DNA from: a virus
Taxonomy: Duplodnaviria > Caudoviricetes
DNA: 64,000 nt
Reading direction: 5' to 3' (one strand)
Virus record (IMG/VR): IMGVR_UViG_3300046681_000151
Span: 1-64,000 of that record
Of this stretch, positions 1-64,000 are shown piece by piece; position 1 is the stretch's first letter, and each line of letters starts with the position of its first letter. The position numbers were made by a program, and so were the translations under genes. A model generated the notes under the pieces. That model saw only the letters and a program-made list of their open reading frames with translations. It was not told the origin of the DNA and made no database searches.

Positions 1-66
1 TGCCGCCCCCCAGCGCGGCGAGCCGGGTACGGGACGGGGGACGACCTGCGCCCGGCGATCAGGGGG

Positions 67-219
67 CTACCAGTACTTCTCGTCGGCGGGGTCGATCTTC
101 GGCAGCTTCCGGGCCGTCTTGCGCAGGGCGTCCGCTTCGCGCTTGGCGCGGGCGACTGCGGCGGGGTCGGGCGACTGCAGGGGCTTCGGGGGCGCGTCGG
201 CGCGCTTCCGGCCGGACAT
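67..219 (-). CDS. small hypothetical protein (MSGRKRAD...EKYW)
   Basis: ATG overlaps the stop of the upstream gene (TGATG); translationally coupled chain. Confidence 0.55.
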   Translation of the reverse strand: MSGRKRADAPPKPLQSPDPAAVARAKREADALRKTARKLPKIDPADEKYW

Positions 220-452
220 CAGGCGGCCTTCAGGTGCAGGTGCTGGCAGTCCATCCGCCAGTCCTGATGCACCGGGCACGTCTGCCGCTCCGAATCCGGC
301 ACCGCATACGTGGTCTCCCGGTAGAGGGCGCGGGTGAAGTCGTCGCCGAACAACTCGGTGAACGCATCCGCGACCGTGGTGCGCTCACGGCGGAGTGCGG
401 CCAGCTGGGTCGTGACGGCCAGATCGGCGTCGGAAAGAACGAACGGAGACAT
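219..452 (-). CDS. hypothetical protein with C-terminal CPVH..W..DC motif
   Basis: ATG 452 after GAGAGGG RBS; MSPFVLSDADL... Confidence 0.65.
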   Translation of the reverse strand: MSPFVLSDADLAVTTQLAALRRERTTVADAFTELFGDDFTRALYRETTYAVPDSERQTCPVHQDWRMDCQHLHLKAA

Positions 453-554
453 GAGGGGCCCTCTCGGGTCGAAGGAGCAGTGGGGGTGGGGCGGGGTGGG
501 GCACCGCGGGCGGGGACGGGGGGGTTGTCGACCCACCCGCGGCGGTCTGGGGCG

Positions 555-731
555 CTACTCCGGCGGCAGGTACTTGCCGCCGTCGATGTGCGCATAGGCG
601 GCGAGGGCGCCACCCGTATACGGGGCGCGGACGATGTCCATCAAGTCGTCGGGCCACCAGCCGAGGAACACCTCGTCGACGCTGGCCGCCAACTCCTCCT
701 CCGACGTGGGCTCCGGCATCGGGAAGGTCAC
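555..731 (-). CDS. 58-aa hypothetical protein (MTFPMPEPTSEEELAASVDEVFLGWWP...)
   Basis: Hand-translated; below the ORF-track cutoff; GTGA overlap with 728..964. Confidence 0.55.
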   Translation of the reverse strand: MTFPMPEPTSEEELAASVDEVFLGWWPDDLMDIVRAPYTGGALAAYAHIDGGKYLPPE

Positions 732-964
732 CGCGGGTCACCGCCGTCGACGATCACGAGGAACGCGTCCGAGTCGAGGTCCATGACCACCCGGGCCGGA
801 ACACCCTCGCGGCGACGCTCCGCGGCGAAGGACTCCGCCGGCCACTGGCCACGCGGGGCGCCAGCAGGGAAACGCTCCAGGACCGTGCGCTGCGGAGTTG
901 CGACGGGGCGGGTGCGAACCGGGCCCTGGGCCGCGATGTGCGCGGCAACGTCGGCGGGGCTCAT
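728..964 (-). CDS. hypothetical protein
   Basis: ATGA-coupled ORF with good codon usage. Confidence 0.65.
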   Translation of the reverse strand: MSPADVAAHIAAQGPVRTRPVATPQRTVLERFPAGAPRGQWPAESFAAERRREGVPARVVMDLDSDAFLVIVDGGDPR

Positions 965-1176
965 GCCACCACCCCGATCAGGTCGAGGCGGCCGGCGCTG
1001 ACCAGCGTCGCCTTGGCGGCGGCCAGCATGTCCTGCGCGTGGGCCAGGTAGTCGGACTCGCCCGGCGTCAGGTCGCGGGAATCCGTGACCGCCGACAACT
1101 CGGCGGTACGGGCCGACGCGACCTTGTACACGTTCGCGGCGAGGGTGAGGGCCGGGGTGGCGGTTGCGGTACTCAT
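961..1176 (-). CDS. hypothetical protein
   Basis: ATGA-coupled ORF. Confidence 0.65.
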   Translation of the reverse strand: MSTATATPALTLAANVYKVASARTAELSAVTDSRDLTPGESDYLAHAQDMLAAAKATLVSAGRLDLIGVVA

Positions 1177-1748
1177 GCCGTCACCGCCTGAAGCGACAGG
1201 ATCTGCTCGGCGACCAGGGTCATACTGCGGCCGTGCGCCCGGCTGTCGGTCCGGTAGAACTTGAGATGCCCGGTCAGGGAGTACGGGGTGGTGATCTCGG
1301 ACAGGCCCGCCAGGCGGCCGATCAGGTTCGTCGTCTGCACGTCATCCATACCGGCGAGCACCGTGAGGGCGCGGCCGATGATCCGGCGCCGGGACCGCTT
1401 CTCCCCCACCGACAGTTCGGGCAGCACGGCCAGCACCGGGGAGTCGCCCAGGTTGACGGTCTGCTCCGTCACGCTGTCGTGGTCGCGGATCGTGATCTGG
1501 TCGCCGTCGCGGGCAACCACAGTCCAGGCGATGCCGGCCACCTGCAGGGAGAGGATGCCCTCGCCGGACACGGAACCGTTCGAGTGCGTCCAGTACGCGG
1601 CACCCATTCCGGGCTTCACGAACGTGTCACCGACAACCAGCTCGGATGCCGGGGTCAGCCACAGGTCATTCCATACGAACCCGTGGTCGGACGGGGTGTT
1701 GAGCACGCCGGTTCCGGCACTGGCGTCTCGCCAAGTACGATCTATCAT
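1173..1748 (-). CDS. hypothetical protein (first gene of the leftward operon)
   Basis: ATG 1748 preceded by AGGAGG. Confidence 0.65.
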   Translation of the reverse strand: MIDRTWRDASAGTGVLNTPSDHGFVWNDLWLTPASELVVGDTFVKPGMGAAYWTHSNGSVSGEGILSLQVAGIAWTVVARDGDQITIRDHDSVTEQTVNLGDSPVLAVLPELSVGEKRSRRRIIGRALTVLAGMDDVQTTNLIGRLAGLSEITTPYSLTGHLKFYRTDSRAHGRSMTLVAEQILSLQAVTA

Positions 1749-1768
1749 GTCTGGTCCTCCTGATAGCG

Positions 1769-1891
1769 CAGGTGGTTCCGGATGTCCTGACAGGTGTGCA
1801 ACCACCTGATCGGGCCGGCCCTTCTCGGTGTGCAACCACCGGGAAGGGCTGTCATGCAGCCCCGGTCTGGTGTGCAACCACCAGTCGGGGC
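1769..1891 (-). repeat. three tandem hairpins sharing GGTG-GTTGCA-CACC apex (structured 5' leader)
   Basis: GGTGTGCAACCACC at 1793, 1827 and 1869, each extended by a different complementary stem. Confidence 0.8.
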
Positions 1892-1904
1892 CTCGTTCGT
1901 TTTC

Positions 1905-1964
1905 GACAGTAGAGGACTTCTTGCGTCTTGACAAGTGACCGGCATCGAAGGGAAGAATGTACCC
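1905..1964. promoter_or_regulatory. overlapping divergent promoters
   Basis: Minus strand TTGTCA-N17-TACTGT; plus strand TTGACA...AAGAAT-N6-ATG(1965), leaderless. Confidence 0.55.
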
Positions 1965-2267
1965 ATGAACACCGATGACGAGAGAGGAGGGATGCCCGAC
2001 CTTGTCACCTTCACGGAGATCGCCAAGCGGCTCACCGAGCGCGGCATCATCGAAGGGTCGATCACCCGACAGGGCGTCCGCCACATCGCAGACACCGACC
2101 CGGACTGGCCCGTCCCGCCCGAGCACTGGATCAAAGCGGGGCGCGCCTTCCTGATGCACTGGGATCCCGTGGAGAAGTTCTTCCGTGAACGCGAAATGCC
2201 TCGCAGAAGAGGGCCCGGCAAGAAGGCCGAGTCGGCCGGCGCTGAATCCGAAAAGCCCGAGCAGTAA
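1965..2267 (+). CDS. small HTH-like DNA-binding protein
   Basis: LVTFTEIAKRL...SITRQGVRHIA helix-turn-helix pattern. Confidence 0.65.
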   Translation: MNTDDERGGMPDLVTFTEIAKRLTERGIIEGSITRQGVRHIADTDPDWPVPPEHWIKAGRAFLMHWDPVEKFFREREMPRRRGPGKKAESAGAESEKPEQ

Positions 2268-2399
2268 TTCCTCATGTATCCAGAGCACACCCGCACCGGA
2301 TACCGCCTCTAGGGATTGCCTGTCGCCAACGCGGCGTCGAGCCAAGTGGCGACAGGCGGGCCCCTATTCCGACCCATCGATAGTCGGGAGACTCAAGGC

Positions 2400-3605
2400 A
2401 TGACCTTCGCCGCCGCCCTCCGAGAGCACCGATACGCCCGAGGCATGTCCCTCGCCGATCTCGCTGAACAAGTCCACTACCACCGCGGGTTCATCCACCG
2501 CGTGGAGACCGGCGAGCGGGCCCCGAACCGGCAGCTCGCCGAAGCGGCCGACATCGCGCTCGGGGCCGGCGGCAAGCTGGTCCAGGCGTTCGAGCAGGAC
2601 GAGAGCGTGCGCCACGAAGAGGCCGCCACCCGCAAGGCGCTCGCCTCATCGCTCGCCACCACCCGCTCCCTGTGCGAGCTGGCGGACCTGGAGCTGGACG
2701 AGATCGGCAGCGGCGTGGAGGAAGCGGCGGTCGACTACCTCGGATGGCCGCCGGCCCCAATGCTCCAACGCGCGGACGTCCTGCGCACCGACGTGTTGCA
2801 GCGGCTGCGCGACTACCGGCACGGCCCCCACGAGCGCGCGGACCTGTACGTCGCGGCCGGCCGCCTGTCCGGTGTCCTGGCCTACGCCGCGCTCGACCTC
2901 GGTGACGCGAACGCAGCCTTAGAGCATGCTCGCGCGGCGGCCCGCTGCGCCCGGTACGCCGGAGACATGGAACTCCTGGTGTGGGTGCGCGGCACACAGT
3001 CGCTGATCGCCCGCTTCAACGGCGACTACGGCGTGGCCCTCGACTACGTCCGCGACGGCATGCAGCACGTCGCCGAAGGTGCCGGCACCGGCGAGGCCCG
3101 GCTGCTGTGCGGCGAAGCCCAATGCCTGGCCAACCTCGGCGACTCCCGAGCCGCGAATCAGATCCTCAACGCGGCCGAGCAGGCGCGCGAGCGCGTCCAC
3201 CAACCCGACTCGATCGCCGGCCTGTTCGAGTTCAGCGAGACGAAGCAGCGGTACTACGCAGGCTCGTCGCTGATCTGGCTCGACGGCGGCGACGACGCCC
3301 GCCGAGCAGCGACCGAAGCTCAGGCTGCGATCGACTCGTGGGAGCAGATGCCCGCCGAGCAGCGCTCACTCGATGACGAACGCCTGGCCCACATCTACAA
3401 GGCGACCGCCCTCGTGCAGCTCGACGACGTCGAGGGCGCCACGGACGCGATGGCGCCAATCCTCACGCTTCCGCGCGAGGCCCAAATCTCCTGGATCTCG
3501 AAGCGCGCCGGCCGCATCGGCTCGATGCTCAGCGCGCCAAGGTTCCAGGGCTCCCCCGCCGCTATCGACCTGAGGGAGGCGATCGCCGCACTGAAGACGG
3601 CGTGA
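2400..3605 (+). CDS. XRE-family HTH regulator with C-terminal TPR-like helical domain
   Basis: LREHRYARGMSLADLAEQV...HRVETGER XRE motif followed by Ala-rich helical repeats. Confidence 0.85.
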   Translation: MTFAAALREHRYARGMSLADLAEQVHYHRGFIHRVETGERAPNRQLAEAADIALGAGGKLVQAFEQDESVRHEEAATRKALASSLATTRSLCELADLELDEIGSGVEEAAVDYLGWPPAPMLQRADVLRTDVLQRLRDYRHGPHERADLYVAAGRLSGVLAYAALDLGDANAALEHARAAARCARYAGDMELLVWVRGTQSLIARFNGDYGVALDYVRDGMQHVAEGAGTGEARLLCGEAQCLANLGDSRAANQILNAAEQARERVHQPDSIAGLFEFSETKQRYYAGSSLIWLDGGDDARRAATEAQAAIDSWEQMPAEQRSLDDERLAHIYKATALVQLDDVEGATDAMAPILTLPREAQISWISKRAGRIGSMLSAPRFQGSPAAIDLREAIAALKTA

Positions 3606-3701
3606 CACGCAGACGGCCGAGGTGGTGGAACACCCCGGCCGCCAATACCAGCGGCCTCAACCGCTGATCAAACCCACTCCCAGCAGAGAGAAAGGTCTTC
3701 C

Positions 3702-4109
3702 ATGACTGTAGTCGATAGCCGACCCGCAGAGGCTGCGGCGTCGGTCACCACCCGCCTCGTACCGGCCCTCGTGGACGGCAACGAGATCCACATCCCTTGC
3801 CCTTCGTGGTGCTCGCTGGATCACACCGCCGAAGACCCGCGACACATCGTCGACCTGTACCACTTCGGCAACTTCGCAGACCTGGAGATGCCGCGCATCG
3901 GTACATCGCCGGTGCTGCTCGCGTTCGCCCGGCTGGGCCTGGACCCGTTCTCGTCCAACCCCCGGCACCGCGAGCCGTATTTGTACGTCGAGGATGGCGG
4001 CGGCGGGGCGGACGGCTACCAGCGGCGCAGCGAGGCGCAGCAGTTCGGCCACAACCTGATGGCGTTCGCGCAGCGCGTTCTGGAGTTGAGCGAGCAGCTT
4101 CCCGAGTAG
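3702..4109 (+). CDS. DUF6907-like protein
   Basis: CPSWC..DH...H motif; GAAAGG RBS. Confidence 0.65.
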   Translation: MTVVDSRPAEAAASVTTRLVPALVDGNEIHIPCPSWCSLDHTAEDPRHIVDLYHFGNFADLEMPRIGTSPVLLAFARLGLDPFSSNPRHREPYLYVEDGGGGADGYQRRSEAQQFGHNLMAFAQRVLELSEQLPE

Positions 4110-4184
4110 CGACGAAACGTCAACGGCCGGGCGGGACTTTCCCCGCCCGGCCGCCTGAACGCAAAAGACCTGGAGCATAGGTAC

Positions 4185-4868
4185 ATGTTGATTCACCGCC
4201 GGGAAGACCCGGCCCTCGCCGCAGTCGCACAGCAGGAACTCCTGTCCGATGGGCGCCTTAGCCTCACGACCGTCGGCATCCTCATGAAGATCCTGAATCA
4301 TGCCCCTGAGTGGGCCGTCAATGCCCAGACGTTCTACAAGATGTGCTTGGACGATCGCGGTCCGGGCGCCGAATCGAGGCGCGGCATCAGCAGGGCATTC
4401 CGGGATCTCGAAGAGTTCGGCTACATGCGTCGCACGCGAGGCCGCAAATCCAGCGGCGGCTTCCATACGACGCTGGAGGTGACGGACGTTCCACACGACT
4501 TCACCGTGGCAGTGCAGGGGCGTGAGCATGGCGTCATGCCGGGCGCCGGAGAGGGCATCGTGTACGTCGTCGGGCCAGCCACAGGCTCTGTGGTGAAGAT
4601 CGGCACAACAATCCACCTGACGAAGCGGGTGAACGGAATTCAGACAGGCCATCCTCTTCTGATTCTGGCCCGTTGGACGTGCCCCGGAAATGTCGAGCTG
4701 GAGACGTACCTGCACCGCAAGTACGAGCCCATCCGTATGCAGGGCGAGTGGTTCGACTTCGGAGACGACGACCCGGTGGCCGAGGTCGCGGCGTCCGCAG
4801 AGCAGTTCTATGAACTGCCGCCCGGAACCTTGCTCGGCCCTGGGTGCGAGGAACGGGCGGTCGGTTAG
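4185..4868 (+). CDS. HTH + GIY-YIG/T5orf172 (MUG113-like) nuclease-domain protein
   Basis: N-terminal DGRLSL...LEEFGY winged helix; VYVVG..VKIGTT...R...LE..LH...GEWF. Confidence 0.8.
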   Translation: MLIHRREDPALAAVAQQELLSDGRLSLTTVGILMKILNHAPEWAVNAQTFYKMCLDDRGPGAESRRGISRAFRDLEEFGYMRRTRGRKSSGGFHTTLEVTDVPHDFTVAVQGREHGVMPGAGEGIVYVVGPATGSVVKIGTTIHLTKRVNGIQTGHPLLILARWTCPGNVELETYLHRKYEPIRMQGEWFDFGDDDPVAEVAASAEQFYELPPGTLLGPGCEERAVG

Positions 4869-4978
4869 CTCCATCGCTAAAACACTCCCGCTTCCGCGTC
4901 AGCAAAACACGCGGGGCCGCAGGCCCGGCCTTAGTCCGTGCGTGCGCGCGCGAGGCGACTTGAGAGGATCAACGACGC

Positions 4979-5281
4979 ATGCGCAACATCCCGTACACCC
5001 ATTGGTCGTACTTCCCGGACGAGGCCACCGCGCGCCGCTGCGCCCATGATCTGCCCGACTTCGTGACCCGCGTCCGCGAGCCGCTGCCGGGCAGCACGGA
5101 CTGGCTGCTGCTGGCGGGCCGGGATGTCGGCATCGACCACCTCATAGCGCGCCACCGGGAGGTCGCCGCGATCGTCGAGCGCCACGGCGGCAAGTACGAC
5201 GGCGGGGAGGCGGCCTATTTGGGTACGGGCCGGCCGGTCGCGGACCCGATGCTGTTCGAGGACGGCGGATCTCCCACCTGA
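4979..5281 (+). CDS. RraB-like (RNase E inhibitor fold) protein
   Basis: HWSYFPDEATA...HGGKYDGGE resembles the RraB domain. Confidence 0.55.
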   Translation: MRNIPYTHWSYFPDEATARRCAHDLPDFVTRVREPLPGSTDWLLLAGRDVGIDHLIARHREVAAIVERHGGKYDGGEAAYLGTGRPVADPMLFEDGGSPT

Positions 5282-5404
5282 CGCCCCATGCGCCCCGGCC
5301 GTAAAGCACGGGCGGGGTGGCGCCGTTTGCGCCCTTGCGGCAGCTGCGCACTCCCCCGACCGTGGCCTACATGCGGGGTGGCGCGATCATGACAGGGGGC
5401 ATGC

Positions 5405-5647
5405 GTGAGGCGTAGGTGGGACAACGCGGCGGGCCGACTACTGCTGCGACTGGCGGTCATGCTGGAGCACACGCTGGCCGGTGAAGCGGCAGCCGAGCGG
5501 CTGAAAGCCCGACGGAACGCAGCCCTGCGCGGGGCGCACCAGCGCGGGGTGACTGTCGAGGAGCTGGCCGCACGACTCGGCCTGTCGGAAGGCTGGGTCC
5601 GGCAAGTGCTCGCCGGGAAGAAGCCGGCAGTGGAGGAAGCCGCGTAG
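5405..5647 (+). CDS. small HTH DNA-binding protein
   Basis: GVTVEELAARLGLSEGWVRQVL. Confidence 0.65.
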   Translation: MRRRWDNAAGRLLLRLAVMLEHTLAGEAAAERLKARRNAALRGAHQRGVTVEELAARLGLSEGWVRQVLAGKKPAVEEAA

Positions 5648-5656
5648 CCGAACATG

Positions 5657-5697
5657 ACGAAGGGCCCTGCTGCGCCGTCCGCAGCAGGGCCCTTCGT
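5657..5697. terminator. bidirectional intrinsic terminator
   Basis: 18-bp perfect stem ACGAAGGGCCCTGCTGCG / CGCAGCAGGGCCCTTCGT between convergent genes. Confidence 0.8.
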
Positions 5698-5700
5698 TGT

Positions 5701-5943
5701 TCAGTGCCGGTATTCGATGGCGTAGATGCGCACGGTGCGGGCTTGCTCGTTGACGGCGAGCCGGACTGCGATCAGTGGCCGTTCGAGGATGCGGTTGATG
5801 CCGTCGTCGACGCCCCAGGGTTCCGTCTCGATGTACGGCTCGTGGCAGACGTCGGAGAGTGCGGCGGTGAGCTGCCGACTGGCGTCGTCGGGGAGGCTGT
5901 CCCAGATGGCCAGGAGGGGTTCATCGCAGAGAAGCCGGTACAC
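5701..5943 (-). CDS. putative RelE/ParE-fold toxin
   Basis: 80 aa; beta-helix-helix (WDSLPDDASRQL...) followed by C-terminal beta strands; lies downstream of a small acidic gene. Confidence 0.5.
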   Translation of the reverse strand: MYRLLCDEPLLAIWDSLPDDASRQLTAALSDVCHEPYIETEPWGVDDGINRILERPLIAVRLAVNEQARTVRIYAIEYRH

Positions 5944-5961
5944 GGCTTCTACCCAAGCAGG

Positions 5962-6246
5962 TCAGGCGGCGCCTTGGGCCCGGTTTCGGGCAGCGTCCGC
6001 GAGAACGCGGTCGGTGACGTCGATCCACTCGCCGGGGGGCTCTTCGCCGCGGGCCTCGTGTTCGGCGATCTCCTTGCCGCGGGCGACGGCGGCGAGGGTG
6101 CGTTCGGCGATGCCCTGCCACTTGGCGAAGACGCCGAGGAGGTCGTAGGCCGGCGCCCGGTTGATCTCCCCCAGGAACCGTTGGGCGAGCGTCGGGTTGC
6201 CGAGCGCGTCGCAGATCCGCTCGATGGTCCACGGCTGGTCGCTCAT
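5962..6246 (-). CDS. putative antitoxin (DUF6247-like)
   Basis: WTIERICDAL...RFLGEI; GGGAGG RBS; upstream TCGTGTACA x2 operator. Confidence 0.55.
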   Translation of the reverse strand: MSDQPWTIERICDALGNPTLAQRFLGEINRAPAYDLLGVFAKWQGIAERTLAAVARGKEIAEHEARGEEPPGEWIDVTDRVLADAARNRAQGAA

Positions 6247-6337
6247 CGTCGCCTCCCGGGTCTGTACACGACTTGTACACGAGGCTAGCGGAACGCTGGC
6301 CACGAATGGCCAAGAGTGGCCAAGGCTGCGTGCACGC

Positions 6338-6368
6338 AAAAGAGCCCCGCACCTGATGGTGCGGGGCT
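6338..6368 (-). terminator. intrinsic terminator ending the early operon
   Basis: AGCCCCGCACC-TGAT-GGTGCGGGGCT with a U-tract on the minus strand. Confidence 0.75.
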
Positions 6369-6389
6369 TCGCCGTCTCTCGGTCCCGCC

Positions 6390-6668
6390 TCAGTCCTCTT
6401 CCGCCGCGTGCGCCAGTTCGTTGGCGAGCCGTCGCAGCGCCCGGTCCGCGTTGGCGGGCACCTCGCGCATGTCTTCGTCGCCGCCGGCGGTGGCCACGTC
6501 GAGGAGGGCGCGGATCGGTGCCCGGAGTTCGAGGACAGCGTCATGAAGCTCCAGGAGGATCTCCTGCGCGCTATCGGCGTCCGCGGGCAGGTCGGTGACG
6601 TCGAGCCTGGCGGCGGCAGCACGGATCTGGGCAGCGAGTTCCTTGCTGAGGCGGACGTTGCGGCTCAT
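6390..6668 (-). CDS. hypothetical protein
   Basis: AGGAG RBS; helical protein. Confidence 0.65.
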   Translation of the reverse strand: MSRNVRLSKELAAQIRAAAARLDVTDLPADADSAQEILLELHDAVLELRAPIRALLDVATAGGDEDMREVPANADRALRRLANELAHAAEED

Positions 6669-6683
6669 CGGGGCTCCTGTCGG

Positions 6684-6824
6684 TCAGAGGGTGTGCTGGA
6701 GGATCCAGAGCAGGACGGTGAGCGTCCAGTCGAGGAGCGTCAGCCCCCCGAGGGCGATGCAGATGAGGGCGGCGCCGCGCGGGACGCGGATCTCTTCGGC
6801 CAGCCAGTGCGGGCGGTCACTCAC
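6684..6824 (-). CDS. 46-aa single-pass membrane protein (MSDRPHWLAEEIRVPRGAALICIALGGLTLLDWTLTVLLWILQHTL)
   Basis: Hand-translated; GTGA overlap with the upstream stop; AGGAG RBS. Confidence 0.55.
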   Translation of the reverse strand: MSDRPHWLAEEIRVPRGAALICIALGGLTLLDWTLTVLLWILQHTL

Positions 6825-7417
6825 TGCTGCTCCTTCTGCTGGTCGACGGGCTCAACGATCGCGTGCCGCAGTTCGACGAGTCGCCGATCCCACCACCGGT
6901 TGACGGATGTGCCGAGGGGCGGCGGCCCGTCCTTGCACCACTGTTCGTACAGGTCGATGACGCGGGCCAGGTCGGCGTTGTCCGTCGCATCTCCGCTGGT
7001 CGGCGGATTGTCCGGAGTTGTTCGCGCGGATTGTTCGCCGTTGTTCGCGACCCCGGCCGAGGTGACGAGGTGCACCGGCGGCGAGGCCAGGTCGATGCCC
7101 AACTGCCCGTCGGCCGCCAGCTGCCGCCCGCACTGCGCCCCCTTGAGCCACGTCCGGACGTCGGCCACGGTGATGGCCCGTCCTGTCCGTTCGGCGATCA
7201 CGCAGCATTCTTCGACGAAGTCGAGGGCGTCCTGCGCCCGGTAGAGCTGGAGGCTGAGGTCGTCGGCGAGATCGCGGGCCTCCTCGGCGGTGAGGTCGGG
7301 GATCTCAATGTTCGCGTCGAAGCCGCCGGTTATGGATGGCTGGTCCGGTGTGGTCGCGGCGGGAATGACGTGCGGCTTGAGGCGTCCATCGGCGGTCCAC
7401 GGGTCGGGTTTGGGCAT
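6821..7417 (-). CDS. hypothetical phage protein
   Basis: GGAGGG RBS; mosaic domains. Confidence 0.65.
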   Translation of the reverse strand: MPKPDPWTADGRLKPHVIPAATTPDQPSITGGFDANIEIPDLTAEEARDLADDLSLQLYRAQDALDFVEECCVIAERTGRAITVADVRTWLKGAQCGRQLAADGQLGIDLASPPVHLVTSAGVANNGEQSARTTPDNPPTSGDATDNADLARVIDLYEQWCKDGPPPLGTSVNRWWDRRLVELRHAIVEPVDQQKEQQ

Positions 7418-7420
7418 CGG

Positions 7421-7852
7421 TCAGCCCTCCTTGCGCTCGTCGAGGGCGGCGAGGATTTCGGACGGCCAGAGCGTGTCGGCGTCGCACGGTTCTCCGTTCG
7501 TGCCCTCGGTTTGCTGCTCGGCAGCCAGCTGGCGCACGCGAGCGATGGCGGCCTCGGCTCGATGCCGCGCCTCGCCGACCTCCTTCAGCTCGCGCTCGCG
7601 CCGCTGGACGACGGCCTGCCAGTCGACGGGCGCGGCCTGCTCCTGCTTGCTCACCTTGTGGCCGAAGGCGCTCGGGAGGGGCTCCAGCGCCTTCGGGTAC
7701 AGCGGGTGATCCTTGGGGAGGATGCCGACGTTGGCGCCCCACCTGGGGTCGAGAAGTGCGGACATCGCGTCGTTGAGCTTCGCGGTGCGGCTGAACAACT
7801 CCTTGAGCTGCTCGTCGGTGGTCTGCGGGCGGATCTGCTGGATGTCGGTCAT
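7421..7852 (-). CDS. hypothetical phage protein
   Basis: ATGA-coupled ORF. Confidence 0.65.
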   Translation of the reverse strand: MTDIQQIRPQTTDEQLKELFSRTAKLNDAMSALLDPRWGANVGILPKDHPLYPKALEPLPSAFGHKVSKQEQAAPVDWQAVVQRRERELKEVGEARHRAEAAIARVRQLAAEQQTEGTNGEPCDADTLWPSEILAALDERKEG

Positions 7853-8127
7853 CGTGCGTACTCCTCGTCGGGTGCGGCGGATGCGATGGCGTCGGCGTAG
7901 GGCCGGTCAAGGTCTTGTACGTCCGGGGTGAGCTGCTCGAAGGGAACGATCCACGGGTGGCCGGGCCGGGTCCGCGACCGCCAGACGGCCCACGCGTCGT
8001 GAACATCCCGGAGTGTCACCTCCCCGCCTTTGATCAGGGCGAGGAGCAGGTACAGGTCGAGGAGGGCCGGGTCCTGGCCGGGGCATCGGGCTTCGAGGGC
8101 GGCACGGGTCGCGTCGATGTAGGTCAC
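7849..8127 (-). CDS. RyR-repeat-like domain protein
   Basis: VHDAWAVW...HPWIVPFEQLTPDVQDLD matches the RyR repeat consensus H..W...HP.lvP(y/f)e.L. Confidence 0.55.
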   Translation of the reverse strand: MTYIDATRAALEARCPGQDPALLDLYLLLALIKGGEVTLRDVHDAWAVWRSRTRPGHPWIVPFEQLTPDVQDLDRPYADAIASAAPDEEYAR

Positions 8128-8492
8128 GGGGTCTCCTGAGGTGCGGCGAGGGCGGCTTCGATCACGGCATACAGCTCTGCGGTGCTGAACGGCCGCTGCC
8201 GGTGGAGGGCTGCCGCGTCCTGCACCCGGCCGACGGCCGCCTCGGCGCGCTCCGCCCGAGCCCACGGTCCGTCGGGCCCGTACTCGCGGTCGGCGATCCG
8301 CGGCGTGCAGACGGCGACAGCATCGTCCGACCAGTGAATGAACGTCCACCCGGGCTGGGGGCGGGCATCACCGTCGAGGGTGTGGATGACGAGCCGGGGG
8401 CCGTCCCAGTGGTGATGCCGGGTCAGCCAGGCGGGGAGGTTGCGGGTGCCGTCCCACCGGTGGGTGTCGACGGGGACGGGCGGCAGGGTCAC
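8124..8492 (-). CDS. hypothetical phage protein
   Basis: GTGA-coupled; IHTLDG...PGW small phage domain. Confidence 0.55.
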   Translation of the reverse strand: MTLPPVPVDTHRWDGTRNLPAWLTRHHHWDGPRLVIHTLDGDARPQPGWTFIHWSDDAVAVCTPRIADREYGPDGPWARAERAEAAVGRVQDAAALHRQRPFSTAELYAVIEAALAAPQETP

Positions 8493-8737
8493 GGCTGCTG
8501 CTCCGTGCTGCTGGCGCAGGCGGGGTGCTGTTCGGCGGGGGCAAGCCCTGCCTGGTCGGCGCGCAAGCAGGCCGGGCACGGGGTGGCGGCTGCTTCGGTC
8601 GGGCCGTCGAGGAGTTCGAGGACCCAGGTCGCGGACAGGCTGTCGAAGCCGCGGGCGGTGAGGCCGATGCAGGCGGCCCGGAGTGTGGCCAGCCGCTGCT
8701 CGGCGAGCGGTGCTGCGGATGCGGGCTGCTCGGTCAT
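8489..8737 (-). CDS. hypothetical protein
   Basis: Coupled ORF; CPAC motif. Confidence 0.55.
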   Translation of the reverse strand: MTEQPASAAPLAEQRLATLRAACIGLTARGFDSLSATWVLELLDGPTEAAATPCPACLRADQAGLAPAEQHPACASSTEQQP

Positions 8738-8904
8738 GTCTTCCTCCGCGCTGCGCGTCGTGTCTCCCGGTTGGCGGCAGGTGGTGGGGCGAGGTTCTCG
8801 TCGTCGTCTTCGACCACGGTCTCGGTGGGTCGGACGATGACGGTCTCCCAGTTGCGGCCTCGGGCGCCGGCGTGTTCGCGGCGGGGGTTGGACGGGCCGG
8901 TCAT
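8734..8904 (-). CDS. hypothetical protein
   Basis: Coupled ORF; NRETRRAAR tail. Confidence 0.5.
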   Translation of the reverse strand: MTGPSNPRREHAGARGRNWETVIVRPTETVVEDDDENLAPPPAANRETRRAARRKT

Positions 8905-9263
8905 CGCTGCGCTTCCGAGTTCGTGTCCGCCATGAGCTTCAGCAGGTAGCGCCCCATGTCGGCCATGACGGTGTCCTGCGGGGTGTTGCCCCAGTCGTCG
9001 GTGGGTGCGAGCTTCGTCCACTCGGTGGCCTTGACGGCGACTGCCGCAATAGCTGCTTCGGCTCGGAGTGCCCGTGCCCGGATGTCGGCCACATCTTCGA
9101 CGACGCCTCGGATCGGCCCGGTGACTTCGCCGACGGCCGCGGCGTGCATTTCGGCGACGGTCCCGCAGGCGGATTGTTGGGCGGCGTGCAGGTTGTCGAT
9201 GTCGAAGTACAGCTCGTCGAGGTTCTGTTGGGTGAGCTTGTGGAGGGGCAGGCGGTCGGTCAT
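8901..9263 (-). CDS. hypothetical phage protein
   Basis: AGGAG RBS. Confidence 0.65.
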   Translation of the reverse strand: MTDRLPLHKLTQQNLDELYFDIDNLHAAQQSACGTVAEMHAAAVGEVTGPIRGVVEDVADIRARALRAEAAIAAVAVKATEWTKLAPTDDWGNTPQDTVMADMGRYLLKLMADTNSEAQR

Positions 9264-9312
9264 GTGCGTCTCCTGTGGTGTGTGGTCGTGCAGGCGGGCG
9301 GGAGGACGGCGG

Positions 9313-9645
9313 TCACGCTTCGGCCCCGCAGGTTCGGCATGCGAACCCGGGTGGCGGCTTGTCCATGCAGATGAAGCAGGCGGGCGCGGTGAGGAGTTGC
9401 TCGGGACGGAGTCCGAACACGGTGGCGAGTGCGACGAGGTCGTCGACGATGACGGCGACGGCTGGCTGGCCTGGGTCGCGGCCGTTTTCGATGCGGCCGA
9501 TGGTGCTGTAGCCGATCGGCTTCCCTGCTGCTGCGGTCTGTCTTGCGACTTCGCGGAGGGGCCAGCCGCGTGCGGTGCGGAGGGCGTGGATGTGGGCGCC
9601 GACGATGCGGGAGACGGGGAGGTCTTGGGCTAGGCGGGGCGGCAT
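9313..9645 (-). CDS. XRE-family HTH protein with C-terminal CxxC...CxxC zinc finger
   Basis: IHALRTARGWPLREVA...IGRIENG; CFIC...CRTC. Confidence 0.75.
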   Translation of the reverse strand: MPPRLAQDLPVSRIVGAHIHALRTARGWPLREVARQTAAAGKPIGYSTIGRIENGRDPGQPAVAVIVDDLVALATVFGLRPEQLLTAPACFICMDKPPPGFACRTCGAEA

Positions 9646-10085
9646 CAGGCTGTGATCCTCCTGGTCGGGATGCCTGCCTGTTCGGCGAGGTCTGCGCAGC
9701 CGGATGCGCCGTGGCTGCCGTGGGGTTGCGGGCGGCGGCAGTTGGGTTTGGTGCACGGGCCGATGAAGGCGAGCGCGATGTCCGCGCCGAGGCCGACCAT
9801 GTGGGCGTTGCGGCGGGGCCCGGCACCTGGCCATGGGCCGAAGTACTCAGTCGGATGATTCTGCGCAGGGTGCTCTTCCTCGCGGACGTCGCCCATCTCG
9901 GCTTCGAGCATGTTGGCGACCCAGTCGGAGGCCATCCAGTCGGCACCGGTGGGGCAGCCACCCGTGACTACGACGAAGGGGCCTTTGACGGTGAGCCAGG
10001 CGCGGGTGAGCTGGTGGCGGACCAGTTCCTCGTTGGTCCAGTCGCGGGATCCCGTGACGAGCACCCGGTACGGCTTGTCGGTCAT
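9645..10085 (-). CDS. SLOG/YspA-like (DUF2493) nucleotide-binding protein
   Basis: RVLVTGSRDW...GGCPTGAD...AGPRRN..M...S.G. Confidence 0.8.
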   Translation of the reverse strand: MTDKPYRVLVTGSRDWTNEELVRHQLTRAWLTVKGPFVVVTGGCPTGADWMASDWVANMLEAEMGDVREEEHPAQNHPTEYFGPWPGAGPRRNAHMVGLGADIALAFIGPCTKPNCRRPQPHGSHGASGCADLAEQAGIPTRRITA

Positions 10086-10237
10086 CGTGTGGTCCGTTCT
10101 TCGCGTTGGGTGAGCAGCAGGAGCAGTGCGCGCGCTTTGTCGTCCCAGAGGTCGGCTTGTTGTTGTGCGTGCGCGTATTGGGCGCGGATGGCGCTGGTGG
10201 GGGCGTTGGCGACGAAGTCCGGGTCGAGGGGGATCAC
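10082..10237 (-). CDS. 51-aa hypothetical protein
   Basis: Hand-translated; coupled at both ends. Confidence 0.5.
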   Translation of the reverse strand: MIPLDPDFVANAPTSAIRAQYAHAQQQADLWDDKARALLLLLTQREERTTR

Positions 10238-10503
10238 GGCTGCTCACCGCCGTCGGGCGGGACAGTCCTGCCGACCCGGGCGAGATGTTCGGGGAGCCGC
10301 TCGTCGAAGTCGGCGATCACGCATCCGGTGCCGCCGATCAGCTTGCGGACCATGACGTTCTTCGCGAACCGCCAGCGGATGGCGCCTTCACGGTCGCCCT
10401 TGGCTGCGGTCTCGCGTTCGGCGTCGGCGAGCCAGTCCACATGCCGCTGGATCTTCTTGCGGGCCCACGCGAGCGCTTCGGGATCGCGGTCGTAGTCGGT
10501 CAT
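10234..10503 (-). CDS. hypothetical protein
   Basis: ATGA-coupled; GGAGGG RBS. Confidence 0.6.
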   Translation of the reverse strand: MTDYDRDPEALAWARKKIQRHVDWLADAERETAAKGDREGAIRWRFAKNVMVRKLIGGTGCVIADFDERLPEHLARVGRTVPPDGGEQP

Positions 10504-10826
10504 GCGTGCCCTCCCGGCAGGCTGGCGGCGGCATGGGCGGTGTCGGGCGCCTGGGTGCCGGGGTAGCCGCAACGCTTTTCCTCGAAGAGCCACGTGCAGC
10601 CGGGCGTGGCGCAGTCGATGCCCACGGGGTGGCGGTCGACGTAGCAGAACTGCTTGGCGTAGGCCATGTGTTCGTCGCAGGCGAGCCCGTTCTCCATCGC
10701 GGCGTCCCAGGCGATGTGCCAGGTGGCGGGGTGCATGCAGGTGGTGGCGTCGGTGTCGTCGGGCGAGAAGCCGCAGGGCTGGGCGCTGGTGTCCATGATT
10801 CGGCCGATGGGTGGGGTGAGGTTCAT
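10500..10826 (-). CDS. Cys/His-rich hypothetical protein
   Basis: Coupled ORF with multiple Cys. Confidence 0.6.
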   Translation of the reverse strand: MNLTPPIGRIMDTSAQPCGFSPDDTDATTCMHPATWHIAWDAAMENGLACDEHMAYAKQFCYVDRHPVGIDCATPGCTWLFEEKRCGYPGTQAPDTAHAAASLPGGHA

Positions 10827-11056
10827 GCCGCCTCCTTGGGTTTGATCACGTAGTTGAGTCCGTCATCGAGGTCGAGCCAGACGAGGAGGGTGACCAGCGC
10901 GTCGGCGTCAGGTCGTTTGTCGTCGGCGAGGCGGGAGAACGTGGACGGGGATACGTCGACCTGGTCGGCGAGTTGCCGCCACGTCAGGCCTTGCTGCTGG
11001 CGTCGGTGGTCGAGGCGGCGACGAAGCTCGGGAACGTCGAGTCGGTAGATGCTCAT
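10823..11056 (-). CDS. XRE/Cro-like HTH protein
   Basis: GLTWRQLADQVDVSPSTFSRL. Confidence 0.8.
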   Translation of the reverse strand: MSIYRLDVPELRRRLDHRRQQQGLTWRQLADQVDVSPSTFSRLADDKRPDADALVTLLVWLDLDDGLNYVIKPKEAA

Positions 11057-11367
11057 GCCGCCTCGTCAAGGTCGTCGGTGTCGGTGTGCGCCCAGCTCGG
11101 CCCTGGACGCCCTGAGAGCGTCTCTGCGGGCTCAGGAGCCGCCCGGAGGTCGCCCGGGAGCCCTGAACCCCCCTCAGGGCCTCCAGCGGGCGCCCAGGCG
11201 CCGCGAACGGCCCGCCACACCCGCCGGCAGCCGCGCCACACCACAACACCCGCCGCGTACACGGCCAGCCCCGCCACCCCGCACAGCAGGACCAGCCACA
11301 GCACGCCCGCACGGAGGAGGACGGGGATCGCGGCGAGGGCCTCGGCGAACAACTGCGCGGTGGTCAC
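11053..11367 (-). CDS. small membrane protein
   Basis: Hydrophobic stretch VLWLVLLCGVAGLAVYAAGVVVW. Confidence 0.55.
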   Translation of the reverse strand: MTTAQLFAEALAAIPVLLRAGVLWLVLLCGVAGLAVYAAGVVVWRGCRRVWRAVRGAWAPAGGPEGGSGLPGDLRAAPEPAETLSGRPGPSWAHTDTDDLDEAA

Positions 11368-11654
11368 TGCGACTTGCCGTTCGTGCGCGCATGCCGGACG
11401 CAGCCGCAGCGGGGCGGGCAGGCCCAACGCACGTGCCGGTTGCGGTGCTTGCCCCACCGGTACCGTCCCCGGCCGCAGGCGATCTCGTGGATCACCGCGT
11501 CCGGGGTGCCGATTTCGGCGACCGACCAGCAGTGCGCAGAGTTACGGGCGTCGGAGATCTCGGGGTGCATGCGGTCGACGTGGGCGTTGAACTCTCCGCT
11601 GGGGATCTCCGGGCGGTCCGGGCACCAGATGCAGATGTCGGGGTATGCGGCCAT
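11364..11654 (-). CDS. hypothetical protein (C2H2-like CIWC...H...H)
   Basis: ATG 11654 after AGGAG. Confidence 0.5.
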   Translation of the reverse strand: MAAYPDICIWCPDRPEIPSGEFNAHVDRMHPEISDARNSAHCWSVAEIGTPDAVIHEIACGRGRYRWGKHRNRHVRWACPPRCGCVRHARTNGKSQ

Positions 11655-11655
11655 G

Positions 11656-13368
11656 TCAGTGCTCCTTGCCGGGCTGGGACGCGGCGAGCGGCTCGTCGCA
11701 CTCGCAGCGCTCCCCGTACCGGACGGCCGGGCATTTGCGTGCACGGTGGACGAGGTGGCCGCAGCCGTCGCACTGCGGGACGGCAGGAGCGGGCTCGGTG
11801 GCTTGCGGGCAGTCGGCGTAGTGCCCGATCGGGACGAAGGCGTCGCCCGCAGACCCGCACGTGCAGGCCTTGTCACACTCGGACCCGCAGAAGCAGTGCT
11901 CGCCCTCGGCGTGGGCCTCCTCGCGCTCATGAACAGCGCACAGTTCGCCCGCTTCGGCGTCGCACTCGTCGGGGGCGGGACCGCAGGGGGTGGACTGGCG
12001 CTGCTCGGCCTCGGCCCGATGTGCGGCAACGACGCATTCGCCAGAGCAGTACGGACGTTCGTCGCCGGTGCGGAAGACGTGGTCGTCCTCGTCGTAGTCG
12101 GTGATGTCTTCGCGGCAGCGCGGGCAGAGCAGGCGGCCGTCGGCCTCGGCGCAGGCCGGGCAGAGCGCGAACGCTTCCCGGTTGTCGCCCTTGCAGCGCG
12201 GGCACATCGCTGGGTCGACGGTCGCGGCCTGCCGCGTCAGCGTGTGGTCGGTGGTTCCGGGCCGGGCGTCCGGCACATCCCACGCCTCGGCGGCGGGCTC
12301 CTCGCCAGCCCCGGCCGGGACAACGGCGGGCTGTGGGTCGAGGGCCGCTCGCAGCCGGTCAATGACGGCCTTCACGGCACTCGCCGGTCCAGGGCCGGAG
12401 GTGGCGACGACACGTTCGGCGAAGGCCATCACCTCGCGCACCCGCTCGATCGCGGCTTCGGCCTGCTCGACGCGCTCGTAGTGCAGCGTCCACCGCTCCG
12501 GCACGTCGACCCCGGCCGCCTTGGCGATCGCGGCGATGGATCGCAGCGGCACGTAGGTGCTGCTGTCGCTGATCTTCCAGTCGGCGACGGCCCTGCGGTA
12601 GGCGGCGAGTTCGGACTCCAGCTTCTGGGCGCGCAGGTTGAGACGGCGGTTCGTGGCGCGGGCTTCGGTCAGCCCCTCGGCCTCGGCCGTCAGGTCTTCG
12701 GCCCGGTCGCGGATCGCCTCCCAGGTCGCCCCCGTACCGAGACGCAGCGCAGCCGAGACGGCGAGACGGTACGCCTCCCCGGCAGGCAGGTCGACGGCGG
12801 ACAGCACGGCCAACACCGCGTCGGCTTCGTCGAGGTAGGTGGGCCGCCAGTCGGCTGGCATCGAGGTGTCCGACCAGTACGAGCCCGGGTGCATGTGCTC
12901 GTAGATGGCGGCGGCGATCCGGTCGCGTAGTGCGGTCTCTGCGGGTGCGGCGGCAAGCTGGGCATACATCTGCGCAGTGGTCACGGCGCACCCCGGCTCG
13001 CAGGCGACGACCCGATGGCAGCCTGCATCGAACTTGCAGACGGGCTCGGCCCGGTCGGCGGCGGGCGCCGGGACGGCAGACGGGACAGGCTCGAACTGTG
13101 CGGCGAAGTCGGCGGGCGACTCCTCGTAGAACTCCTCGCCGATCTTCACTACCCAGTAGCCCGGCTCCAGGCCGCGCCAGGTGCCGTGCTTGGACTCCCG
13201 CACGGCGGCGGAAGCGTCCGGGTTCTCGGTGCGGTCCTCGGGTTCGATCTCGTCGAAGTCGGGCCCGCAGAAAGCGCGCAGGGCGTCGGCGTTGCTGCCA
13301 GTCCACTGGACGGCTTCGATCTCGGTGGTGCGGTGGCGGAAGCGGGCGGTCTCGGTCTGGTCGGTCAC
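11656..13368 (-). CDS. large mosaic phage protein with multiple Cys/His clusters
   Basis: GTG 13368 after GAAAGG; N-terminal EIEAVQWTG domain, coiled coils, at least 5 CxxC clusters. Confidence 0.7.
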   Translation of the reverse strand: MTDQTETARFRHRTTEIEAVQWTGSNADALRAFCGPDFDEIEPEDRTENPDASAAVRESKHGTWRGLEPGYWVVKIGEEFYEESPADFAAQFEPVPSAVPAPAADRAEPVCKFDAGCHRVVACEPGCAVTTAQMYAQLAAAPAETALRDRIAAAIYEHMHPGSYWSDTSMPADWRPTYLDEADAVLAVLSAVDLPAGEAYRLAVSAALRLGTGATWEAIRDRAEDLTAEAEGLTEARATNRRLNLRAQKLESELAAYRRAVADWKISDSSTYVPLRSIAAIAKAAGVDVPERWTLHYERVEQAEAAIERVREVMAFAERVVATSGPGPASAVKAVIDRLRAALDPQPAVVPAGAGEEPAAEAWDVPDARPGTTDHTLTRQAATVDPAMCPRCKGDNREAFALCPACAEADGRLLCPRCREDITDYDEDDHVFRTGDERPYCSGECVVAAHRAEAEQRQSTPCGPAPDECDAEAGELCAVHEREEAHAEGEHCFCGSECDKACTCGSAGDAFVPIGHYADCPQATEPAPAVPQCDGCGHLVHRARKCPAVRYGERCECDEPLAASQPGKEH

Positions 13369-13456
13369 AGCGGGCCTTTCGGGTGAGGATGAGACGCCGG
13401 CCGGGGCGATACCAGCGCCCCGGCCGTGCGCGAGGGTCACGGGCTGGCGGCGTGCA

Positions 13457-13723
13457 TCACGCTGCATTCCTGGCCGCCGCAGCCCCGCGGGCATCGCTGA
13501 CGCACAGGACCGACAGCACACTGAAGTGGCCGGCCTTGGCGTCCCACTCGGTACGGATCCACCGCACCGTCCACGGCACGCCCCGCCTGTCGACGGTGTC
13601 GGCACAGAAGGCGTCACGGAACTGCACGCTCTGGTCGAGACTCGCCGCGCGGTGGCTGGAGTCGGTGAAGGTCTGGCCGGTGGTCCAGATGTCGACGGTC
13701 AGGGCGTCACGGGTACTGGTCAC
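13457..13723 (-). CDS. hypothetical protein
   Basis: GTGA-coupled; GAGGAG RBS. Confidence 0.5.
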   Translation of the reverse strand: MTSTRDALTVDIWTTGQTFTDSSHRAASLDQSVQFRDAFCADTVDRRGVPWTVRWIRTEWDAKAGHFSVLSVLCVSDARGAAAARNAA

Positions 13724-13947
13724 GCCGACTCCTCGGCGGAGGTCAGCGATGTGCGGCGCGGGTGGCGCAGGACGGGCGTGCGGTCTTCCGGGTCGAGCAG
13801 CATCAGCAGCAGTTCGCCGGGTTCGCCCGTCGCCGCGATGCAGGACCGGCAGCGGCATGCGACGGCCAGCAGGGGGGTGATGGGGCCGAGGCTGCCGTCG
13901 TAGGTGACGAGAGTGTTGATGATCGGGTCGGCGGTCTGGCCAGTCAC
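13720..13947 (-). CDS. hypothetical protein
   Basis: AAGGAG RBS; CRCRSC motif. Confidence 0.55.
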   Translation of the reverse strand: MTGQTADPIINTLVTYDGSLGPITPLLAVACRCRSCIAATGEPGELLLMLLDPEDRTPVLRHPRRTSLTSAEESA

Positions 13948-14216
13948 GGTGTGCTCCTTGGTGGTGTGGGGTCGGGCATCGGGTTCTCCTGGGTGGTGGG
14001 GCGGGGCGGCGTGGGCTGCGGCCAGGAGGCCACAGGCGGCCCTAGGAGCCGCCAGGAGCGTCCGGGAGGACGCGGGGGGCCTCGACGGGCCCTGAGGCCG
14101 CCAGAGGCGAACTGGGAGCGCCAGGCGGGGCCTTCGCAGCCGCCCGACGCTGCCCCGGCTTCGCCGTCAGCAGCCCGTCCCGCACCGCCATCGCACGCAC
14201 CGCCCGCTCCAACACC

Positions 14217-14400
14217 GCAGCCAGCACCTGACCCGGTTGACCTCCTCCTAGGCCTAAAGGCCTGGGATTTCCGCCTGCTGCCACACGAGACGCGTGGGTC
14301 GCTTCGGGTGGGTTCCTGCTTCGCCGCGCTGCGCCGGGACGAGTCCCGGTCTTACCTGCGCTCCACAGGCTGATACCGCCAGTCCGGCGGCCTTGGCGAC
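14217..14400 (-). ncRNA. predicted omegaRNA (reRNA) plus flank-derived guide
   Basis: Position at the tnpB 3' end and right end; 5' boundary approximate; guide CCGGGTCAGGTGCTGGCTGC. Confidence 0.55.
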
Positions 14401-15486
14401 GTTGACCGCCGCATTGATGTCCCGGTCCAGAACCGCCCCGCACTCCTTGCATGTCCACACGCGGACACTGAGAGGCTTCGGGCCGTCCTTGACGCCGCAC
14501 ACGCAGCACACCTGAGAGGTGGGCTCGAAACGGCCGATGCGGTGAAAGGTGCGCCCGTAGCGGGCGGCTTTGTATTCCAACATCGACACGAATTGGGCCC
14601 AGCCGGCATCGTGGATCGACTTCGCGAGCCGGGTGCGGGCGAGGCCCTTCACGCACAGGTCTTCCACGGCGACCGCTTGGTTCTCGCGAATCAACTTCGT
14701 GGACAACTTGTGGTGAAACTCGCGGCGCGCGTCGGCCACCCGCGCATGCTGGCGGGCAACCTTGCGCCGGGCCTTGTCGCGGTTCTTGCTGCCCTTCTCC
14801 TTGCGGGAGAAGGTGCGCTGCGCCTTCTTTAGGCGTTTCTCGGCTCGACGCAGGAAGCGCGGCGAGGCGATCTTCGTGCCGTCCGAGAGGATCGCGAAAT
14901 GCCCGAGCCCTAGATCGACCCCGACTTCGGAGGCCGCCTGCGGCAGGGTCTCTTCCGGGCCGGTCTCGACGACGAAGCTGGCAAAGTACCGGCCCGCCCT
15001 GTCCTTGATCACGGTCACTGTGGATGGCGCCGAGGGCAGGCTGCGGGACCACTTCACCCGCACGTCGCCGATCTTCGGCAGTCGCAGCTTCTGCTCCGCC
15101 GTGATCGACCAGCGGGCGTTCGCCGTGAAACGAACCGACTGGCGGGTGTCCCGCTTGGACTTGAAGCGAGGCGCACCCATGCGTGGGCGCTTGCCCTTCA
15201 AGCCGTCGAAGTAGTTCCGGTAGGCCGCGTCCAGGTCCCTCAGGGACTGCTGAAGGACGACGGCCGACACTTCGCCGAGCCATGCACGGTCGGGCCGATT
15301 CTTCGCGTCGGTGATCACCAGCTTCGACAGGTCGCTGGCATTCGGAAATGGACTGCCGTTTCTGTAGGCGGTCTCCCGGGCCCTGAGAGCGTCGTTGTAG
15401 ACCACCCGAGCACACCCGAACGCCCTTGCCAACGCTGTGCGCTGACCGGCGCTCGGGTACAAGCGGAAGCCGTACCGAAGCTGCAT
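14254..15486 (-). CDS. tnpB: RNA-guided endonuclease TnpB
   Basis: RYGFRLYP HTH; RuvC GVDLG, VEDL, DRDINAA intact; CCVC/CKEC zinc finger. Confidence 0.95.
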   Translation of the reverse strand: MQLRYGFRLYPSAGQRTALARAFGCARVVYNDALRARETAYRNGSPFPNASDLSKLVITDAKNRPDRAWLGEVSAVVLQQSLRDLDAAYRNYFDGLKGKRPRMGAPRFKSKRDTRQSVRFTANARWSITAEQKLRLPKIGDVRVKWSRSLPSAPSTVTVIKDRAGRYFASFVVETGPEETLPQAASEVGVDLGLGHFAILSDGTKIASPRFLRRAEKRLKKAQRTFSRKEKGSKNRDKARRKVARQHARVADARREFHHKLSTKLIRENQAVAVEDLCVKGLARTRLAKSIHDAGWAQFVSMLEYKAARYGRTFHRIGRFEPTSQVCCVCGVKDGPKPLSVRVWTCKECGAVLDRDINAAVNVAKAAGLAVSACGAQVRPGLVPAQRGEAGTHPKRPTRLVWQQAEIPGL

Positions 15487-15534
15487 GGTCCCATTGTAGA
15501 CCCATATTGGGACCAGTGCCAGAATGGGACCATG
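15484..15534. promoter_or_regulatory. symmetric divergent leaderless promoters/operator
   Basis: Perfect 12-bp IR CATGGTCCCATT...AATGGGACCATG; TACAAT-GGGACC-ATG (tnpB) and CAGAAT-GGGACC-ATG (RHH). Confidence 0.7.
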
Positions 15535-15714
15535 ACGAAGCATGTGAACCTGCGTCTCCCGGACGACGTACACGAAATGGCCGTGGCCGCAGCGGTATCC
15601 GACGACCGTTCTCTGAACTCTTGGCTGATCGCTGTCGTTCGACGAGCCGCAGCCGAGACCGCCAGTGCGGAGAGCGCAGATCCGCGCCCGCGACCAAACC
15701 CGAAACGTCCTTGA
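15532..15714 (+). CDS. Arc/HicB-like ribbon-helix-helix DNA-binding protein
   Basis: KHVNLRLPDDVHE...DDRSLNSWL. Confidence 0.8.
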   Translation: MTKHVNLRLPDDVHEMAVAAAVSDDRSLNSWLIAVVRRAAAETASAESADPRPRPNPKRP

Positions 15715-15925
15715 GGTTCGCTTCGCCGCCAGGCCGGATCGCGGTGCGCAGCGGGTAGCAGTCGGCGATGATCCGCTCGGCGTCGGCGGTCAGGTACTTG
15801 CGCGTCGACTGGCGGCGGCGGGGAGGCGGGGTACGAGTGGTGCGGTCAGGCATCGGGTTCTCCCTTGCGGCTGGATAGGGTTCGGGCCAGACCCGCGCCG
15901 CTACAGACGGCGCGGGTCGCTGCGT

Positions 15926-16336
15926 TCACGGGGTGGGGGCGGAGGCGTCCTCGGCCGCCCACTGCTCCTCGCGCTCACGCAGCCGGCACTCGACGTCGAA
16001 CTTGCCCTCGTAGTCGCGGTCCTGCTCGGCTTGCGCGATCAGCGCGGTGTAGCTACTGCGGACCTCGTTGCGCTTCGCCTCGACCATCGGCCGCTCCAAC
16101 CACCAGATGCGGGCCCTCAGCCGACGGATCTCCATGTCGGAGCTGGCAACGGACTGGGCCCAGTTGTCGGCGAGCGCCTTCAACTCGGCATCCGCAACGG
16201 CCATGTAGGCGCGCAGGGCGTTGCGGTCGACCTCGCGGCCGGCAGCGAGCGCGACGGCCTCCCAGCGGGCGATGCGGACCTCGGGCGGCTCGAACTGGTC
16301 GAAGGTGTCGGGCTGTTGGGTGGCGGGGCTGGTCAT
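15926..16336 (-). CDS. hypothetical coiled-coil protein
   Basis: GAAGGAG RBS. Confidence 0.65.
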   Translation of the reverse strand: MTSPATQQPDTFDQFEPPEVRIARWEAVALAAGREVDRNALRAYMAVADAELKALADNWAQSVASSDMEIRRLRARIWWLERPMVEAKRNEVRSSYTALIAQAEQDRDYEGKFDVECRLREREEQWAAEDASAPTP

Positions 16337-16404
16337 GCGGATCTCTCCTTCGGTGGGCGGTTAGGCGGGGGTGCTGTCGCGGTGCGGGGTGGGGGTGGCG
16401 GGGG

Positions 16405-16605
16405 TCATGCGGCCTCGCCGTGCTCGCGCCGCTCACGGGCGCGGTAGATCTCGGAATAGGCCGACAACAGGCGGCTGGTGGCCCAGCGGTGGCCACAGGC
16501 CGGGCACTGGTAGCCGTGGACGATCGAGTCGTCGCGGCGCCGTTCGGCGGCCGGATTCACGCCGCGCTCGCAGCAGTTGGGGCAGGAGTCGGTCATGGCG
16601 GTCAC
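16405..16605 (-). CDS. small zinc-ribbon protein
   Basis: CPNC...YQCPACGHRW. Confidence 0.7.
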   Translation of the reverse strand: MTAMTDSCPNCCERGVNPAAERRRDDSIVHGYQCPACGHRWATSRLLSAYSEIYRARERREHGEAA

Positions 16606-17963
16606 GTCTGCGCCATGTCGACGAAGCGGGAATAGTGCCCCTGGAAGGCCGTCGTGATCGTGGCCGTGGGGCCGCCGCGGTTCTTGGCGACGATGAAGTC
16701 GGCTTCGCCGGCCCGCGGGGAGAGCTTTTCGTAGGCGTCTTCGCGGTGCAGAAGGATGACCATGTTGGCGTCCTGCTCGATGGCGCCTGATTCACGGAGG
16801 TCGGACAGAAGCGGCTTCTTGTCAGCGCGCTGTTCGGCGCCGCGGTTCAGCTGCGACATGGCGATCACGGGGACGTGGAGTTCCGCGGCGAGCTTCTTCA
16901 GGCTGCGGCTGATCTTCGCGACTTCCTGCTGCCGGTTCTCGGTGCGGCCGGACAGTTCGCCTTCCATGAGTTGCAGGTAGTCGATGACGACGAGGCGCAG
17001 GTCTCGCTTGCGCTTGATGCGCCGGCAGTGGGAGCGGATCTTCGTGAGCGTCAGCCCGGCGTCGTCGACGATGTCGAGCGGCGCATCGTTGATCATCGGC
17101 CAGACCTTGGCGAGGCGGGCCCAGTCGTCGTCGGTCATGCCGTTCTGGCTCTGCATGTGGTGCAGCGGGACGCGTGCCTGCGCTGACGCGATCTTCATCT
17201 TCAGTTCGGTACGGGACATCTCCAGGCTGAAGAACACGGCGGGCAGGCCCTCGACGATCGTCGCGTGGCGGACGATGTCGGTGCCGAGCGTGGACTTGCC
17301 GACGGCGGGCCTAGCCGCAATGACGATCAACTGGCCGGGCTGCAGGCCGTTGGTCAGCGAGTCGAAGTCGGTGAAGCCGGTCTTGACGCCCCGGGCCGGC
17401 CCGTCCTTCTGGAGGACTTCCAACTGCTCAAGGAAGTCTTCGCCATCGGCGCCGATGAGGGTGTCTTCGTCGGCACCGCTGGAGTCGTCGACGATGCCGT
17501 CGACGTCCGCGCGCAGATCGTCGAGGAGTTCACCCGTGTCGCCGCTGCCGTCGGCGATCTTGTGGAGGGTGCGGCTGCAGGCCGACTGCAGGTTCCGCAG
17601 TACTGCCCTCTCGTGAATGATCTCGGCGTAGTTCTGGGCGTGGGCGACGCTGGCGACCTGCTGGACGAGATGGCTCAGGTAGGTGACGCCGCCGATGCGG
17701 TCGATGTCGCCGCTCTTGATCAGGTCATCGTTGATGACGATGGGGTCGATGGGTGCGCCGGCGTTGTAGCGGGCGACGATCGCCCGGAAGATCGTCTGAT
17801 GGGCGGGGCGGTAGAAGTCCTCCGGGTTTTTGATGACGTCCGTCATGTCGGCGACCGCGTCGCGGGACAGCAGCATCGATCCGAGGCCGCCCGCTTCGGC
17901 GGCCATGTCCTGTGGGGGCCGCGCGTCGCGCTGGGGCTCGTCGTCGTAGTCGTCGTGGGTCAC
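16602..17963 (-). CDS. dnaB: replicative DNA helicase
   Basis: AARPAVGKST, FSLEMS, VIDYLQL, SQLNR, LRESGAIEQDA, AKNRGG. Confidence 0.95.
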   Translation of the reverse strand: MTHDDYDDEPQRDARPPQDMAAEAGGLGSMLLSRDAVADMTDVIKNPEDFYRPAHQTIFRAIVARYNAGAPIDPIVINDDLIKSGDIDRIGGVTYLSHLVQQVASVAHAQNYAEIIHERAVLRNLQSACSRTLHKIADGSGDTGELLDDLRADVDGIVDDSSGADEDTLIGADGEDFLEQLEVLQKDGPARGVKTGFTDFDSLTNGLQPGQLIVIAARPAVGKSTLGTDIVRHATIVEGLPAVFFSLEMSRTELKMKIASAQARVPLHHMQSQNGMTDDDWARLAKVWPMINDAPLDIVDDAGLTLTKIRSHCRRIKRKRDLRLVVIDYLQLMEGELSGRTENRQQEVAKISRSLKKLAAELHVPVIAMSQLNRGAEQRADKKPLLSDLRESGAIEQDANMVILLHREDAYEKLSPRAGEADFIVAKNRGGPTATITTAFQGHYSRFVDMAQT

Positions 17964-18556
17964 TTGTTGCCGCCCTTCCTGCGGTCGGCGCCGGTGAAGT
18001 GGGCGATGGTGGCGCCGTCGCCGAGGCGGGAGGCCGCGCGGTCGCCGAGGACGTCGCGGATCTCGGGGGTCGTCAGGTTGGTGGCGATGAGCGTGGGGCG
18101 CCGCTTCTGCCAGCGGTTGTCGATGAGTTCGCTGATGGCGTCGGCGGTCCAGTCGTTGACGGCCCTGGCGCCCAGGTCGTCGATGGCGTACACGTCTGCC
18201 TCGCGCCAGGCGGTGAGCTGCTCGTGATCGAGGGGCCGGTCCGTCGCGAGCTTGACGTCGTAGGTGGTGGCGATGCGGAACTGGCCTGCCCAGCCGGAGC
18301 GGATCAGGGTTTCGTTGAGCTTCCACAGGTGCCACGTCTTCGTGGTGCCGATCTCGCCGGTGAGGATCAGCGATCCGTGGCGGCCGGCAAGGAAGTTGTT
18401 CATCCAGCCGCGGACGTCGGGGCGCAGCTCACCGGAGTCGGCGAAGGCGGCAGGGCGTCGGGCCAGGAAGGCGTCCAGCCGGAAGGCGACGGCTTCGGCT
18501 TGGGCTTCGGCGCGCCAGGAGGCGTGGTCGTGGGGGTCGTAGGCGGTTGTGTTCAT
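17960..18556 (-). CDS. DnaC/IstB-like helicase loader
   Basis: LILTGEIGTTKT Walker A, IDDLGA, PTLIATN, ASRL. Confidence 0.85.
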   Translation of the reverse strand: MNTTAYDPHDHASWRAEAQAEAVAFRLDAFLARRPAAFADSGELRPDVRGWMNNFLAGRHGSLILTGEIGTTKTWHLWKLNETLIRSGWAGQFRIATTYDVKLATDRPLDHEQLTAWREADVYAIDDLGARAVNDWTADAISELIDNRWQKRRPTLIATNLTTPEIRDVLGDRAASRLGDGATIAHFTGADRRKGGNK

Positions 18557-19488
18557 GATGCGAACAGGTCCTCCACTGATGAGTTCGTGTAGTCGTCTGC
18601 GGTGTGCGTGTTGGCGCGGGAGCCAGTGCCTTGGCGGCGGGAGCTGGCGGGGCCGGGGGTGTTTCGCTGCTCGCGGTCGCGGGCTCTCTTGGCCGAGTCG
18701 GCGATCCACTTCTGCCAGGCGTCGTGCCAGTTGCGCTTACGGCGGCCTTCGGCCCGCCAGTAGCGGATGAACTGCTCGGTCTCGAAGTCGGGATCGAGGT
18801 TCGGATAGAGCGCGACGACCCAGCGGCGCATCGTGTCGTTGAGGTAGAAGTCGTCGGGGATTTCGTGGGAGCCGTCAGGCTCAACGGCGCGCACTACACG
18901 ACCCGCGCTCTCTCCATCTACAGCAACCACAGATATGGGGTACGGGTCGGGTCGGGTCGGGGCGCTGTTAGTAACGCCGTGACGAAGCTCGATGACCTGC
19001 GAGTCTTCATCTGAAACGGCACGTTTTGAAGTCGCCGTCGTGTCGCCGTCGTGCTGCGTTCGTGTCGCCGTCGTGTCGCCGTCGTGCGTTTCGTCGTCAT
19101 GCGTAACGCCGTTACTGACGCCGTTACTTGACCCGTCCGGCGGCGTCGGCTTGCCGTTCTTGCGGCGGCGGAAGCGCTCCTGTCGCTCGGCGTTCCTCTT
19201 CCGCTCCAAGAGCACCTGCTCGCGGCTCGGGTTGTAGTCGAGGTAGTCGTGGATCAGCCACCCCTCGTCGGTGCGATCCCAGACGCCGGCCTCTTCCAGC
19301 TGCTTGGCGGTCGCCTTGATGGCGCGGATGTTGGCGACGAGCGTGAGTTCGCGGTCGCTGATGTGCCCGTCCGTGAGGTTTTCGGCGCACCAGCAGATCG
19401 CGGAGACGTGCAGCCGGAAGGCCCGATCGGACAACAGCGCAACCTTCCGATGGGAAGGGAAGCGGTCGTCGAGCTTGACCCAGGGCAT
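18553..19488 (-). CDS. phage replication initiator protein
   Basis: MPWVKLDDRFPSHRKV...IHDYLDYNP N-terminus; internal repeats; upstream of loader and helicase. Confidence 0.8.
   Translation of the reverse strand: MPWVKLDDRFPSHRKVALLSDRAFRLHVSAICWCAENLTDGHISDRELTLVANIRAIKATAKQLEEAGVWDRTDEGWLIHDYLDYNPSREQVLLERKRNAERQERFRRRKNGKPTPPDGSSNGVSNGVTHDDETHDGDTTATRTQHDGDTTATSKRAVSDEDSQVIELRHGVTNSAPTRPDPYPISVVAVDGESAGRVVRAVEPDGSHEIPDDFYLNDTMRRWVVALYPNLDPDFETEQFIRYWRAEGRRKRNWHDAWQKWIADSAKRARDREQRNTPGPASSRRQGTGSRANTHTADDYTNSSVEDLFAS
18965..19128. repeat. iteron-like repeats (probable phage replication origin)
   Basis: GTCGCCGTCGT x4 (19031-19085) and GTAACGCCGT(T/G)AC-type repeats at 18971, 19103 and 19116 inside the initiator gene. 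Confidence 0.65.
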
Positions 19489-19661
19489 TGGAGCTTCTTT
19501 CGGGAGGTGTGGTCAGGGGTTGTGGGCGCACGGAACCAGGGCGCTTACGGAGGCCTGTTCAACCCCTCCCCGCCATAGCTATGATAGCTAAGAACGCTAA
19601 GAAATCGATAGCTAAGGGAGCCACCATGACTGTCATGGCCATCAGCGGTTACGCTGTGCCT

Positions 19662-19946
19662 ATGAGCGACCGGCCGACCGTGCACCAAAACCAGATCGCC
19701 GAGGCGCGCAACGTCCTCGGCCAGGTGATCGCGCGCGCCCGCTTCGGCGGCGAGCCGACAGTCCTCATCAATCGCGGCCAGAAGGCCGGCGCGATCGTCA
19801 GCTACGAAGACTTCGCGACCCTCTGGGAACTCCGCGCCTATCTGGAGGAGTTGGAGGCCGACGACCGGCCGAGCGGCAGGGTCAACGCCCGCGCTCTCCG
19901 CGAAGCGCTCGACATCGCGAAGCGCCGCGCTCTCGACTCGTCCTGA
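19662..19946 (+). CDS. Phd/YefM-family antitoxin-like protein (orphan)
   Basis: IAEARNVLGQVIARA...EPTVLINRGQ..AIVSYEDF; TACGCT-N6-ATG. Confidence 0.8.
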   Translation: MSDRPTVHQNQIAEARNVLGQVIARARFGGEPTVLINRGQKAGAIVSYEDFATLWELRAYLEELEADDRPSGRVNARALREALDIAKRRALDSS

Positions 19947-20000
19947 CACTTCCCCTCCTCTCGTCTCGGCCTCGCCCTTGCGGGGCCGCTGTTGTTTCCG

Positions 20001-21179
20001 CTAGCTGGCGTTCCGGTACCTGCTCGGCTGGTGGTCGTCGCACAGCCAGCCGGCCGGATATAGGCGGGCCGGCTGGCCGCACCTGACGCGGCCGGCGTCG
20101 CAGATGCCGGGAACTGGGCGCCGGATCGCCGGCGCCACTAGTTCGGATGCGGCGGTGACGCCCTGCGGAGGTTCGGGCAGAGCGACGGCCTGAAGACGCA
20201 TCGCTTCCAGCTCGGTTTCCTTCGCCCGGGAGTGGCCGCCGGGCTCGCCCTTCCGGGTCCGCACCGCCTCGGCCGCCGCTCCGTCGGCCTGCGGCGCGGC
20301 CGGGCTGGCTATGTAGGCGAGGTACTGGCCATACGAGGCCATGTCGGTCCAGAAGAACCTGGGCGCCCGGATCACCCTGGCGTCGACGACTGGCATGTAG
20401 GCGCCGATGGGTGCACCGCGAAGAACGTCGTCCAACTGGCCGGCCGTGACCTGCCCGCGGGCGTGGGGCTTACCGCAGCCGCTGAACTTGCCGTTCGGGC
20501 ACTCGTGGCCGCTGCGCACCGTGCAGGTGTAGATCTCTATGCGGTAGACACCACCGCGGAACTCGTGCCGGTAGTTGGGATTCACGATCACCTTCGGCGG
20601 CAGGTCACCGTCGGTGCGCAGGATCGGCACCTGGCCGCGCACCTTGTCGCTCGTGGAGTGCCACATCGCCGTGCGCCCGACCGCGGCAGCAAGGCGTGTC
20701 CGCTCGGGTGCGCTGTACCGGCCGTTGGCGCTGAACGGGGAGTGCTGGTGCTCGTAGGCGATCGTCAGCGTTCCCGTGAGGAGCACGTCGGCGCGAGTCT
20801 TCATGTTCGGCGCCCACGCTTCCCGGCGCGGCTTGTAGCCTTCGGCCTCGCCGATGGTGAACGCGCGGTCGTTCCACGCCCGGTGCTCCGGCGTTTCGAC
20901 GGGCTCGTAGTCGTGGTCGAGGTGCGCCTCGCCCGGCTGGTGACTGCAAACGCGTGTGCCCTTGGCGGTGCTGTACGTCTTCAGCCACTGGACTTCGCCG
21001 TACAGCTCCCAGCATTTGGCGCACTGGATGAGCTTGGCCTTGGGCGAGTTGACGTTCCGTCCGCGCAGCTCCGCCCACTCATCGCTGGTGAGTCCCGCCG
21101 CGTCGACAACACCCTTGTCGTTGCGTGCAGCGCGGGCGCAGACGCTGCCGTCGGTGATGACGATCTGGTTGTTCAGCAC
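20001..21179 (-). CDS. CoiA-like PD-(D/E)XK nuclease-fold protein
   Basis: C..C...H...ETPEH...RADVL...AYEHQ.S. Confidence 0.6.
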   Translation of the reverse strand: MLNNQIVITDGSVCARAARNDKGVVDAAGLTSDEWAELRGRNVNSPKAKLIQCAKCWELYGEVQWLKTYSTAKGTRVCSHQPGEAHLDHDYEPVETPEHRAWNDRAFTIGEAEGYKPRREAWAPNMKTRADVLLTGTLTIAYEHQHSPFSANGRYSAPERTRLAAAVGRTAMWHSTSDKVRGQVPILRTDGDLPPKVIVNPNYRHEFRGGVYRIEIYTCTVRSGHECPNGKFSGCGKPHARGQVTAGQLDDVLRGAPIGAYMPVVDARVIRAPRFFWTDMASYGQYLAYIASPAAPQADGAAAEAVRTRKGEPGGHSRAKETELEAMRLQAVALPEPPQGVTAASELVAPAIRRPVPGICDAGRVRCGQPARLYPAGWLCDDHQPSRYRNAS

Positions 21180-21309
21180 AGTTGCGGGTTCCTTTCGAGT
21201 GAGGGGCAGCCCCGCCACGGCGGGGCTTCGCTATGTCTGCCTTGGGGTGCATGTCCGGCTGGTGTGCGGGATGGGTGTCAGGGCCCGGCGCGCGGGCGGG
21301 GGTGGGCGG

Positions 21310-22854
21310 TCACGCGGCGGCTCGCTGGTCGTCACTGATGGCCCGCTGGTGCAGGAGTCGGATGGCGGCGATGGCTTGCTGCCGGACGACGCCGTTGCCG
21401 AGGGCGCGGAGCATGGCGGAGCGAGTGAGTCCGGGGGCGTCGGTGACCCAGCCGTCGGGGAGGCCCATGAGCCATTCGGTGAAGACGGGGCTCAGTCGTC
21501 CCAGAGCGTCGGTTGGCCAGGGGGCTCGTCGTCCGAGGACTGTTTCCCACCGTTGGATGGCGGGTCCGTAATCGCCCCAGTCAAGGTCGGGTTGCCCCGG
21601 CCGTAGGTTGAGGACGTCCTCTCGCTGTCCGCCGCGGTCGGAGTCGGTAGCAGCACTTCGCCTTGCGGCCGGCTGCCGTCGGTCCTCTCGGCTCCCAGCT
21701 CGTACATCGTTTCCGTCGACGATCCGCCCCGGGATGCCCGCGGCGTCGGCAGGAGCTGCGCCACCGCGCTCGGCAACATCAGGTCCCCCTTGCTGCCGCG
21801 CTGGTTCGGTCCGCCCTTCTCCCCGTCCGACGCCCAGGGCGTCGGAAGCAGCCGCACCGCATCGAGGAGTGTCATTCCGTAGCCCTCGCTGTACGGCGTC
21901 CCGTCCGGCCGGAAGTTCGCCGTCGTGCCGGGGAACGATGCGGCGGGAGTCGGCAGAAGCTTGATGGCTATCGCGAGCGGAGTCCCCTGCCCGTTCCCGT
22001 TGATCCCCTTCGCGAGGTTCCGCTGTCGCCTGGCCTCCCAGGACTCCAGCGACTCCCCGTCGTTGGGGTTCCCCGCCGTGGGTGTCGGCAGCAACTTCAC
22101 CGCGTCGACCAACCCGTCGCCGCTCAACGCCCCGCCCTTCGAATCCCGCGCCCGAGGTGTCGGCAGCATCGACACTGCCGTCCGCAGGTCCATGCCCCCG
22201 TCGCCGTGCGTCCCAGCGCCGTTGGTGTCCGAGGTCCGAGGGGTCGGCATCAGCCGGCCAGGCGTAGACGAAGACGCGTTTGCGCTGGTGGGGAGCGCCG
22301 ACCTCCGACGCTGCGACGCGCGCCCATTCCGCATGGAACCCGAGGCCGGCCAGGTCGCCAAGTACGGCTCCGCATGCCCGCAGTAGAGGCCCAGGGTGTC
22401 GGTCTCCCACACAGTTCGGGCAGGGTTCCATGTCGCTGGCAGCCGGTGCTGAGAGGAGCCCTTCGACATTTTCGATGATCACCAATCGTGGTTGGAGGAC
22501 TGCGATGGCGCGGGCCATGTGGTTCCACAGTCCGGAGCGGGAATCAGGTACGAGGCCGACGCGCTTGCCGGCGGATGAGACGTCTTGGCAGGGAAAGCCG
22601 CCGGTGAGGATGTCGATGGGCCCGTGCTCGTCGAGGACGGCCGGCCAGTCGACTTTGGTGATGTCGCCGAGGTTGGGGATGGTCGGCCAGTGGCGGGCGA
22701 GGATGCGGGCGGCGTACTGGTTGGCGTCTTCCTTGCCCTTCTTGTCCGGCGGCTCGTATTGCGAGTGCCAGAGGACGTCGGCGTCGTAGGCGTCCATGAC
22801 GGCCAGGTCGAGGGCGCCGGTGCCGGTGAACAGGGAGCCGATGCGGAGCGTCAC
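21310..22854 (-). CDS. DNA (cytosine-5)-methyltransferase, catalytic chain
   Basis: SLFTGTG (I), GGFPCQD (IV), ENV (VI), RKRVF (VIII), EWLMG (IX), LGNGV (X). Confidence 0.9.
   Translation of the reverse strand: MTLRIGSLFTGTGALDLAVMDAYDADVLWHSQYEPPDKKGKEDANQYAARILARHWPTIPNLGDITKVDWPAVLDEHGPIDILTGGFPCQDVSSAGKRVGLVPDSRSGLWNHMARAIAVLQPRLVIIENVEGLLSAPAASDMEPCPNCVGDRHPGPLLRACGAVLGDLAGLGFHAEWARVAASEVGAPHQRKRVFVYAWPADADPSDLGHQRRWDARRRGHGPADGSVDAADTSGAGFEGRGVERRRVGRRGEVAADTHGGEPQRRGVAGVLGGQATAEPREGDQRERAGDSARDSHQASADSRRIVPRHDGELPAGRDAVQRGLRNDTPRCGAAASDALGVGRGEGRTEPARQQGGPDVAERGGAAPADAAGIPGRIVDGNDVRAGSREDRRQPAARRSAATDSDRGGQREDVLNLRPGQPDLDWGDYGPAIQRWETVLGRRAPWPTDALGRLSPVFTEWLMGLPDGWVTDAPGLTRSAMLRALGNGVVRQQAIAAIRLLHQRAISDDQRAAA
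21492..22469 (-). CDS. nested alternative-frame ORF with 7 L(L/M)PTP repeats (putative methyltransferase TRD/beta subunit)
   Basis: 325-aa ORF entirely inside the MTase gene; repeats LPTPxA(S/R/A)D. Confidence 0.7.
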   Translation of the reverse strand: MSKGSSQHRLPATWNPARTVWETDTLGLYCGHAEPYLATWPASGSMRNGRASQRRRSALPTSANASSSTPGRLMPTPRTSDTNGAGTHGDGGMDLRTAVSMLPTPRARDSKGGALSGDGLVDAVKLLPTPTAGNPNDGESLESWEARRQRNLAKGINGNGQGTPLAIAIKLLPTPAASFPGTTANFRPDGTPYSEGYGMTLLDAVRLLPTPWASDGEKGGPNQRGSKGDLMLPSAVAQLLPTPRASRGGSSTETMYELGAERTDGSRPQGEVLLPTPTAADSERTSSTYGRGNPTLTGAITDPPSNGGKQSSDDEPPGQPTLWDD

Positions 22855-23729
22855 GCCGCAGCCCCCAGCCCGGCCTTGGCCGTCTTCTCCTGCTGGGGCC
22901 GCACGCGCTTCTCGCCGCTGCGCCATTCCTGGACGATCTGGCGGACGGTGGAGATAGACACCTCGTGGTCGAGCCGGGTGAGGATCTGTTCGGGGGTGTC
23001 GCCGTGCCAGGCGAAGTGGATGATCTCTTCGCGGCGGAGCTGGGCGCGCTCGTGGAAGTTGAGCTGGACGGCTGGTGCGTCTGGCTCACAGTCGGGGTTG
23101 TCGATGTCGTCCCAGGCGCCGGGTGGCGCCCAGCCTTCGCGGGCGGCCCGTCGTTCGTTCTTCCAGTTGGTGCCGCGCTGGTGGACGAGTTGCCGGTAGG
23201 TCTCGGCGAGGGCGGTGGCCGCCTTGTTGTCGATGACGTTCCAGCGGGCTTCGGCGAGGAGGCTGATGCTGGCGATGCTGAGGCCGCTGCGTGTGGAGAT
23301 GTCGGCGCGCCCGTGGCCGAGGCTGTAGAGGGCGCGGACGCGTCGGATGGATCCGATGGCGGGGCGTTCGGCGTTGCCGTCGAAGCGGTGCGGCCGGACG
23401 GTGAGGATCCGGCGGGCCACGTCCGCCTGGCAGGTTTTGTTGCGGCCGGTGGTGACGTAGGAGATGGCGGACTGGGCGACGCCGGCCTCTCGGGCGATCA
23501 TGGTTTGGCTCATGCCGGTCGCTCGCAGCATCAGGATGTGCGGCAGGACTTCGGCGACGGGAACGAGGCTGCGTTCGCCGCGTTGGCGGCGGAGTTCCCG
23601 TTCCAGGTCGGCGCGCCGGTGGCCGCGCTGGCACAGCTTGCACCGGCAGGGCGGCCGGGTGCCGGTGCGGTTGCCCTTGTAGCGGGCGTCGGTGCCGTGT
23701 GCGGGGATGGTATCGGTGGCGGTGGTCAC
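22851..23729 (-). CDS. HTH-containing DNA-binding protein
   Basis: HGT.ARY...CRC..C N-terminus; GMSQTMIAREAGVAQSAIS HTH. Confidence 0.7.
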   Translation of the reverse strand: MTTATDTIPAHGTDARYKGNRTGTRPPCRCKLCQRGHRRADLERELRRQRGERSLVPVAEVLPHILMLRATGMSQTMIAREAGVAQSAISYVTTGRNKTCQADVARRILTVRPHRFDGNAERPAIGSIRRVRALYSLGHGRADISTRSGLSIASISLLAEARWNVIDNKAATALAETYRQLVHQRGTNWKNERRAAREGWAPPGAWDDIDNPDCEPDAPAVQLNFHERAQLRREEIIHFAWHGDTPEQILTRLDHEVSISTVRQIVQEWRSGEKRVRPQQEKTAKAGLGAAA

Positions 23730-24049
23730 GGCATGTCCTTCCGGTGCTGGTCGATGGCGTCGCGGAGTCGGTCGAGCTCGTTGCAGTCGCCGTAGATGGC
23801 GACGCAGTCGAGGTACAGCCCCGCGTCGGTGCCGGGCTGCTGCTGCTCGGGCTGCCGCTGGGGCTGGTCGGCGAGGATGGCGGTGATCTGGTCGCCGGCG
23901 GCCCGGAGTTCCCGCCGCAGCGCCCACCAGGCGATTCCGGCGGCCACCACCGCGGCGCCGAGCCAGATCCAGTTCCGGCCGATCCAGTCCCCGACGGGCT
24001 GGAGGTTGCTGCCGGCGGTGAGCCACGCGCCGTACAGGTCGGGGTTCAT
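23726..24049 (-). CDS. small membrane protein
   Basis: WIWLGAAVVAAGIAWW. Confidence 0.6.
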   Translation of the reverse strand: MNPDLYGAWLTAGSNLQPVGDWIGRNWIWLGAAVVAAGIAWWALRRELRAAGDQITAILADQPQRQPEQQQPGTDAGLYLDCVAIYGDCNELDRLRDAIDQHRKDMP

Positions 24050-24201
24050 GACCGCCCCCGGTTGAGGTAGGCGACGAGGCCGCACCAGGCGGCGATGAGC
24101 ACGATGGCGGTGATGGCGAGGACGGGCCAGCCGTAGGTGGCGAGCTGGTTGATGTACCAGTTGGCGGGCGCGTTGAGGCCGGTGGCGCGTTCGGGGTTCA
24201 C
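24046..24201 (-). CDS. small membrane protein
   Basis: WPVLAITAIVLIAAWCGLV; coupled. Confidence 0.55.
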   Translation of the reverse strand: MNPERATGLNAPANWYINQLATYGWPVLAITAIVLIAAWCGLVAYLNRGRS

Positions 24202-24329
24202 GTCCGCCTCCCGCGGTTGTGGCGGGTGGTGGCGCGCCGGTTGAGCACGGCGCCGACGATGACGCCGAGCGCACCGGCGAAGATCAGGGCGGGCCACACC
24301 CACCACAGGTTCGAGAAGACCGTGTGCAT
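24198..24329 (-). CDS. small membrane protein
   Basis: LWWVWPALIFAGALGVIVG; coupled. Confidence 0.55.
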   Translation of the reverse strand: MHTVFSNLWWVWPALIFAGALGVIVGAVLNRRATTRHNRGRRT

Positions 24330-25858
24330 CACGCCGCACCCCCGCTGAACAGGTCCGTCATGTACGGCTTGGCGAGGCGGATCTTGCACAGTTCGGCGTG
24401 CGCCGGGTCGTTCTCGATGCCGATGGATTGGAAGCTCTCCAGTCGGCAGGCCTCCAACGTGGTGCCGCTGCCCGCGAACGGGTCGAGGACGGTTCCGCCT
24501 GGCGGGGTGACGAGTCGGACCAGCCACTGCATGAGGGCGAGCGGCTTGACGGTGGTGTGCGCGGTGCCGTCCGCGAGCCGGGGACGCTCCGATGCCGGGG
24601 CTTTCGCCTCATACCGGAAGATCGGGAAATACCGGGATGCGCCTCCAGTGTCGCCGTGACCACTGTTGCTGATCTTGCTTCCGGCCGCCTGCCCCATGAT
24701 TCCGCCACTGCGCCGCTGCCCCTTCACGGATCCGGTCGGGCTCGTGCTGACACCGCTTTGCCGGTCCATCTCCGCGACGGGGCATCCGGGCTGGCAGTCC
24801 CCGCCGTCGATGCAGTCGGGTCCGTGACAGAGGAGAATGTTTGTCGGCCAGCGCCCGGCTACGTGCGAGGAGTCCTCGCGGACCCCGGTCCATTCGCCGA
24901 GGGTGTCGCCGTTGCGGGGGCTGTCGATGCCGACGACGGATGCGCACTTCTCGCGGTAGTCCTGTCCGGCCACCGTCCGGCAGGCGTCCACATGGAGCGC
25001 GCCGGTGCCGTGTTCGAGGACGTTGGCGACGGCGGTGTTGAAGCCAGTGGTTTTGCGGGCGAGGACGATCGGCTCGTGCGCCGGGCGAAGCTGGGTGTTC
25101 CAGCCGTGCCACTGCCGGGCCGCATCGGTGGCGGGCGCGGTCAGGTCGTAGGCGCCGGTGCTGACGGGCGCGATCTGCACGTCGGACTCGCCGCGTACCC
25201 GGTGACCTTGGCCGATCACCTCACGCTGTAGCCAGGCCTCGCCGATCTCGCCTTTACGACCGTTGAGTTCGGCGACGAGCGGGCGGATTCCGGTGTCGTC
25301 GAAGCCGAGAAGGTCGCGCAGCCGGTCCCACTGTTCAGGGGTCGGCACGATGGCGGCCTTGCCGGTGAGCGTCGTCCAGTGGCTGGCCATGCCGTTGAAG
25401 CCGAACGCGTCGTCGATCTGCCGGTGCGAGAGCCCGGCGGCGTTCCGAGCGGCGTTCAGGAACACAGTCACCTGCAAGACCTGCGCCCGGTCGTCGCGGC
25501 GCTTGTCGATGGCCTTGCCGATGTTCTGGCCCTTCGGCATCCCGGACCCGTAGATCCAGTGCAGGGAGTCGCGGATCTCGAAGCCGGCGTCCTCGATGGC
25601 GACGGTCATACGGTGGTAGGTGCGAGTCCCGCCGAACGCGACCAGGTGGCCGCCGGGCTTCAGGACGCGCCAGCAGTGGCGCCAGACGTCGACGTTGTAG
25701 GCGATACCCGTTGAGTCCCAGGCGCGGTTCATCATCGAAATCTCGTAGGGCGCGTCTGTCACTACGGCGTCGACGGACGTGTCGGCGAGGGTCGGCAGGA
25801 TGTCGAGGCAGTCGCCGAGGTGCAGCTGGACGGCATCGTCCTCGTAGAAGGCCTTCAT
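24329..25858 (-). CDS. N4-cytosine/N6-adenine DNA methyltransferase (beta class) with inserted HTH
   Basis: GDCL, VTDAPY, W.YGSG.PK, HEPI, H.TVKP, LDPFAGSGTT. Confidence 0.9.
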   Translation of the reverse strand: MKAFYEDDAVQLHLGDCLDILPTLADTSVDAVVTDAPYEISMMNRAWDSTGIAYNVDVWRHCWRVLKPGGHLVAFGGTRTYHRMTVAIEDAGFEIRDSLHWIYGSGMPKGQNIGKAIDKRRDDRAQVLQVTVFLNAARNAAGLSHRQIDDAFGFNGMASHWTTLTGKAAIVPTPEQWDRLRDLLGFDDTGIRPLVAELNGRKGEIGEAWLQREVIGQGHRVRGESDVQIAPVSTGAYDLTAPATDAARQWHGWNTQLRPAHEPIVLARKTTGFNTAVANVLEHGTGALHVDACRTVAGQDYREKCASVVGIDSPRNGDTLGEWTGVREDSSHVAGRWPTNILLCHGPDCIDGGDCQPGCPVAEMDRQSGVSTSPTGSVKGQRRSGGIMGQAAGSKISNSGHGDTGGASRYFPIFRYEAKAPASERPRLADGTAHTTVKPLALMQWLVRLVTPPGGTVLDPFAGSGTTLEACRLESFQSIGIENDPAHAELCKIRLAKPYMTDLFSGGAA

Positions 25859-26217
25859 CAGGCGGCCCTCCGCTCGTCGGCGCGGGCGTTGATGGCGTCG
25901 AGCCGTTCGGCCGACAACGTGTAGACCTTGATCGGCTTCCCGTGAGTGGACTCGGCGGTGGACGGTTCCTCGCCGACGACGACCACCTGCCGCGGGCTGC
26001 GACGCCGCACCAGCGAGTGGAAGAACAAGCCGGCCGCGCCATGGGCGAGTTCCGGCAGCACGGCCCGCAGGTCGTTGGCACTGAACGGCCTGCCGTCGCC
26101 GCCGATTGCGTCGATGGCCTGGTTGAGGAGGGCCTCGTCCCAGTCGGTGACGTTGGCGTACAGGGTGGCGAGGGTGGTGTTCGCCTGCTCGCGGGCCTCG
26201 GCGGGGGTGATGGTCAT
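25858..26217 (-). CDS. hypothetical protein
   Basis: Coupled ORF; FSANDLR motif. Confidence 0.65.
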   Translation of the reverse strand: MTITPAEAREQANTTLATLYANVTDWDEALLNQAIDAIGGDGRPFSANDLRAVLPELAHGAAGLFFHSLVRRRSPRQVVVVGEEPSTAESTHGKPIKVYTLSAERLDAINARADERRAA

Positions 26218-26633
26218 GAGGTGGTCTCCTCGTCGGCGATCTCGGCGTCTTGCGCGGGGGCGGCGGCTTCCAGCTCGGCGTCCGACATCAGCCAGTGCGG
26301 GAGCCGGCTGGTGTTGAGCACGACTCGGATGTCCTTGGCTGCGCGGGAGATCTGGGCGGCGCGCGCCCGGCCGACATCGGTGGTGGCCTTGGCGGCGATC
26401 TCCTCGTACCGCTCGGCGAGCGTGTTGAGGGCGGACAGGGTGGCGCTGGGGTCGTCGCCTCCGTCGTCCCATCCGTTGGCGACGTGCCGCAGGACGTAGG
26501 CGGCGCCTTCCTTGCCCATGCCGTTGGCGACGGCCTCGATTTCGACGCCGCCCTCGGTTTTGCCGGGCCGGATGATGACGAAGGCGAGGGCGTCCGTGCC
26601 GTCGACGGCGGTGATGGTCGTGTTGTCGGTCAT
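26214..26633 (-). CDS. hypothetical protein
   Basis: AAGGAG RBS. Confidence 0.65.
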   Translation of the reverse strand: MTDNTTITAVDGTDALAFVIIRPGKTEGGVEIEAVANGMGKEGAAYVLRHVANGWDDGGDDPSATLSALNTLAERYEEIAAKATTDVGRARAAQISRAAKDIRVVLNTSRLPHWLMSDAELEAAAPAQDAEIADEETTS

Positions 26634-26703
26634 GGCGGTGTGCTCTCCTTTGGGGTGGCGACCGGCCGTATTTCGGGTACGGCCGGTCGCCGAACGGGGT
26701 GGG

Positions 26704-27576
26704 CTACTGCGGGGGCTGTGCGGCCTCGGGCCACATGGACGCCTCGCCCGCCGGCTGACCGATGGGCGTTGCGTCGGGCTTCTGATCGCGCCTGCCGGTG
26801 ATCTCGGCGCCGGTGATGTGCTCGGGCGGGAAGGCTTCGTCGCGGGTCATCTCGCCCTTGCGGACGGACTGGAAGATGACCTGGAGTTCGGCGGCGTCTT
26901 CCTCGGTCCACTTCTCCTGCGGCCGGCCGCCGAGCTTCTTCTCCAACTGCCTGACCGTGACGCCGACGCGCGCATAGGCGCCGACGGCGTCCTCGATGCG
27001 CTTCTCCAGCGGGGTGCCGTCGCCCTCTTTGAGGGTCTTCTGGCAGATCTGGATCGCCTCGGCGACGTACCAGGCGGGCAGCATGGCGAAGATGGCCTCG
27101 CGGAGGCGGCGGGCTCCGAGGTTCGCGTTGTTCTCGTACACGTCCCGCAGGTCGGTGAGGCTCTTCTGGCCCTTCTTGGTGTCGCGGATGTGCGGGGCGA
27201 TGAAGATCTGCGAGGAGCGGGAGTTGCGCTGCAAGTCCCAGGCGTAGGCGAGGATTTCGGACTGGCCGAGTGCCGTGTCGCGGGAGAGTTCCATCGTGCC
27301 GTGCTGCATGTTGCCCCAGATCAGGGCGATCTCGCGGGCCATGTGGATGGACGGGCCGGAGATGGTCTCGCCGGCCTTCGGGTAGGAGAAGAACGCCTTC
27401 TCGGCGAGCGCGTACTGGCGGCAGGCGAACCGCATTTCGGCTTGCGCCGCTTCGACGTTGCGGGGGCTCTGCTGGGCGATGAAGACCGCGGCTTTGACCT
27501 CGGCTTCGGCGCGCGACATCTCGATCGCGGTCGACTGGCCGATGTGGCTGGCGGGCTGCTGGGCAGGGAAGTTCAC
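26704..27576 (-). CDS. putative ssDNA-annealing recombinase (RecT-like partner)
   Basis: Coupled to the exonuclease; PRN...GPSI..A...WGN motif. Confidence 0.65.
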   Translation of the reverse strand: MNFPAQQPASHIGQSTAIEMSRAEAEVKAAVFIAQQSPRNVEAAQAEMRFACRQYALAEKAFFSYPKAGETISGPSIHMAREIALIWGNMQHGTMELSRDTALGQSEILAYAWDLQRNSRSSQIFIAPHIRDTKKGQKSLTDLRDVYENNANLGARRLREAIFAMLPAWYVAEAIQICQKTLKEGDGTPLEKRIEDAVGAYARVGVTVRQLEKKLGGRPQEKWTEEDAAELQVIFQSVRKGEMTRDEAFPPEHITGAEITGRRDQKPDATPIGQPAGEASMWPEAAQPPQ

Positions 27577-28433
27577 AGGTACATCTCCTTGTCGCGGTTC
27601 TCCGCGTAGCCGGGGAGGGCGAGGTAGTTGGGGTTTTCGTCGGCGTAGCCGGGCCAGTTGCCGGTGGACATGCACTCGGCGAACTTCTCGATGGCGGCCC
27701 TGTTCTTGGCGCGGCCGATCTCGCGGGAGAAGAACTCGAAGCCGATGATGTTGACCAGGTAGGGGGCCGTCTTCTCCTGCACGACCAGGAGCATTTCGGC
27801 TTCCTGGCCGCACAGTTCGAGGGCTCGTGCGGCCTCCTCGTACCAGGCGGCCTGGCAGTTGTAGCCGTACTTGGCGATGTCCTTCTGCATGGCCTCGTCA
27901 CTGGCGTCGGCCGCGGTCTTGTAGTCGGGGATGATCAGCCGGCCGGACTGCATGGAGGGCAGCCAGTCGAAGCGGACCCGACGTCGAATGCCGGTCGGGC
28001 CGTCGATCCAGAACCCGGACTGCTCGGGCGCCCCGTAGGCGGGGTCAAGGAGGGCTGCGGCGAGCGGGTGCCGGCGGATGGCCTCCGCCATGTCCTTCAC
28101 CATCTGCATCTCGTGCCGCTTGAGCGGGATGCCGCCCTGGGCGCGAGCGGCGACGACCTCGGCTTTAGCTTCCTTGGTTGTCCAGGCGTCGTGGTCGACG
28201 AGGATCAACTTCGGCCCGTTGCCGAGAACCGTCTTGTGGGCGGCGTTGCCGTAGTCGAACGTCTTCGTCGGGGCCGGCGGGTTGTCCTGCTCAAAGCGGA
28301 ACTTGGCGGGGCAGGACGGCGGCAGCAGCTTGCGGGCACCCGACGACGACAGGGACGTCTTATCAGCGTGGTACGACTCATTGGACAGGTCCGTGTGGAG
28401 CCCAAGAGCCGGGGCGTCGACGATGGTGGTCAC
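27573..28433 (-). CDS. RecE/exonuclease VIII-like PD-(D/E)XK nuclease
   Basis: YHAD..LSSSG, G.A.H, EQS, R.D, DYKT, Y..QAA.Y. Confidence 0.85.
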   Translation of the reverse strand: MTTIVDAPALGLHTDLSNESYHADKTSLSSSGARKLLPPSCPAKFRFEQDNPPAPTKTFDYGNAAHKTVLGNGPKLILVDHDAWTTKEAKAEVVAARAQGGIPLKRHEMQMVKDMAEAIRRHPLAAALLDPAYGAPEQSGFWIDGPTGIRRRVRFDWLPSMQSGRLIIPDYKTAADASDEAMQKDIAKYGYNCQAAWYEEAARALELCGQEAEMLLVVQEKTAPYLVNIIGFEFFSREIGRAKNRAAIEKFAECMSTGNWPGYADENPNYLALPGYAENRDKEMYL

Positions 28434-28975
28434 GCCGCCACCTCCCCACCACGAGGGAAGTTGAGCCTGGCGAAGTCGCCCCAGGCAGCTTCGGCGGCAG
28501 CGTCATAAGCACGGGCAGCATCAGCCTCGACGGTGAAGCTGCCGAGGTATTTGCTGCACCCAGATACTTCGATCTTCGCTACCCACTTGCGGGAGCCCTT
28601 GGCCCAGTGGACGCCCTTGTAGATCGAGGTGCGCGGCCTTCCGTCGGGACGCTGCGGCTTCCACATGTTGGCGCTGTTCTGCGACGGCGTGGCTATCCGA
28701 AGGTTGGCGCGCCGGTTGTCGAGGCCGTTGCCGTTGATGTGGTCGGTCTCGTATCCGGCCGGGGTCTCGGCGATGAGGCGGTGCATATAGAGCGACCCGC
28801 CAGTGACGCTGGCGTGCGCGTAGAACTTGCCGTTGTGGCCACGCAGCAGGAGCCAGTTGTAGCGGGCCACCCACTCGTAGTCCGCAGCATTGACGATTGC
28901 TACGTGCCCCGCCTCAATCGGGATGAGGCGCACCTCATCCGGCGCTTCGGTGGCCGGCACGGCGATGGCGGTCAT
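28430..28975 (-). CDS. HNH-AP2 homing endonuclease
   Basis: MHRLI...DHINGNGLDNRRANLR; YKGV...LGSF...AARAYD AP2. Confidence 0.9.
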   Translation of the reverse strand: MTAIAVPATEAPDEVRLIPIEAGHVAIVNAADYEWVARYNWLLLRGHNGKFYAHASVTGGSLYMHRLIAETPAGYETDHINGNGLDNRRANLRIATPSQNSANMWKPQRPDGRPRTSIYKGVHWAKGSRKWVAKIEVSGCSKYLGSFTVEADAARAYDAAAEAAWGDFARLNFPRGGEVAA

Positions 28976-29472
28976 CGGGCGCCGCCTTCGATGAGGGACG
29001 CGTAGTAGCAGCGCCCGGGCCGCTCGCTGCGGAGCTCGACGAGGCCGGCGCGGTGCAGGTCTTCGAGGCAGCGCCGGGCGACAGAGCGGTAGACGTTGGT
29101 GCCCATGGCGCGGTGGAGAATCGACTTCGCCCGGCCCGGGGTCCATTCGCCGCCGTCGACGGTGACGGCCTGGAGGAGCGCGGACTTTGCGAGGCGAGGG
29201 CCCATGGGGGTCCGCTGGATTGCCTGGGGGTACAGCACGTAGGAGCGCCGTCCGTCGACGGTGCGAGGGATCAGCTGGCCGCGGTGGGCGAGGTCCCGCA
29301 GGTCTCGGCGTGCTGCGTTGCGGCCGATGCCGGACCACGGAGTGACGCTGTAGAGGTCTCGGGCTCCCCTGGTCGTGACGGGCCGTTGTGGATTCTCCTT
29401 GATGAGCGCGAGCAGGCTGTCGCGGCGCGCGGTGACGTCCAGGCTTCCCCTGGCCTCGGCGAGGGCAGTCAC
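28972..29472 (-). CDS. tandem winged-helix DNA-binding protein
   Basis: Two R..AR..L.DL.R.G.L/V repeats. Confidence 0.6.
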   Translation of the reverse strand: MTALAEARGSLDVTARRDSLLALIKENPQRPVTTRGARDLYSVTPWSGIGRNAARRDLRDLAHRGQLIPRTVDGRRSYVLYPQAIQRTPMGPRLAKSALLQAVTVDGGEWTPGRAKSILHRAMGTNVYRSVARRCLEDLHRAGLVELRSERPGRCYYASLIEGGAR

Positions 29473-29804
29473 GCGGCACCGTCCAGCGGCATCGGCCGGG
29501 CGCAGGCCTCGCACAGGCCGGCCGGGGTGAGCGGCCCGTCGTCCTGCTTGCAGCGCGGGCAGCGCCCCATGGCCAGGTCGCGGAGGTGGGCGGCGCCGTC
29601 GGGGTCGTACTGGATGGCGGTGACGGCGGCCACGTAGGCGGGGAAGCCGGCGGCGAGCCGGTCCTTGTTGCCGGGGTCGGCGGCGTCGATCGTGACGAGC
29701 AGCTGCCGGGTGAACGAGCCGGGTTTCAGGCCGCCTTCGCGGCCGTAGTGCCACAGCACGTGGGCTGCCACATCGGCGGGAATCGTCGGGGTGCTGGTGC
29801 TCAC
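29469..29804 (-). CDS. hypothetical protein with C-terminal zinc finger
   Basis: AHVLWHYG...PGSF; CPRC...CEAC. Confidence 0.65.
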   Translation of the reverse strand: MSTSTPTIPADVAAHVLWHYGREGGLKPGSFTRQLLVTIDAADPGNKDRLAAGFPAYVAAVTAIQYDPDGAAHLRDLAMGRCPRCKQDDGPLTPAGLCEACARPMPLDGAA

Positions 29805-29960
29805 TTCTGGTGCTCCTGTTCGCTTCTGAGCTGCGTGTTCGGCGTGAAATGGGTGCACTGAGGGCGGGCCGCCAGCCCCGACCGGGGGGTGGTGCAGGGC
29901 TGGCGACCCTGGGAGGCCGCGGAGTTGGGGGGACTCCGGCGGCCGGTCTTGGGTTGTTGG

Positions 29961-31034
29961 TCAGGCGGTGGCGGCGGTAGCAGGCGCGGCCGTCTCTGCG
30001 GCCTTGTGCTCCTCGGCCCGCTCCTTGAGGTAGGCCGTGTACTCGTCGTGCCACTGCTGCGGGTTGTGGCCGGCTGCTTCGGCGGCATCCCACGCGAACT
30101 CGCCGATCTCGCCGGAGTCGAGCTGCTCGGCCGTGTCGGCGATGATCTGCTCGGCGTACCGCGGGTCGACGGTGTGCAGGGCGTCGAGGAACCGGTACGC
30201 CATCCAGGCGTGCACTCCGGCGCTGACGTGGGCGTGGAACTCGTCCGGGTTGCTCATGGACTTGCCGTGCATGTCGGCGCACGAGTGGAGCGTCTGCTTG
30301 AGGAGTTCCTCGCCGGTCTCGCGGGGGTCCTTCGTGACCTCGTAGCACTGGTTGGGGTCGTCGGCGGGCATGTCGGCCGCCATGTCGGCGCCCTTCGCTC
30401 CGGCGGCCAGCGTCCACAGCCACAGGCTGCTGGCGGACTCGAACGTCTCTTCCGTGACTGGTCCGACTCCGGCGTACCGGGCGGGCATCTGGGCGCCGAT
30501 GAAGTCCTCGGCGAAGACGAGCACGGGCTTCTGGTCGCCGGTGATGCGGACGCGGATGCCGTGGCCGCTGTCCGCCCACCCGGCCAGGGTCTCGGTGTTC
30601 AGGGCGGGGAACGTCTCTGCCTCGGCGGTCTGTTCGCTGATGGTGCGGAGCAGGCCGCGCCAGTCGGGGAAGGCCAGGCCGAGGCTGACGGCGATGCGGA
30701 GTTCGGTGTGGGGTCCGGCGAACACGAGCCGGTCTTCGTCGGTGCTGATCGTGATGTACGAGGCCCCCTTCATGGCGCTGGTCCACTCGCGCAGTGAGGG
30801 CAGGTACTGGGCGGGGATGGTGCGCGCCCACGGCTCCTGGTTGAGGTCGCCGTGGTTGAGCTGGTAGCGGGCGGCGGCGAGGGTGTACCGGTCGGAGGTG
30901 ACCGCATACAGGTAGCGGGCGTCGATGTCGAGACGGATGCCGTTCAGCTGCTCGTTGGACTCGTCGTCGTAGAGGTGGCTGCTCGTCTTGTCGAGGAGCC
31001 GGCCGAGCTGGTGAGCGTTGATCGTGACGGACAC
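29961..31034 (-). CDS. DNA polymerase III beta-clamp-like domain protein
   Basis: LNGIRLD...AVTSDRYTLA...FPDWR...MP.R beta-clamp motifs. Confidence 0.6.
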   Translation of the reverse strand: MSVTINAHQLGRLLDKTSSHLYDDESNEQLNGIRLDIDARYLYAVTSDRYTLAAARYQLNHGDLNQEPWARTIPAQYLPSLREWTSAMKGASYITISTDEDRLVFAGPHTELRIAVSLGLAFPDWRGLLRTISEQTAEAETFPALNTETLAGWADSGHGIRVRITGDQKPVLVFAEDFIGAQMPARYAGVGPVTEETFESASSLWLWTLAAGAKGADMAADMPADDPNQCYEVTKDPRETGEELLKQTLHSCADMHGKSMSNPDEFHAHVSAGVHAWMAYRFLDALHTVDPRYAEQIIADTAEQLDSGEIGEFAWDAAEAAGHNPQQWHDEYTAYLKERAEEHKAAETAAPATAATA

Positions 31035-31139
31035 GGATACTCCTGGGAGACTGGTGGCGGACCCCCGCTCGCTGTCATCGGGCGGGGTTTCTTCTTGGGC
31101 GCCGGCGAGGCGAGAGCGAGTCATCGCCCCACCGGCGGG

Positions 31140-31628
31140 TCAGTGGGTGGCGGCGCGGCCCGGGTCGAGGACGGGCCCGAGGAGTCCGGCGTCGCGGGCG
31201 TCCCAGAGGGCGCGGACGTCGATGGGCCCGGTCGCCATGTCTTCCGGCCCGTCGATGGGGCGGATCATCGGCGGCACGTCGATCCGGTTGGCGTTGTCCT
31301 CTGCCGCGATCTGGGCGCCGAAGCGGGCCTGCAGTTGGAGCGCCCGGTCCCGCCACTCGTCGCGGTTCACCCGCATCTGCTCGGCGACCGCCTCGGCCTC
31401 GTCGCGCAGCTGCTGTTCCAGGCCGAGTGCGGCGTTGGTGGTGACGACGTCGTGCATGAGGATCGCGAAGAAGTCGTCGGCGCCGGCCTGCCAGTCGAGG
31501 AGCTTGGCGTTGTCCTCACGGACGGCGGCCAGGTGTTCCTGGGCCTTGCGCAGCTTGGTCTCGATGCGGTTCGCCTTGCGGGGCCTCGGCTTGCCGCTCA
31601 GGCTGGGGATCAAGTCGGTGAGCGTCAC
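31140..31628 (-). CDS. hypothetical coiled-coil protein
   Basis: Coupled ORF. Confidence 0.65.
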   Translation of the reverse strand: MTLTDLIPSLSGKPRPRKANRIETKLRKAQEHLAAVREDNAKLLDWQAGADDFFAILMHDVVTTNAALGLEQQLRDEAEAVAEQMRVNRDEWRDRALQLQARFGAQIAAEDNANRIDVPPMIRPIDGPEDMATGPIDVRALWDARDAGLLGPVLDPGRAATH

Positions 31629-31939
31629 TGCTGCTCCAGTCCGGTGCGGTCGATGTAGCCGGCGGCGTCGGTGTCGGCGAAGTTGCGGGCGGTGGCTTCG
31701 GCGCGGCTGAGTTCGGTGGCCGCGGCGAGCCCGAGCGCGTCGAGGAGTTCGAGCACCCCCGCGGCGATGGCCGGCTGCCGGGCGAGCTGCTTGCCGGCGA
31801 GCTTCGGCATCAATTCGTCCAACTCATGCGGGTGTTCGGCGGCGATCCGGTCCGCGACATGCACGGCCGCGGCACGGGTCTGCCGGAAGGTGGGTGCGCT
31901 GACCGCCCCCACGGACTGGCCCAGCTCTCCGCCGCTCAT
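31625..31939 (-). CDS. hypothetical protein
   Basis: ATGA-coupled. Confidence 0.55.
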   Translation of the reverse strand: MSGGELGQSVGAVSAPTFRQTRAAAVHVADRIAAEHPHELDELMPKLAGKQLARQPAIAAGVLELLDALGLAAATELSRAEATARNFADTDAAGYIDRTGLEQQ

Positions 31940-32439
31940 GAGGCGGCCTTCCGGGTGACGCGGTCGACCAGGGTGTTGGTGTCGGCGCGCCACGTCTGCG
32001 GGTGGTCCCAGTTCGCAGCCGGGTGGGCGCCTTGGAGGAGGGTGGCGATCTGCCGGGAGCCGCCCGCCTGGAACTTGATGACCCGGCCGTCTGCGGTCAG
32101 GGCGCGGGCGACGACATGCCGGGTGGAGATGCCGGTCGTATCTGTCCACAGCGGGGTGATGAGGATGGTGACCGCGCCGGGCGCGATCTGGCGGATGCGG
32201 TAGGGCAGCTGCTTGGTGTGGCGGCGCCGGCGGGATGCGGAAGCCCGGCGCGGATGCAGCGGATGCACTTCGCGGTCGGCGGTGCGGCGGGAGCGCTGCG
32301 TTTCCAGGAACTCGCCGAGCACACCGCGCGACCAGTGCCCCATGTCGGGGCCGTAGATGGTGGCGAAGTCGGCGTCGAGGGTGATGAGGGCCTGCTCGAC
32401 GTCGTCGGCCGGCGGGCGGGGGGCTACGGCGGTCGCCAT
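31936..32439 (-). CDS. hypothetical protein
   Basis: LLQGAHPAANW...W motif. Confidence 0.65.
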   Translation of the reverse strand: MATAVAPRPPADDVEQALITLDADFATIYGPDMGHWSRGVLGEFLETQRSRRTADREVHPLHPRRASASRRRRHTKQLPYRIRQIAPGAVTILITPLWTDTTGISTRHVVARALTADGRVIKFQAGGSRQIATLLQGAHPAANWDHPQTWRADTNTLVDRVTRKAAS

Positions 32440-32661
32440 CTACGCCACCGCCTTGAGGCTGCGAGAGCCGTGCTCGGCGGCGGCCTGGGCGACGACGGTG
32501 GCCAGCTTGTCCAACGCGGCCTGGCTGGACAGGTCGAGGGCGATCGAGACGTGGTCGAGGACGATCGCCGGGTGGCCGTCCTCGACGACGTACCGGATGT
32601 CGTCCGGGTTGTCGCCGAGGATGAGCGTCTGGTTCAGGAGCCGGGTCGGGTTGTCGTTCAT
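32440..32661 (-). CDS. hypothetical protein
   Basis: Coupled ORF. Confidence 0.6.
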   Translation of the reverse strand: MNDNPTRLLNQTLILGDNPDDIRYVVEDGHPAIVLDHVSIALDLSSQAALDKLATVVAQAAAEHGSRSLKAVA

Positions 32662-32921
32662 CGGGTTTCCTCCTCGACGCTGGCATCGACGACGTCGAGC
32701 CAGTCCTCGTAGTGGTCGGAACTCGGGTGGCCGCCGGTGGACGGCTGGCCGGAGATTGGCGCACTGAGCGCGTAGGCGGCGACGAGGGCGAGGGTGGCGT
32801 GCACCTGGGCTTCGGCGAGAGCCCGGTCTGCTTCGCAGTGGCCCTCATCGTTGGGGCGGGCATAGTTCGCTGCGTCCGTGATGAGCTTCTCGGCCTCGCG
32901 GTAGTGCTCGGGGCCGGTCAC
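32658..32921 (-). CDS. hypothetical protein
   Basis: TGPEHYREAE...AQVHATLAL motif common in actinophages. Confidence 0.7.
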   Translation of the reverse strand: MTGPEHYREAEKLITDAANYARPNDEGHCEADRALAEAQVHATLALVAAYALSAPISGQPSTGGHPSSDHYEDWLDVVDASVEEETR

Positions 32922-33133
32922 TTCGACGCCTCCAGAGGCGTGGCGGTCGGGTACGGGAAGGCGGCGCCGAGGGCGTCTTCGTCGGCGTCGTAGAGCAGAT
33001 GCCGCATCTCGGCGCCCTCGCCGGATGTGGCGTGCTGGCCGTGGACACCGGCCTGCGGGTCGGCCAGCAGCAGGCGGAGGCGTTCGGTCAGCGTTGGCAG
33101 CGGGACGTCGAGGTCGGTGATCGGGCGGGTCAC
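32918..33133 (-). CDS. hypothetical protein
   Basis: Coupled at both ends. Confidence 0.5.
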   Translation of the reverse strand: MTRPITDLDVPLPTLTERLRLLLADPQAGVHGQHATSGEGAEMRHLLYDADEDALGAAFPYPTATPLEASK

Positions 33134-33429
33134 GCCGTCACCGCCCCGCTGAGTCCGGCCAGGGCGTCGGCCCATGCGTCGTCGTTGCCGCCGACGTAGC
33201 GGGCCTCGACGCGTGCGCCGAACTCGGTCAGCGTGTGCCGTGACTCGAACGAGCCGGCCGGGCTGTACGCCGACCGCTGCGACAGCTTCTTGGTGTACGC
33301 CTTGCGGATGTAGTCGCCCGCACCCTCCGCCGACTGCGACGAGTTGTACTCACCCACCGGCTGCCAGACGCCCGGGTTCTCGCGGCAGGCGGCGGCCACG
33401 GCGAAGTGGTCGACCTTGCGGCGCCTCAC
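33130..33429 (-). CDS. hypothetical protein
   Basis: PG.W...GEY...G.FE.R motif. Confidence 0.65.
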   Translation of the reverse strand: MRRRKVDHFAVAAACRENPGVWQPVGEYNSSQSAEGAGDYIRKAYTKKLSQRSAYSPAGSFESRHTLTEFGARVEARYVGGNDDAWADALAGLSGAVTA

Positions 33430-34274
33430 GCCGCACCGCCGAGCGGGAAGCGGTTCTGCACTGCGTAGTTCTTCGAGACCTCGGCCCAGGCCGTGTCGAA
33501 GAGGTCGATGTCCCGGTGCGTATAGACCGCGACGTCGCGGTGCACGCCGTGGATCGGGCGCTTGATCTTCTGTGGGTCCTTGCCGTCATACCGGGCCCGG
33601 TACAGCGCGGCGACGGTCTTCCCCAGACGGGTCCGAGCCGATGCGAGATCGGCCGGCGCGATCCGTCCGTCGAGGTACTCGTCGCAGGTGATCGTGATGT
33701 CGGCGGGGTCGATGTCCGGCTCCTCGCCGTTCATCCGCGCCAACTCGGTGCGCGCCATCGCTTCCATGTAGGAGGCGTTCACGAGACCGAACTGTTTCGC
33801 CACGCCCATTGCCGTCAGCCGCTCACGGGCCAACTGCGCCCGCTCCACGCCGTCCAACTGGGAGCGGAGAGTCTCGACCTGCTCCAGAGTCGCGGCCGGG
33901 TTGATGGCGCCGCCCTGTGTCCAGTACGCCTCGATCGCGTCGGCGGTCTCATCCTGGAAGGCGATGAGCGTCTTGCGGTGAGGTTCGGCGACACGGTGCT
34001 CGTTCACCGTGGCCAGCAGCATCAGGAAAGTGCGGACCGGCACGGCTGCCATCTCGTAGGTCTTGCCGTCGGACCCAGTTGTGTCCGTCTGCGCCACAAC
34101 TGCCCACGAGCGGGACTTGAGCTTGCGGAGCTGTGCAGAGTAGGAGAGTCCAAGCTCCTCGACTGCGGGCTTGAGGACGATGTGCGGTGCGCCGTCCACG
34201 AGGACGGTCTGAACGGAGCCGGCCGACAGGTCGAGTTTCACGACCTCGCGCGACTCGGGTGATGATGTGGACAA
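33426..34274 (-). CDS. phage antirepressor (P22 Ant N-terminal domain)
   Basis: VLKP..E.LGLSYSAQ.RKL...SDGK.Y.M...AYWTQG. Confidence 0.85.
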   Translation of the reverse strand: MSTSSPESREVVKLDLSAGSVQTVLVDGAPHIVLKPAVEELGLSYSAQLRKLKSRSWAVVAQTDTTGSDGKTYEMAAVPVRTFLMLLATVNEHRVAEPHRKTLIAFQDETADAIEAYWTQGGAINPAATLEQVETLRSQLDGVERAQLARERLTAMGVAKQFGLVNASYMEAMARTELARMNGEEPDIDPADITITCDEYLDGRIAPADLASARTRLGKTVAALYRARYDGKDPQKIKRPIHGVHRDVAVYTHRDIDLFDTAWAEVSKNYAVQNRFPLGGAA

Positions 34275-34379
34275 GGTCCACTCCGGTTTCTCTCAGGGAT
34301 CGATGGGTGGATCTCGCGGCGTGAGCCGCGGTGGCCCCGGCTGCCGGTAGCCCCCGGCGGTTGGGGTCTTTTGCTGCTC

Positions 34380-34607
34380 TCAGGCGGCGGAGTGGCTGGC
34401 CTGGTCGGTGTCGGCGTGTTCGCCGTTCAACCAGGCGTCCAGCTCGGTGACCTTGTAGGCGTAGCGGCGGAGTCCGTGACGCACGCCTTTCGGACCTGTT
34501 TCGTCGCGGCGCCAGCGGTAGAGGGTGACGACGTGGACGCCGATGTAGTCGGCGGCGTCGTCGCTCCACAGCCAGCCCTTCGGTGGGGGCTTGGGGTTCT
34601 TGGCCAT
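34380..34607 (-). CDS. excisionase/AlpA-like HTH protein
   Basis: DAADYIGV..TLYRWR..GP...Y...LDAWL. Confidence 0.8.
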   Translation of the reverse strand: MAKNPKPPPKGWLWSDDAADYIGVHVVTLYRWRRDETGPKGVRHGLRRYAYKVTELDAWLNGEHADTDQASHSAA

Positions 34608-34611
34608 TGGT

Positions 34612-34908
34612 CTATTCCTCGCTCGCGGGGGTGGGGGTACGAGACGTTCGATTCAGATTCGGAGACGATGGGGGCGCGAAAAGGGGGAAGATCGCGCTTC
34701 CGACGGCCTCCGAGAGGGCCGTGGCGTCGTCGACGTCAGCGGTGGGCTGTCTGCCGGTCAGGAGCTTCTCGATCACTCCCTGGCTGACACCGGACTCTTC
34801 GGCGAGAGTGCGGACCGAGTAGGGCTTTCCTCGGCCCGGAAAGTCCATGTAGTGCTTGAGGACTGGGACGCTGCGCAGGGTCCAGCGTCGGCTTGCACGT
34901 CGGCTCAC
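34612..34908 (-). CDS. Cro-like XRE regulator
   Basis: YSVRTLAEESGVSQGVIEKLLTG; divergent from the repressor. Confidence 0.75.
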   Translation of the reverse strand: MSRRASRRWTLRSVPVLKHYMDFPGRGKPYSVRTLAEESGVSQGVIEKLLTGRQPTADVDDATALSEAVGSAIFPLFAPPSSPNLNRTSRTPTPASEE

Positions 34909-34959
34909 GATTCCCCCGGTGTTGCGGATCTGTTTGCCTAACAGAGCAAATCATAGTGG

Positions 34960-35060
34960 AGCCGTTTCGTCTACAGATCCGAGACGATTCACCGCCGGGT
35001 ATCGGAAAATCTCGTGGCTGGATAGCATCGATCTGTAGACGAACTGTCTCGGATCGAAGA
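34960..35060. promoter_or_regulatory. lysis/lysogeny switch operators
   Basis: 14-bp IR TTCGTCTACAGATC (34966) / GATCTGTAGACGAA (35030); GATCCGAGAC / GTCTCGGATC. Confidence 0.6.
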
Positions 35061-35152
35061 AGGTTGTACGGACTGAGCTGGTACTTTTCCGACGCGCACT
35101 CCCCCACGCAGAGACAGTCGGTGTTGAAGTGTCACGAGAGGACGAAGAGGAC

Positions 35153-35584
35153 ATGACGGCTCCGGCCACCACCCCAGACCCCGGTGCGGCCGAATCAACC
35201 CCCACCGGTGCGCTCTCCCAGCTCATCCAGGACGCCAACGACCGAGGCATCTCCTACCAGAAGATGTCCGACCGGGCCGTCGACGAGGAGAGCGGCACCC
35301 GACTGTCCAAGCCGTACCTGCAGCGCCTCGTCTCCAACCCGCCCACGAACTCACCCAGCCCGAAGCAGCTGAAGGCCCTCGCGAACGCCCTCGGGGTCAG
35401 CGAGCGGCGACTCAAGGCCGCCGCCGCCGCCCAGTGGCTGGAATACGAAGCCACCGAGCTGGCCGGCTACAACGACGAGGTGCGCATCATCGTCGGCCAC
35501 CTCGCGGGCATGCCCGAGTCCGAGCTGCGGCGCTGGCGGGCGATGATCGAAGCCGACGAGCGCGCCCGCCGCGAAAACGAGTAG
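35153..35584 (+). CDS. immunity repressor (XRE HTH)
   Basis: GISYQKMSDRA...LKALANALGVS; divergent from Cro, upstream of the integrase. Confidence 0.75.
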   Translation: MTAPATTPDPGAAESTPTGALSQLIQDANDRGISYQKMSDRAVDEESGTRLSKPYLQRLVSNPPTNSPSPKQLKALANALGVSERRLKAAAAAQWLEYEATELAGYNDEVRIIVGHLAGMPESELRRWRAMIEADERARRENE

Positions 35585-35741
35585 CGGACCAGACAGGCCC
35601 CGTGGGCAAGTTGACCAAAAAAGTCCCCAAGTAGACATTCCCGTCGACTCGTTGTCGACGTCTGCTCACGGGGCGTACCCTTCCACAACCGTGCGTGTCC
35701 GGCGCATCGCGCCCACCCGCACTGTGACCCTGGGAGGGTTC

Positions 35742-36191
35742 ATGCTGCGCGTCGTGTACGAAGCAACCGCCGACCTCGAACGACAGCGGCTCGTCGAGAT
35801 AATTGAGACCCGCGGCAGGGTGGCCGTCAAGCTCCGCGAAGGCGCCACGGCCGACGAATATCTTGCCCCCCTCAACGAGGAGCTCAAGAGGTTCGTCGAC
35901 CGGTGCAGCTGGTTCCAGATCTGGCGCGGCCAGATCATCAGCGCCGACTCGCCCGACAGCCCCCTCACCGTCCAGTTCGAACCGGACGGGCACGTCGACC
36001 ACGCCCAGGGCGTCAACATCCGGGAACTCGGCGGCGTCGTGCGCCTGCACGTCTGCCCCGAACTCACCGCTGGTGAACTCGCCAGGGCAGTCAACCGACC
36101 CATCGAACTCTTCCTCGCCGGCGGGCAGTGGTTCCAGCTGTGGGAAGGGGAGATCGTCACCATGGACTCTCCTGACAGCCGCGCCGCCTGA
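35742..36191 (+). CDS. hypothetical protein with internal duplication
   Basis: Two ...WFQ(I/L)W.G.I repeats; GGAGGG RBS. Confidence 0.7.
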   Translation: MLRVVYEATADLERQRLVEIIETRGRVAVKLREGATADEYLAPLNEELKRFVDRCSWFQIWRGQIISADSPDSPLTVQFEPDGHVDHAQGVNIRELGGVVRLHVCPELTAGELARAVNRPIELFLAGGQWFQLWEGEIVTMDSPDSRAA

Positions 36192-36215
36192 CGCGAACCA
36201 CGAAGTGGACACCGC

Positions 36216-37619
36216 ATGCCCGGATATATCGAAGATCGCTGGTACAAGAAGGACGCGAACGGCAAGCGCACCATCCCCACCGACCGAGTCGACCAAGGGA
36301 AGCGCTACAAGGTCGCCGGGGTCCCGGGCGTCCGGGACCGCAGCTTCGACAAGCTGCTTGGCGCGGAGGGCGCGAGGGCGTGGCTGGCCAAAGCCCAGCA
36401 CGAATCCACACGCGGCGAGTTCATTGATCCACGCGACGGCAACATCCTCCTGCGCGAGTACGTCGAGAAGCACTGGTGGCCCAACCAGAGCTACCCCGAC
36501 CCTGTCACCAGGAGCACCGTGCGGGGCAAAGTGTGGAACCACATCCTCACGCACCTCGGATCGAAGTCGCTCAACACGATCAAGACGCCGCAGCTGCGTG
36601 CCTGGCTGAAGACGCTCAACGCCCAGCTCGGGGCCGGCACTGTGAACGACGTGTGGGGCGCCCTGTCCGCCATCCTCCAGGCGGCCGTCGACGATGAACG
36701 GATCACCAAGAACTACTGCCGGTCACAGAAGACCGTCCGCCCGCCGAGCAGACCCGACCCCAGGGCGCAGGCCTGGTCACGAGACCGGGTTCTGCTGGTG
36801 CGTTCCGCCATCGACGAGCGCGTGCGTCTCGCGGTGGACCTCGGCGTCGGGGCCGGTCTTCGGCAGGGCGAGGTGTTCGGGCTTGCGGCCGAAGACGTCG
36901 ACATGGCCGCCCAGGTGATTCACGTGCAGAGGCAGATAAAGAAGGTCGGGTCGAAACTCGTCTTCGCCTTGCCGAAGGGCCGCAAAGCGCGCACCGTTCC
37001 CGTCCCCCCGCACCTACTGCTGCAGGTGAAGGAACACCTGGAGCGGTGGCCGGCACGGGCGGTGACACTGCCGTGGGGAGACCCTGCCGAAGAGGGCACC
37101 GAGAAGGAGCTGAAGGAGCGCGCGCCGCGGACGTTCAACCTGATGCTCACTGCAGCGCAGGGTGGGGCCTGGAGGCGGGACTACTTCAACGACAACTTCT
37201 GGAAGCCGGCCCTTGAGGCGGCCGGGCTGGCGGATCCGCCCGAGATGACGAAGCGGCCGATCGCCGGGAAGCCGGGCAGGTTCCGGACGGTGCGACGGTA
37301 TGCGGAGGACCGGGAGATGGGCTTCCACTCGCTGCGGCATACATTCGCGTCGGTGCAGCTGGACGCGCGCGAGTCGGTTGTGTCAGTCTCGAAGTGGCTG
37401 GGCCACGCAGATCCGTCGATCACGCTCCGGATCTACGCGCACATGATGCCCGAGGCTGACGGCCGGGGCCGGACTGCAATGCAGAATTGGTTCGAGGGGG
37501 GCACGAAAAAGATCTCCCCAGATGCTCCCCGGGACCTGGAAGCTTCAATTCCGCCCATGAGTTTGCCGCCCGGGGTTGCCGTTCAGGATGACGCGACCGA
37601 GCCACTGCCGGTGTCCTGA
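36216..37619 (+). CDS. int: tyrosine integrase
   Basis: GLRQGE, FHSLRH, LGH, IYAH catalytic motifs. Confidence 0.95.
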   Translation: MPGYIEDRWYKKDANGKRTIPTDRVDQGKRYKVAGVPGVRDRSFDKLLGAEGARAWLAKAQHESTRGEFIDPRDGNILLREYVEKHWWPNQSYPDPVTRSTVRGKVWNHILTHLGSKSLNTIKTPQLRAWLKTLNAQLGAGTVNDVWGALSAILQAAVDDERITKNYCRSQKTVRPPSRPDPRAQAWSRDRVLLVRSAIDERVRLAVDLGVGAGLRQGEVFGLAAEDVDMAAQVIHVQRQIKKVGSKLVFALPKGRKARTVPVPPHLLLQVKEHLERWPARAVTLPWGDPAEEGTEKELKERAPRTFNLMLTAAQGGAWRRDYFNDNFWKPALEAAGLADPPEMTKRPIAGKPGRFRTVRRYAEDREMGFHSLRHTFASVQLDARESVVSVSKWLGHADPSITLRIYAHMMPEADGRGRTAMQNWFEGGTKKISPDAPRDLEASIPPMSLPPGVAVQDDATEPLPVS

Positions 37620-37889
37620 CCAGCCACTTTGCCTCCAGCCGCCCGGCGTAACTCCGCTGCAGGCGGCTGGAGGTGGGGGATGCCGGTGACTGGTGGGGCG
37701 ATGTCCGTACAGATGGTGTTGTTCTGTCCCCTGCAAGACGCGTCACTTGGACGTTCTCTCCGGGGTGACCCCAGATCCCCTCCGAACAGGGAATCATTGG
37801 AGAACTTAGGAGAGCATTGCAGAGTGCAACCGCTCATCCTGACTCTCCCCGAGGGCTCCCCGCGGCACTTCCCTCCCCAGACGCTCCCC
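37514..37889. other. attP-like region with arm-type repeats
   Basis: CTCCCC-N4-GCTCCCC at 37514, 37845 and 37873 flanking a lower-GC core; hairpin 37631-37674. Confidence 0.6.
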
Positions 37890-37916
37890 GAAGTCGACCG
37901 ACCGTAAGGCCTCCCA

Positions 37917-38168
37917 TCAGGCCTCTTCCGACCCCGGCAGCAGGCCCAGCCGCCCGGGGGTGTACGCCTGCCCGCTCCGGGCCGCCAGCGCCTCCCGCCG
38001 CTTCTCCATATCGATGACGCACTCTCTGCATGCCCTGACGTCCTGCAGGCCGCCGGCCAACGGGCGGATCGTTTCGACGTGGGCCGTCGGCACGACGCCC
38101 TTCGATGGATGCCTGAAGCAGACCCCCGGCTCCCAGCGGTAGAGGGCGAGGAGTTCCTCGTCGTCCAT
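37917..38168 (-). CDS. hypothetical protein
   Basis: LY.W.PG.CFRHP...ACREC; AGGAG RBS. Confidence 0.65.
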   Translation of the reverse strand: MDDEELLALYRWEPGVCFRHPSKGVVPTAHVETIRPLAGGLQDVRACRECVIDMEKRREALAARSGQAYTPGRLGLLPGSEEA

Positions 38169-38437
38169 GTGCCGTCTCCTGATGCGGTGGGTGACTGATG
38201 GGTGAGTTGCAGGCACGTCGTTCCCTCTCTGCCCAACGAGAGCCGCAGGCCAGGGGTTGTTCACCCTTTCGGGCGAACATGCTTTCGATTTCCGGACACT
38301 ACATCGAGCCCTGCGGCATATGCCAGGTCACGCAGGGCTGATCATGCCTGCCGCACGCTGGGCTGCATATATGCACAAGACCGGAAGCGACAGTTTAGGT
38401 ACTGACACAAGATCGACTGGCCGAAACGGTTTACCGG

Positions 38438-38683
38438 GTGCCAGCCCGCCGCAACATCAGACCCGACTGGGTCCGCGCCCGCCAGATCGCCCTCGGCCGC
38501 CGCATCGCCGACCTCCGTCACGCCGCCGAACTCTCCCAGGAGCAGTTAGGGAACCTCGCCGGCGTAGAGCGAAGGACCGTGCAGCGGTATGAGAACGCGG
38601 TCACCGACCCGAGGTACGCGGATCTCCTGCTCATCGCGCACGCGCTGCGAGTCCACGTGACAGACCTCCTCGGGGGCAGCTGA
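38438..38683 (+). CDS. XRE-family HTH regulator
   Basis: LSQEQLGNLAGVERRTVQRYEN. Confidence 0.85.
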   Translation: MPARRNIRPDWVRARQIALGRRIADLRHAAELSQEQLGNLAGVERRTVQRYENAVTDPRYADLLLIAHALRVHVTDLLGGS

Positions 38684-38890
38684 ATAGGCAGCTCCGGCGG
38701 GGTCTGGGCCGGGCTATCAACTATTAGTCAACAGGTAAACCTGCGGTAAGGGAACCGTGCCCGATGCATATACCTGTGCGGAATCGGCGTACCCCATGTG
38801 AACATCTAGCCCACCGCGACCCTCTGGCCAGAGCGTTCCGGTTCGCGCCCCGTGTGACCCGGCCGCCGCGCCGTCCACGGCGGCCGGGAG

Positions 38891-39121
38891 TCAGCGCGGC
38901 ATCTGCCGGTACGTCTCGTCGCCTGTCGCCTGGTAGGCCCGCCACAGCTTCCCCGCGGTGTCGCAGGCGCCGTGGTCGATGTCGCGGCAGTTGTCGCAGC
39001 CGGTGGCGTGGGTGACGTAGGCGCTGTAGGCCTGCTGGAGTGGGCTGAGTTCGCCGGCGCCGGAGGTTATGACGGGCGGCCGGGTTACCGGCTCGGGTGG
39101 TCCGTCTCTACGCTCTTCCAT
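38891..39121 (-). CDS. small Cys/His protein
   Basis: H...C..C.......C..A..L motif. Confidence 0.6.
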   Translation of the reverse strand: MEERRDGPPEPVTRPPVITSGAGELSPLQQAYSAYVTHATGCDNCRDIDHGACDTAGKLWRAYQATGDETYRQMPR

Positions 39122-39282
39122 GGCGGCGCTCCACGTCGGTGTCGTCCATGCCCCCGGGCCGGTCACACGGTCGCGGGGGTCTCTGACTTTGCAGGCTAGC
39201 CCGACTTGTATCGCTCTGTCTCGCGACGTCTCGATACGTAGCCCGAGATGCTGACCTGTTGCACCCTGTCTAGCTTCGGATC

Positions 39283-39546
39283 ATGGCCGTAGATCCCGAT
39301 GCGCAGATCGACCACGACGGGCCGGTGACCCCGTACCGGCAGCTCGCCGAGATCCTGAAGGCGCGGATCGCGCGCGGCGACTGGGGTCCGGGGCGTCCGA
39401 TCGCCTCGGAGACGCGGCTGGTGCAGGAGTACGGGATCGCCCGGAGTACGGTGCGGCGCGCCCTTGACGTGCTCGTCGAGGAGCAGGCCGTGTGGAAGGT
39501 GCAGGGGCGCGGGACGTATGTGGGGCCGCCGCCCGCCGAGGGGTGA
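39283..39546 (+). CDS. GntR-family winged-helix regulator
   Basis: PYRQLA...SETRL..EYGIARSTVRRAL...GRGTYV; leaderless TAGCTT-N6-ATG. Confidence 0.9.
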   Translation: MAVDPDAQIDHDGPVTPYRQLAEILKARIARGDWGPGRPIASETRLVQEYGIARSTVRRALDVLVEEQAVWKVQGRGTYVGPPPAEG

Positions 39547-39612
39547 CATGCCGAAGCCCCGCGCGATGGCGGGGCTGGGCCGATTCGCGTGGCCCCGAGA
39601 GGCCCTGGCTAT

Positions 39613-39789
39613 CTATTCGTCGTCAGTGAGTTCACCAGTTTCCGAGTCGCGGGGACAGTCGCAACCGCAGGGACCGTGCTGGCTGGCGCAGTGGCAGTGA
39701 CAGCCGGACTCCCCACAGGGCTCGGGCTTATCTTCGTAGCGGTCCTCCTCGTTGCCGTCGGGGGCGTCGAGGCTCTGGATGTCGGTCAT
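39613..39789 (-). CDS. 58-aa acidic Cys/His-rich protein
   Basis: Hand-translated: ...PCGESGCHCHCASQHGPCGCDCPRD...; GGAG RBS. Confidence 0.55.
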   Translation of the reverse strand: MTDIQSLDAPDGNEEDRYEDKPEPCGESGCHCHCASQHGPCGCDCPRDSETGELTDDE

Positions 39790-39896
39790 ATCTGTTCTCC
39801 GTCATTGAGGGCGGCGGGCGGCTGCATCACGTAGCGCCTTCGAAGTCGGCGAGGCCTCGAAGCACGTCCACCTGGCGGGGCTCGGCAAGGTGCGGC

Positions 39897-40499
39897 TCAG
39901 GCGAGGGTGAGGCCTCCCTCCGAAAGGACGTGTCCGTAGAAGCGGACATCGAAGTAGTCGGTGAGCAGGTCGGACCCGTTGTGGTTGTAGGCGTCCATGA
40001 TCTGGCGCAGCTCGGCGGCGACCGCCTTGAGTGCGGGGCTGCCGAACTTGCCCCGCTCGCGGCCATTGTCGCGCTCGACCCACCAGTTGTCGGGGATGTT
40101 CTTGATAGTGATGTCGAGGGCGCACCCTCCGGAGAAGCGGCTGACGCGGACGCCGAACTTGATCTGTGCGGGGGCATTGCCGAGGGCGTCGACGATGGCG
40201 AGCGAGCCGGGCTCGGCGGTCTGCTGCGCGACCTTCCGGGCGAGCTTGATGTCCGCACGGACGAGCTTCGCAATGTCGGCGATATCCATGCGCCCGCTGT
40301 GGTCGTACTTGGCGCCGTAGGAGCGTCGGTCGATGTAACCGCCCTCCCTGACCTGCACGCCTTCGCTGCCAGCCTTGGCGACAACGCGCTGGAGCATGCG
40401 ACGAGCGGCGTCACGCTCGGCCTCCCCGGTGCGCGGGTGGTTGATGAGCGCATTCAGGAGCTTGATCTTCTTCTGAGCCTTCGCCGCCACTGCGTTCAT
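39897..40499 (-). CDS. LPD29-like (polyvalent-protein-associated) protein
   Basis: IAKLVRADIK...KF.VR..RFSGG..LDITI...YN..GSD..TDYFDV.F. Confidence 0.55.
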   Translation of the reverse strand: MNAVAAKAQKKIKLLNALINHPRTGEAERDAARRMLQRVVAKAGSEGVQVREGGYIDRRSYGAKYDHSGRMDIADIAKLVRADIKLARKVAQQTAEPGSLAIVDALGNAPAQIKFGVRVSRFSGGCALDITIKNIPDNWWVERDNGRERGKFGSPALKAVAAELRQIMDAYNHNGSDLLTDYFDVRFYGHVLSEGGLTLA

Positions 40500-40614
40500 T
40501 TCTTTCTCCCCTGCTCACCGCTTGTTTCTGTACCTACAGAATGCGCCCACGATGGACCCTTGTCAAGCCGTCCAGGCAGATGGATGCTAGTTTCTGTACC
40601 TACACATAGAGGGG

Positions 40615-40809
40615 GTGGCCGAAGTGGCCCGACCGGCAACAGGCGAGACGCCGAAGCACAACATCCGCGTGCCCGATCCACTCTGGGAGGCGGTCACGGC
40701 GAAAGCGAAGAACGAGGGGCGCACCATCACCGACGTCATCGTCGCCGCGCTCCATCGGTACGCGGCAACGCCCGCCAAGCAAGCCGAGCCGCCCGAACAG
40801 ACGCTCTGA
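40615..40809 (+). CDS. ribbon-helix-helix regulator
   Basis: TPKHNIRVPD.LW...EGRTITDVI. Confidence 0.75.
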   Translation: MAEVARPATGETPKHNIRVPDPLWEAVTAKAKNEGRTITDVIVAALHRYAATPAKQAEPPEQTL

Positions 40810-40834
40810 CAGTGGTCCTCGGTAAGATCAGACC

Positions 40835-41013
40835 ATGCCCCCACCCCGGGCTCCCTACGCCCTGCCGCTGTGGTGAATGAGGAGATCCGTGCCCTCGTCG
40901 CGCGGGCGGGCGGCTGGCTGTACGGGGAGACGCGGCAGCGGTATGAAGTGCTGCGGGATGAGTGGACGGTGGCTGTCGCGGCGGAACGGGACGGGCTGGT
41001 TGAGGCGGCGTGA
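40835..41013 (+). pseudogene. small gene with an apparent 1-bp frameshift in a C-run
   Basis: TAAGAT-N6-ATG(40835) is out of frame with VVNEEIRAL...VEAA (40870..41013). Confidence 0.45.
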
Positions 41014-41079
41014 CGTAGGACGCGCGAACAGATCCGGCTACTGATGAAGGCTGCGCGCGAGGAGTCGTAGGATCCACCG

Positions 41080-41277
41080 GTGACCATCGACTTCCCTCCG
41101 CACCTGCTCGACCTGGAGCGCGCCGCCTGGGCCGAGATCCAGCGCGGCGCCCTCACCGTGGCGACGGCGCAGGCCGTACACGAGGCCGTCAGTGAGTACG
41201 CGGCCGAGGCCGGGCTGCGGCGGATCGACGTCGAGCTTGGGCTGAAGCGGCAGGTGCGGGGCGAGGCGGCGGACTGA
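41080..41277 (+). CDS. hypothetical protein
   Basis: Leaderless TAGGAT-N6-GTG. Confidence 0.65.
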   Translation: MTIDFPPHLLDLERAAWAEIQRGALTVATAQAVHEAVSEYAAEAGLRRIDVELGLKRQVRGEAAD

Positions 41278-41280
41278 CGG

Positions 41281-41463
41281 CTACTCGTCGGCGCCTTCCA
41301 ACCCGCTCCACACTCGGTCGATCTCGAACGACGGGCACTCGCAGGGAAGGCCGTAAGAGTCGCGGCCCGAGCAAGGACCCTCCGCATGACGCCCCTCGGC
41401 GTGCATGCAGGTGCATATGAGGCCCGGCTTCAGACGGTCATCCTGCCCCGGCCGGAGCGTCAC
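41281..41463 (-). CDS. small Cys/His protein
   Basis: CTC.H...H...C...CEC..F; GTGA-coupled. Confidence 0.5.
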   Translation of the reverse strand: MTLRPGQDDRLKPGLICTCMHAEGRHAEGPCSGRDSYGLPCECPSFEIDRVWSGLEGADE

Positions 41464-41708
41464 GGCCGCCCCTGGTTGATGCGCTCGATGTCCTCGCCGG
41501 ACAGGTGGCGGCGCGCCTTCGGCGACACCCAGCCCGGCGACAGGACTGCGGGGACCTCGTCGGGGCGCGGGCGGCCGGCGGTCATCCCGCCGCCACGGCG
41601 CAGCGGAAGGGTGCGAGGGTAGGCCTGCCCCCACCACAGCACGTCGAAGCCCGCACGCAGGCCGTCGGTAAAGTCGCGGCAGTAGCGGCCAAGCAGGCGG
41701 ACGATCAC
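41460..41708 (-). CDS. hypothetical protein
   Basis: GGAGG RBS before GTG 41708. Confidence 0.45.
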   Translation of the reverse strand: MIVRLLGRYCRDFTDGLRAGFDVLWWGQAYPRTLPLRRGGGMTAGRPRPDEVPAVLSPGWVSPKARRHLSGEDIERINQGRP

Positions 41709-41797
41709 GGGGTCCTCCAAGTCGAACGCCCCGCACCCGAAGATCGGGGCGGGGCTCAACTCACGCAGCCAGCATGGGTTGGTTGATGCTGACCATG

Positions 41798-42019
41798 CTA
41801 CGGGGCGCCACTGACAACGCGGGGGCGCGACGACTGGGCGCCAAGCATGTCCTGCCAGTGCCGAGCGAGATCCCGTGCAGTCCACCCCGCCTTGGCCACC
41901 GCCGCCAGCCCCTCAGCGAACTGCGCTCCTCCGAACGGCGGGGCAGTGGAGGCCGACCGTGCATGACGGTCGAGCTGCCGCCGCGCGCGGTCGGCGCTCG
42001 GATACGGGCGGTGGGTCAC
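41798..42019 (-). CDS. hypothetical protein
   Basis: HRPYPS.DRARRQL motif; coupled. Confidence 0.5.
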   Translation of the reverse strand: MTHRPYPSADRARRQLDRHARSASTAPPFGGAQFAEGLAAVAKAGWTARDLARHWQDMLGAQSSRPRVVSGAP

Positions 42020-42201
42020 AGCTGCCCCCGGTAGAGGATGTCCAGCTCGTCGTCGAGTTCGGTGAGTTCCGGATGGTCCCCGAACAGCAGCACGTCCTGA
42101 ATCCCGTGCACCGCCTCCACAATCTGCTGCTGCAAGGCGAGCAGGCCCTTGAGTTGTTCGGTCATCTCTGCGGCGCGCTGGCTGAACTCGGGACGCTCCA
42201 T
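42016..42201 (-). CDS. hypothetical protein
   Basis: Leaderless CATCCT-N6-ATG. Confidence 0.55.
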   Translation of the reverse strand: MERPEFSQRAAEMTEQLKGLLALQQQIVEAVHGIQDVLLFGDHPELTELDDELDILYRGQL

Positions 42202-42252
42202 GGCGTCAGGATGGCAGACCGTCAGTCCTCGTCCGGCCAGGTCGCCAGCACG

Positions 42253-42429
42253 TCACCCGCTCCCTCGTCGAGCGGCACGATTCGAGCGCCTTGCGGCCTT
42301 GATGGCTCGGCTCCGTTCCTCCTCGCGCTCAAGGGTGCCCTCGACCTCGCGCAGACGCCGTCTGATGTACTCCGGGGTTTCTTTGAGCACCGCCTTGAAC
42401 ATCGCAACGAGCTGCTGCATAAGGGTCAT
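42253..42429 (-). CDS. 58-aa helical basic protein (MTLMQQLVAMFKAVLKETPEY...)
   Basis: Hand-translated; CATCCT-N6-ATG. Confidence 0.45.
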   Translation of the reverse strand: MTLMQQLVAMFKAVLKETPEYIRRRLREVEGTLEREEERSRAIKAARRSNRAARRGSG

Positions 42430-42516
42430 ACCCCCAGGATGCCAGCCGGCCCGACCGGGAACTCGGGCTCAGCGAGTACTAGGCGGCGGCCTCGCCCCGG
42501 CAGCGATGATGGGCGC

Positions 42517-42696
42517 ATGACGATCGCCATGAAGAGTTTCGCCCTCACCTGGACCGACACTGACGGCACCCACCGCGCGTCCGCCGTCGCCTACGACGAG
42601 CGCAGCGCCGAGCAGCGGCGAGATGAACTGGTGGCGGCGAAGGCGACGGACGTTGAAATCGTGCCGGTCAAGCCCGGGGAGCTGCCCGAGGAGTAA
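42517..42696 (+). CDS. small hypothetical protein
   Basis: MKSFALTWTD.DG..RAS.VAYD; followed by hairpins. Confidence 0.6.
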   Translation: MTIAMKSFALTWTDTDGTHRASAVAYDERSAEQRRDELVAAKATDVEIVPVKPGELPEE

Positions 42697-42849
42697 GACG
42701 CGAGAGCGCCCGACCGTCTGATACTCGGCCGGGCGCTCGGCCGAGTATGACAGAACGCGGCCGGGAAAACTCACGGGCGGTGGGGGAAGTCGAGCGACCG
42801 CCTCGACGGGGGGCGAGGCGGTCGTGGAGCCAGTGTGGCACGGGGCAGC

Positions 42850-43824
42850 TCAGCGCTGGGTGTTACCGGGCGCGAGCAGGCTCGTGAGTTCAGCGATGGC
42901 CTCGGGTGACGGCTTGAAGTACTTGCGGACGTTCTCCGGCTTCTTGTGCCGTGACTTCGCCATCAGCATCAGCAGCGAGGCGCCCTGTTCGCCCAGATGC
43001 GTCAGGGCGGAGTGCCGGTATTCGTGCAGGTCCCATCCTGTCCCAGGTCCGGCCGTCGCAGTGGCCTCGTCGAGCAGGGCTCGCGCCTGGCCGTAGGAGA
43101 CGCGGGCGAGCCCCGTGTCTGGGCAGGCGTCGCGCGGGCTGACGACCTTGCCGGGGCCGGGCTTGCGGTGCGTGGTGAACACGGGCCCCTGGTCGCGGCC
43201 CTTGAGTAGGCGCGGCAGGAGGCGCGCGGTACCGGCGTCCCAGTAGACGGGTTCGAGGACGAAGTCCTTGCGCTCCTCGCCGCGGCGGCGCGTCTTCGAC
43301 TTGGCGCCCTTCGCCTTCACCTGGCAGCGCCGCCCGGCGAGGTCGAGGTCCTCGATGTTGAGCGTGAGGAGTTCCTCGGCGCGGGCTGCGGTCTCGTACA
43401 GCATCCGCCACAGCGTCTTCTCGCGGAGGTGGATGTCGCGGCGGCCGAGGAGCCGGTCGATCTCCGGCTTTGAGTGGGCCGGGGTGTCGCTGTCGGGTGG
43501 GGCGAGGCGCTTGGCCCAGATGGGAACGGATGGCCCGTCGTACCCGCGCTCCCGGCACCAGGCGAGCCACGACTGAACGGCGGCACGGCGCGTGTTCCAG
43601 GTGTTGACGGCACCGCTCCCCCACAACTGCTCCAGGGCTTCGCCGATCTCGTCGTCGGCGACGGATCCGAGAGGGCGCGTCTCGCCGATGCGCTCGACGG
43701 TCTTGTCGACGCCGATGCCGTAGTTGCGGACCGTGTTGGGGTTGCCGAGCGAGTCGAGGAAGCGGTCCGCGGCGGTGCGGACGGTGAGTGCTTTTCCGGT
43801 GGGGAGCTGTACGACGGCGCCCAC
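42850..43824 (-). CDS. second tyrosine recombinase (resolvase/Xer-like)
   Basis: AGGAGG RBS; [22 protein letters not shown]. Confidence 0.9.
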
Positions 43825-43835
43825 GATCCTCCTTG

Positions 43836-43928
43836 CTACAGATAACGGGGCCGCTTCGCGCATCAGCGGGGAGCCGTTCTCCCTGCTCACGTTCGGCCGT
43901 ACCACGGATAATAGGGCATTATCTGTAG
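43836..43928. other. res/dif-like recombination site
   Basis: CCACGGATAA-TAGGGCA-TTATCTGTAG plus an extra half-site CTACAGATAA at 43836. Confidence 0.65.
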
Positions 43929-43941
43929 TACCGTCACGGCC

Positions 43942-44196
43942 ATGCCCTACAACATGGATGCACTGCGCGAGGCCTCGGACCGGAGCGGGGTCCCCTTCGG
44001 CTACATCAAGCGGCTTGTTGCGGCCGAGGGGCCCGACCCTCAAGACCCTGACGGCAACAACGTCATGGCGAGGCAGCTCGCGGTGGTCTTTGATCACCAC
44101 CTGGCGAAGTGTTTCGCCGATGCCAACCCGATCGACGCCCTCCGCCAATTCGGATTCACGGAGACCGCCGACGCGCTTGCCGAGTGGGTGGCCTGA
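43942..44196 (+). CDS. hypothetical protein
   Basis: ORF followed by a terminator-like hairpin. Confidence 0.55.
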
Positions 44197-44273
44197 CCCC
44201 GCGCACAGCGAAACGCCCCCGCCCTCCACGCCGCCAGATGGCAGCGAGAAGAACGGGGGCGCAGTCGTGTCGG

Positions 44274-44324
44274 TCAGAGGCAGACGGACAGGCTGACGAG
44301 CAGGTTGAGTACGAGCTGCAGCAT
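44274..44324 (-). CDS. 16-aa hydrophobic micropeptide [16 protein letters not shown]
   Basis: Strong SD GGGGAGGTGAT just upstream of the ATG. Confidence 0.45.
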
Positions 44325-44399
44325 CAGATCACCTCCCCACCACGCGAGGGGGCGGACAGGACAACCGGCCTGTTGGGGCGGCCGGTGGCTTAGGGCCCG

Positions 44400-44612
44400 T
44401 CAGTCGTCCTCCTCGAAGGGCGGCAGGTCGGGCGCCAGGAACGGGCTGATGCTCGGCGCGGGGATCGGCTGCGGGTCGAGGCGGCCCGCACGCTCCAGCG
44501 ACCTGGCATCGGCCGCCGTGTCGTCGCGGCGGGGAGTCCGCGGGGCCGGTTCAGCGGTGGGCACCGCGGCGGCGGACCGCCCGATGACGGCCGCGGGTAC
44601 TGCTCGGGGCAT
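44400..44612 (-). CDS. hypothetical protein
   Basis: AGGAGG RBS; common Streptomyces-phage lysis-end gene. Confidence 0.5.
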   Translation of the reverse strand: MPRAVPAAVIGRSAAAVPTAEPAPRTPRRDDTAADARSLERAGRLDPQPIPAPSISPFLAPDLPPFEEDD

Positions 44613-45306
44613 CGATCCTCCTGCGGGCGAGCGCGGCACTGAGCACCAGCACCGCGGACTCCGGGTTTGACGGGCTGGGTGTGGGGCTCGTCGGCGCGGG
44701 CGTGCACGTGTAGTGGGTGGAGCCGTCCGAGTCGGGTGTGCAGTTGTAGGTGACGCCCGCCCCGTCCGTGTACGTCCAGCCGGACGGTGCCGGCCCGGTC
44801 GCGCCCGTGTCCCCGGTGTCGCCCTTCGGGCCCTGGTCGCCTTGAGCGCCCTGAGGTCCGACGGGCCCAGCCGCCCCTGCCTCGCCTTGAGGTCCGGCGG
44901 GGCCTGCGCTTCCTGCGGTTCCCGGCTGCCCGGATACGCCGGGCGCCGGCGTAATCGTCGGCGCCGGCTTCCCGGCTGCCCCGGTGTCGCCTTTCGGGCC
45001 GGGCGGTCCAGGGATCGGTACCGGCACCTCGACCCGGTCCGGCAGGTTTTTCACGGCCTTCGTCGGGTCCGGCGCGACCGGTGTTTCACCCCCGGCCTTC
45101 ACCTGCTGGCGCAGTGCCCGCACATCCCCGGCCAGAGTCGACACGGCCTGGCCGCGCAGGTTCGCCTCGTTGGAGAGCTGGTCGTTGATGCGGCTGCGGT
45201 CCACCAGCAGCCACGACACCGCTATCGCCCCGCCCAGGAATAGCAGGATCGCCACGATCCACAGCGTGTGGCGGCTGCGGTACAGGGCCAGTTCGGTGTT
45301 CGTCAT
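44551..45306 (-). CDS. membrane-anchored collagen-like protein
   Basis: TM segment followed by G-X-Y repeats. Confidence 0.8.
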   Translation of the reverse strand: MTNTELALYRSRHTLWIVAILLFLGGAIAVSWLLVDRSRINDQLSNEANLRGQAVSTLAGDVRALRQQVKAGGETPVAPDPTKAVKNLPDRVEVPVPIPGPPGPKGDTGAAGKPAPTITPAPGVSGQPGTAGSAGPAGPQGEAGAAGPVGPQGAQGDQGPKGDTGDTGATGPAPSGWTYTDGAGVTYNCTPDSDGSTHYTCTPAPTSPTPSPSNPESAVLVLSAALARRRIDAPSSTRGRHRAVRRRGAHR

Positions 45307-45569
45307 GGCGTCCCCCCGAGCTGGGTCACCAGCAGCCGGAGTCTGGCGACCTCCAGCTCCAGCACCTCGACGCGCTGCTCCGCTTTCCCTTGGTCCGTCT
45401 CCGCTTTGTCTCGTTCGGCGACGAGCCGCTGAGTGAGGCTGTCGTATCCCGTCACCGCGCTGGCCTCCCTGGCCGCCCTGTTCGCGCCGCGGTTGCCGTA
45501 CATGGCGGCCGTCGCGGCCACGGGTCCGGCGACGAGTGCGCCAATCGCCGTCACCATGGCCGCGTCCAC
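45303..45569 (-). CDS. membrane protein with coiled coil (lysis cassette)
   Basis: N-terminal TM segment, C-terminal coiled coil. Confidence 0.7.
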   Translation of the reverse strand: MDAAMVTAIGALVAGPVAATAAMYGNRGANRAAREASAVTGYDSLTQRLVAERDKAETDQGKAEQRVEVLELEVARLRLLVTQLGGTP

Positions 45570-45606
45570 TCCACCACCACCTCCCCGACGCGATCATCGG
45601 GCAGGG

Positions 45607-45915
45607 TCAGGCTGCCTTGGTGAACTGGTCCTGTGCCCAGCCGCTCACACCGACGGGCTTCAGCAGGCCGAAGTGCATGAGGACACCGGTGGCGAAGCTG
45701 ACGGCCGCGAGGATGGCGGCGGTCTGCACGCTGTAGCCGGAGTCGTGCGGGCCCGCCAGTTCGAGGAGGAACCCGTTCAGTGTGGACAGCGCGAGCAGGA
45801 GGACGGCCTTGAGTCCGGCGGAGGTGACTCTCTTGGTGACGAGGCCGACGAGGACGGGCAGGCCGGTAGAGATGAGGAGGCCGAGCCAGTAAACGGCCGG
45901 GAGGTTGGCGGTCAT
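45607..45915 (-). CDS. holin
   Basis: Three TM segments; LPVLVGLVT motif; in the lysis cassette. Confidence 0.7.
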   Translation of the reverse strand: MTANLPAVYWLGLLISTGLPVLVGLVTKRVTSAGLKAVLLLALSTLNGFLLELAGPHDSGYSVQTAAILAAVSFATGVLMHFGLLKPVGVSGWAQDQFTKAA

Positions 45916-46475
45916 GGGGATCTCACTTCCTGTTCGGCGAGCCAGCGCCGGACGGTCTGGTTGTGTCTCGCGTCGGCGAGGGCGTTGTGCTCGGCGCCGT
46001 CCTGCTTGGGCAGGACGTCCCACGGGATCCCGAGGCGGCGAGCCTCCTGCTGGATGTCGTTGGTGAACATCGGAACGCTGGGCGGGAGCGCGATCATCGG
46101 GCCCCACAACTGGGCGAGCGCGACGTGGTCGTAGGCGCCGTAGTTCGCCCACAGCTCCAGGCCGGGGATGGTCTGGAGGAAGTCGCGGACTTCATTGGCG
46201 ATGACCCACTTCGGCTTCACGCGCGTGTCCGTCATGTCGAGCGCGCCATCACTCTGCTGGAGTGCGTTGATCTGCGGTGGTGGCTTGTAGCCCCGAAGCG
46301 GCAAGTGTGGCCACACGTTGGCCTTTAGCCATTGGTGGTTCAGGATCCGCTCGACCGGCATGTCGGAGCTGACGGCGTAGTACTCGCGGCCGTCATCGCA
46401 CACCATGCCGATGGAGATCAGCTCGATGGTGTGGCCGTCCTCCAGGAACTCCAGGTCGTAGTCGATGGCGGTCAC
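45912..46475 (-). CDS. DEDDh 3'-5' exoribonuclease (Rv2179c/DUF5051-like)
   Basis: DYDLEFLEDG, LISIGMV, YGAYDHV, HNALADA. Confidence 0.85.
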   Translation of the reverse strand: MTAIDYDLEFLEDGHTIELISIGMVCDDGREYYAVSSDMPVERILNHQWLKANVWPHLPLRGYKPPPQINALQQSDGALDMTDTRVKPKWVIANEVRDFLQTIPGLELWANYGAYDHVALAQLWGPMIALPPSVPMFTNDIQQEARRLGIPWDVLPKQDGAEHNALADARHNQTVRRWLAEQEVRSP

Positions 46476-47296
46476 GCGACCACCTGGAAGCCGTGCTTCG
46501 CGCCGAGCTTCGACAAGCTGTCCTTGCCAGGGATGCCGTCGGCCGAGCTGCCGCTGTAGGAGCCGCCCGCCTTGGAGCGCTGCCACGCCTTGTAGGCGGC
46601 GACGGTGAGGCTGCCGAACGAGCCGTCGACGTACTGGGCGGCCAGCAGGCCTTCGGCGTGCAGGGCCTTCTCGACGAGGAGGACTTCCGCCCGGTAGGTG
46701 GTGTGTCCCTGCGCGGCAGACGGGTCGTGCTTGGCCGCGGTGGCGACATGCGCGACGCTGACCTTCGGCTTGGCGGCAGGCGTCGGGGTGGGCGTGACGC
46801 CGAGGATCGCCTTGGCGCGCGCGATGATCGCCCCACGCTGCGCCTTGATGGCGTCGCCGGGGCATCCGGTGTGGCCGCCCCACGCTGCGCCGCCCATGCC
46901 GTGCCAGCCGAGGCCCTTGCCGTTCGGGTCGTCCGTCGACTGAAGCGGAACCGCGTACTTGGTGTGCAGCCACGCAAGGAGCTGCGCGGCGTTCTCCACC
47001 TGGGAGGCGGTAAGGGCAGCCGGAACGAACCCTTCGTTCTCGATCGACACCCAGTGACTGTTGCCGTCAGCCTCTGCCCACGCGCGGTCCTTGGTGTCGA
47101 CGAGCTGGCGCAGGCCGCCGCTCTTCGGGTTGAGGAAGTGGCTGGACGCCTGCGACTTGGGGTTCTTGAACCAGGCCTCCGATCCGGCTTCGGTGCCCTG
47201 CTGGATGTGGAGGAGGAGGCCGCGGACCTCAACCATGCCGTCGACGCGCTTGTTCGGGGTGGGGCCAATGAAGGTGGCCCCGGGCATGAGTGCCAT
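46472..47296 (-). CDS. endolysin, N-acetylmuramoyl-L-alanine amidase plus PG-binding domain
   Basis: LLHIQQG, SSHF, SIENEG, H..CPG; DG.FG..T...WQ. Confidence 0.9.
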   Translation of the reverse strand: MALMPGATFIGPTPNKRVDGMVEVRGLLLHIQQGTEAGSEAWFKNPKSQASSHFLNPKSGGLRQLVDTKDRAWAEADGNSHWVSIENEGFVPAALTASQVENAAQLLAWLHTKYAVPLQSTDDPNGKGLGWHGMGGAAWGGHTGCPGDAIKAQRGAIIARAKAILGVTPTPTPAAKPKVSVAHVATAAKHDPSAAQGHTTYRAEVLLVEKALHAEGLLAAQYVDGSFGSLTVAAYKAWQRSKAGGSYSGSSADGIPGKDSLSKLGAKHGFQVVA

Positions 47297-47298
47297 GG

Positions 47299-48237
47299 TC
47301 AGGCTCCATTCGCGTTGCTGCTGGGCGCCCACGGCCGCATCAGATCCGCCAACCCCTGGGCAGCAACAGCCGCCTCAGCCAGTCGAGGATCCGGAGCAGG
47401 AGTGGGCGTCGGAGGAGGGGTCGGCACCGGGATCGGCGGCATGACCACCGGGAACGGCTTGGTAGTGATCTCCGTCCAGGCCGCCTCGAACGCCGCCAGG
47501 TCGATGCCCGCCAGGAAGTTGGGGTGCTTGAGGTGCTCAGGGAAGATGACCGCCCAGGCCTCTTCGACCTTGTGGCTCCAGTAGGAGTCCGTGAACGAGG
47601 TCTCCTCGGCCCAGGTGATGAATCGTTCATCCCCACCCAGCGGGCCCGTACCGGGGTTGCCGTAGCCGCCGGTGATGACGGAGTGGCCGCCCGCATCCGG
47701 GCTGGAGCGGTGGTAGTTCCACGGCTTGCCCTGGTCGAACTCGGTCTCGTTGGCCTGCTGGACGTCGATGCCCGTCCACACGAAACCGAAGATGGCGATG
47801 GCCGCCTTGACCTCGTCCGGGCTGGACGGGTTGACCCTGGCGAAGGCGAGGATGTCGCCGCGCTTGGTGAGGTACTCCAGCAGGGTCTGGATGTCCATGC
47901 CGTTGTCGTGCGACGAGCCCGGCCCGTTCGTCTCCGCGGTGCCGTTCGGGTCGAAGCCCGAGTTCTGGGTCTTGTAGACCGCCCAGACCTCGTCCTGCGT
48001 CGGGTAGTACTCGGCGCCGGCGATGGCCGTGAGGAGACGACGGATGTTGGCCCAGGCGACGGCCACACAGTCCCCGGCGACGTCATTCCCGCGCATCTGC
48101 CAGCCGCCACCGAGCGTGGCCAGGTAGTCGGCCGCCGTCGGGTGCGTGGGCACGGTGCCGGTGAGGATGCGCGAGAGTGAGATGGCACGTGCACGCTTCG
48201 GCGCGCGGCGGCCGTACTGGCGGATCGATGTGCTCAA
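47299..48237 (-). CDS. papain-like (C1-type) cysteine peptidase
   Basis: GND.AGDCV, GGHSV..GY, ITW; Pro/Thr linker. Confidence 0.6.
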   Translation of the reverse strand: MSTSIRQYGRRAPKRARAISLSRILTGTVPTHPTAADYLATLGGGWQMRGNDVAGDCVAVAWANIRRLLTAIAGAEYYPTQDEVWAVYKTQNSGFDPNGTAETNGPGSSHDNGMDIQTLLEYLTKRGDILAFARVNPSSPDEVKAAIAIFGFVWTGIDVQQANETEFDQGKPWNYHRSSPDAGGHSVITGGYGNPGTGPLGGDERFITWAEETSFTDSYWSHKVEEAWAVIFPEHLKHPNFLAGIDLAAFEAAWTEITTKPFPVVMPPIPVPTPPPTPTPAPDPRLAEAAVAAQGLADLMRPWAPSSNANGA

Positions 48238-48304
48238 GGAGCCCCTCCAGGGCATGAAAAATGCGCCCTGGTGGGGGCGGGGCGCGGGCCGGTGATGCGG
48301 TGGG

Positions 48305-48511
48305 TCAGGTGACTTCGGGCTGCGGGTCGAGCAGGGTCGCGGTGAGAATCTCCATGTGTTGTCCGCAGAGTCCGCACTGCACGAAGCAGTTGGTGCCCGC
48401 ATTGGAGTAGAACTGCGGGATGTCGAAGGTCTGCTCGTAATTTGTGCAGGCCTCGTTGTTGTCGCGGGCTGTGACCTCGTAGTACAGCCCGGGTTGGAAC
48501 GTGACGCTCAT
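48305..48511 (-). CDS. small Cys-containing protein
   Basis: ATGA-coupled; C...CGLCG. Confidence 0.6.
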   Translation of the reverse strand: MSVTFQPGLYYEVTARDNNEACTNYEQTFDIPQFYSNAGTNCFVQCGLCGQHMEILTATLLDPQPEVT

Positions 48512-49269
48512 ATCCCGATCACCAGCCAGTTCACTGTTGTTGCGCTCGTGTTTTGCCGGGTCAGCCACACGGTGAGGCCGGTCGAGGTGGCGGAGGTGGC
48601 GCTCGTGCCGGTGACGCCGTTCGTGCCGGCCGTTGAGCCGGGCGCGGCGGTCTGGGCGCCGGAGAATCCAATGAACGTGCTGCCCTTGAGGCTGAGCCCG
48701 GTGACGGTGGCGGAGGTCGGGGTGTTGGCGGCGCTCGGTGTGATGGCCACGCTGCCCCAGGCCAGGCTGCTCGCGGTGAGGACCCCGAGGATGTCCATGT
48801 TGCACTGGGTGCTGTTTTCGCCCTGCACGTAGACGTAGGGGTTGCCGCCCTCGAACGTGGACTCCAGCGTGAGCACGGCCCGGTGGGCGGTGGCGGCAAC
48901 ATTTCCGGAGGTCAGGATGAGGTCGGTGTACTGGAAGGCGTCCGAGTCATAGGTGATGCCCGCCGGGACGGCGACCTGCCCGTCCTCGACCGGCCGGAAC
49001 TGCAGCTGCCCGGAGGACAGGTAGGCGGACATGTTGATCGGATCCTGAAGGCCGCGGGTCCACAGGCCGCCTCCGCCGTCGCCGCCGGTCTCCGGGCCCA
49101 GTTCTGCGAGAAGGGTCGTGCCGTCGTCCGCGTATACGCGGAGGGTGCCGACGGATGCGGCCGTCATGCGCCGGGCCGCCCGCATCTCGCGTACTTGCCC
49201 TTCCAGGGCCTGGATCCGCCGGGCCAGGGAGGTGGTGTCGGGCGGGAGCTGGTCGATCTGGCGGGGCAT
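48508..49269 (-). CDS. minor tail protein
   Basis: N-terminal coiled coil, beta-rich C-terminus; position in the tail module. Confidence 0.7.
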   Translation of the reverse strand: MPRQIDQLPPDTTSLARRIQALEGQVREMRAARRMTAASVGTLRVYADDGTTLLAELGPETGGDGGGGLWTRGLQDPINMSAYLSSGQLQFRPVEDGQVAVPAGITYDSDAFQYTDLILTSGNVAATAHRAVLTLESTFEGGNPYVYVQGENSTQCNMDILGVLTASSLAWGSVAITPSAANTPTSATVTGLSLKGSTFIGFSGAQTAAPGSTAGTNGVTGTSATSATSTGLTVWLTRQNTSATTVNWLVIGI

Positions 49270-50352
49270 TCAGCTCTCCTCTACCAGGATGGGCCGGATC
49301 TTGTCGGCGCTCGGGTCGAGCTCCCAGGACCAGCAGCGGGCGACCAGGTTTGTGCCCTGCGGGTGCCGCGGTGAGCGTTCGACGGCCATGCGGACGGTGT
49401 CGCCGAGGAACCAGTCCCGGCCCAGGCGTGGGGCGCGGGATGCCACGGCCTCGATGGACCACACCCGGGCACCTTGTTGCATGAGCGCCAAGGACTGCGT
49501 GGCGTGGGCGTCCAGTTGGTCGGGGTCGTCGATGCCCGTTGCGGGGGTGTAGCGGTATTCCCAGCGGGGCCATCCCGCGGCAATGAGTGCGGTCGCCACG
49601 TGCGGGCTGGAGGTGAGCCGGGATGATCCCTCACCCTCGCCGCGGGCGATGACGGCGGTGGCACCTTTGCCCTGCTCGTAGGACTCCGACAGTGCGTAGG
49701 ACGAGACGCAGCCGGGGAAGTCGAAGGTGGCTTCCGGTGGGTTGGCCTGGGTGCCGACGGCCGCGCGGACGCGCAGCGGGAACTGGAACCCCGTGTGCCC
49801 TGAATTCCACACAACGTCGATCGTCCACTCGGGGCCGCCGTCCAATGCCATGATCTCTTTGAGGCAGGCCAGGATCGTTTTGTCGTCGCCGTCCTGCGTC
49901 AGGTAGGTCATGGTGACGCCCGTGTTCGGCGCGTCGATGACGAACGGCGGCCCGTTCGTGAGTGCGGGCGTGACGAGTGCGGCGACGACAGCGGCCTGGT
50001 CGGCGCCGATGAGAGACTGGTCGCCGGGAAACCGGGAGTCGAGGTAGCTCTCCAGGGTGGCGGCCCCGAGTGATGCAGTCTGCGAGCTGCCGCCTTCGCG
50101 AGGCAGTACCGCACCCGCCCAGATCGGGGTGTCGGTGGCCGTGTCGACGGCCACCAGCATGGACTGGCCGGGTGTCGTGGCCGTATCCCAGCCGGTCGGG
50201 GCGCCGGGGATGTTGAGTTCGAACTGCAGCGTGGTCGAGTCGCCGAGCTTCCGCGTGAGCGCCCCGGTCGGCTTGAGCGAGCGGAGATCCTCGACGATGC
50301 CGCCGGAGGCCAGGTCGCAGCCGTACCAGGCGAGTTCGTAGGCCTGCGGCAT
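49270..50352 (-). CDS. minor tail/baseplate hub protein
   Basis: PIWAG.V...GD.V motif; position. Confidence 0.7.
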   Translation of the reverse strand: MPQAYELAWYGCDLASGGIVEDLRSLKPTGALTRKLGDSTTLQFELNIPGAPTGWDTATTPGQSMLVAVDTATDTPIWAGAVLPREGGSSQTASLGAATLESYLDSRFPGDQSLIGADQAAVVAALVTPALTNGPPFVIDAPNTGVTMTYLTQDGDDKTILACLKEIMALDGGPEWTIDVVWNSGHTGFQFPLRVRAAVGTQANPPEATFDFPGCVSSYALSESYEQGKGATAVIARGEGEGSSRLTSSPHVATALIAAGWPRWEYRYTPATGIDDPDQLDAHATQSLALMQQGARVWSIEAVASRAPRLGRDWFLGDTVRMAVERSPRHPQGTNLVARCWSWELDPSADKIRPILVEES

Positions 50353-51383
50353 CAGGTGGCCGACTCGTAGGTGCCGGTGATGCGCAGCTGGGAGCCGTTG
50401 GCGAACGTCTCGGGAACGGTCGGGCTCATCTGGGTGATGCGCACGTTCGTGGTGGAGATGTTCAGGAACGGCGAGGTGGTGGTGGCGGTCGGTGAGATGA
50501 CTGTTTCGCCCTGCCACCGGTCGGTGCCGAGGAACTGGACGGCGCCGATCATGCTGCATCCGACGTTTGCCGCCGTCGCGGGAAGGGCGAAGGAGTAGCC
50601 GCCCGCGCCGAACGTTGTCGTGCTGCCGGGGATCAGGTTGATGTGGAAGGTGACCTGGCGTCCGATTTTGTTGTAGCGGCCGACCAGGGTGCCGTTGCCG
50701 AGTGCCGGGTTCGTCGTCGCCGCTGTCCATGTCGGCGTGTATGACGTCCAGGCGCCCGACACCTTGAAGTAGGTGTCCCAGGAGGAGCCGTTCCAGCGGA
50801 GCAGGTCGGTGCCGTTGTCGTAGAACTGGCCCGTGTAGGGGCTCGCCGGCGCGGTCGCCGACGGGAGGATGCCGCCCGGCGCCACCGTGTACGGCCGGAC
50901 CGCCGTACTCACGGAGGCGGTGCTGCCGTTGGACACCGACAGCACGGTGATGTTGGCGAGCGGCAGGTAGATCTGCGTGCCCGCCGGTGTCGGGGCGACC
51001 GGGGAGGCGGACGGAGTGCCGGCCAGGTAGACGATGTCGGCCTTGTTCAGGCCGGAGGCGTCCACGCTGTTGTCCCACACCCGCAGGTAGACGAGGTCGA
51101 TCCTGTTGAGGGTGGCGTGCGCGGCCGTATAGGTGCCGGGTGATACCGACGACGGGAATGCTGCCCGGTATACACCCTGGCCGGCATAGGCGACCGTGGC
51201 GACGCCCGCCGAACAGTTGATGGTGGTGCCGGCCAGAGTGACGGTGAGGCCCGGGTCGCCGGGGCGTACACCCGATGTCGAGCCCAGGGCGCTGCCGTTG
51301 GCCATGACGAACATGGAGTCCGCGTTGCGGACTTCCAGGCCGGAGAACGCCAGTGTGTCGATGGCCCACACGTCTACGGGCAC
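50352..51383 (-). CDS. minor tail / receptor-binding protein
   Basis: RIDLV, WNGSSW, W.SYTPTW...GRY. Confidence 0.75.
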   Translation of the reverse strand: MPVDVWAIDTLAFSGLEVRNADSMFVMANGSALGSTSGVRPGDPGLTVTLAGTTINCSAGVATVAYAGQGVYRAAFPSSVSPGTYTAAHATLNRIDLVYLRVWDNSVDASGLNKADIVYLAGTPSASPVAPTPAGTQIYLPLANITVLSVSNGSTASVSTAVRPYTVAPGGILPSATAPASPYTGQFYDNGTDLLRWNGSSWDTYFKVSGAWTSYTPTWTAATTNPALGNGTLVGRYNKIGRQVTFHINLIPGSTTTFGAGGYSFALPATAANVGCSMIGAVQFLGTDRWQGETVISPTATTTSPFLNISTTNVRITQMSPTVPETFANGSQLRITGTYESAT

Positions 51384-51393
51384 GGGGGCCTCC

Positions 51394-52266
51394 TCACATC
51401 CAGGCCGAGCGCCAGGTGGCGGTCAGCGTTGCGGTCGCGTTGTAAGTGCCGGACTGGAACTGGTAGTTGACCGATGCGTTCGCCGGAATGGTGGGCCAGC
51501 CGGCCGACACGGTCACGAACCGGCGCCGGGAGACCGAGCCGTTGAGGATCACGGTGTGTGCGTCGGTGTCGATGGTGAGGACGTCGCCGCTGGCCAGCGT
51601 CAGGGAGTAGATGAGCTGGCGCACGGTGCCGTCCGGGTAGAGGGCGGAGATGGTGGGTGCGACCACGGGTCCGGCGATGGTCAGTACTGGCCGGGTGTCC
51701 ATGGAGCCGGAGTTGACAGCGTTGATCTGACCGGACACGGTCGTCGCCGAGAACGTGATCGGGAAGGTGATCGGGAAGGTGAGGCCGCCCGTCGTATTGG
51801 GCAGGCCTGTCGTACCGGACTGCAGGGTGGTGCTGTAGCGGCGTGGGTCCCCCGCCGTGACGAGCACGCTGTAGGTGGCGATGCGGTCGGTGACGTAGGC
51901 GAACAGCGGCTTCCCGGAGCGGCGCACCACTGCCTGTTTCGGCGATGTCAGCTCGTACACGACCAGTGTGGTGTCGGTCAGGGCAGCTGCGGTCCGCAGC
52001 TGCTCCAGCGCGCCCTCCAGGCTGGTGCGGTCCGGTGCGGTGACCGTGCCGGCCAGGGTGACGGGTCGCGAACCGAGGTAGACGGGGCTTGACCACGATC
52101 CGTGATCGGATTCCCGGTCGGTGTATTCGGCCCGGACCTCGGAGCCATCCCAGCCGTCCATGGACTGCAACGCCCAGGCGACCCCGTTGGAGTCGACCCG
52201 GCCGAGCGGAATGGTCCCGAGGTCGGCCCAGACGCCGCCGAGGTCTTGTCCTGCCGTGAACGGCAC
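51394..52266 (-). CDS. distal tail protein (Dit)
   Basis: Immediately after the tape measure; DP.RY, FPI.F, GP...P. Confidence 0.8.
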   Translation of the reverse strand: MPFTAGQDLGGVWADLGTIPLGRVDSNGVAWALQSMDGWDGSEVRAEYTDRESDHGSWSSPVYLGSRPVTLAGTVTAPDRTSLEGALEQLRTAAALTDTTLVVYELTSPKQAVVRRSGKPLFAYVTDRIATYSVLVTAGDPRRYSTTLQSGTTGLPNTTGGLTFPITFPITFSATTVSGQINAVNSGSMDTRPVLTIAGPVVAPTISALYPDGTVRQLIYSLTLASGDVLTIDTDAHTVILNGSVSRRRFVTVSAGWPTIPANASVNYQFQSGTYNATATLTATWRSAWM

Positions 52267-52281
52267 CCCTCCCCCTCCCTG

Positions 52282-55200
52282 TCAGCCGACGAATGCCATG
52301 TGGCGGGCGATGTCCTGCGCCTGCTCCGCCGACGTCTGCTTGGCGCCGTACAGGTTGATCTCGATGTTCTTCGTGACCTCCCGCGCCATGGCCGCGGCAG
52401 ACGACCCCGCCGCCCACCTGCTGGCGGGCACCAGGTGGTAGCCGAGCGCTGCCGCAGAGGCTGCGAGCAGGGCCCGGCTGCGGGCGGTCTGAGCGAGCGG
52501 GATGAACGCCTCCGGGATGCCGGCCTCGCCGGCGAGGACCGGGGTGGCCTTGGTGAGGATTCCTCCGGCAGCCATCGCCGTGCCGCCCTGGGCTACCCAC
52601 TGCCGCACGAACGTCGCCTTGTTGGCGTCCGGAAGTGCGCCGATCTGCTTGGTCATTTTCGGCACCAGCGCCTTGATGACGTCAGTGCCGAGGCCTGCCG
52701 CGATCAGATCCGCGTAGCCGCGGCCCGTGCCGCCCCGCAGCGTCGATAGCAGGATCAGCGAGTTCGTCAGGTCGTCGCCGGTGAGCGTTGCCTGCGCCTT
52801 GTCCACGCTCTTGTTGGCGGCCGAGGCCGACTTGCTGTTGCCTGCCGCTTCGTGCGCGAGTGCCTGCGCATTGGAGTCGCCTTGCGCGGCGAGGGCCTGG
52901 GCTAGGTCTCCGAAGCCCTCGGCAGCCAGCTTCTGCAGGTCGGCGGCGAACTGCTGGTTCTGCTGGGTTGCTCCGCCGAGCTGCTTCTCGAAGTCAGCGA
53001 GGGTCGCTTTCGCGACGTCCCCGGTCTTCTGCAGCTTTTTGACGATGTCGTCGAACTGCTTCGTCGACGCTCCGGCCAGCGAGTTGACGAGGGCGTAGCC
53101 GTCCTGGCCCATGTTCTCCAGGAGGGATTCGACTTCGGCGCCACCCCGCTTGGAGATCTTCGACAGGTTGGTGCGCCACTTGTCCGTTGCCGCGACGGAC
53201 GCGTTGAGCTGCTTCTCGTAGGCCTTCAGGTCGAAGCCAGTCGGGGCCTTCGCGCCCCTCTTCACCCCGAGGGCCGAATCCGCGGCGTACACCTTCTGCC
53301 GGTCGGCACTGACCGTCTTGTCTCTGGCCTTCTTCGCCGACCGCGCCTTGTCGACGCGGTCCTGGGCGGCCCGCAGCTGGGCGGCCGTGTGGTGCTCGTG
53401 CCGCACCCTGGACAGGTTCTTCTCGGCTGCGGTGAGGCTGTCGGCGGCCTTCTTCTGTTCTTTCAGCGCCGTGTTGAGGACACCCCAGGCGTCCTTCAGG
53501 CGCTGAACGTCCTGGTCGTAGCGCGACTTGGCATCCGAGGGGCCGCCGAGCACCGGCTGGCCGCTCGGTGTGTAGGTGAATCCGCTCAAGCCGCCGTTGG
53601 CGTACCAGGCGACAGCCCCGCCGAGCCGGCTGACGGTCTGCGCGGCGATCTGCCGGGAGCGGCCACGCTTCGCCGGATTGAGGGGAATGTAGGCCTCGTC
53701 CCCGGCCTCATCCTCCGCCCACACCCGATAGGTGCCCTTGCGGGCGATCTGGGCGACATGGTTTTCGCGCATGCCACCGTCGGCGTAAAAGCTGACGATG
53801 CCGCCATCGGCCTTGCCGACGACCTCGTGGACGGACTTCGATGTCGTCGTCACGATCGAGTTGACGTAGTTGGTGACCGTTTTGCCGTGCAGGTTGTTGA
53901 TGTAGCGCTGGATTGCGGCGGCTGCCGCTGCCGGGCCGCCGGTTGGCAGGGTCACCCTGATCTGGCGGTTCGGGAGCCTCTGCACCTTGAAGCCCAGACT
54001 CGTCAGGGCGCTCTGTGCCGCACCGGTCAGCGCACCAATGGTGACCGACTTCCCCTTGGTCCCTGCCACCTTCTGCCTGACGGCCTCCAAAGCCGCCATG
54101 GCGCTCGCGGTTTTGGCGTCGACGCCCACCGCCTTGGACGGCAGCTTCTTGGCGATCAGAGCATCCAGGGCGGCGGCGGCCTTCCCTGTCGGGGCAGTGA
54201 TCTCCATCTGGCGGCCACCGGGCAAGGTCTTCACCTTGAAGCCGACGTCCTCAATGTCCTTCTTCGCCTCGGCAGTCAGCGCCGACACCCGGATCGTGGA
54301 CCCCTTCGGCATGTGACCGGCCAGGCCCTGCACATACAGCAGCTGCTTCTGGGTGGCCGACAGCCCAGGGGTGGACATGGTGATGGCCAGCGACGACGGG
54401 ATGAACCCCATCTGTGCCGCCAGCACCTTGGCCTGGTCCGCGGTGAGCCCGAACTTCTGGCCTGCCGTGACCGCGGCCTTCCATGACGTCTCCATGTGCG
54501 CCTCGGCCTGCTTCAAGGCCGGGACGACGCCCTCATTGTTGGCGCGCGCGAAATCGTAGGTCGACTGCGCCGCTCCGGCCGTCTGCTCGTTCAGGGCCTG
54601 CAGCTTGGTCCACAGGCTCTGCCCGTTCTCCGACGTCGTGTTGAGCGATCCGTCGACCTGCAGCAGGGCCTTCCCGTAGCCGTGGGACTTGTCGACGCCG
54701 TCCTTGTAGCTGCCGTTCAGGTCGAGAATCGCCTGGTTCATGGTGGCGACTGCGGCCTGCACGTCGAGTTCGCCGCCCGAGAGCAGGTCGAGGGCGGTGT
54801 GCAGGGCCCGCGCCTTTGTGTCCGCATCCGATGCGGAGTCACCGAGGGTCTTGATGGCGGTCTGCAGGCGGCCGGTGGGGTCCGTGGCGTCCAGCGCTGC
54901 GGCGCCCGAGCCCTTCACTGCGGCGGCAAGGTCGGCCTGCTTCTTCTTGGCGGTGCCGAACTCGCCGGACAGACTCCCGAGAGCGTCAGCCGCGTCCTTG
55001 TAGGCCTGCCCCTGCTCGGTGAACGCCACCTTGCGGCCACTCTTGCCGGACGCAACCCACTCCCGGTTCGCGTTGGCCGCGGTAAGGAGCTTCTTCTGAA
55101 GCGTGTCGATGCTCGTGCCCTGCCCCAGATATGCGTCTGTGAGCTGGCTGGTGCCCACGCCTGCCTCATGCATCACGTTGAGGAGCTGGGTTTTGCCGTC

Positions 55201-57570
55201 CTTCAGCTTCGCGTCCGCGAGGGTCTGTACGGCGGCAGCACGAACCGAGCCGTCCGCCAGACCGGCGGACGCTGCCAGCGCCTGGGTGAGGCTGGAGATC
55301 CGCTGCTGGTGAGCGGCAGCGGCAGCAGCGGCCTCCTGCTGCTTGCGGGCCAGCATGTCCAAGCCGATCATGGCGCCTGCGATGGCGATACCCCACGGGC
55401 CGCCGAGGAATCCGTACAGTCCGCGCATGCCGCCCATGAGTCCGCGCCCGACACCGGTACCGATGGCGGCCATTGCGCCGCCCGCGGCGGACCGGAAGCC
55501 TACGAGGCGCCCGCCGGCTTCCTGAATGCCGGTGGAGGCGTTGCGGAAGCTGTTGCCCATTGCGGCGATCGTCGGGGAGCGTGCTTCCAGTGAGGCGAGC
55601 CCGGCACCCCAGTGCCCCAGCGATACCCCGGCCCGGGCGGCGAGGATCGTCTGCGTCTGCATGGCGCCGCGCACGCCGTTGAAGGAGCCGACTGCGGAGC
55701 GGCCGTAGCCGACGACGGCCTGCTGCATGCCTTGGATCTGACTGCGGAACGGACGCATTGCGAGCATCGACAGCACGGCCAGCTGCATCGGGCCGGGCAG
55801 TCCGGCGAAGGCGTGGGCGATGCCGCCCACCAGTGCACCGATGGGCCGCAGGATGCCGGACATGTCGCCGATCAGGCCGACGCCGACCTGCAGCCGGCCT
55901 GTGGCCACGCCGAGGGCGCCCGCCCCCGAGGAGACGGATGTGAGCAGGTCATGCATGCCGCCGACGAGCGGCGCGGCTGCAGCGCCGGCATTGGAGAGCA
56001 CCTTCTCCAGCGACTGCACGGAGGTGATGGCCAGCGGCACGGCAGCGACGAGCGCCCCGCTGAGCGCCGCCTTCACCGGATTTGCCAGGCTCGCGGCTGC
56101 CTTGCCGATGCCGCTCGACGCCGCATGCAGCTTGGCCTCGACCGATGGCCCGTAGATGTCCCACAGATCTCCGGCGATACGGATGCCGGACTTGATGTAG
56201 GGGATGGCGTCCGAGACGCCCTTCGACATCGACCGGGTGATCTTCTCCAGGCCGGGCGCGACGCCCAAGTACACCTGGAGGAAGGCGGATTGGAGCTGCT
56301 TGCCGAGGCCGCGCATGGCGCCGCCCAGGCCTTTCGACTCGGCCGCCGCCAGGGCTGCGGCGCCACCCACACGGCCCACCTGGACGCCGAACTGCTGGAA
56401 TGCGGTGCCGCCCTGGTGGGCGAGCGCCACCATGCCCGCAAGGGCGGGTTTGCCGAACGCCATCGCGGCGGCTGCCGTGAACTGCTGTGTCGTCAGGTGG
56501 TGGGAGGCGTCGCCGAGTTGCGTGATGACGTACTGGAGGCCCTTGAAGTTGCCCTTGCTGTCGAACGCTTCAATGCCGAGTTCGTGCAGGCCCTTCGAGG
56601 CGAGTTTCGTCGGCTTCGCCATGTTGACCAGCGCCGAACGCAGGGCTGTACCGGCGGTTTCGCCGATGATGCCGGACTTGCCGAGCAGGCCGACCGCGGT
56701 GGCGGTGTCCTTGATGGAGATGCCCATGGTGTGGGCGATGGGGCCCACGTATTTCATCGCGTAGTAGATGTCCATGAGTTCGCCGGACGCCGAGTTCGAC
56801 GTGTTGGCGAGGACATCCGCTACGTGGGTCGCTTCGGTGGACTTGAGGGCGAACTGGTCCATGATGTCGCCCTCGATTTTCGCCGCTGTTGCGACGTCAG
56901 TTCGAGCGGCGGCAGAGAGCTGGATGGTGCCTCGGGCGGCCCGGATGGCGTCCTGCGCCGACAGGCCCGCCTTCGCCAGCTCGACCATCGCGTCAGCGGC
57001 CTCAGCCGCGTTCGCCGACGGCAGTTTCATGTCCGCGCCGAGGGCCTGCGCTTCACGGCCTGCCGACGACATCTGTGCCCCTGAGGCCCGTGTGACCTCA
57101 AGGAACTTGTTCATCGCGTCGGTGTATTCGTTGCCCGCGTGGACGATGTCGTGCAGGCCGAACAGGATCGCGCCGCCCGCCAGGAGCGCGCCGAGATGCT
57201 TGACGGGGCCGAGGACGGATTCGACGCCGGAGCGCACCGAGCCCATGCCGTTGCGGGCCGCCGAGCCCATACGTCCGAAGGCTGCGGGCGCGAGCGCGGT
57301 CTCGTCTCGCATCGCTCGCGTGCCGCGGCTGGCAGCCAGCGCTGCGGCCTCGCCCTCCCGGACGCCTGCCGCGCCGCCGCGCGCACCCGCGCCCATGGCC
57401 GTCAGCCCGGCGCGGGCCGCTGCCCCGTCTGCGCCGAGGGCCCGGATGCCGCGCCCGGCAACCAGGGAGGCTTCCCCGAGGGCGAGGAGTTCGCCGGTGC
57501 CGGTGCGGACGATGGTGCCGAAGCCGGGCATCTCGGCGATGACGCGAACGCGCACGGTACGGTCGGTCAC
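52282..57570 (-). CDS. tail tape measure protein (TP901-type)
   Basis: 1762 aa Ala/Gly-rich; ELAKAG, AGTALR, two E.G.EA.IPL motifs. Confidence 0.95.
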   Translation of the reverse strand: MTDRTVRVRVIAEMPGFGTIVRTGTGELLALGEASLVAGRGIRALGADGAAARAGLTAMGAGARGGAAGVREGEAAALAASRGTRAMRDETALAPAAFGRMGSAARNGMGSVRSGVESVLGPVKHLGALLAGGAILFGLHDIVHAGNEYTDAMNKFLEVTRASGAQMSSAGREAQALGADMKLPSANAAEAADAMVELAKAGLSAQDAIRAARGTIQLSAAARTDVATAAKIEGDIMDQFALKSTEATHVADVLANTSNSASGELMDIYYAMKYVGPIAHTMGISIKDTATAVGLLGKSGIIGETAGTALRSALVNMAKPTKLASKGLHELGIEAFDSKGNFKGLQYVITQLGDASHHLTTQQFTAAAAMAFGKPALAGMVALAHQGGTAFQQFGVQVGRVGGAAALAAAESKGLGGAMRGLGKQLQSAFLQVYLGVAPGLEKITRSMSKGVSDAIPYIKSGIRIAGDLWDIYGPSVEAKLHAASSGIGKAAASLANPVKAALSGALVAAVPLAITSVQSLEKVLSNAGAAAAPLVGGMHDLLTSVSSGAGALGVATGRLQVGVGLIGDMSGILRPIGALVGGIAHAFAGLPGPMQLAVLSMLAMRPFRSQIQGMQQAVVGYGRSAVGSFNGVRGAMQTQTILAARAGVSLGHWGAGLASLEARSPTIAAMGNSFRNASTGIQEAGGRLVGFRSAAGGAMAAIGTGVGRGLMGGMRGLYGFLGGPWGIAIAGAMIGLDMLARKQQEAAAAAAAHQQRISSLTQALAASAGLADGSVRAAAVQTLADAKLKDGKTQLLNVMHEAGVGTSQLTDAYLGQGTSIDTLQKKLLTAANANREWVASGKSGRKVAFTEQGQAYKDAADALGSLSGEFGTAKKKQADLAAAVKGSGAAALDATDPTGRLQTAIKTLGDSASDADTKARALHTALDLLSGGELDVQAAVATMNQAILDLNGSYKDGVDKSHGYGKALLQVDGSLNTTSENGQSLWTKLQALNEQTAGAAQSTYDFARANNEGVVPALKQAEAHMETSWKAAVTAGQKFGLTADQAKVLAAQMGFIPSSLAITMSTPGLSATQKQLLYVQGLAGHMPKGSTIRVSALTAEAKKDIEDVGFKVKTLPGGRQMEITAPTGKAAAALDALIAKKLPSKAVGVDAKTASAMAALEAVRQKVAGTKGKSVTIGALTGAAQSALTSLGFKVQRLPNRQIRVTLPTGGPAAAAAAIQRYINNLHGKTVTNYVNSIVTTTSKSVHEVVGKADGGIVSFYADGGMRENHVAQIARKGTYRVWAEDEAGDEAYIPLNPAKRGRSRQIAAQTVSRLGGAVAWYANGGLSGFTYTPSGQPVLGGPSDAKSRYDQDVQRLKDAWGVLNTALKEQKKAADSLTAAEKNLSRVRHEHHTAAQLRAAQDRVDKARSAKKARDKTVSADRQKVYAADSALGVKRGAKAPTGFDLKAYEKQLNASVAATDKWRTNLSKISKRGGAEVESLLENMGQDGYALVNSLAGASTKQFDDIVKKLQKTGDVAKATLADFEKQLGGATQQNQQFAADLQKLAAEGFGDLAQALAAQGDSNAQALAHEAAGNSKSASAANKSVDKAQATLTGDDLTNSLILLSTLRGGTGRGYADLIAAGLGTDVIKALVPKMTKQIGALPDANKATFVRQWVAQGGTAMAAGGILTKATPVLAGEAGIPEAFIPLAQTARSRALLAASAAALGYHLVPASRWAAGSSAAAMAREVTKNIEINLYGAKQTSAEQAQDIARHMAFVG

Positions 57571-57635
57571 GGCAGCCCCCGATCTTCAGTTGTGGAGGCG
57601 TGCACACGCTGAGCGCCGTGCGGGAGGATTGCGGT

Positions 57636-58064
57636 ATGGACGATCTGGTGCGGTGGCTTGGCGAGCAGTTCGACGAGGATGAGCGGATCGCGCAGGCGTT
57701 GAACCCGGACCCGGTGGCCTCGATGTCCCGAAAGTTTGAGACCGACGCATTGCGCCTGCGGGACGAATTGAAGCAAGGCAAGTCCGACCGCGTTCCGTAT
57801 GACGAGGGCCAGTCGGATGCGCTGCACTGGGCGTCGGTCGTCCTGCCGGAGCGGATGCCGCCGCTGTCGCCGTTCGGTCAGGCGCGAATCTTGCGGGAGA
57901 TCGACGCCAAGCGACAACTCGTTAAGCAGTACGAGCGCGCACTGAAGAACCGCCGCGCTCACCCGGACGACCTCGCGTCCGCTGGCGGACTCCTCGCGCT
58001 GCACGGGGCCGTCAAGCTGCTCGCTCTGCCCTATGCGGACCGCCCCGGCTACCGCGAGGAGTAG
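57636..58064 (+). CDS. DUF6221-like protein (moron)
   Basis: DLVRWL..Q.DEDE...ARILREIDAKR...LLALPYADRPGYREE. Confidence 0.8.
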   Translation: MDDLVRWLGEQFDEDERIAQALNPDPVASMSRKFETDALRLRDELKQGKSDRVPYDEGQSDALHWASVVLPERMPPLSPFGQARILREIDAKRQLVKQYERALKNRRAHPDDLASAGGLLALHGAVKLLALPYADRPGYREE

Positions 58065-58080
58065 CGGCCATGGCTCAACG

Positions 58081-58683
58081 TCAGCCGGTGGCCATCCCGA
58101 AGGAGCGCAGGATGTCGGCGGCGGCCTGCGAGGGTGGCCCGAGTTCGCCGGACTGGAACTGGAGCTGCAGCGCCGCGTTCCACAGCCGCAGCAACTGCCC
58201 GTCAGACAGGTGGTCCCAGAACTCGGCGAACTCCGCCTGGTCGGCAGGCTTGGGCTCGACCAGTTGGGCCTCGACGAGCGCCGGGGCGAACGAGTCCGGA
58301 TCGAACGCAGGTTCCTCATTGCTGCCGCTCGCGGCGGCGGACTCGGTCTGCTCCTTCGTCGGCGGATGCTCCGCCCGCAGGGCCTGATACGCCCGGTGCG
58401 TGATCGCTTCGAGGGTGAAGCGCACCCGGGACTCCTCGGCCCGCGCCTCCACCTCCTGCAGCTGCTTCGCGACGTCACGGGCCGTCTCCGTGCCGTGCGT
58501 CTCATCGTGACGCTGCGCCCGCTCCAGCAGAGTGTCGAACGCGTCGAGTTCTGCGGACGCCGTCGAATCCATGATGAGTTCGACGACCCGCCGGGGCCGC
58601 TGAATCTTGGCGCGGACGTCAGCAAACGTCAGCGCGGGCTTCGCCGCCCGACGCGCGGGCGGCTTCCTGCTCGAAGTGGTCAT
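58081..58683 (-). CDS. tail assembly chaperone paralog
   Basis: F.LEAI..RAY..L.AEHPP...F...F.PALV, similar to 59438..59914. Confidence 0.6.
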   Translation of the reverse strand: MTTSSRKPPARRAAKPALTFADVRAKIQRPRRVVELIMDSTASAELDAFDTLLERAQRHDETHGTETARDVAKQLQEVEARAEESRVRFTLEAITHRAYQALRAEHPPTKEQTESAAASGSNEEPAFDPDSFAPALVEAQLVEPKPADQAEFAEFWDHLSDGQLLRLWNAALQLQFQSGELGPPSQAAADILRSFGMATG

Positions 58684-58707
58684 GGGTTCCCTGTCCTTCA
58701 CGTGCTT

Positions 58708-59085
58708 CTACATGGCCTGATGCACGGCAATTTCGATGCCGGTGACCAGGTCTTCGGCGTTCGCATCCAGTGCGGGGCCGAGGTGTGGAATGGGTGCGTT
58801 CTTGCTGGTGCCGTACTCGATGATGTTTCCGAGCGGGCCCTGGGACCGCCCCTTGTCCGGGCCGATCTCGCCCTCGACGCCCACGGGCGTGACCTTGACG
58901 TCGTAGGTGATCGAATACGGGTAGGCGGGCAGGTACTTGTGGCCCCGGATCCGGTTGCGCGCGTCATCCCGCACCTTCTGTGAGGTCACCTTCACGGCCT
59001 TCCCGACGTTCACCCTCAGCCGCTCCGCGAAGACCCCCAGGTCGTCCACGACCACGGTTAGGCCGATCACGTCGATACCAGCCAT
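58708..59085 (-). CDS. HK97 gp10-like tail completion protein
   Basis: SITYDV...GEIGP...IEYGTS..AP.PHL.PA. Confidence 0.7.
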   Translation of the reverse strand: MAGIDVIGLTVVVDDLGVFAERLRVNVGKAVKVTSQKVRDDARNRIRGHKYLPAYPYSITYDVKVTPVGVEGEIGPDKGRSQGPLGNIIEYGTSKNAPIPHLGPALDANAEDLVTGIEIAVHQAM

Positions 59086-59450
59086 TACGCCCCCCTTCGG
59101 AACACGGAGACCTTCAGGCCGTCGGTTTTGCCGCCGTCTTCCTGGTGCGCCGCAACACGGCGCGCGCCCGCCAGACAGGCGTGGCATTTCGTGATCGACG
59201 CGTCGTAGGCGTACTCGTTGTCGGCATGCGTCGACTCGGCGAGCGAATGCCCACAGTCCCCGCATAGGCCCGACTCGGCTTCCATCAGGGCCATCGCCCA
59301 CCAGCGGTCCTCCGGCAGCCACAACGGCTCACCCGGGGCGGGCTGCGGGCGGCCCAACAGGATGCTGCGCGGGATACTCCACGCCCGGGCCGCCTCGACT
59401 TCCCGCCGGTACGGGAACCGGTGATCCCGCAGGCGGGCTACGAGAAAGGG
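59085..59450 (-). CDS. tail assembly chaperone frameshift extension (gpT-like)
   Basis: -1 frame entered at C CCT TTC (59450-59444): ...PFLVARLRDH...W..EDR...C..CGH. Confidence 0.65.
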   Translation of the reverse strand, partial: PFLVARLRDHRFPYRREVEAARAWSIPRSILLGRPQPAPGEPLWLPEDRWWAMALMEAESGLCGDCGHSLAESTHADNEYAYDASITKCHACLAGARRVAAHQEDGGKTDGLKVSVFRRGA

Positions 59451-59914
59451 ACGGGGCTGGGCTCCTCGTTCACCGCGAGCGCCGCGGCGAACAGGGTCCG
59501 CGCGGTGCCGTCGTTGACGACGTCCAGCAGTCGGTCCACCTGCGCCGCCGTGAGCGACGGCTCCACACAGCAGACTGCCAGGACTGCGGGCAGAAACGTC
59601 CCCGCGTCATACGGCTCCTTCGAGCCCTCCGGCGCCGGATGTGCGGCCAGTAGGTTGCTGTAGGCGCGATGCCCGAGCGCCCGGAACCGGAACTCGACCG
59701 CAGCCTCCCGCGCCCGCTCGCGCGCCACCGTGAGGCGCTCCTGCAGCTCGTAGGCCGGATTCACTTCACCCAGCGACGTCGAATGCCACTCCCCCAGTTC
59801 ACCCAACTCGGCTTCCAGCGCCTGAAGTTCGGCGCCCACGTCGCCCGCAAGGCACACCTGAATGGTGACCTCGCGCGGCGACGCCCCTGCCAAGAGCTCC
59901 GAGATGTCAGGCAT
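59438..59914 (-). CDS. tail assembly chaperone (gpG-like)
   Basis: Directly after the major tail gene; ends in slippery VPFS. Confidence 0.75.
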   Translation of the reverse strand: MPDISELLAGASPREVTIQVCLAGDVGAELQALEAELGELGEWHSTSLGEVNPAYELQERLTVARERAREAAVEFRFRALGHRAYSNLLAAHPAPEGSKEPYDAGTFLPAVLAVCCVEPSLTAAQVDRLLDVVNDGTARTLFAAALAVNEEPSPVPFS

Positions 59915-60393
59915 CAGGCGACGATGGCCCTCGTCGCCGGGTCACTGGTGACCTTGAGCGGCGACATGAACTTCGAGACCTCGTTGGCCGCCGGGGCGAT
60001 GTTCTGCGCCTCGCCCGCGGTCACCGGGTACACCTCGACCTTGTCCGCGGAAGCGTAGGCGGTCGCGAACGCGGAACCGCGGCGGACCACCAGATAGCCG
60101 GAGGTGTTGTACGTCAGCGTCGTGTACGGCTGGTCTTCGATCGTGGTCGAGCCGCGCTTGAAGGTGACCTCCACCGTGTAGGAGCGGCGGCCGGGCTGGT
60201 TGGTCGTGAACGTCGAGCCCAGCGACGACGTGTCAACGTCCGCGGTCGCCGGGTCGGCCTTCAGGCCGTCCGGGGTGATCCGCAGCGTCCAGTCGGATCC
60301 GCCGTTCAACTCCGTGGTCGTGGGCGCGTTGATGTTCGCGATGGAGCCCACCCAGCTCACCTTGGTGTTGCCATCGCTGATCAGGTCAGACAT
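59914..60393 (-). CDS. major tail protein
   Basis: IANINAPT..EL..G...GYLVVRRG...VEVYPV. Confidence 0.85.
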   Translation of the reverse strand: MSDLISDGNTKVSWVGSIANINAPTTTELNGGSDWTLRITPDGLKADPATADVDTSSLGSTFTTNQPGRRSYTVEVTFKRGSTTIEDQPYTTLTYNTSGYLVVRRGSAFATAYASADKVEVYPVTAGEAQNIAPAANEVSKFMSPLKVTSDPATRAIVA

Positions 60394-60412
60394 GAACCCT
60401 CCTCAGGGCATG

Positions 60413-60436
60413 AAAAAAGCCCCGAGCGGGCGGGGC
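60413..60436 (-). terminator. intrinsic terminator upstream of the major tail gene
   Basis: GCCCCG-CCCGCT-CGGGGC-TTTTTT. Confidence 0.55.
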
Positions 60437-60461
60437 GGACGAAGACGGGGGTGGGTGAAGG

Positions 60462-60791
60462 TCAGATGCGCACGGCGGCGACAGTGACCGACGTCGTCGA
60501 CGAATAGGCGACCGCGGCCAAGCCGTCCGAGACGCCGGCGAACAGATCCTTCGTGATGGGGCCGATCATCATGTCGCCGGTGGTGGCCGGGACGGTGACG
60601 ACGACGTCCGCTGCGGCCTGGCTGCGGACCTTCGCAGTCGAAGACAGGGTGACGGTCATCGAACTGCCCGCCGTGTTCTTGACGTGCAGGAACGTCCGCT
60701 CGTCACAGATGACTTTCGTCGAGGCGGCGGCGGCACCGTAAGTCACGCCGAGGCCTGCGAGGTTGATGACCTGAGTGGTCAGGGTTGCCAT
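60462..60791 (-). CDS. hypothetical virion protein
   Basis: Beta-rich; GAGGAG RBS. Confidence 0.7.
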   Translation of the reverse strand: MATLTTQVINLAGLGVTYGAAAASTKVICDERTFLHVKNTAGSSMTVTLSSTAKVRSQAAADVVVTVPATTGDMMIGPITKDLFAGVSDGLAAVAYSSTTSVTVAAVRI

Positions 60792-60803
60792 GGAGGAACT
60801 CCT

Positions 60804-61214
60804 CTACAGGGGGATTGAGCGAAGCCGGTACCGGCTGGGTGCGTAGTAGTTGGGCGGGACTACGTCGTCGTCGCGCTGTACCGGCTGCCCATCGAGGGAC
60901 TCCGGTTTCCAGGACGTGCGCCCGGCGACCGTCAGGACGACGGACAACGCAGCAATGGCCCGGTCGGACACCGACATGGCCTGCGCCGCCGTCAGGCCCA
61001 CACACGTCAGCTGGACGACGGCAGAGAAGTCGGTCCGGTTGTCGCCGAGCGACGCGGTCATCGCACGGCCCGGCTCGGGGTAGAGGACGACATACGGGGT
61101 GCTGGCGGTCGGAGAAATGCCGGGGGGTGCCCCGCCGACGTAGACCACCAGGCCAGCCGTTTCCAGCGCGGCCGTCACCGCGTCGACGTGCGGCAGGACG
61201 GCAGGAGTCGTCAT
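60804..61214 (-). CDS. tail terminator protein
   Basis: PYVVLYP...QLTCVG...RDDDV. Confidence 0.7.
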   Translation of the reverse strand: MTTPAVLPHVDAVTAALETAGLVVYVGGAPPGISPTASTPYVVLYPEPGRAMTASLGDNRTDFSAVVQLTCVGLTAAQAMSVSDRAIAALSVVLTVAGRTSWKPESLDGQPVQRDDDVVPPNYYAPSRYRLRSIPL

Positions 61215-61227
61215 CGGCCGCCTCCCG

Positions 61228-61635
61228 TCACGTGGCAGCCTCGACAGTGATCCGCCAGGCCGTCGCGGTACTGCTGAAGTCCACAGCCATCACCGCGAAC
61301 ACCTGATCCACAAGCCGCGTATCACCAGACGCAGTGATCGTCACCGTGTCGCCGGTCTGCAAGTCGTCGGCGGCCAGGGAGGCGAACGGCAGAGCCACCT
61401 CATAGCGGGCCACCACCGTCAGCCGCTCCCCCGCCTCCTCGTTGCGAGGAACCCGCTGCGGCTTCAACCGGCAGGCACCCGAGTACAGGACCGTCGGTGT
61501 GCCCGGCGTGAGAACACTCGTGGTGCGGTTGAGCGTCGGCGCCCCGGGCCGGCTGATGGTGCACGAGTCCACCAGCAACTGGTTGTGCGCGTTGCGCCCC
61601 GCGGCGAGCAGCGGCTGGATGTCGATCGCCGTCAT
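61228..61635 (-). CDS. head-tail stopper (DUF6093-like)
   Basis: D.CTI.R...YSG.CR...GD.V.IT...TA.R. Confidence 0.75.
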   Translation of the reverse strand: MTAIDIQPLLAAGRNAHNQLLVDSCTISRPGAPTLNRTTSVLTPGTPTVLYSGACRLKPQRVPRNEEAGERLTVVARYEVALPFASLAADDLQTGDTVTITASGDTRLVDQVFAVMAVDFSSTATAWRITVEAAT

Positions 61636-62264
61636 CACGTCACCGGCGCCACAGAGAACGAGCCGCCGCGGTACTCCCGCAGCGCCTGCTTGTGCTCCGC
61701 GGTCAGCAGCGCGCCGCCGATGGTCTCGGAGGCGAACACGCGCTGGTAGTCGTCGATCGACTCGGATCGCAGGCCCTGCGGGTTGGTCATGTTCATCTGC
61801 GCCAGGTCGAGCACGACATCGACGACGTCGTCCGGGACCTCGCCGTCGCCGTGGCTGTGGGTGACCCGGACGCGTTGTGCCCAGATCCCCATGGGCCGCA
61901 TGAACGGCCAGCCCATCAGTCGGGTTGGCGCCCACCACTGTTCGCCACGGGTCAGCTCGCTGCCGATGCGCGTGAAGTCCCGACCCTCCAGGGCCGTGTA
62001 CTCCTGGTTGGAGATCCCGAACAGCTCGACCACCGTCAGCGGATGCGTGTCATCGACGACCAGAGGCCGCTGCGGAATCCGCAACACCCGCCCGCCACCC
62101 GGCAGCGTGACCGTTTGGTTCTCAACGAGCGTGAAGTCCTGGCGGCAGTACTTCCGCACCCGCGCCGACGCGCGACGCAGAGCCATCGCCGCCTGCGCCG
62201 GATCCAGCGTCCGCTGCAACGCGGCCTCCAGGTCCGCCTGTGTGGCGAGAGGAGTCGGGGACAT
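61635..62264 (-). CDS. head-tail adaptor protein
   Basis: LAT..DL...AS..VR...NP.GLRSE.IDDY. Confidence 0.75.
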   Translation of the reverse strand: MSPTPLATQADLEAALQRTLDPAQAAMALRRASARVRKYCRQDFTLVENQTVTLPGGGRVLRIPQRPLVVDDTHPLTVVELFGISNQEYTALEGRDFTRIGSELTRGEQWWAPTRLMGWPFMRPMGIWAQRVRVTHSHGDGEVPDDVVDVVLDLAQMNMTNPQGLRSESIDDYQRVFASETIGGALLTAEHKQALREYRGGSFSVAPVT

Positions 62265-62276
62265 GACGGGCCCCCT

Positions 62277-62645
62277 CTACTCCTCGGTGTCGGCCATCGC
62301 CGTCAGCCGCTTCACCACGGTGCTGCGCGGCTTGTCCTTCGCCTGCTCGGCCGCCAGTGCCGCAGCGGCGCGCTCACGGTCGTCGTTCACCCATGCCATG
62401 AGGTCGTCGATGGTGCCGTCCACCGGCGGCTCGTTGCCGCCCGGGTTCGGCGCCTCGGGGGCCTCGGGGGGCGTCTCCGGCTCCGGCTTGGGATCCGGGT
62501 CTGCTTCGGTGACCTTCACAGCCCCCTCCGGGGCATTCGCAGCGAGATGGCGGGCCAGTTCGCCCTCCAGCTCGTTGCCCTCGCCGAACTCGCGGACCTC
62601 GTAGTTCCAGTACGACCGCGTCGGCTGCAGTACGCGCACGCGCAT
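62277..62645 (-). CDS. hypothetical protein (post-capsid gene)
   Basis: GT.D....WV..D..RA..AL..E....PR motif. Confidence 0.7.
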   Translation of the reverse strand: MRVRVLQPTRSYWNYEVREFGEGNELEGELARHLAANAPEGAVKVTEADPDPKPEPETPPEAPEAPNPGGNEPPVDGTIDDLMAWVNDDRERAAAALAAEQAKDKPRSTVVKRLTAMADTEE

Positions 62646-62717
62646 GCTGCTCTCCTTCCTTCCTGAAGGCCCTCCGGCGTGGACGGACAGGGTTGCCCAC
62701 GCCGGAGGGAGACGGGG

Positions 62718-64000
62718 TCAGGCGTGCTCGATGACGACGCCACGCTTGTACAGCGCCGCGTCGCCCGTGCCTGCATCCGACGGAACGCCGTAGTCGCCCA
62801 CCCACGACCAGGTCGAGGCGATGACCTGCTGCAGCCGGTCCTGCGCCGGACGCACCAGCAGGGTGACGTCCACTCCGGGCGCGGCGTTGATGGTGCGGAT
62901 CTCCGGCACGTCCTCGACGCCGGTACCGGCGAGGAGAGTGTTGGTGCCCTCGAACGGCGCCGACATCAGCGCGTTCGCGCCCAGCACGATCGGCCGGTGC
63001 ACCGTCAGGGTGCCCGCAGCGCCGCCGTTGGTGATGGTCGGCGCCTCCAGGTTGCGCACCCAGTCGATACCCGCGAACCGGCCGATGGACAGCTCCGTGT
63101 AGATCGGCGAGTCCACGCGGCCCTGAAGGGCCTGCTTGAAGTCGGCGTCCGCGAACAGCTGCGCCTCGGTGTCGGGGTCGATGTGGGCGACGTAGTAGCC
63201 GCCCACCGTCGGCACCGCCATCTTCCGCAGACGCGCCACCGCAGCCCGGAAGTTCGCGAACGTCACGACGTTCGACGACGACAGATCGAAGGGCGAGTTG
63301 CCGGTTGCGCGGACCGACACCGGGGCGTTCGCCGCGATCACGTAGTCGCCGGCGACGTCGACGCGGGCGGTGCCCAGCGTCAGCGTGCTGGTGCCGGTGT
63401 TGACGCCGGTCACCGTGTTCGCGACGCCCGCGATCGACACGGTCAGCGGGTTCGACGCGCTCACGGCGGTCGGGACGCCGTTGACCATGACGGTGGTGAA
63501 GCCGTCCGTCGAGTTGACGATCATCGACGTGTCCGAGGAACCGGCCGTGGTCACCCAGGTCCGGCCGCCCGCATACGCCTTGTACAGCTTGTTGCGGGCC
63601 ACCTGGTTGACGGTCTGCCCGGCGTTGATGCCCAGGTTCTCGACGTCCGCCAGGAATTTGCTCGCCAGCGCCATCGCCGACCCGAGCATGTTGGTGTCCA
63701 TCGAGTTCGCGTACTGGTCCATCGTCACGGACCACTGCTCGATTGAGTAGGTCGCCGCCGACGGGTCCGAACCCGTCACCGGAGTCGTCACCGGGGCGAG
63801 CAGGCCCTTACGAGTGAACGTCTTCGTGTCGCCCAGGCCGCCCATCCACGGCTCGGCGTCCGCGATCTGAGGGAACAGGAAGTTCGGCACCAGCGCGTCC
63901 CGGAAGACGCGGTCCAGGATGCCGTTCTGCAGCATCGCCTGAATGCCGGCGGGCAGGGACGGCCGGACACCGGCGTGCCGGTCCAGCTTGAACCACGGCC
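62718..64000 (-). CDS. major capsid protein (5'-partial)
   Basis: Frame open to the window end (PWFKLDRHAGVRPSLP...MLQNG); G.T.TF.R, LRKM.VP, GRFAG. Confidence 0.8.
   Translation of the reverse strand, partial: PWFKLDRHAGVRPSLPAGIQAMLQNGILDRVFRDALVPNFLFPQIADAEPWMGGLGDTKTFTRKGLLAPVTTPVTGSDPSAATYSIEQWSVTMDQYANSMDTNMLGSAMALASKFLADVENLGINAGQTVNQVARNKLYKAYAGGRTWVTTAGSSDTSMIVNSTDGFTTVMVNGVPTAVSASNPLTVSIAGVANTVTGVNTGTSTLTLGTARVDVAGDYVIAANAPVSVRATGNSPFDLSSSNVVTFANFRAAVARLRKMAVPTVGGYYVAHIDPDTEAQLFADADFKQALQGRVDSPIYTELSIGRFAGIDWVRNLEAPTITNGGAAGTLTVHRPIVLGANALMSAPFEGTNTLLAGTGVEDVPEIRTINAAPGVDVTLLVRPAQDRLQQVIASTWSWVGDYGVPSDAGTGDAALYKRGVVIEHA

Follow-up and report, generated by a model that had tools for sequence, protein, structure and literature searches.

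The closest described relatives of the locus presented here are IS605-family elements that carry a gene for an Arc protein, a layout described in 2023 by Zedaveinyte et al. (10.1101/2023.11.20.567912). In elements of this family, including those with arc and tnpB alone, the Arc proteins bind the intergenic promoter, as seen by ChIP-seq, and Arc represses a reporter driven by the tnpB promoter (Moon, Zedaveinyte, Wiegand and Sternberg, bioRxiv, October 2026, 10.64898/2026.09.24.754181). In these two texts, the IS boundaries enclose a small RHH gene, which is transcribed divergently from tnpB; a bidirectional promoter separates the two genes, and its elements are overlapped by a repeated binding motif. 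A small RHH protein is also linked to TnpB, without a transposase, in an archaeal clade (Altae-Tran et al. 2023, PMC10691335). In that clade, as described in the paper, the RHH (or MazE) gene precedes tnpB in the same orientation, and the TnpBs, which are immobile, have a rearranged RuvC-III.

The canonical elements with tnpA and tnpB, known from Streptomyces and Kitasatospora (L033-L112) and represented also by ISDra2, have the same kind of right end and omega RNA as the present element. Those of Streptomyces and Kitasatospora share, in addition, homologous left-end sequence and a GCTAC 5' of the left end. The present element differs from them in that an RHH gene and an operator replace tnpA and in that the left-end hairpin is lost. 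Mnt and Arc, RHH proteins of phage P22, bind symmetric operators as dimers of dimers.

The locus belongs to an actinophage with a genome of about 93 kb, a soil actinobacterial virus; the stretch that was analysed, called the window below, comprises 64,000 nucleotides. A discrete insertion of 1518 bp occupies positions 14237-15754. It is a non-autonomous element of the IS200/IS605 family and consists of a left end, an arc-like RHH gene, an operator/promoter spacer, tnpB, the omega RNA and a right end (Table 1), with tnpB and the RHH gene as its only conserved genes. The layout, likened here by architecture, matches that of the IS605-family Arc elements, among which the form with only these two genes is also known, and the element therefore adds an example to a kind of system that is already known. 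With a probability of roughly 0.8, we consider that two leaderless promoters of a tnpB element, which overlap, are under the control of an Arc-type autorepressor. The Arc elements tested so far are of Clostridia type, and neither Streptomyces nor Actinobacteria nor leaderless genes are mentioned in the main text of Moon et al.; the present element, which is high-GC actinobacterial and phage-borne, would extend the Arc-TnpB brake to high-GC actinobacteria and to phages. Compared with the Arc elements as described there, both genes look leaderless here, the operator palindromes hold the start codons, and sequence comparison demonstrates an exchange of the RHH core and operator between TnpB lineages. 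Unlike the archaeal pairs, as far as the published description goes, the two genes are divergent, D356 is present and the pair lies within a bounded insertion.

Table 1. Features of the element and its phage flanks (window coordinates; a point marks features given without strand)
Feature	Position	Strand	Basis or remark
Split phage target gene, C-terminal part	14042..14236	-	Empty-site comparison
Predicted omega-RNA guide	14217..14236	-	20-nt phage sequence adjoining the right end on its 3' side
Right end and omega-RNA scaffold	14237..14466	-	Overlaps tnpB 3' end; right end stops at 14237
tnpB, 410 aa, predicted RNA-guided nuclease	14254..15486	-	Pfam, NCBIfam, PDB match, motif inspection
Candidate operator by tnpB, near-palindrome ATGGTCCCAT	15485..15494	.	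Sequence, inverted-repeat test
Predicted tnpB promoter	15493..15522	-	-35 CTGGCA (15522-15517), 18-nt spacer, -10 TACAAT (15498-15493)
Middle candidate operator core TGGGACCA	15508..15515	.	Inside tnpB promoter spacer
Putative RHH -10 CAGAAT	15520..15525	+	Inspection and symmetry with tnpB side; overlaps tnpB -35
Candidate operator by RHH gene, near-palindrome ATGGGACCAT	15524..15533	.	Covers first two RHH start-codon bases
arc-like RHH gene, 60 aa	15532..15714	+	Pfam Arc, HicB; PDB profile matches; 58 homologues
Left end and subterminal region	15666..15754	-	Degenerate: no hairpin, about 9-10 nt of canonical tip gone
TAM-like pentamer GCTAC	15755..15759	-	Phage flank, directly 5' of left end
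Split phage target gene, N-terminal part	15755..15853	-	Abuts 14236 in L136-L141

The right-end boundary at 14237 was derived from six copies in one Kitasatospora genome together with empty sites, and the flanks were compared by blastn and tblastn. Six related phage contigs (L136-L141) lack the element. In all of them 15755 is contiguous with 14236, which places the RHH gene inside the element; this comparison had been named beforehand as a possible refutation of the proposal that the RHH gene belongs to it. The extent of the element given in the earlier note differs from the insertion boundaries by no more than 3 nt, an ambiguity that arises from CCG, the only bases common to both junctions. 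The insertion took place without target duplication, 3' of a short motif, and the six empty sites locate the junction after GCTAC. The pentamer has this sequence in four of these sites and reads GCTAT and GCCAC in the other two; six canonical copies and L133 likewise have GCTAC in front of the left end. The phage gene that is split by the insertion is an uninterrupted ORF of 97 aa in L139. No Pfam or PHROG family was found for this gene, and its piece has no homologue among INPHARED phages. The idea that the element is partly domesticated had to be given up, because the element is absent from the six sister contigs; besides, it splits a phage gene and its architecture is common in Streptomyces chromosomes.

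The closest relatives of the TnpB, found in Streptomyces, are 75-86% identical to it; upstream of most of them, at a distance of about 30 bp, lies a Y1 tnpA in divergent orientation. The RHH gene holds this same position, that is, the tnpA slot, as had been proposed. A tnpB divergent from a Y1 tnpA is also found in phage PIS 136. Homologues of the RHH protein are encoded at 20 loci in 17 of the 401 Streptomyces genomes sampled, and 17 of these loci adjoin a divergent tnpB; in viral contigs the same is true of seven of eight loci. No Y1 tnpA was found in the flanks of the Streptomyces and viral-contig RHH loci, and a search of INPHARED phages at E <= 0.01 found no homologue of the RHH protein. 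The partner TnpBs share 27-85% identity with the present one. The search for such pairs and their operators, suggested at the outset, thus showed the pairing to be recurrent (24 of the 28 loci examined) and co-inherited, the covariation of the half-sites being read by eye. Small RHH genes are many in phages, and the one described here might have been an ordinary phage regulator that became the chance neighbour of a solo tnpB insertion. This is refuted by the empty sites, which lack both genes together, and by the recurrence of the pair in unrelated contexts, and we give it practically no weight.

The RHH protein matches the Arc family of Pfam with 25.4 bits (cut-off 20.4). A profile made from 21 homologues finds Mnt (E 1.7e-6) and Arc (1e-3 to 1e-2) in the PDB, and residues H4, N6 and R8 align in the profile match with H6, N8 and R10 of Mnt. 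The protein shares its predicted RHH fold with Mnt and Arc of phage P22 (PDB 1mnt, 1arq, 1par), which are its best profile matches, and has the H/N/R strand residues of Mnt at the aligned positions. In the predicted model (mean pLDDT 77) residues 1-10 are extended and are followed by two helices, 11-23 and 28-48. The best 20 rows of a Foldseek search with this model are all RHH proteins (Arc, AmrZ, KacA and AtaR among them) with probabilities of 0.75-0.99; the small size of the chain leaves the E values at only about 0.3-1. The core of the protein comprises residues 1 to about 45. The tail that follows is disordered in the model (pLDDT 57-64) and unconserved; left-end DNA encodes it, and nothing in it corresponds to the tetramerisation domain of Mnt. 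It had been taken for a remnant of the C-terminus of TnpA, a suggestion that was rejected: the tail aligns to subterminal DNA of the left end, which does not code for protein in canonical copies and which the RHH-bearing L133 shares.

Further matches of the RHH protein are to two antitoxin families, HicB and TacA, the HicB match spanning only the RHH domain, and sources label it 'HicB family antitoxin'. In addition, L009 and L010 have Phd/YefM-like genes in this slot; the L010 protein was not found in the 401 Streptomyces genomes, and among the viral contigs only its own contig matched. The two genes might therefore be viewed as a toxin-antitoxin-like pair, an addiction module in which RHH neutralises TnpB by protein contact, as was proposed for the archaeal clade (PMC10691335). 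The genes, however, are divergent and do not form an antitoxin-first operon, and the TnpB has the canonical D-E-D triad as opposed to the rearranged RuvC-III described for that clade. A HicA-type toxin gene is absent from beside the RHH gene in the 1518-bp element. The tail of a type II antitoxin usually grips the toxin, but the RHH tail is swapped between lineages, besides being unconserved and left-end encoded. A predicted complex of TnpB with two RHH copies scored 0.00 and was counted neither for nor against contact. We regard such a pair as quite improbable.

The arrangement of the spacer between the two genes argues for the Arc-type autorepressor. The spacer (15487-15531) is 45 bp long and, as was noticed early on, is framed by a perfect 12-bp inverted repeat, CATGGTCCCATT (15484-15495) and AATGGGACCATG (15523-15534), that takes in both start codons; an inverted repeat of this length did not arise in any of 300 shuffles. 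Three TGGGACC sites lie in the spacer, of which the one between the two genes, also pointed out before, was located at 15508-15514. The outer two are 10-bp near-palindromes of the form ATGG-NN-CCAT, which abut the -10 hexamers. The tnpB-side site reaches two bases into the tnpB start codon and shares the final two bases of the -10 hexamer, and it is identical in L005 and L008. TGGGACC occurs eight times in the window (12.3 expected) and 12 times in the 93-kb genome, and in both the spacer holds its only cluster. The sites are spaced, centre to centre, by 22 bp (tnpB-proximal to middle) and 17 bp, the latter being off helical phase. In these spacings, and in its location in a transposon and not in an immI region, the system differs from Mnt and Arc of P22.

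A promoter scan returned one site for tnpB, compared with 0.1 in shuffles. The A of the tnpB ATG is 7 nt after the -10 hexamer, from which a leaderless mRNA is predicted. Of the leaderless-like order -10, GGGACC, ATG that the earlier note had described for both genes, the tnpB side was found by the scan; on the RHH side CAGAAT-GGGACC-ATG is visible by eye, and the scan missed this promoter because it has no match to a -35 element. This missing -35 element and the 17-bp spacing of the operator sites speak against the Arc-type autorepressor. Both genes probably have leaderless starts. A search of sequencing runs found no RNA run that contains the locus.

These features suggest the following mechanism. 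The RHH protein would form an Arc/Mnt-type dimer. Such dimers would bind the near-palindromes over the -10 ends and start codons of both genes, as well as the third core site within the tnpB promoter spacer. Occupancy would close both of the back-to-back, overlapping, leaderless promoters, so that RHH would regulate its own synthesis and hold TnpB low. DNA binding and repression by the RHH protein are probable on these grounds. RHH might instead act on transposition, at the element ends or on single-stranded intermediates, and not on transcription. Its reading frame extends into the left end, and regulation of transposition is one of the possibilities raised by Zedaveinyte et al. (10.1101/2023.11.20.567912). 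Against this, the conserved repeats are in the promoter spacer, no TGGGACC is present in the left or right end of the element, and the published Arc assays show promoter binding (10.64898/2026.09.24.754181). A role in transposition is accordingly very improbable.

Related loci bear on the Arc-type autorepressor as well. In eight of 21 RHH-tnpB pairs the arms of an inverted repeat extend to both start codons, and in seven of the eight at most 2 of 300 shuffles gave an equal repeat; the other 13 pairs have no inverted repeat spanning both starts, which means that the symmetric layout is not universal. The sequence of the half-site varies between RHH subgroups, and its covariation with the RHH strand is a by-eye reading. 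The spacer is 89% identical to that of L113 (the same locus as L005), while the TnpBs of the two are only 64% identical. The element is a mosaic: its left end, RHH tail and tnpB follow L133, whereas the RHH core and the spacer follow L116 and L113. The repressor core and its operator therefore travel together, and the sequences indicate that they shift as a cassette between TnpB lineages. Their inheritance as a unit lends natural-history support to the published repression model.

In keeping with the mosaic, the left end is 63% identical to that of L133 and 25-39% identical to those of L116 and L113. The left-end hairpin, which had been thought partly degenerate, has indeed decayed: the z score of the fold is +0.92, whereas canonical copies give -3.99 and -3.28, and L133 gives -1.69. 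Loss of this hairpin fits a decayed copy and not a different family. Because of the decay, excision by TnpA supplied in trans has probably been lost, and this copy is probably immobile. Spread, if there is any, would proceed by TnpB cutting followed by recombination.

The TnpB has the Pfam domains OrfB_IS605, Cas12f1-like_TNB and HTH_OrfB_IS605. It scores 351 bits with the NCBIfam model guided_TnpB (cut-off 100) and 374.7 with the exception model IS200_TnpB, under the cut-off of 425 for that model, and it aligns to ISDra2 TnpB (8bf8) with E 1.3e-76. The view that tnpB, divergent from the 60-aa RHH gene, is catalytically intact is borne out at the level of motifs by the RuvC triad D191/E275/D356 and the zinc finger C327/C330 and C346/C349 (CxxC...CxxC), all of which are kept. 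The protein is probably an active RNA-guided nuclease. The omega-RNA alignment (A2, 19 sequences) has 59 consensus pairs, 17 of them with compensatory changes, and the right end has its hairpin, which contains one C-A mismatch. No Rfam family matched the omega-RNA region at threshold, the sub-threshold HgcC match at 14224-14363 having 17.6 bits (gathering score 50).

TnpB and its omega RNA are intact despite the decayed left end, and the predicted guide corresponds to the uninterrupted allele of the target gene, beside GCTAC. The element might therefore serve the phage: guided TnpB would cut IS-free sister phages in co-infection, so as to copy the element or exclude rivals, and RHH would time the cutting. 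TnpB is called a homing endonuclease by both Moon et al. (10.64898/2026.09.24.754181) and Zedaveinyte et al. (10.1101/2023.11.20.567912). The guide, however, has 2-3 mismatches to each of the six empty sites, at position 6 in all six and at position 3 in four, near the TAM, and the pentamer is altered in two of the six. Moreover, the insertion destroys a phage gene, and elements of this type are common in bacterial chromosomes, so that nothing about them is phage-specific. Homing or exclusion in the service of the phage is, on balance, unlikely.

A broader view that builds on the Arc-type autorepressor can be put forward only tentatively. The RHH core and the start-codon-embedded operator may be a portable brake cassette that is swapped by recombination among unrelated TnpB lineages (27-86% identical). 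In phages, this cassette would make a homing nuclease, gated by the repressor and directed against IS-free sister phages, out of a TnpB that lacks TnpA and has a decayed end. In L009 and L010 a second, unrelated fold, Phd/YefM, would have come into the transposase slot and would follow the same operator logic. If this is true, a small autorepressor in the transposase slot is a general, convergent solution. The element has exact boundaries and an unusually legible operator design, in which 10-bp palindromes hold the starts of two leaderless-looking genes, and pairs of this kind might provide ready-made, orthogonal repressor-operator combinations for the control of compact TnpB editors. Run X2 contains IS-bearing contigs identical to the window and, in addition, one contig (depth 31.6) in which 14142 is followed by 15851, the element being skipped. 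Filled and empty alleles thus occur together in one soil sample, which speaks for homing or exclusion in the service of the phage and makes TnpB homing between phages testable.

The IS200/IS605-family element of this virus carries tnpB and, divergent from it in the slot of tnpA, a gene for a small ribbon-helix-helix (RHH) protein. The observation made in the earlier note and this architecture are both confirmed, and the function proposed there, a switch on tnpB operated by the RHH protein, is probably right. The element is a new example of an already described type, the Arc-containing IS605-family elements. The virus record that carries it (93,470 bp, judged 99% complete) has a single tnpB.

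Features of the element and its insertion site (window coordinates)
Feature	Position	Strand	Remarks
Inserted segment	14237-15754		1518 bp
tnpB	14254-15486	-	410 aa
RHH gene	15532-15714	+	60 aa, divergent from tnpB
Spacer	15487-15531		45 bp, between divergent tnpB and RHH gene
tnpB-proximal arm	15484-15495		CATGGTCCCATT
Middle core	15508-15515		TGGGACCA, within spacer
RHH-proximal arm	15523-15534		AATGGGACCATG
tnpB promoter (predicted by promoter scan)			CTGGCA-18-TACAAT, ends 6 nt before tnpB ATG
Pentamer GCTAC	15759-15755	-	insertion directly 3' of it

The slot has different occupants in related elements. For TnpB relatives of 75-86% identity, mostly from Streptomyces, 80 genome loci were retained. 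None of them has the RHH gene, and in most a Y1 tnpA lies divergently, about 30 bp upstream of tnpB; the tnpB of phage PIS 136 is likewise divergent from a Y1 tnpA. The RHH gene is present in three of the 29 viral loci (L005, L008 and L013). Searching with the RHH protein itself gave 58 homologues at E <= 1e-3, mostly from Streptomyces and named 'Arc family DNA-binding protein' or 'HicB family antitoxin' in their sources. RHH matches occur at 20 loci in 17 of 401 sampled Streptomyces genomes, and at 17 of these loci, all but L119, L121 and L128, a divergent tnpB lies no more than about 15-90 bp away. Seven of eight RHH loci on viral contigs also have a divergent tnpB, L005 and L008 being among the eight. 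The pair, for which the earlier note suggested a search, is recurrent. The partner TnpBs are 27-85% identical to that of the window, and the 1.5-2-kb flanks of the RHH loci, Streptomyces and viral alike, yielded no Y1 tnpA.

The spacer has the repeats that had been described for it. Its 12-bp arms are perfect reverse complements that include both start codons, and a repeat as long arose in 0 of 300 shuffles with CAT and ATG held fixed. Each arm in turn forms a 10-bp near-palindrome, ATGG-NN-CCAT, a candidate site of the kind expected for one RHH dimer. The third TGGGACC reported between the genes is present as the middle core, its centre lying 22 bp from that of the tnpB-proximal site and 17 bp from that of the RHH-proximal site (counted on the sequence). 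Neither the window, with 8 copies of TGGGACC against 12.3 expected, nor the whole genome, with 12, shows an excess of this motif; its only cluster is the three copies in the spacer. A promoter scan of 1.8 kb reported one site (0.1 expected), the tnpB promoter. The RHH gene is preceded by the mirror order CAGAAT-GGGACC-ATG, which lacks a -35 match and is absent from the scan output. The tnpB -35 overlaps the putative RHH -10, so that the two promoters overlap back to back. The 6 nt between -10 and ATG are too few for a ribosome-binding site, so both genes are predicted to be leaderless. Leaderless mRNAs are common in actinobacteria.

In Pfam, the RHH protein scores above the curated cut-off for Arc and matches HicB as well. 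A profile built from 21 homologues recovered, among solved structures, Mnt (E 1.7e-6) and Arc; in the profile alignment, strand residues H4, N6 and R8 pair with H6, N8 and R10 of Mnt. The AlphaFold model has an extended N-terminus, helices at residues 11-23 and 28-48, and a low-confidence tail. The matches listed by Foldseek for this model, ranks 1-20, are all ribbon-helix-helix proteins, with E-values that are weak because the chain is small. In the proposed mechanism, RHH dimers would bind at both ATGG-NN-CCAT sites and at the middle core. So placed, they would cover the -10/+1 region of each promoter as well as the tnpB promoter spacer, repressing tnpB and, by autorepression, the RHH gene itself.

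Inverted repeats with both start codons in their arms occur in eight of 21 RHH-tnpB pairs (window, L113, L114, L115, L118, L120, L122 and L132); for seven of the eight, no more than 2 of 300 shuffles equalled them. In the remaining 13 pairs no inverted repeat spans both start codons. Read by eye, the repeated core varies with the N-terminal strand of the RHH protein: KHVNLR goes with GGTCCC/GGGACC, KLNLR with GGCCC/GGGGCC, IRFSLR with GGCGCC, V(R/Q)xTLR with GACAC/GTGTC, and VNFNLR with GCACCC. Compared segment by segment, the window element is a mosaic. Its tnpB is nearer to Streptomyces copies than to L005 or L008 from the first 60 nt onward, and its TnpB is 85% identical to that of L133, a Streptomyces RHH-tnpB element. 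The segment identities indicate that the RHH DNA-binding core and the candidate operator have been exchanged together between elements, which is exactly what a functional repressor-operator pair predicts.

Identity of three RHH-tnpB elements to the window element, by segment (L113 is the same locus as L005)
Segment	L133	L116	L113
Left end and RHH tail	63%	25%	39%
RHH core	53%	81%	74%
Spacer	44%	67%	89%
tnpB	78-84%	62-63%	65-67%

The C-terminal tail of the RHH protein had been read as a remnant of TnpA. It aligns instead to subterminal DNA of the left end, non-coding in canonical copies, which rules that origin out. RHH tails sort into types that go with the left end rather than with the RHH core. 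A few conserved types read through left-end hairpin DNA (L114, L117, L122, L126 and L132; L116, L120, L124 and L125), and these types recur in elements with TnpBs that share only about 27-64% identity with that of the window. The sequences suggest that left end, arc gene and operator move as one module, recombining with varied tnpB/right-end modules.

Arc-like RHH ORFs have been reported in association with TnpB, with homing endonucleases and with other mobile elements (Zedaveinyte et al. 2023, doi 10.1101/2023.11.20.567912). Moon et al. (bioRxiv 4 Oct 2026, 10.64898/2026.09.24.754181) describe arc genes inside IS605-family elements, as arc+tnpA+tnpB or arc+tnpB alone, with arc often divergent from tnpB. 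Arc ChIP-seq peaks lie on the intergenic promoter, with motifs overlapping the -35 and -10. A reporter driven by the tnpB promoter is repressed by Arc, and it escapes repression when the strand residues or the site are mutated. Their main text makes no mention of Streptomyces, Actinobacteria or leaderless genes. An archaeal RHH/MazE-TnpB association has been read as a toxin-antitoxin pair (Altae-Tran et al. 2023, PMC10691335), but there the genes run in the same direction and RuvC-III is rearranged, neither of which applies to the window locus. Three features of the window element deserve record: the candidate palindromic operators embedding the start codons of two genes predicted to be leaderless, the exchange of the RHH core and operator as a cassette, and the combination, in a phage, of an intact TnpB with a left end that has decayed.

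The right end of the related element was set by six copies in one Kitasatospora genome, homology to which places the right end of the window copy at 14237. Empty sites, sought with a 64-aa frame downstream of this end, were found in six related viral contigs (L136-L141, four from records of 87-91 kb). In all six, 15857-15753 is joined directly to 14236-14037, which delimits the inserted segment, with a 3-nt ambiguity because CCG stands at both junctions. This segment holds both genes; the RHH gene does not lie outside the element, the outcome that the earlier note had named as fatal to its reading. L133 and six canonical copies likewise have GCTAC 5' of their left ends. The split target is a 97-aa phage ORF, intact in L139, for which no Pfam or PHROG family was found. 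As 1518 bp is 3 x 506, both halves of the target gene are in the same frame; a 603-aa minus-strand frame (14042-15853) is open through the entire element, for which chance in high-GC DNA is roughly estimated at a few percent.

Window-identical contigs span both junctions in sequencing runs X1, which may be the source run, and X2, and the left junction in X3, so the insertion is not an assembly artefact. In X2, where the element-bearing contigs identical to the window have depths of about 8-15, a single contig with a depth of 31.6 links 14142 with 15851, bypassing the element. The join would fit an IS-free relative sharing the sample, which is from a rhizosphere; filled and empty alleles seem to be present there together. 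The predicted guide, 20 nt of phage DNA 3' of the right end, might direct homing into IS-free sister phages, and the geometry is right, GCTAC being followed by the uninterrupted allele. However, position 6 of the guide is mismatched in all six sampled empty sites and position 3 in four of them, and the pentamer is altered in two, which makes homing against these relatives doubtful, though it may occur with unsampled ones. By reading, both differences fall at third codon positions (CCG vs CCC; GGT vs GGG or GGC).

The window TnpB has the Pfam domains HTH_OrfB, OrfB_IS605 and Cas12f1-like TNB, matches the NCBIfam guided_TnpB model and aligns with ISDra2 TnpB (8bf8/8exa/8h1j) at E 1.3e-76. D191, E275, D356 and the four zinc-finger cysteines are all kept, and at motif level the nuclease is intact, as had been claimed; the idea that it is partly domesticated is unsupported. 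Decayed relatives exist: L035 has a D-to-G change at the RuvC-I aspartate, and L116 lacks the RuvC-I region of TnpB and the tnpB-proximal operator arm. The 230 nt ending at the right end, aligned with 18 relatives, form 59 consensus pairs, 17 with compensatory changes, and the window keeps them except for one C-A mismatch in the terminal hairpin. The one Rfam match there, to HgcC at 14224-14363 (minus strand; 17.6 bits, E 0.38), is below threshold and coincides exactly with the predicted omega-RNA scaffold.

The left end is degenerate, as suspected. Canonical left ends form an 8-bp hairpin (z = -3.99 and -3.28) and that of L133 folds at z = -1.69, whereas the left end of the window element has no fold (z = +0.92) and lacks about 9-10 nt of the canonical left tip; this copy is probably no longer mobilisable by TnpA supplied in trans. 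Other ends are irregular too. The Kitasatospora copies L109 and L111 are cut off inside the terminal hairpin of the right end and share an identical right flank, of which the left flank of L111 is an inverted copy; the arrangement may be a nested or rearranged insertion. L008, whose left end is unlike that of the window, has at about 2690-2790, past the RHH stop, a right-end-like hairpin and then a perfect 11-bp-stem hairpin (GCCGGATCGCC...GGCGATCCGGC).

In the viral loci L009 and L010 (2772-3003), the slot divergent from tnpB is held by a 60-aa Phd/YefM-like gene, whose protein was not found in the 401 Streptomyces genomes; its Pfam score is above the cut-off in L010 (34.2 bits) and below it in L009 (27.8 bits). 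The repeats CATGTAC...GTACATG at these loci take in both start codons, by the same logic as in the RHH pairs.
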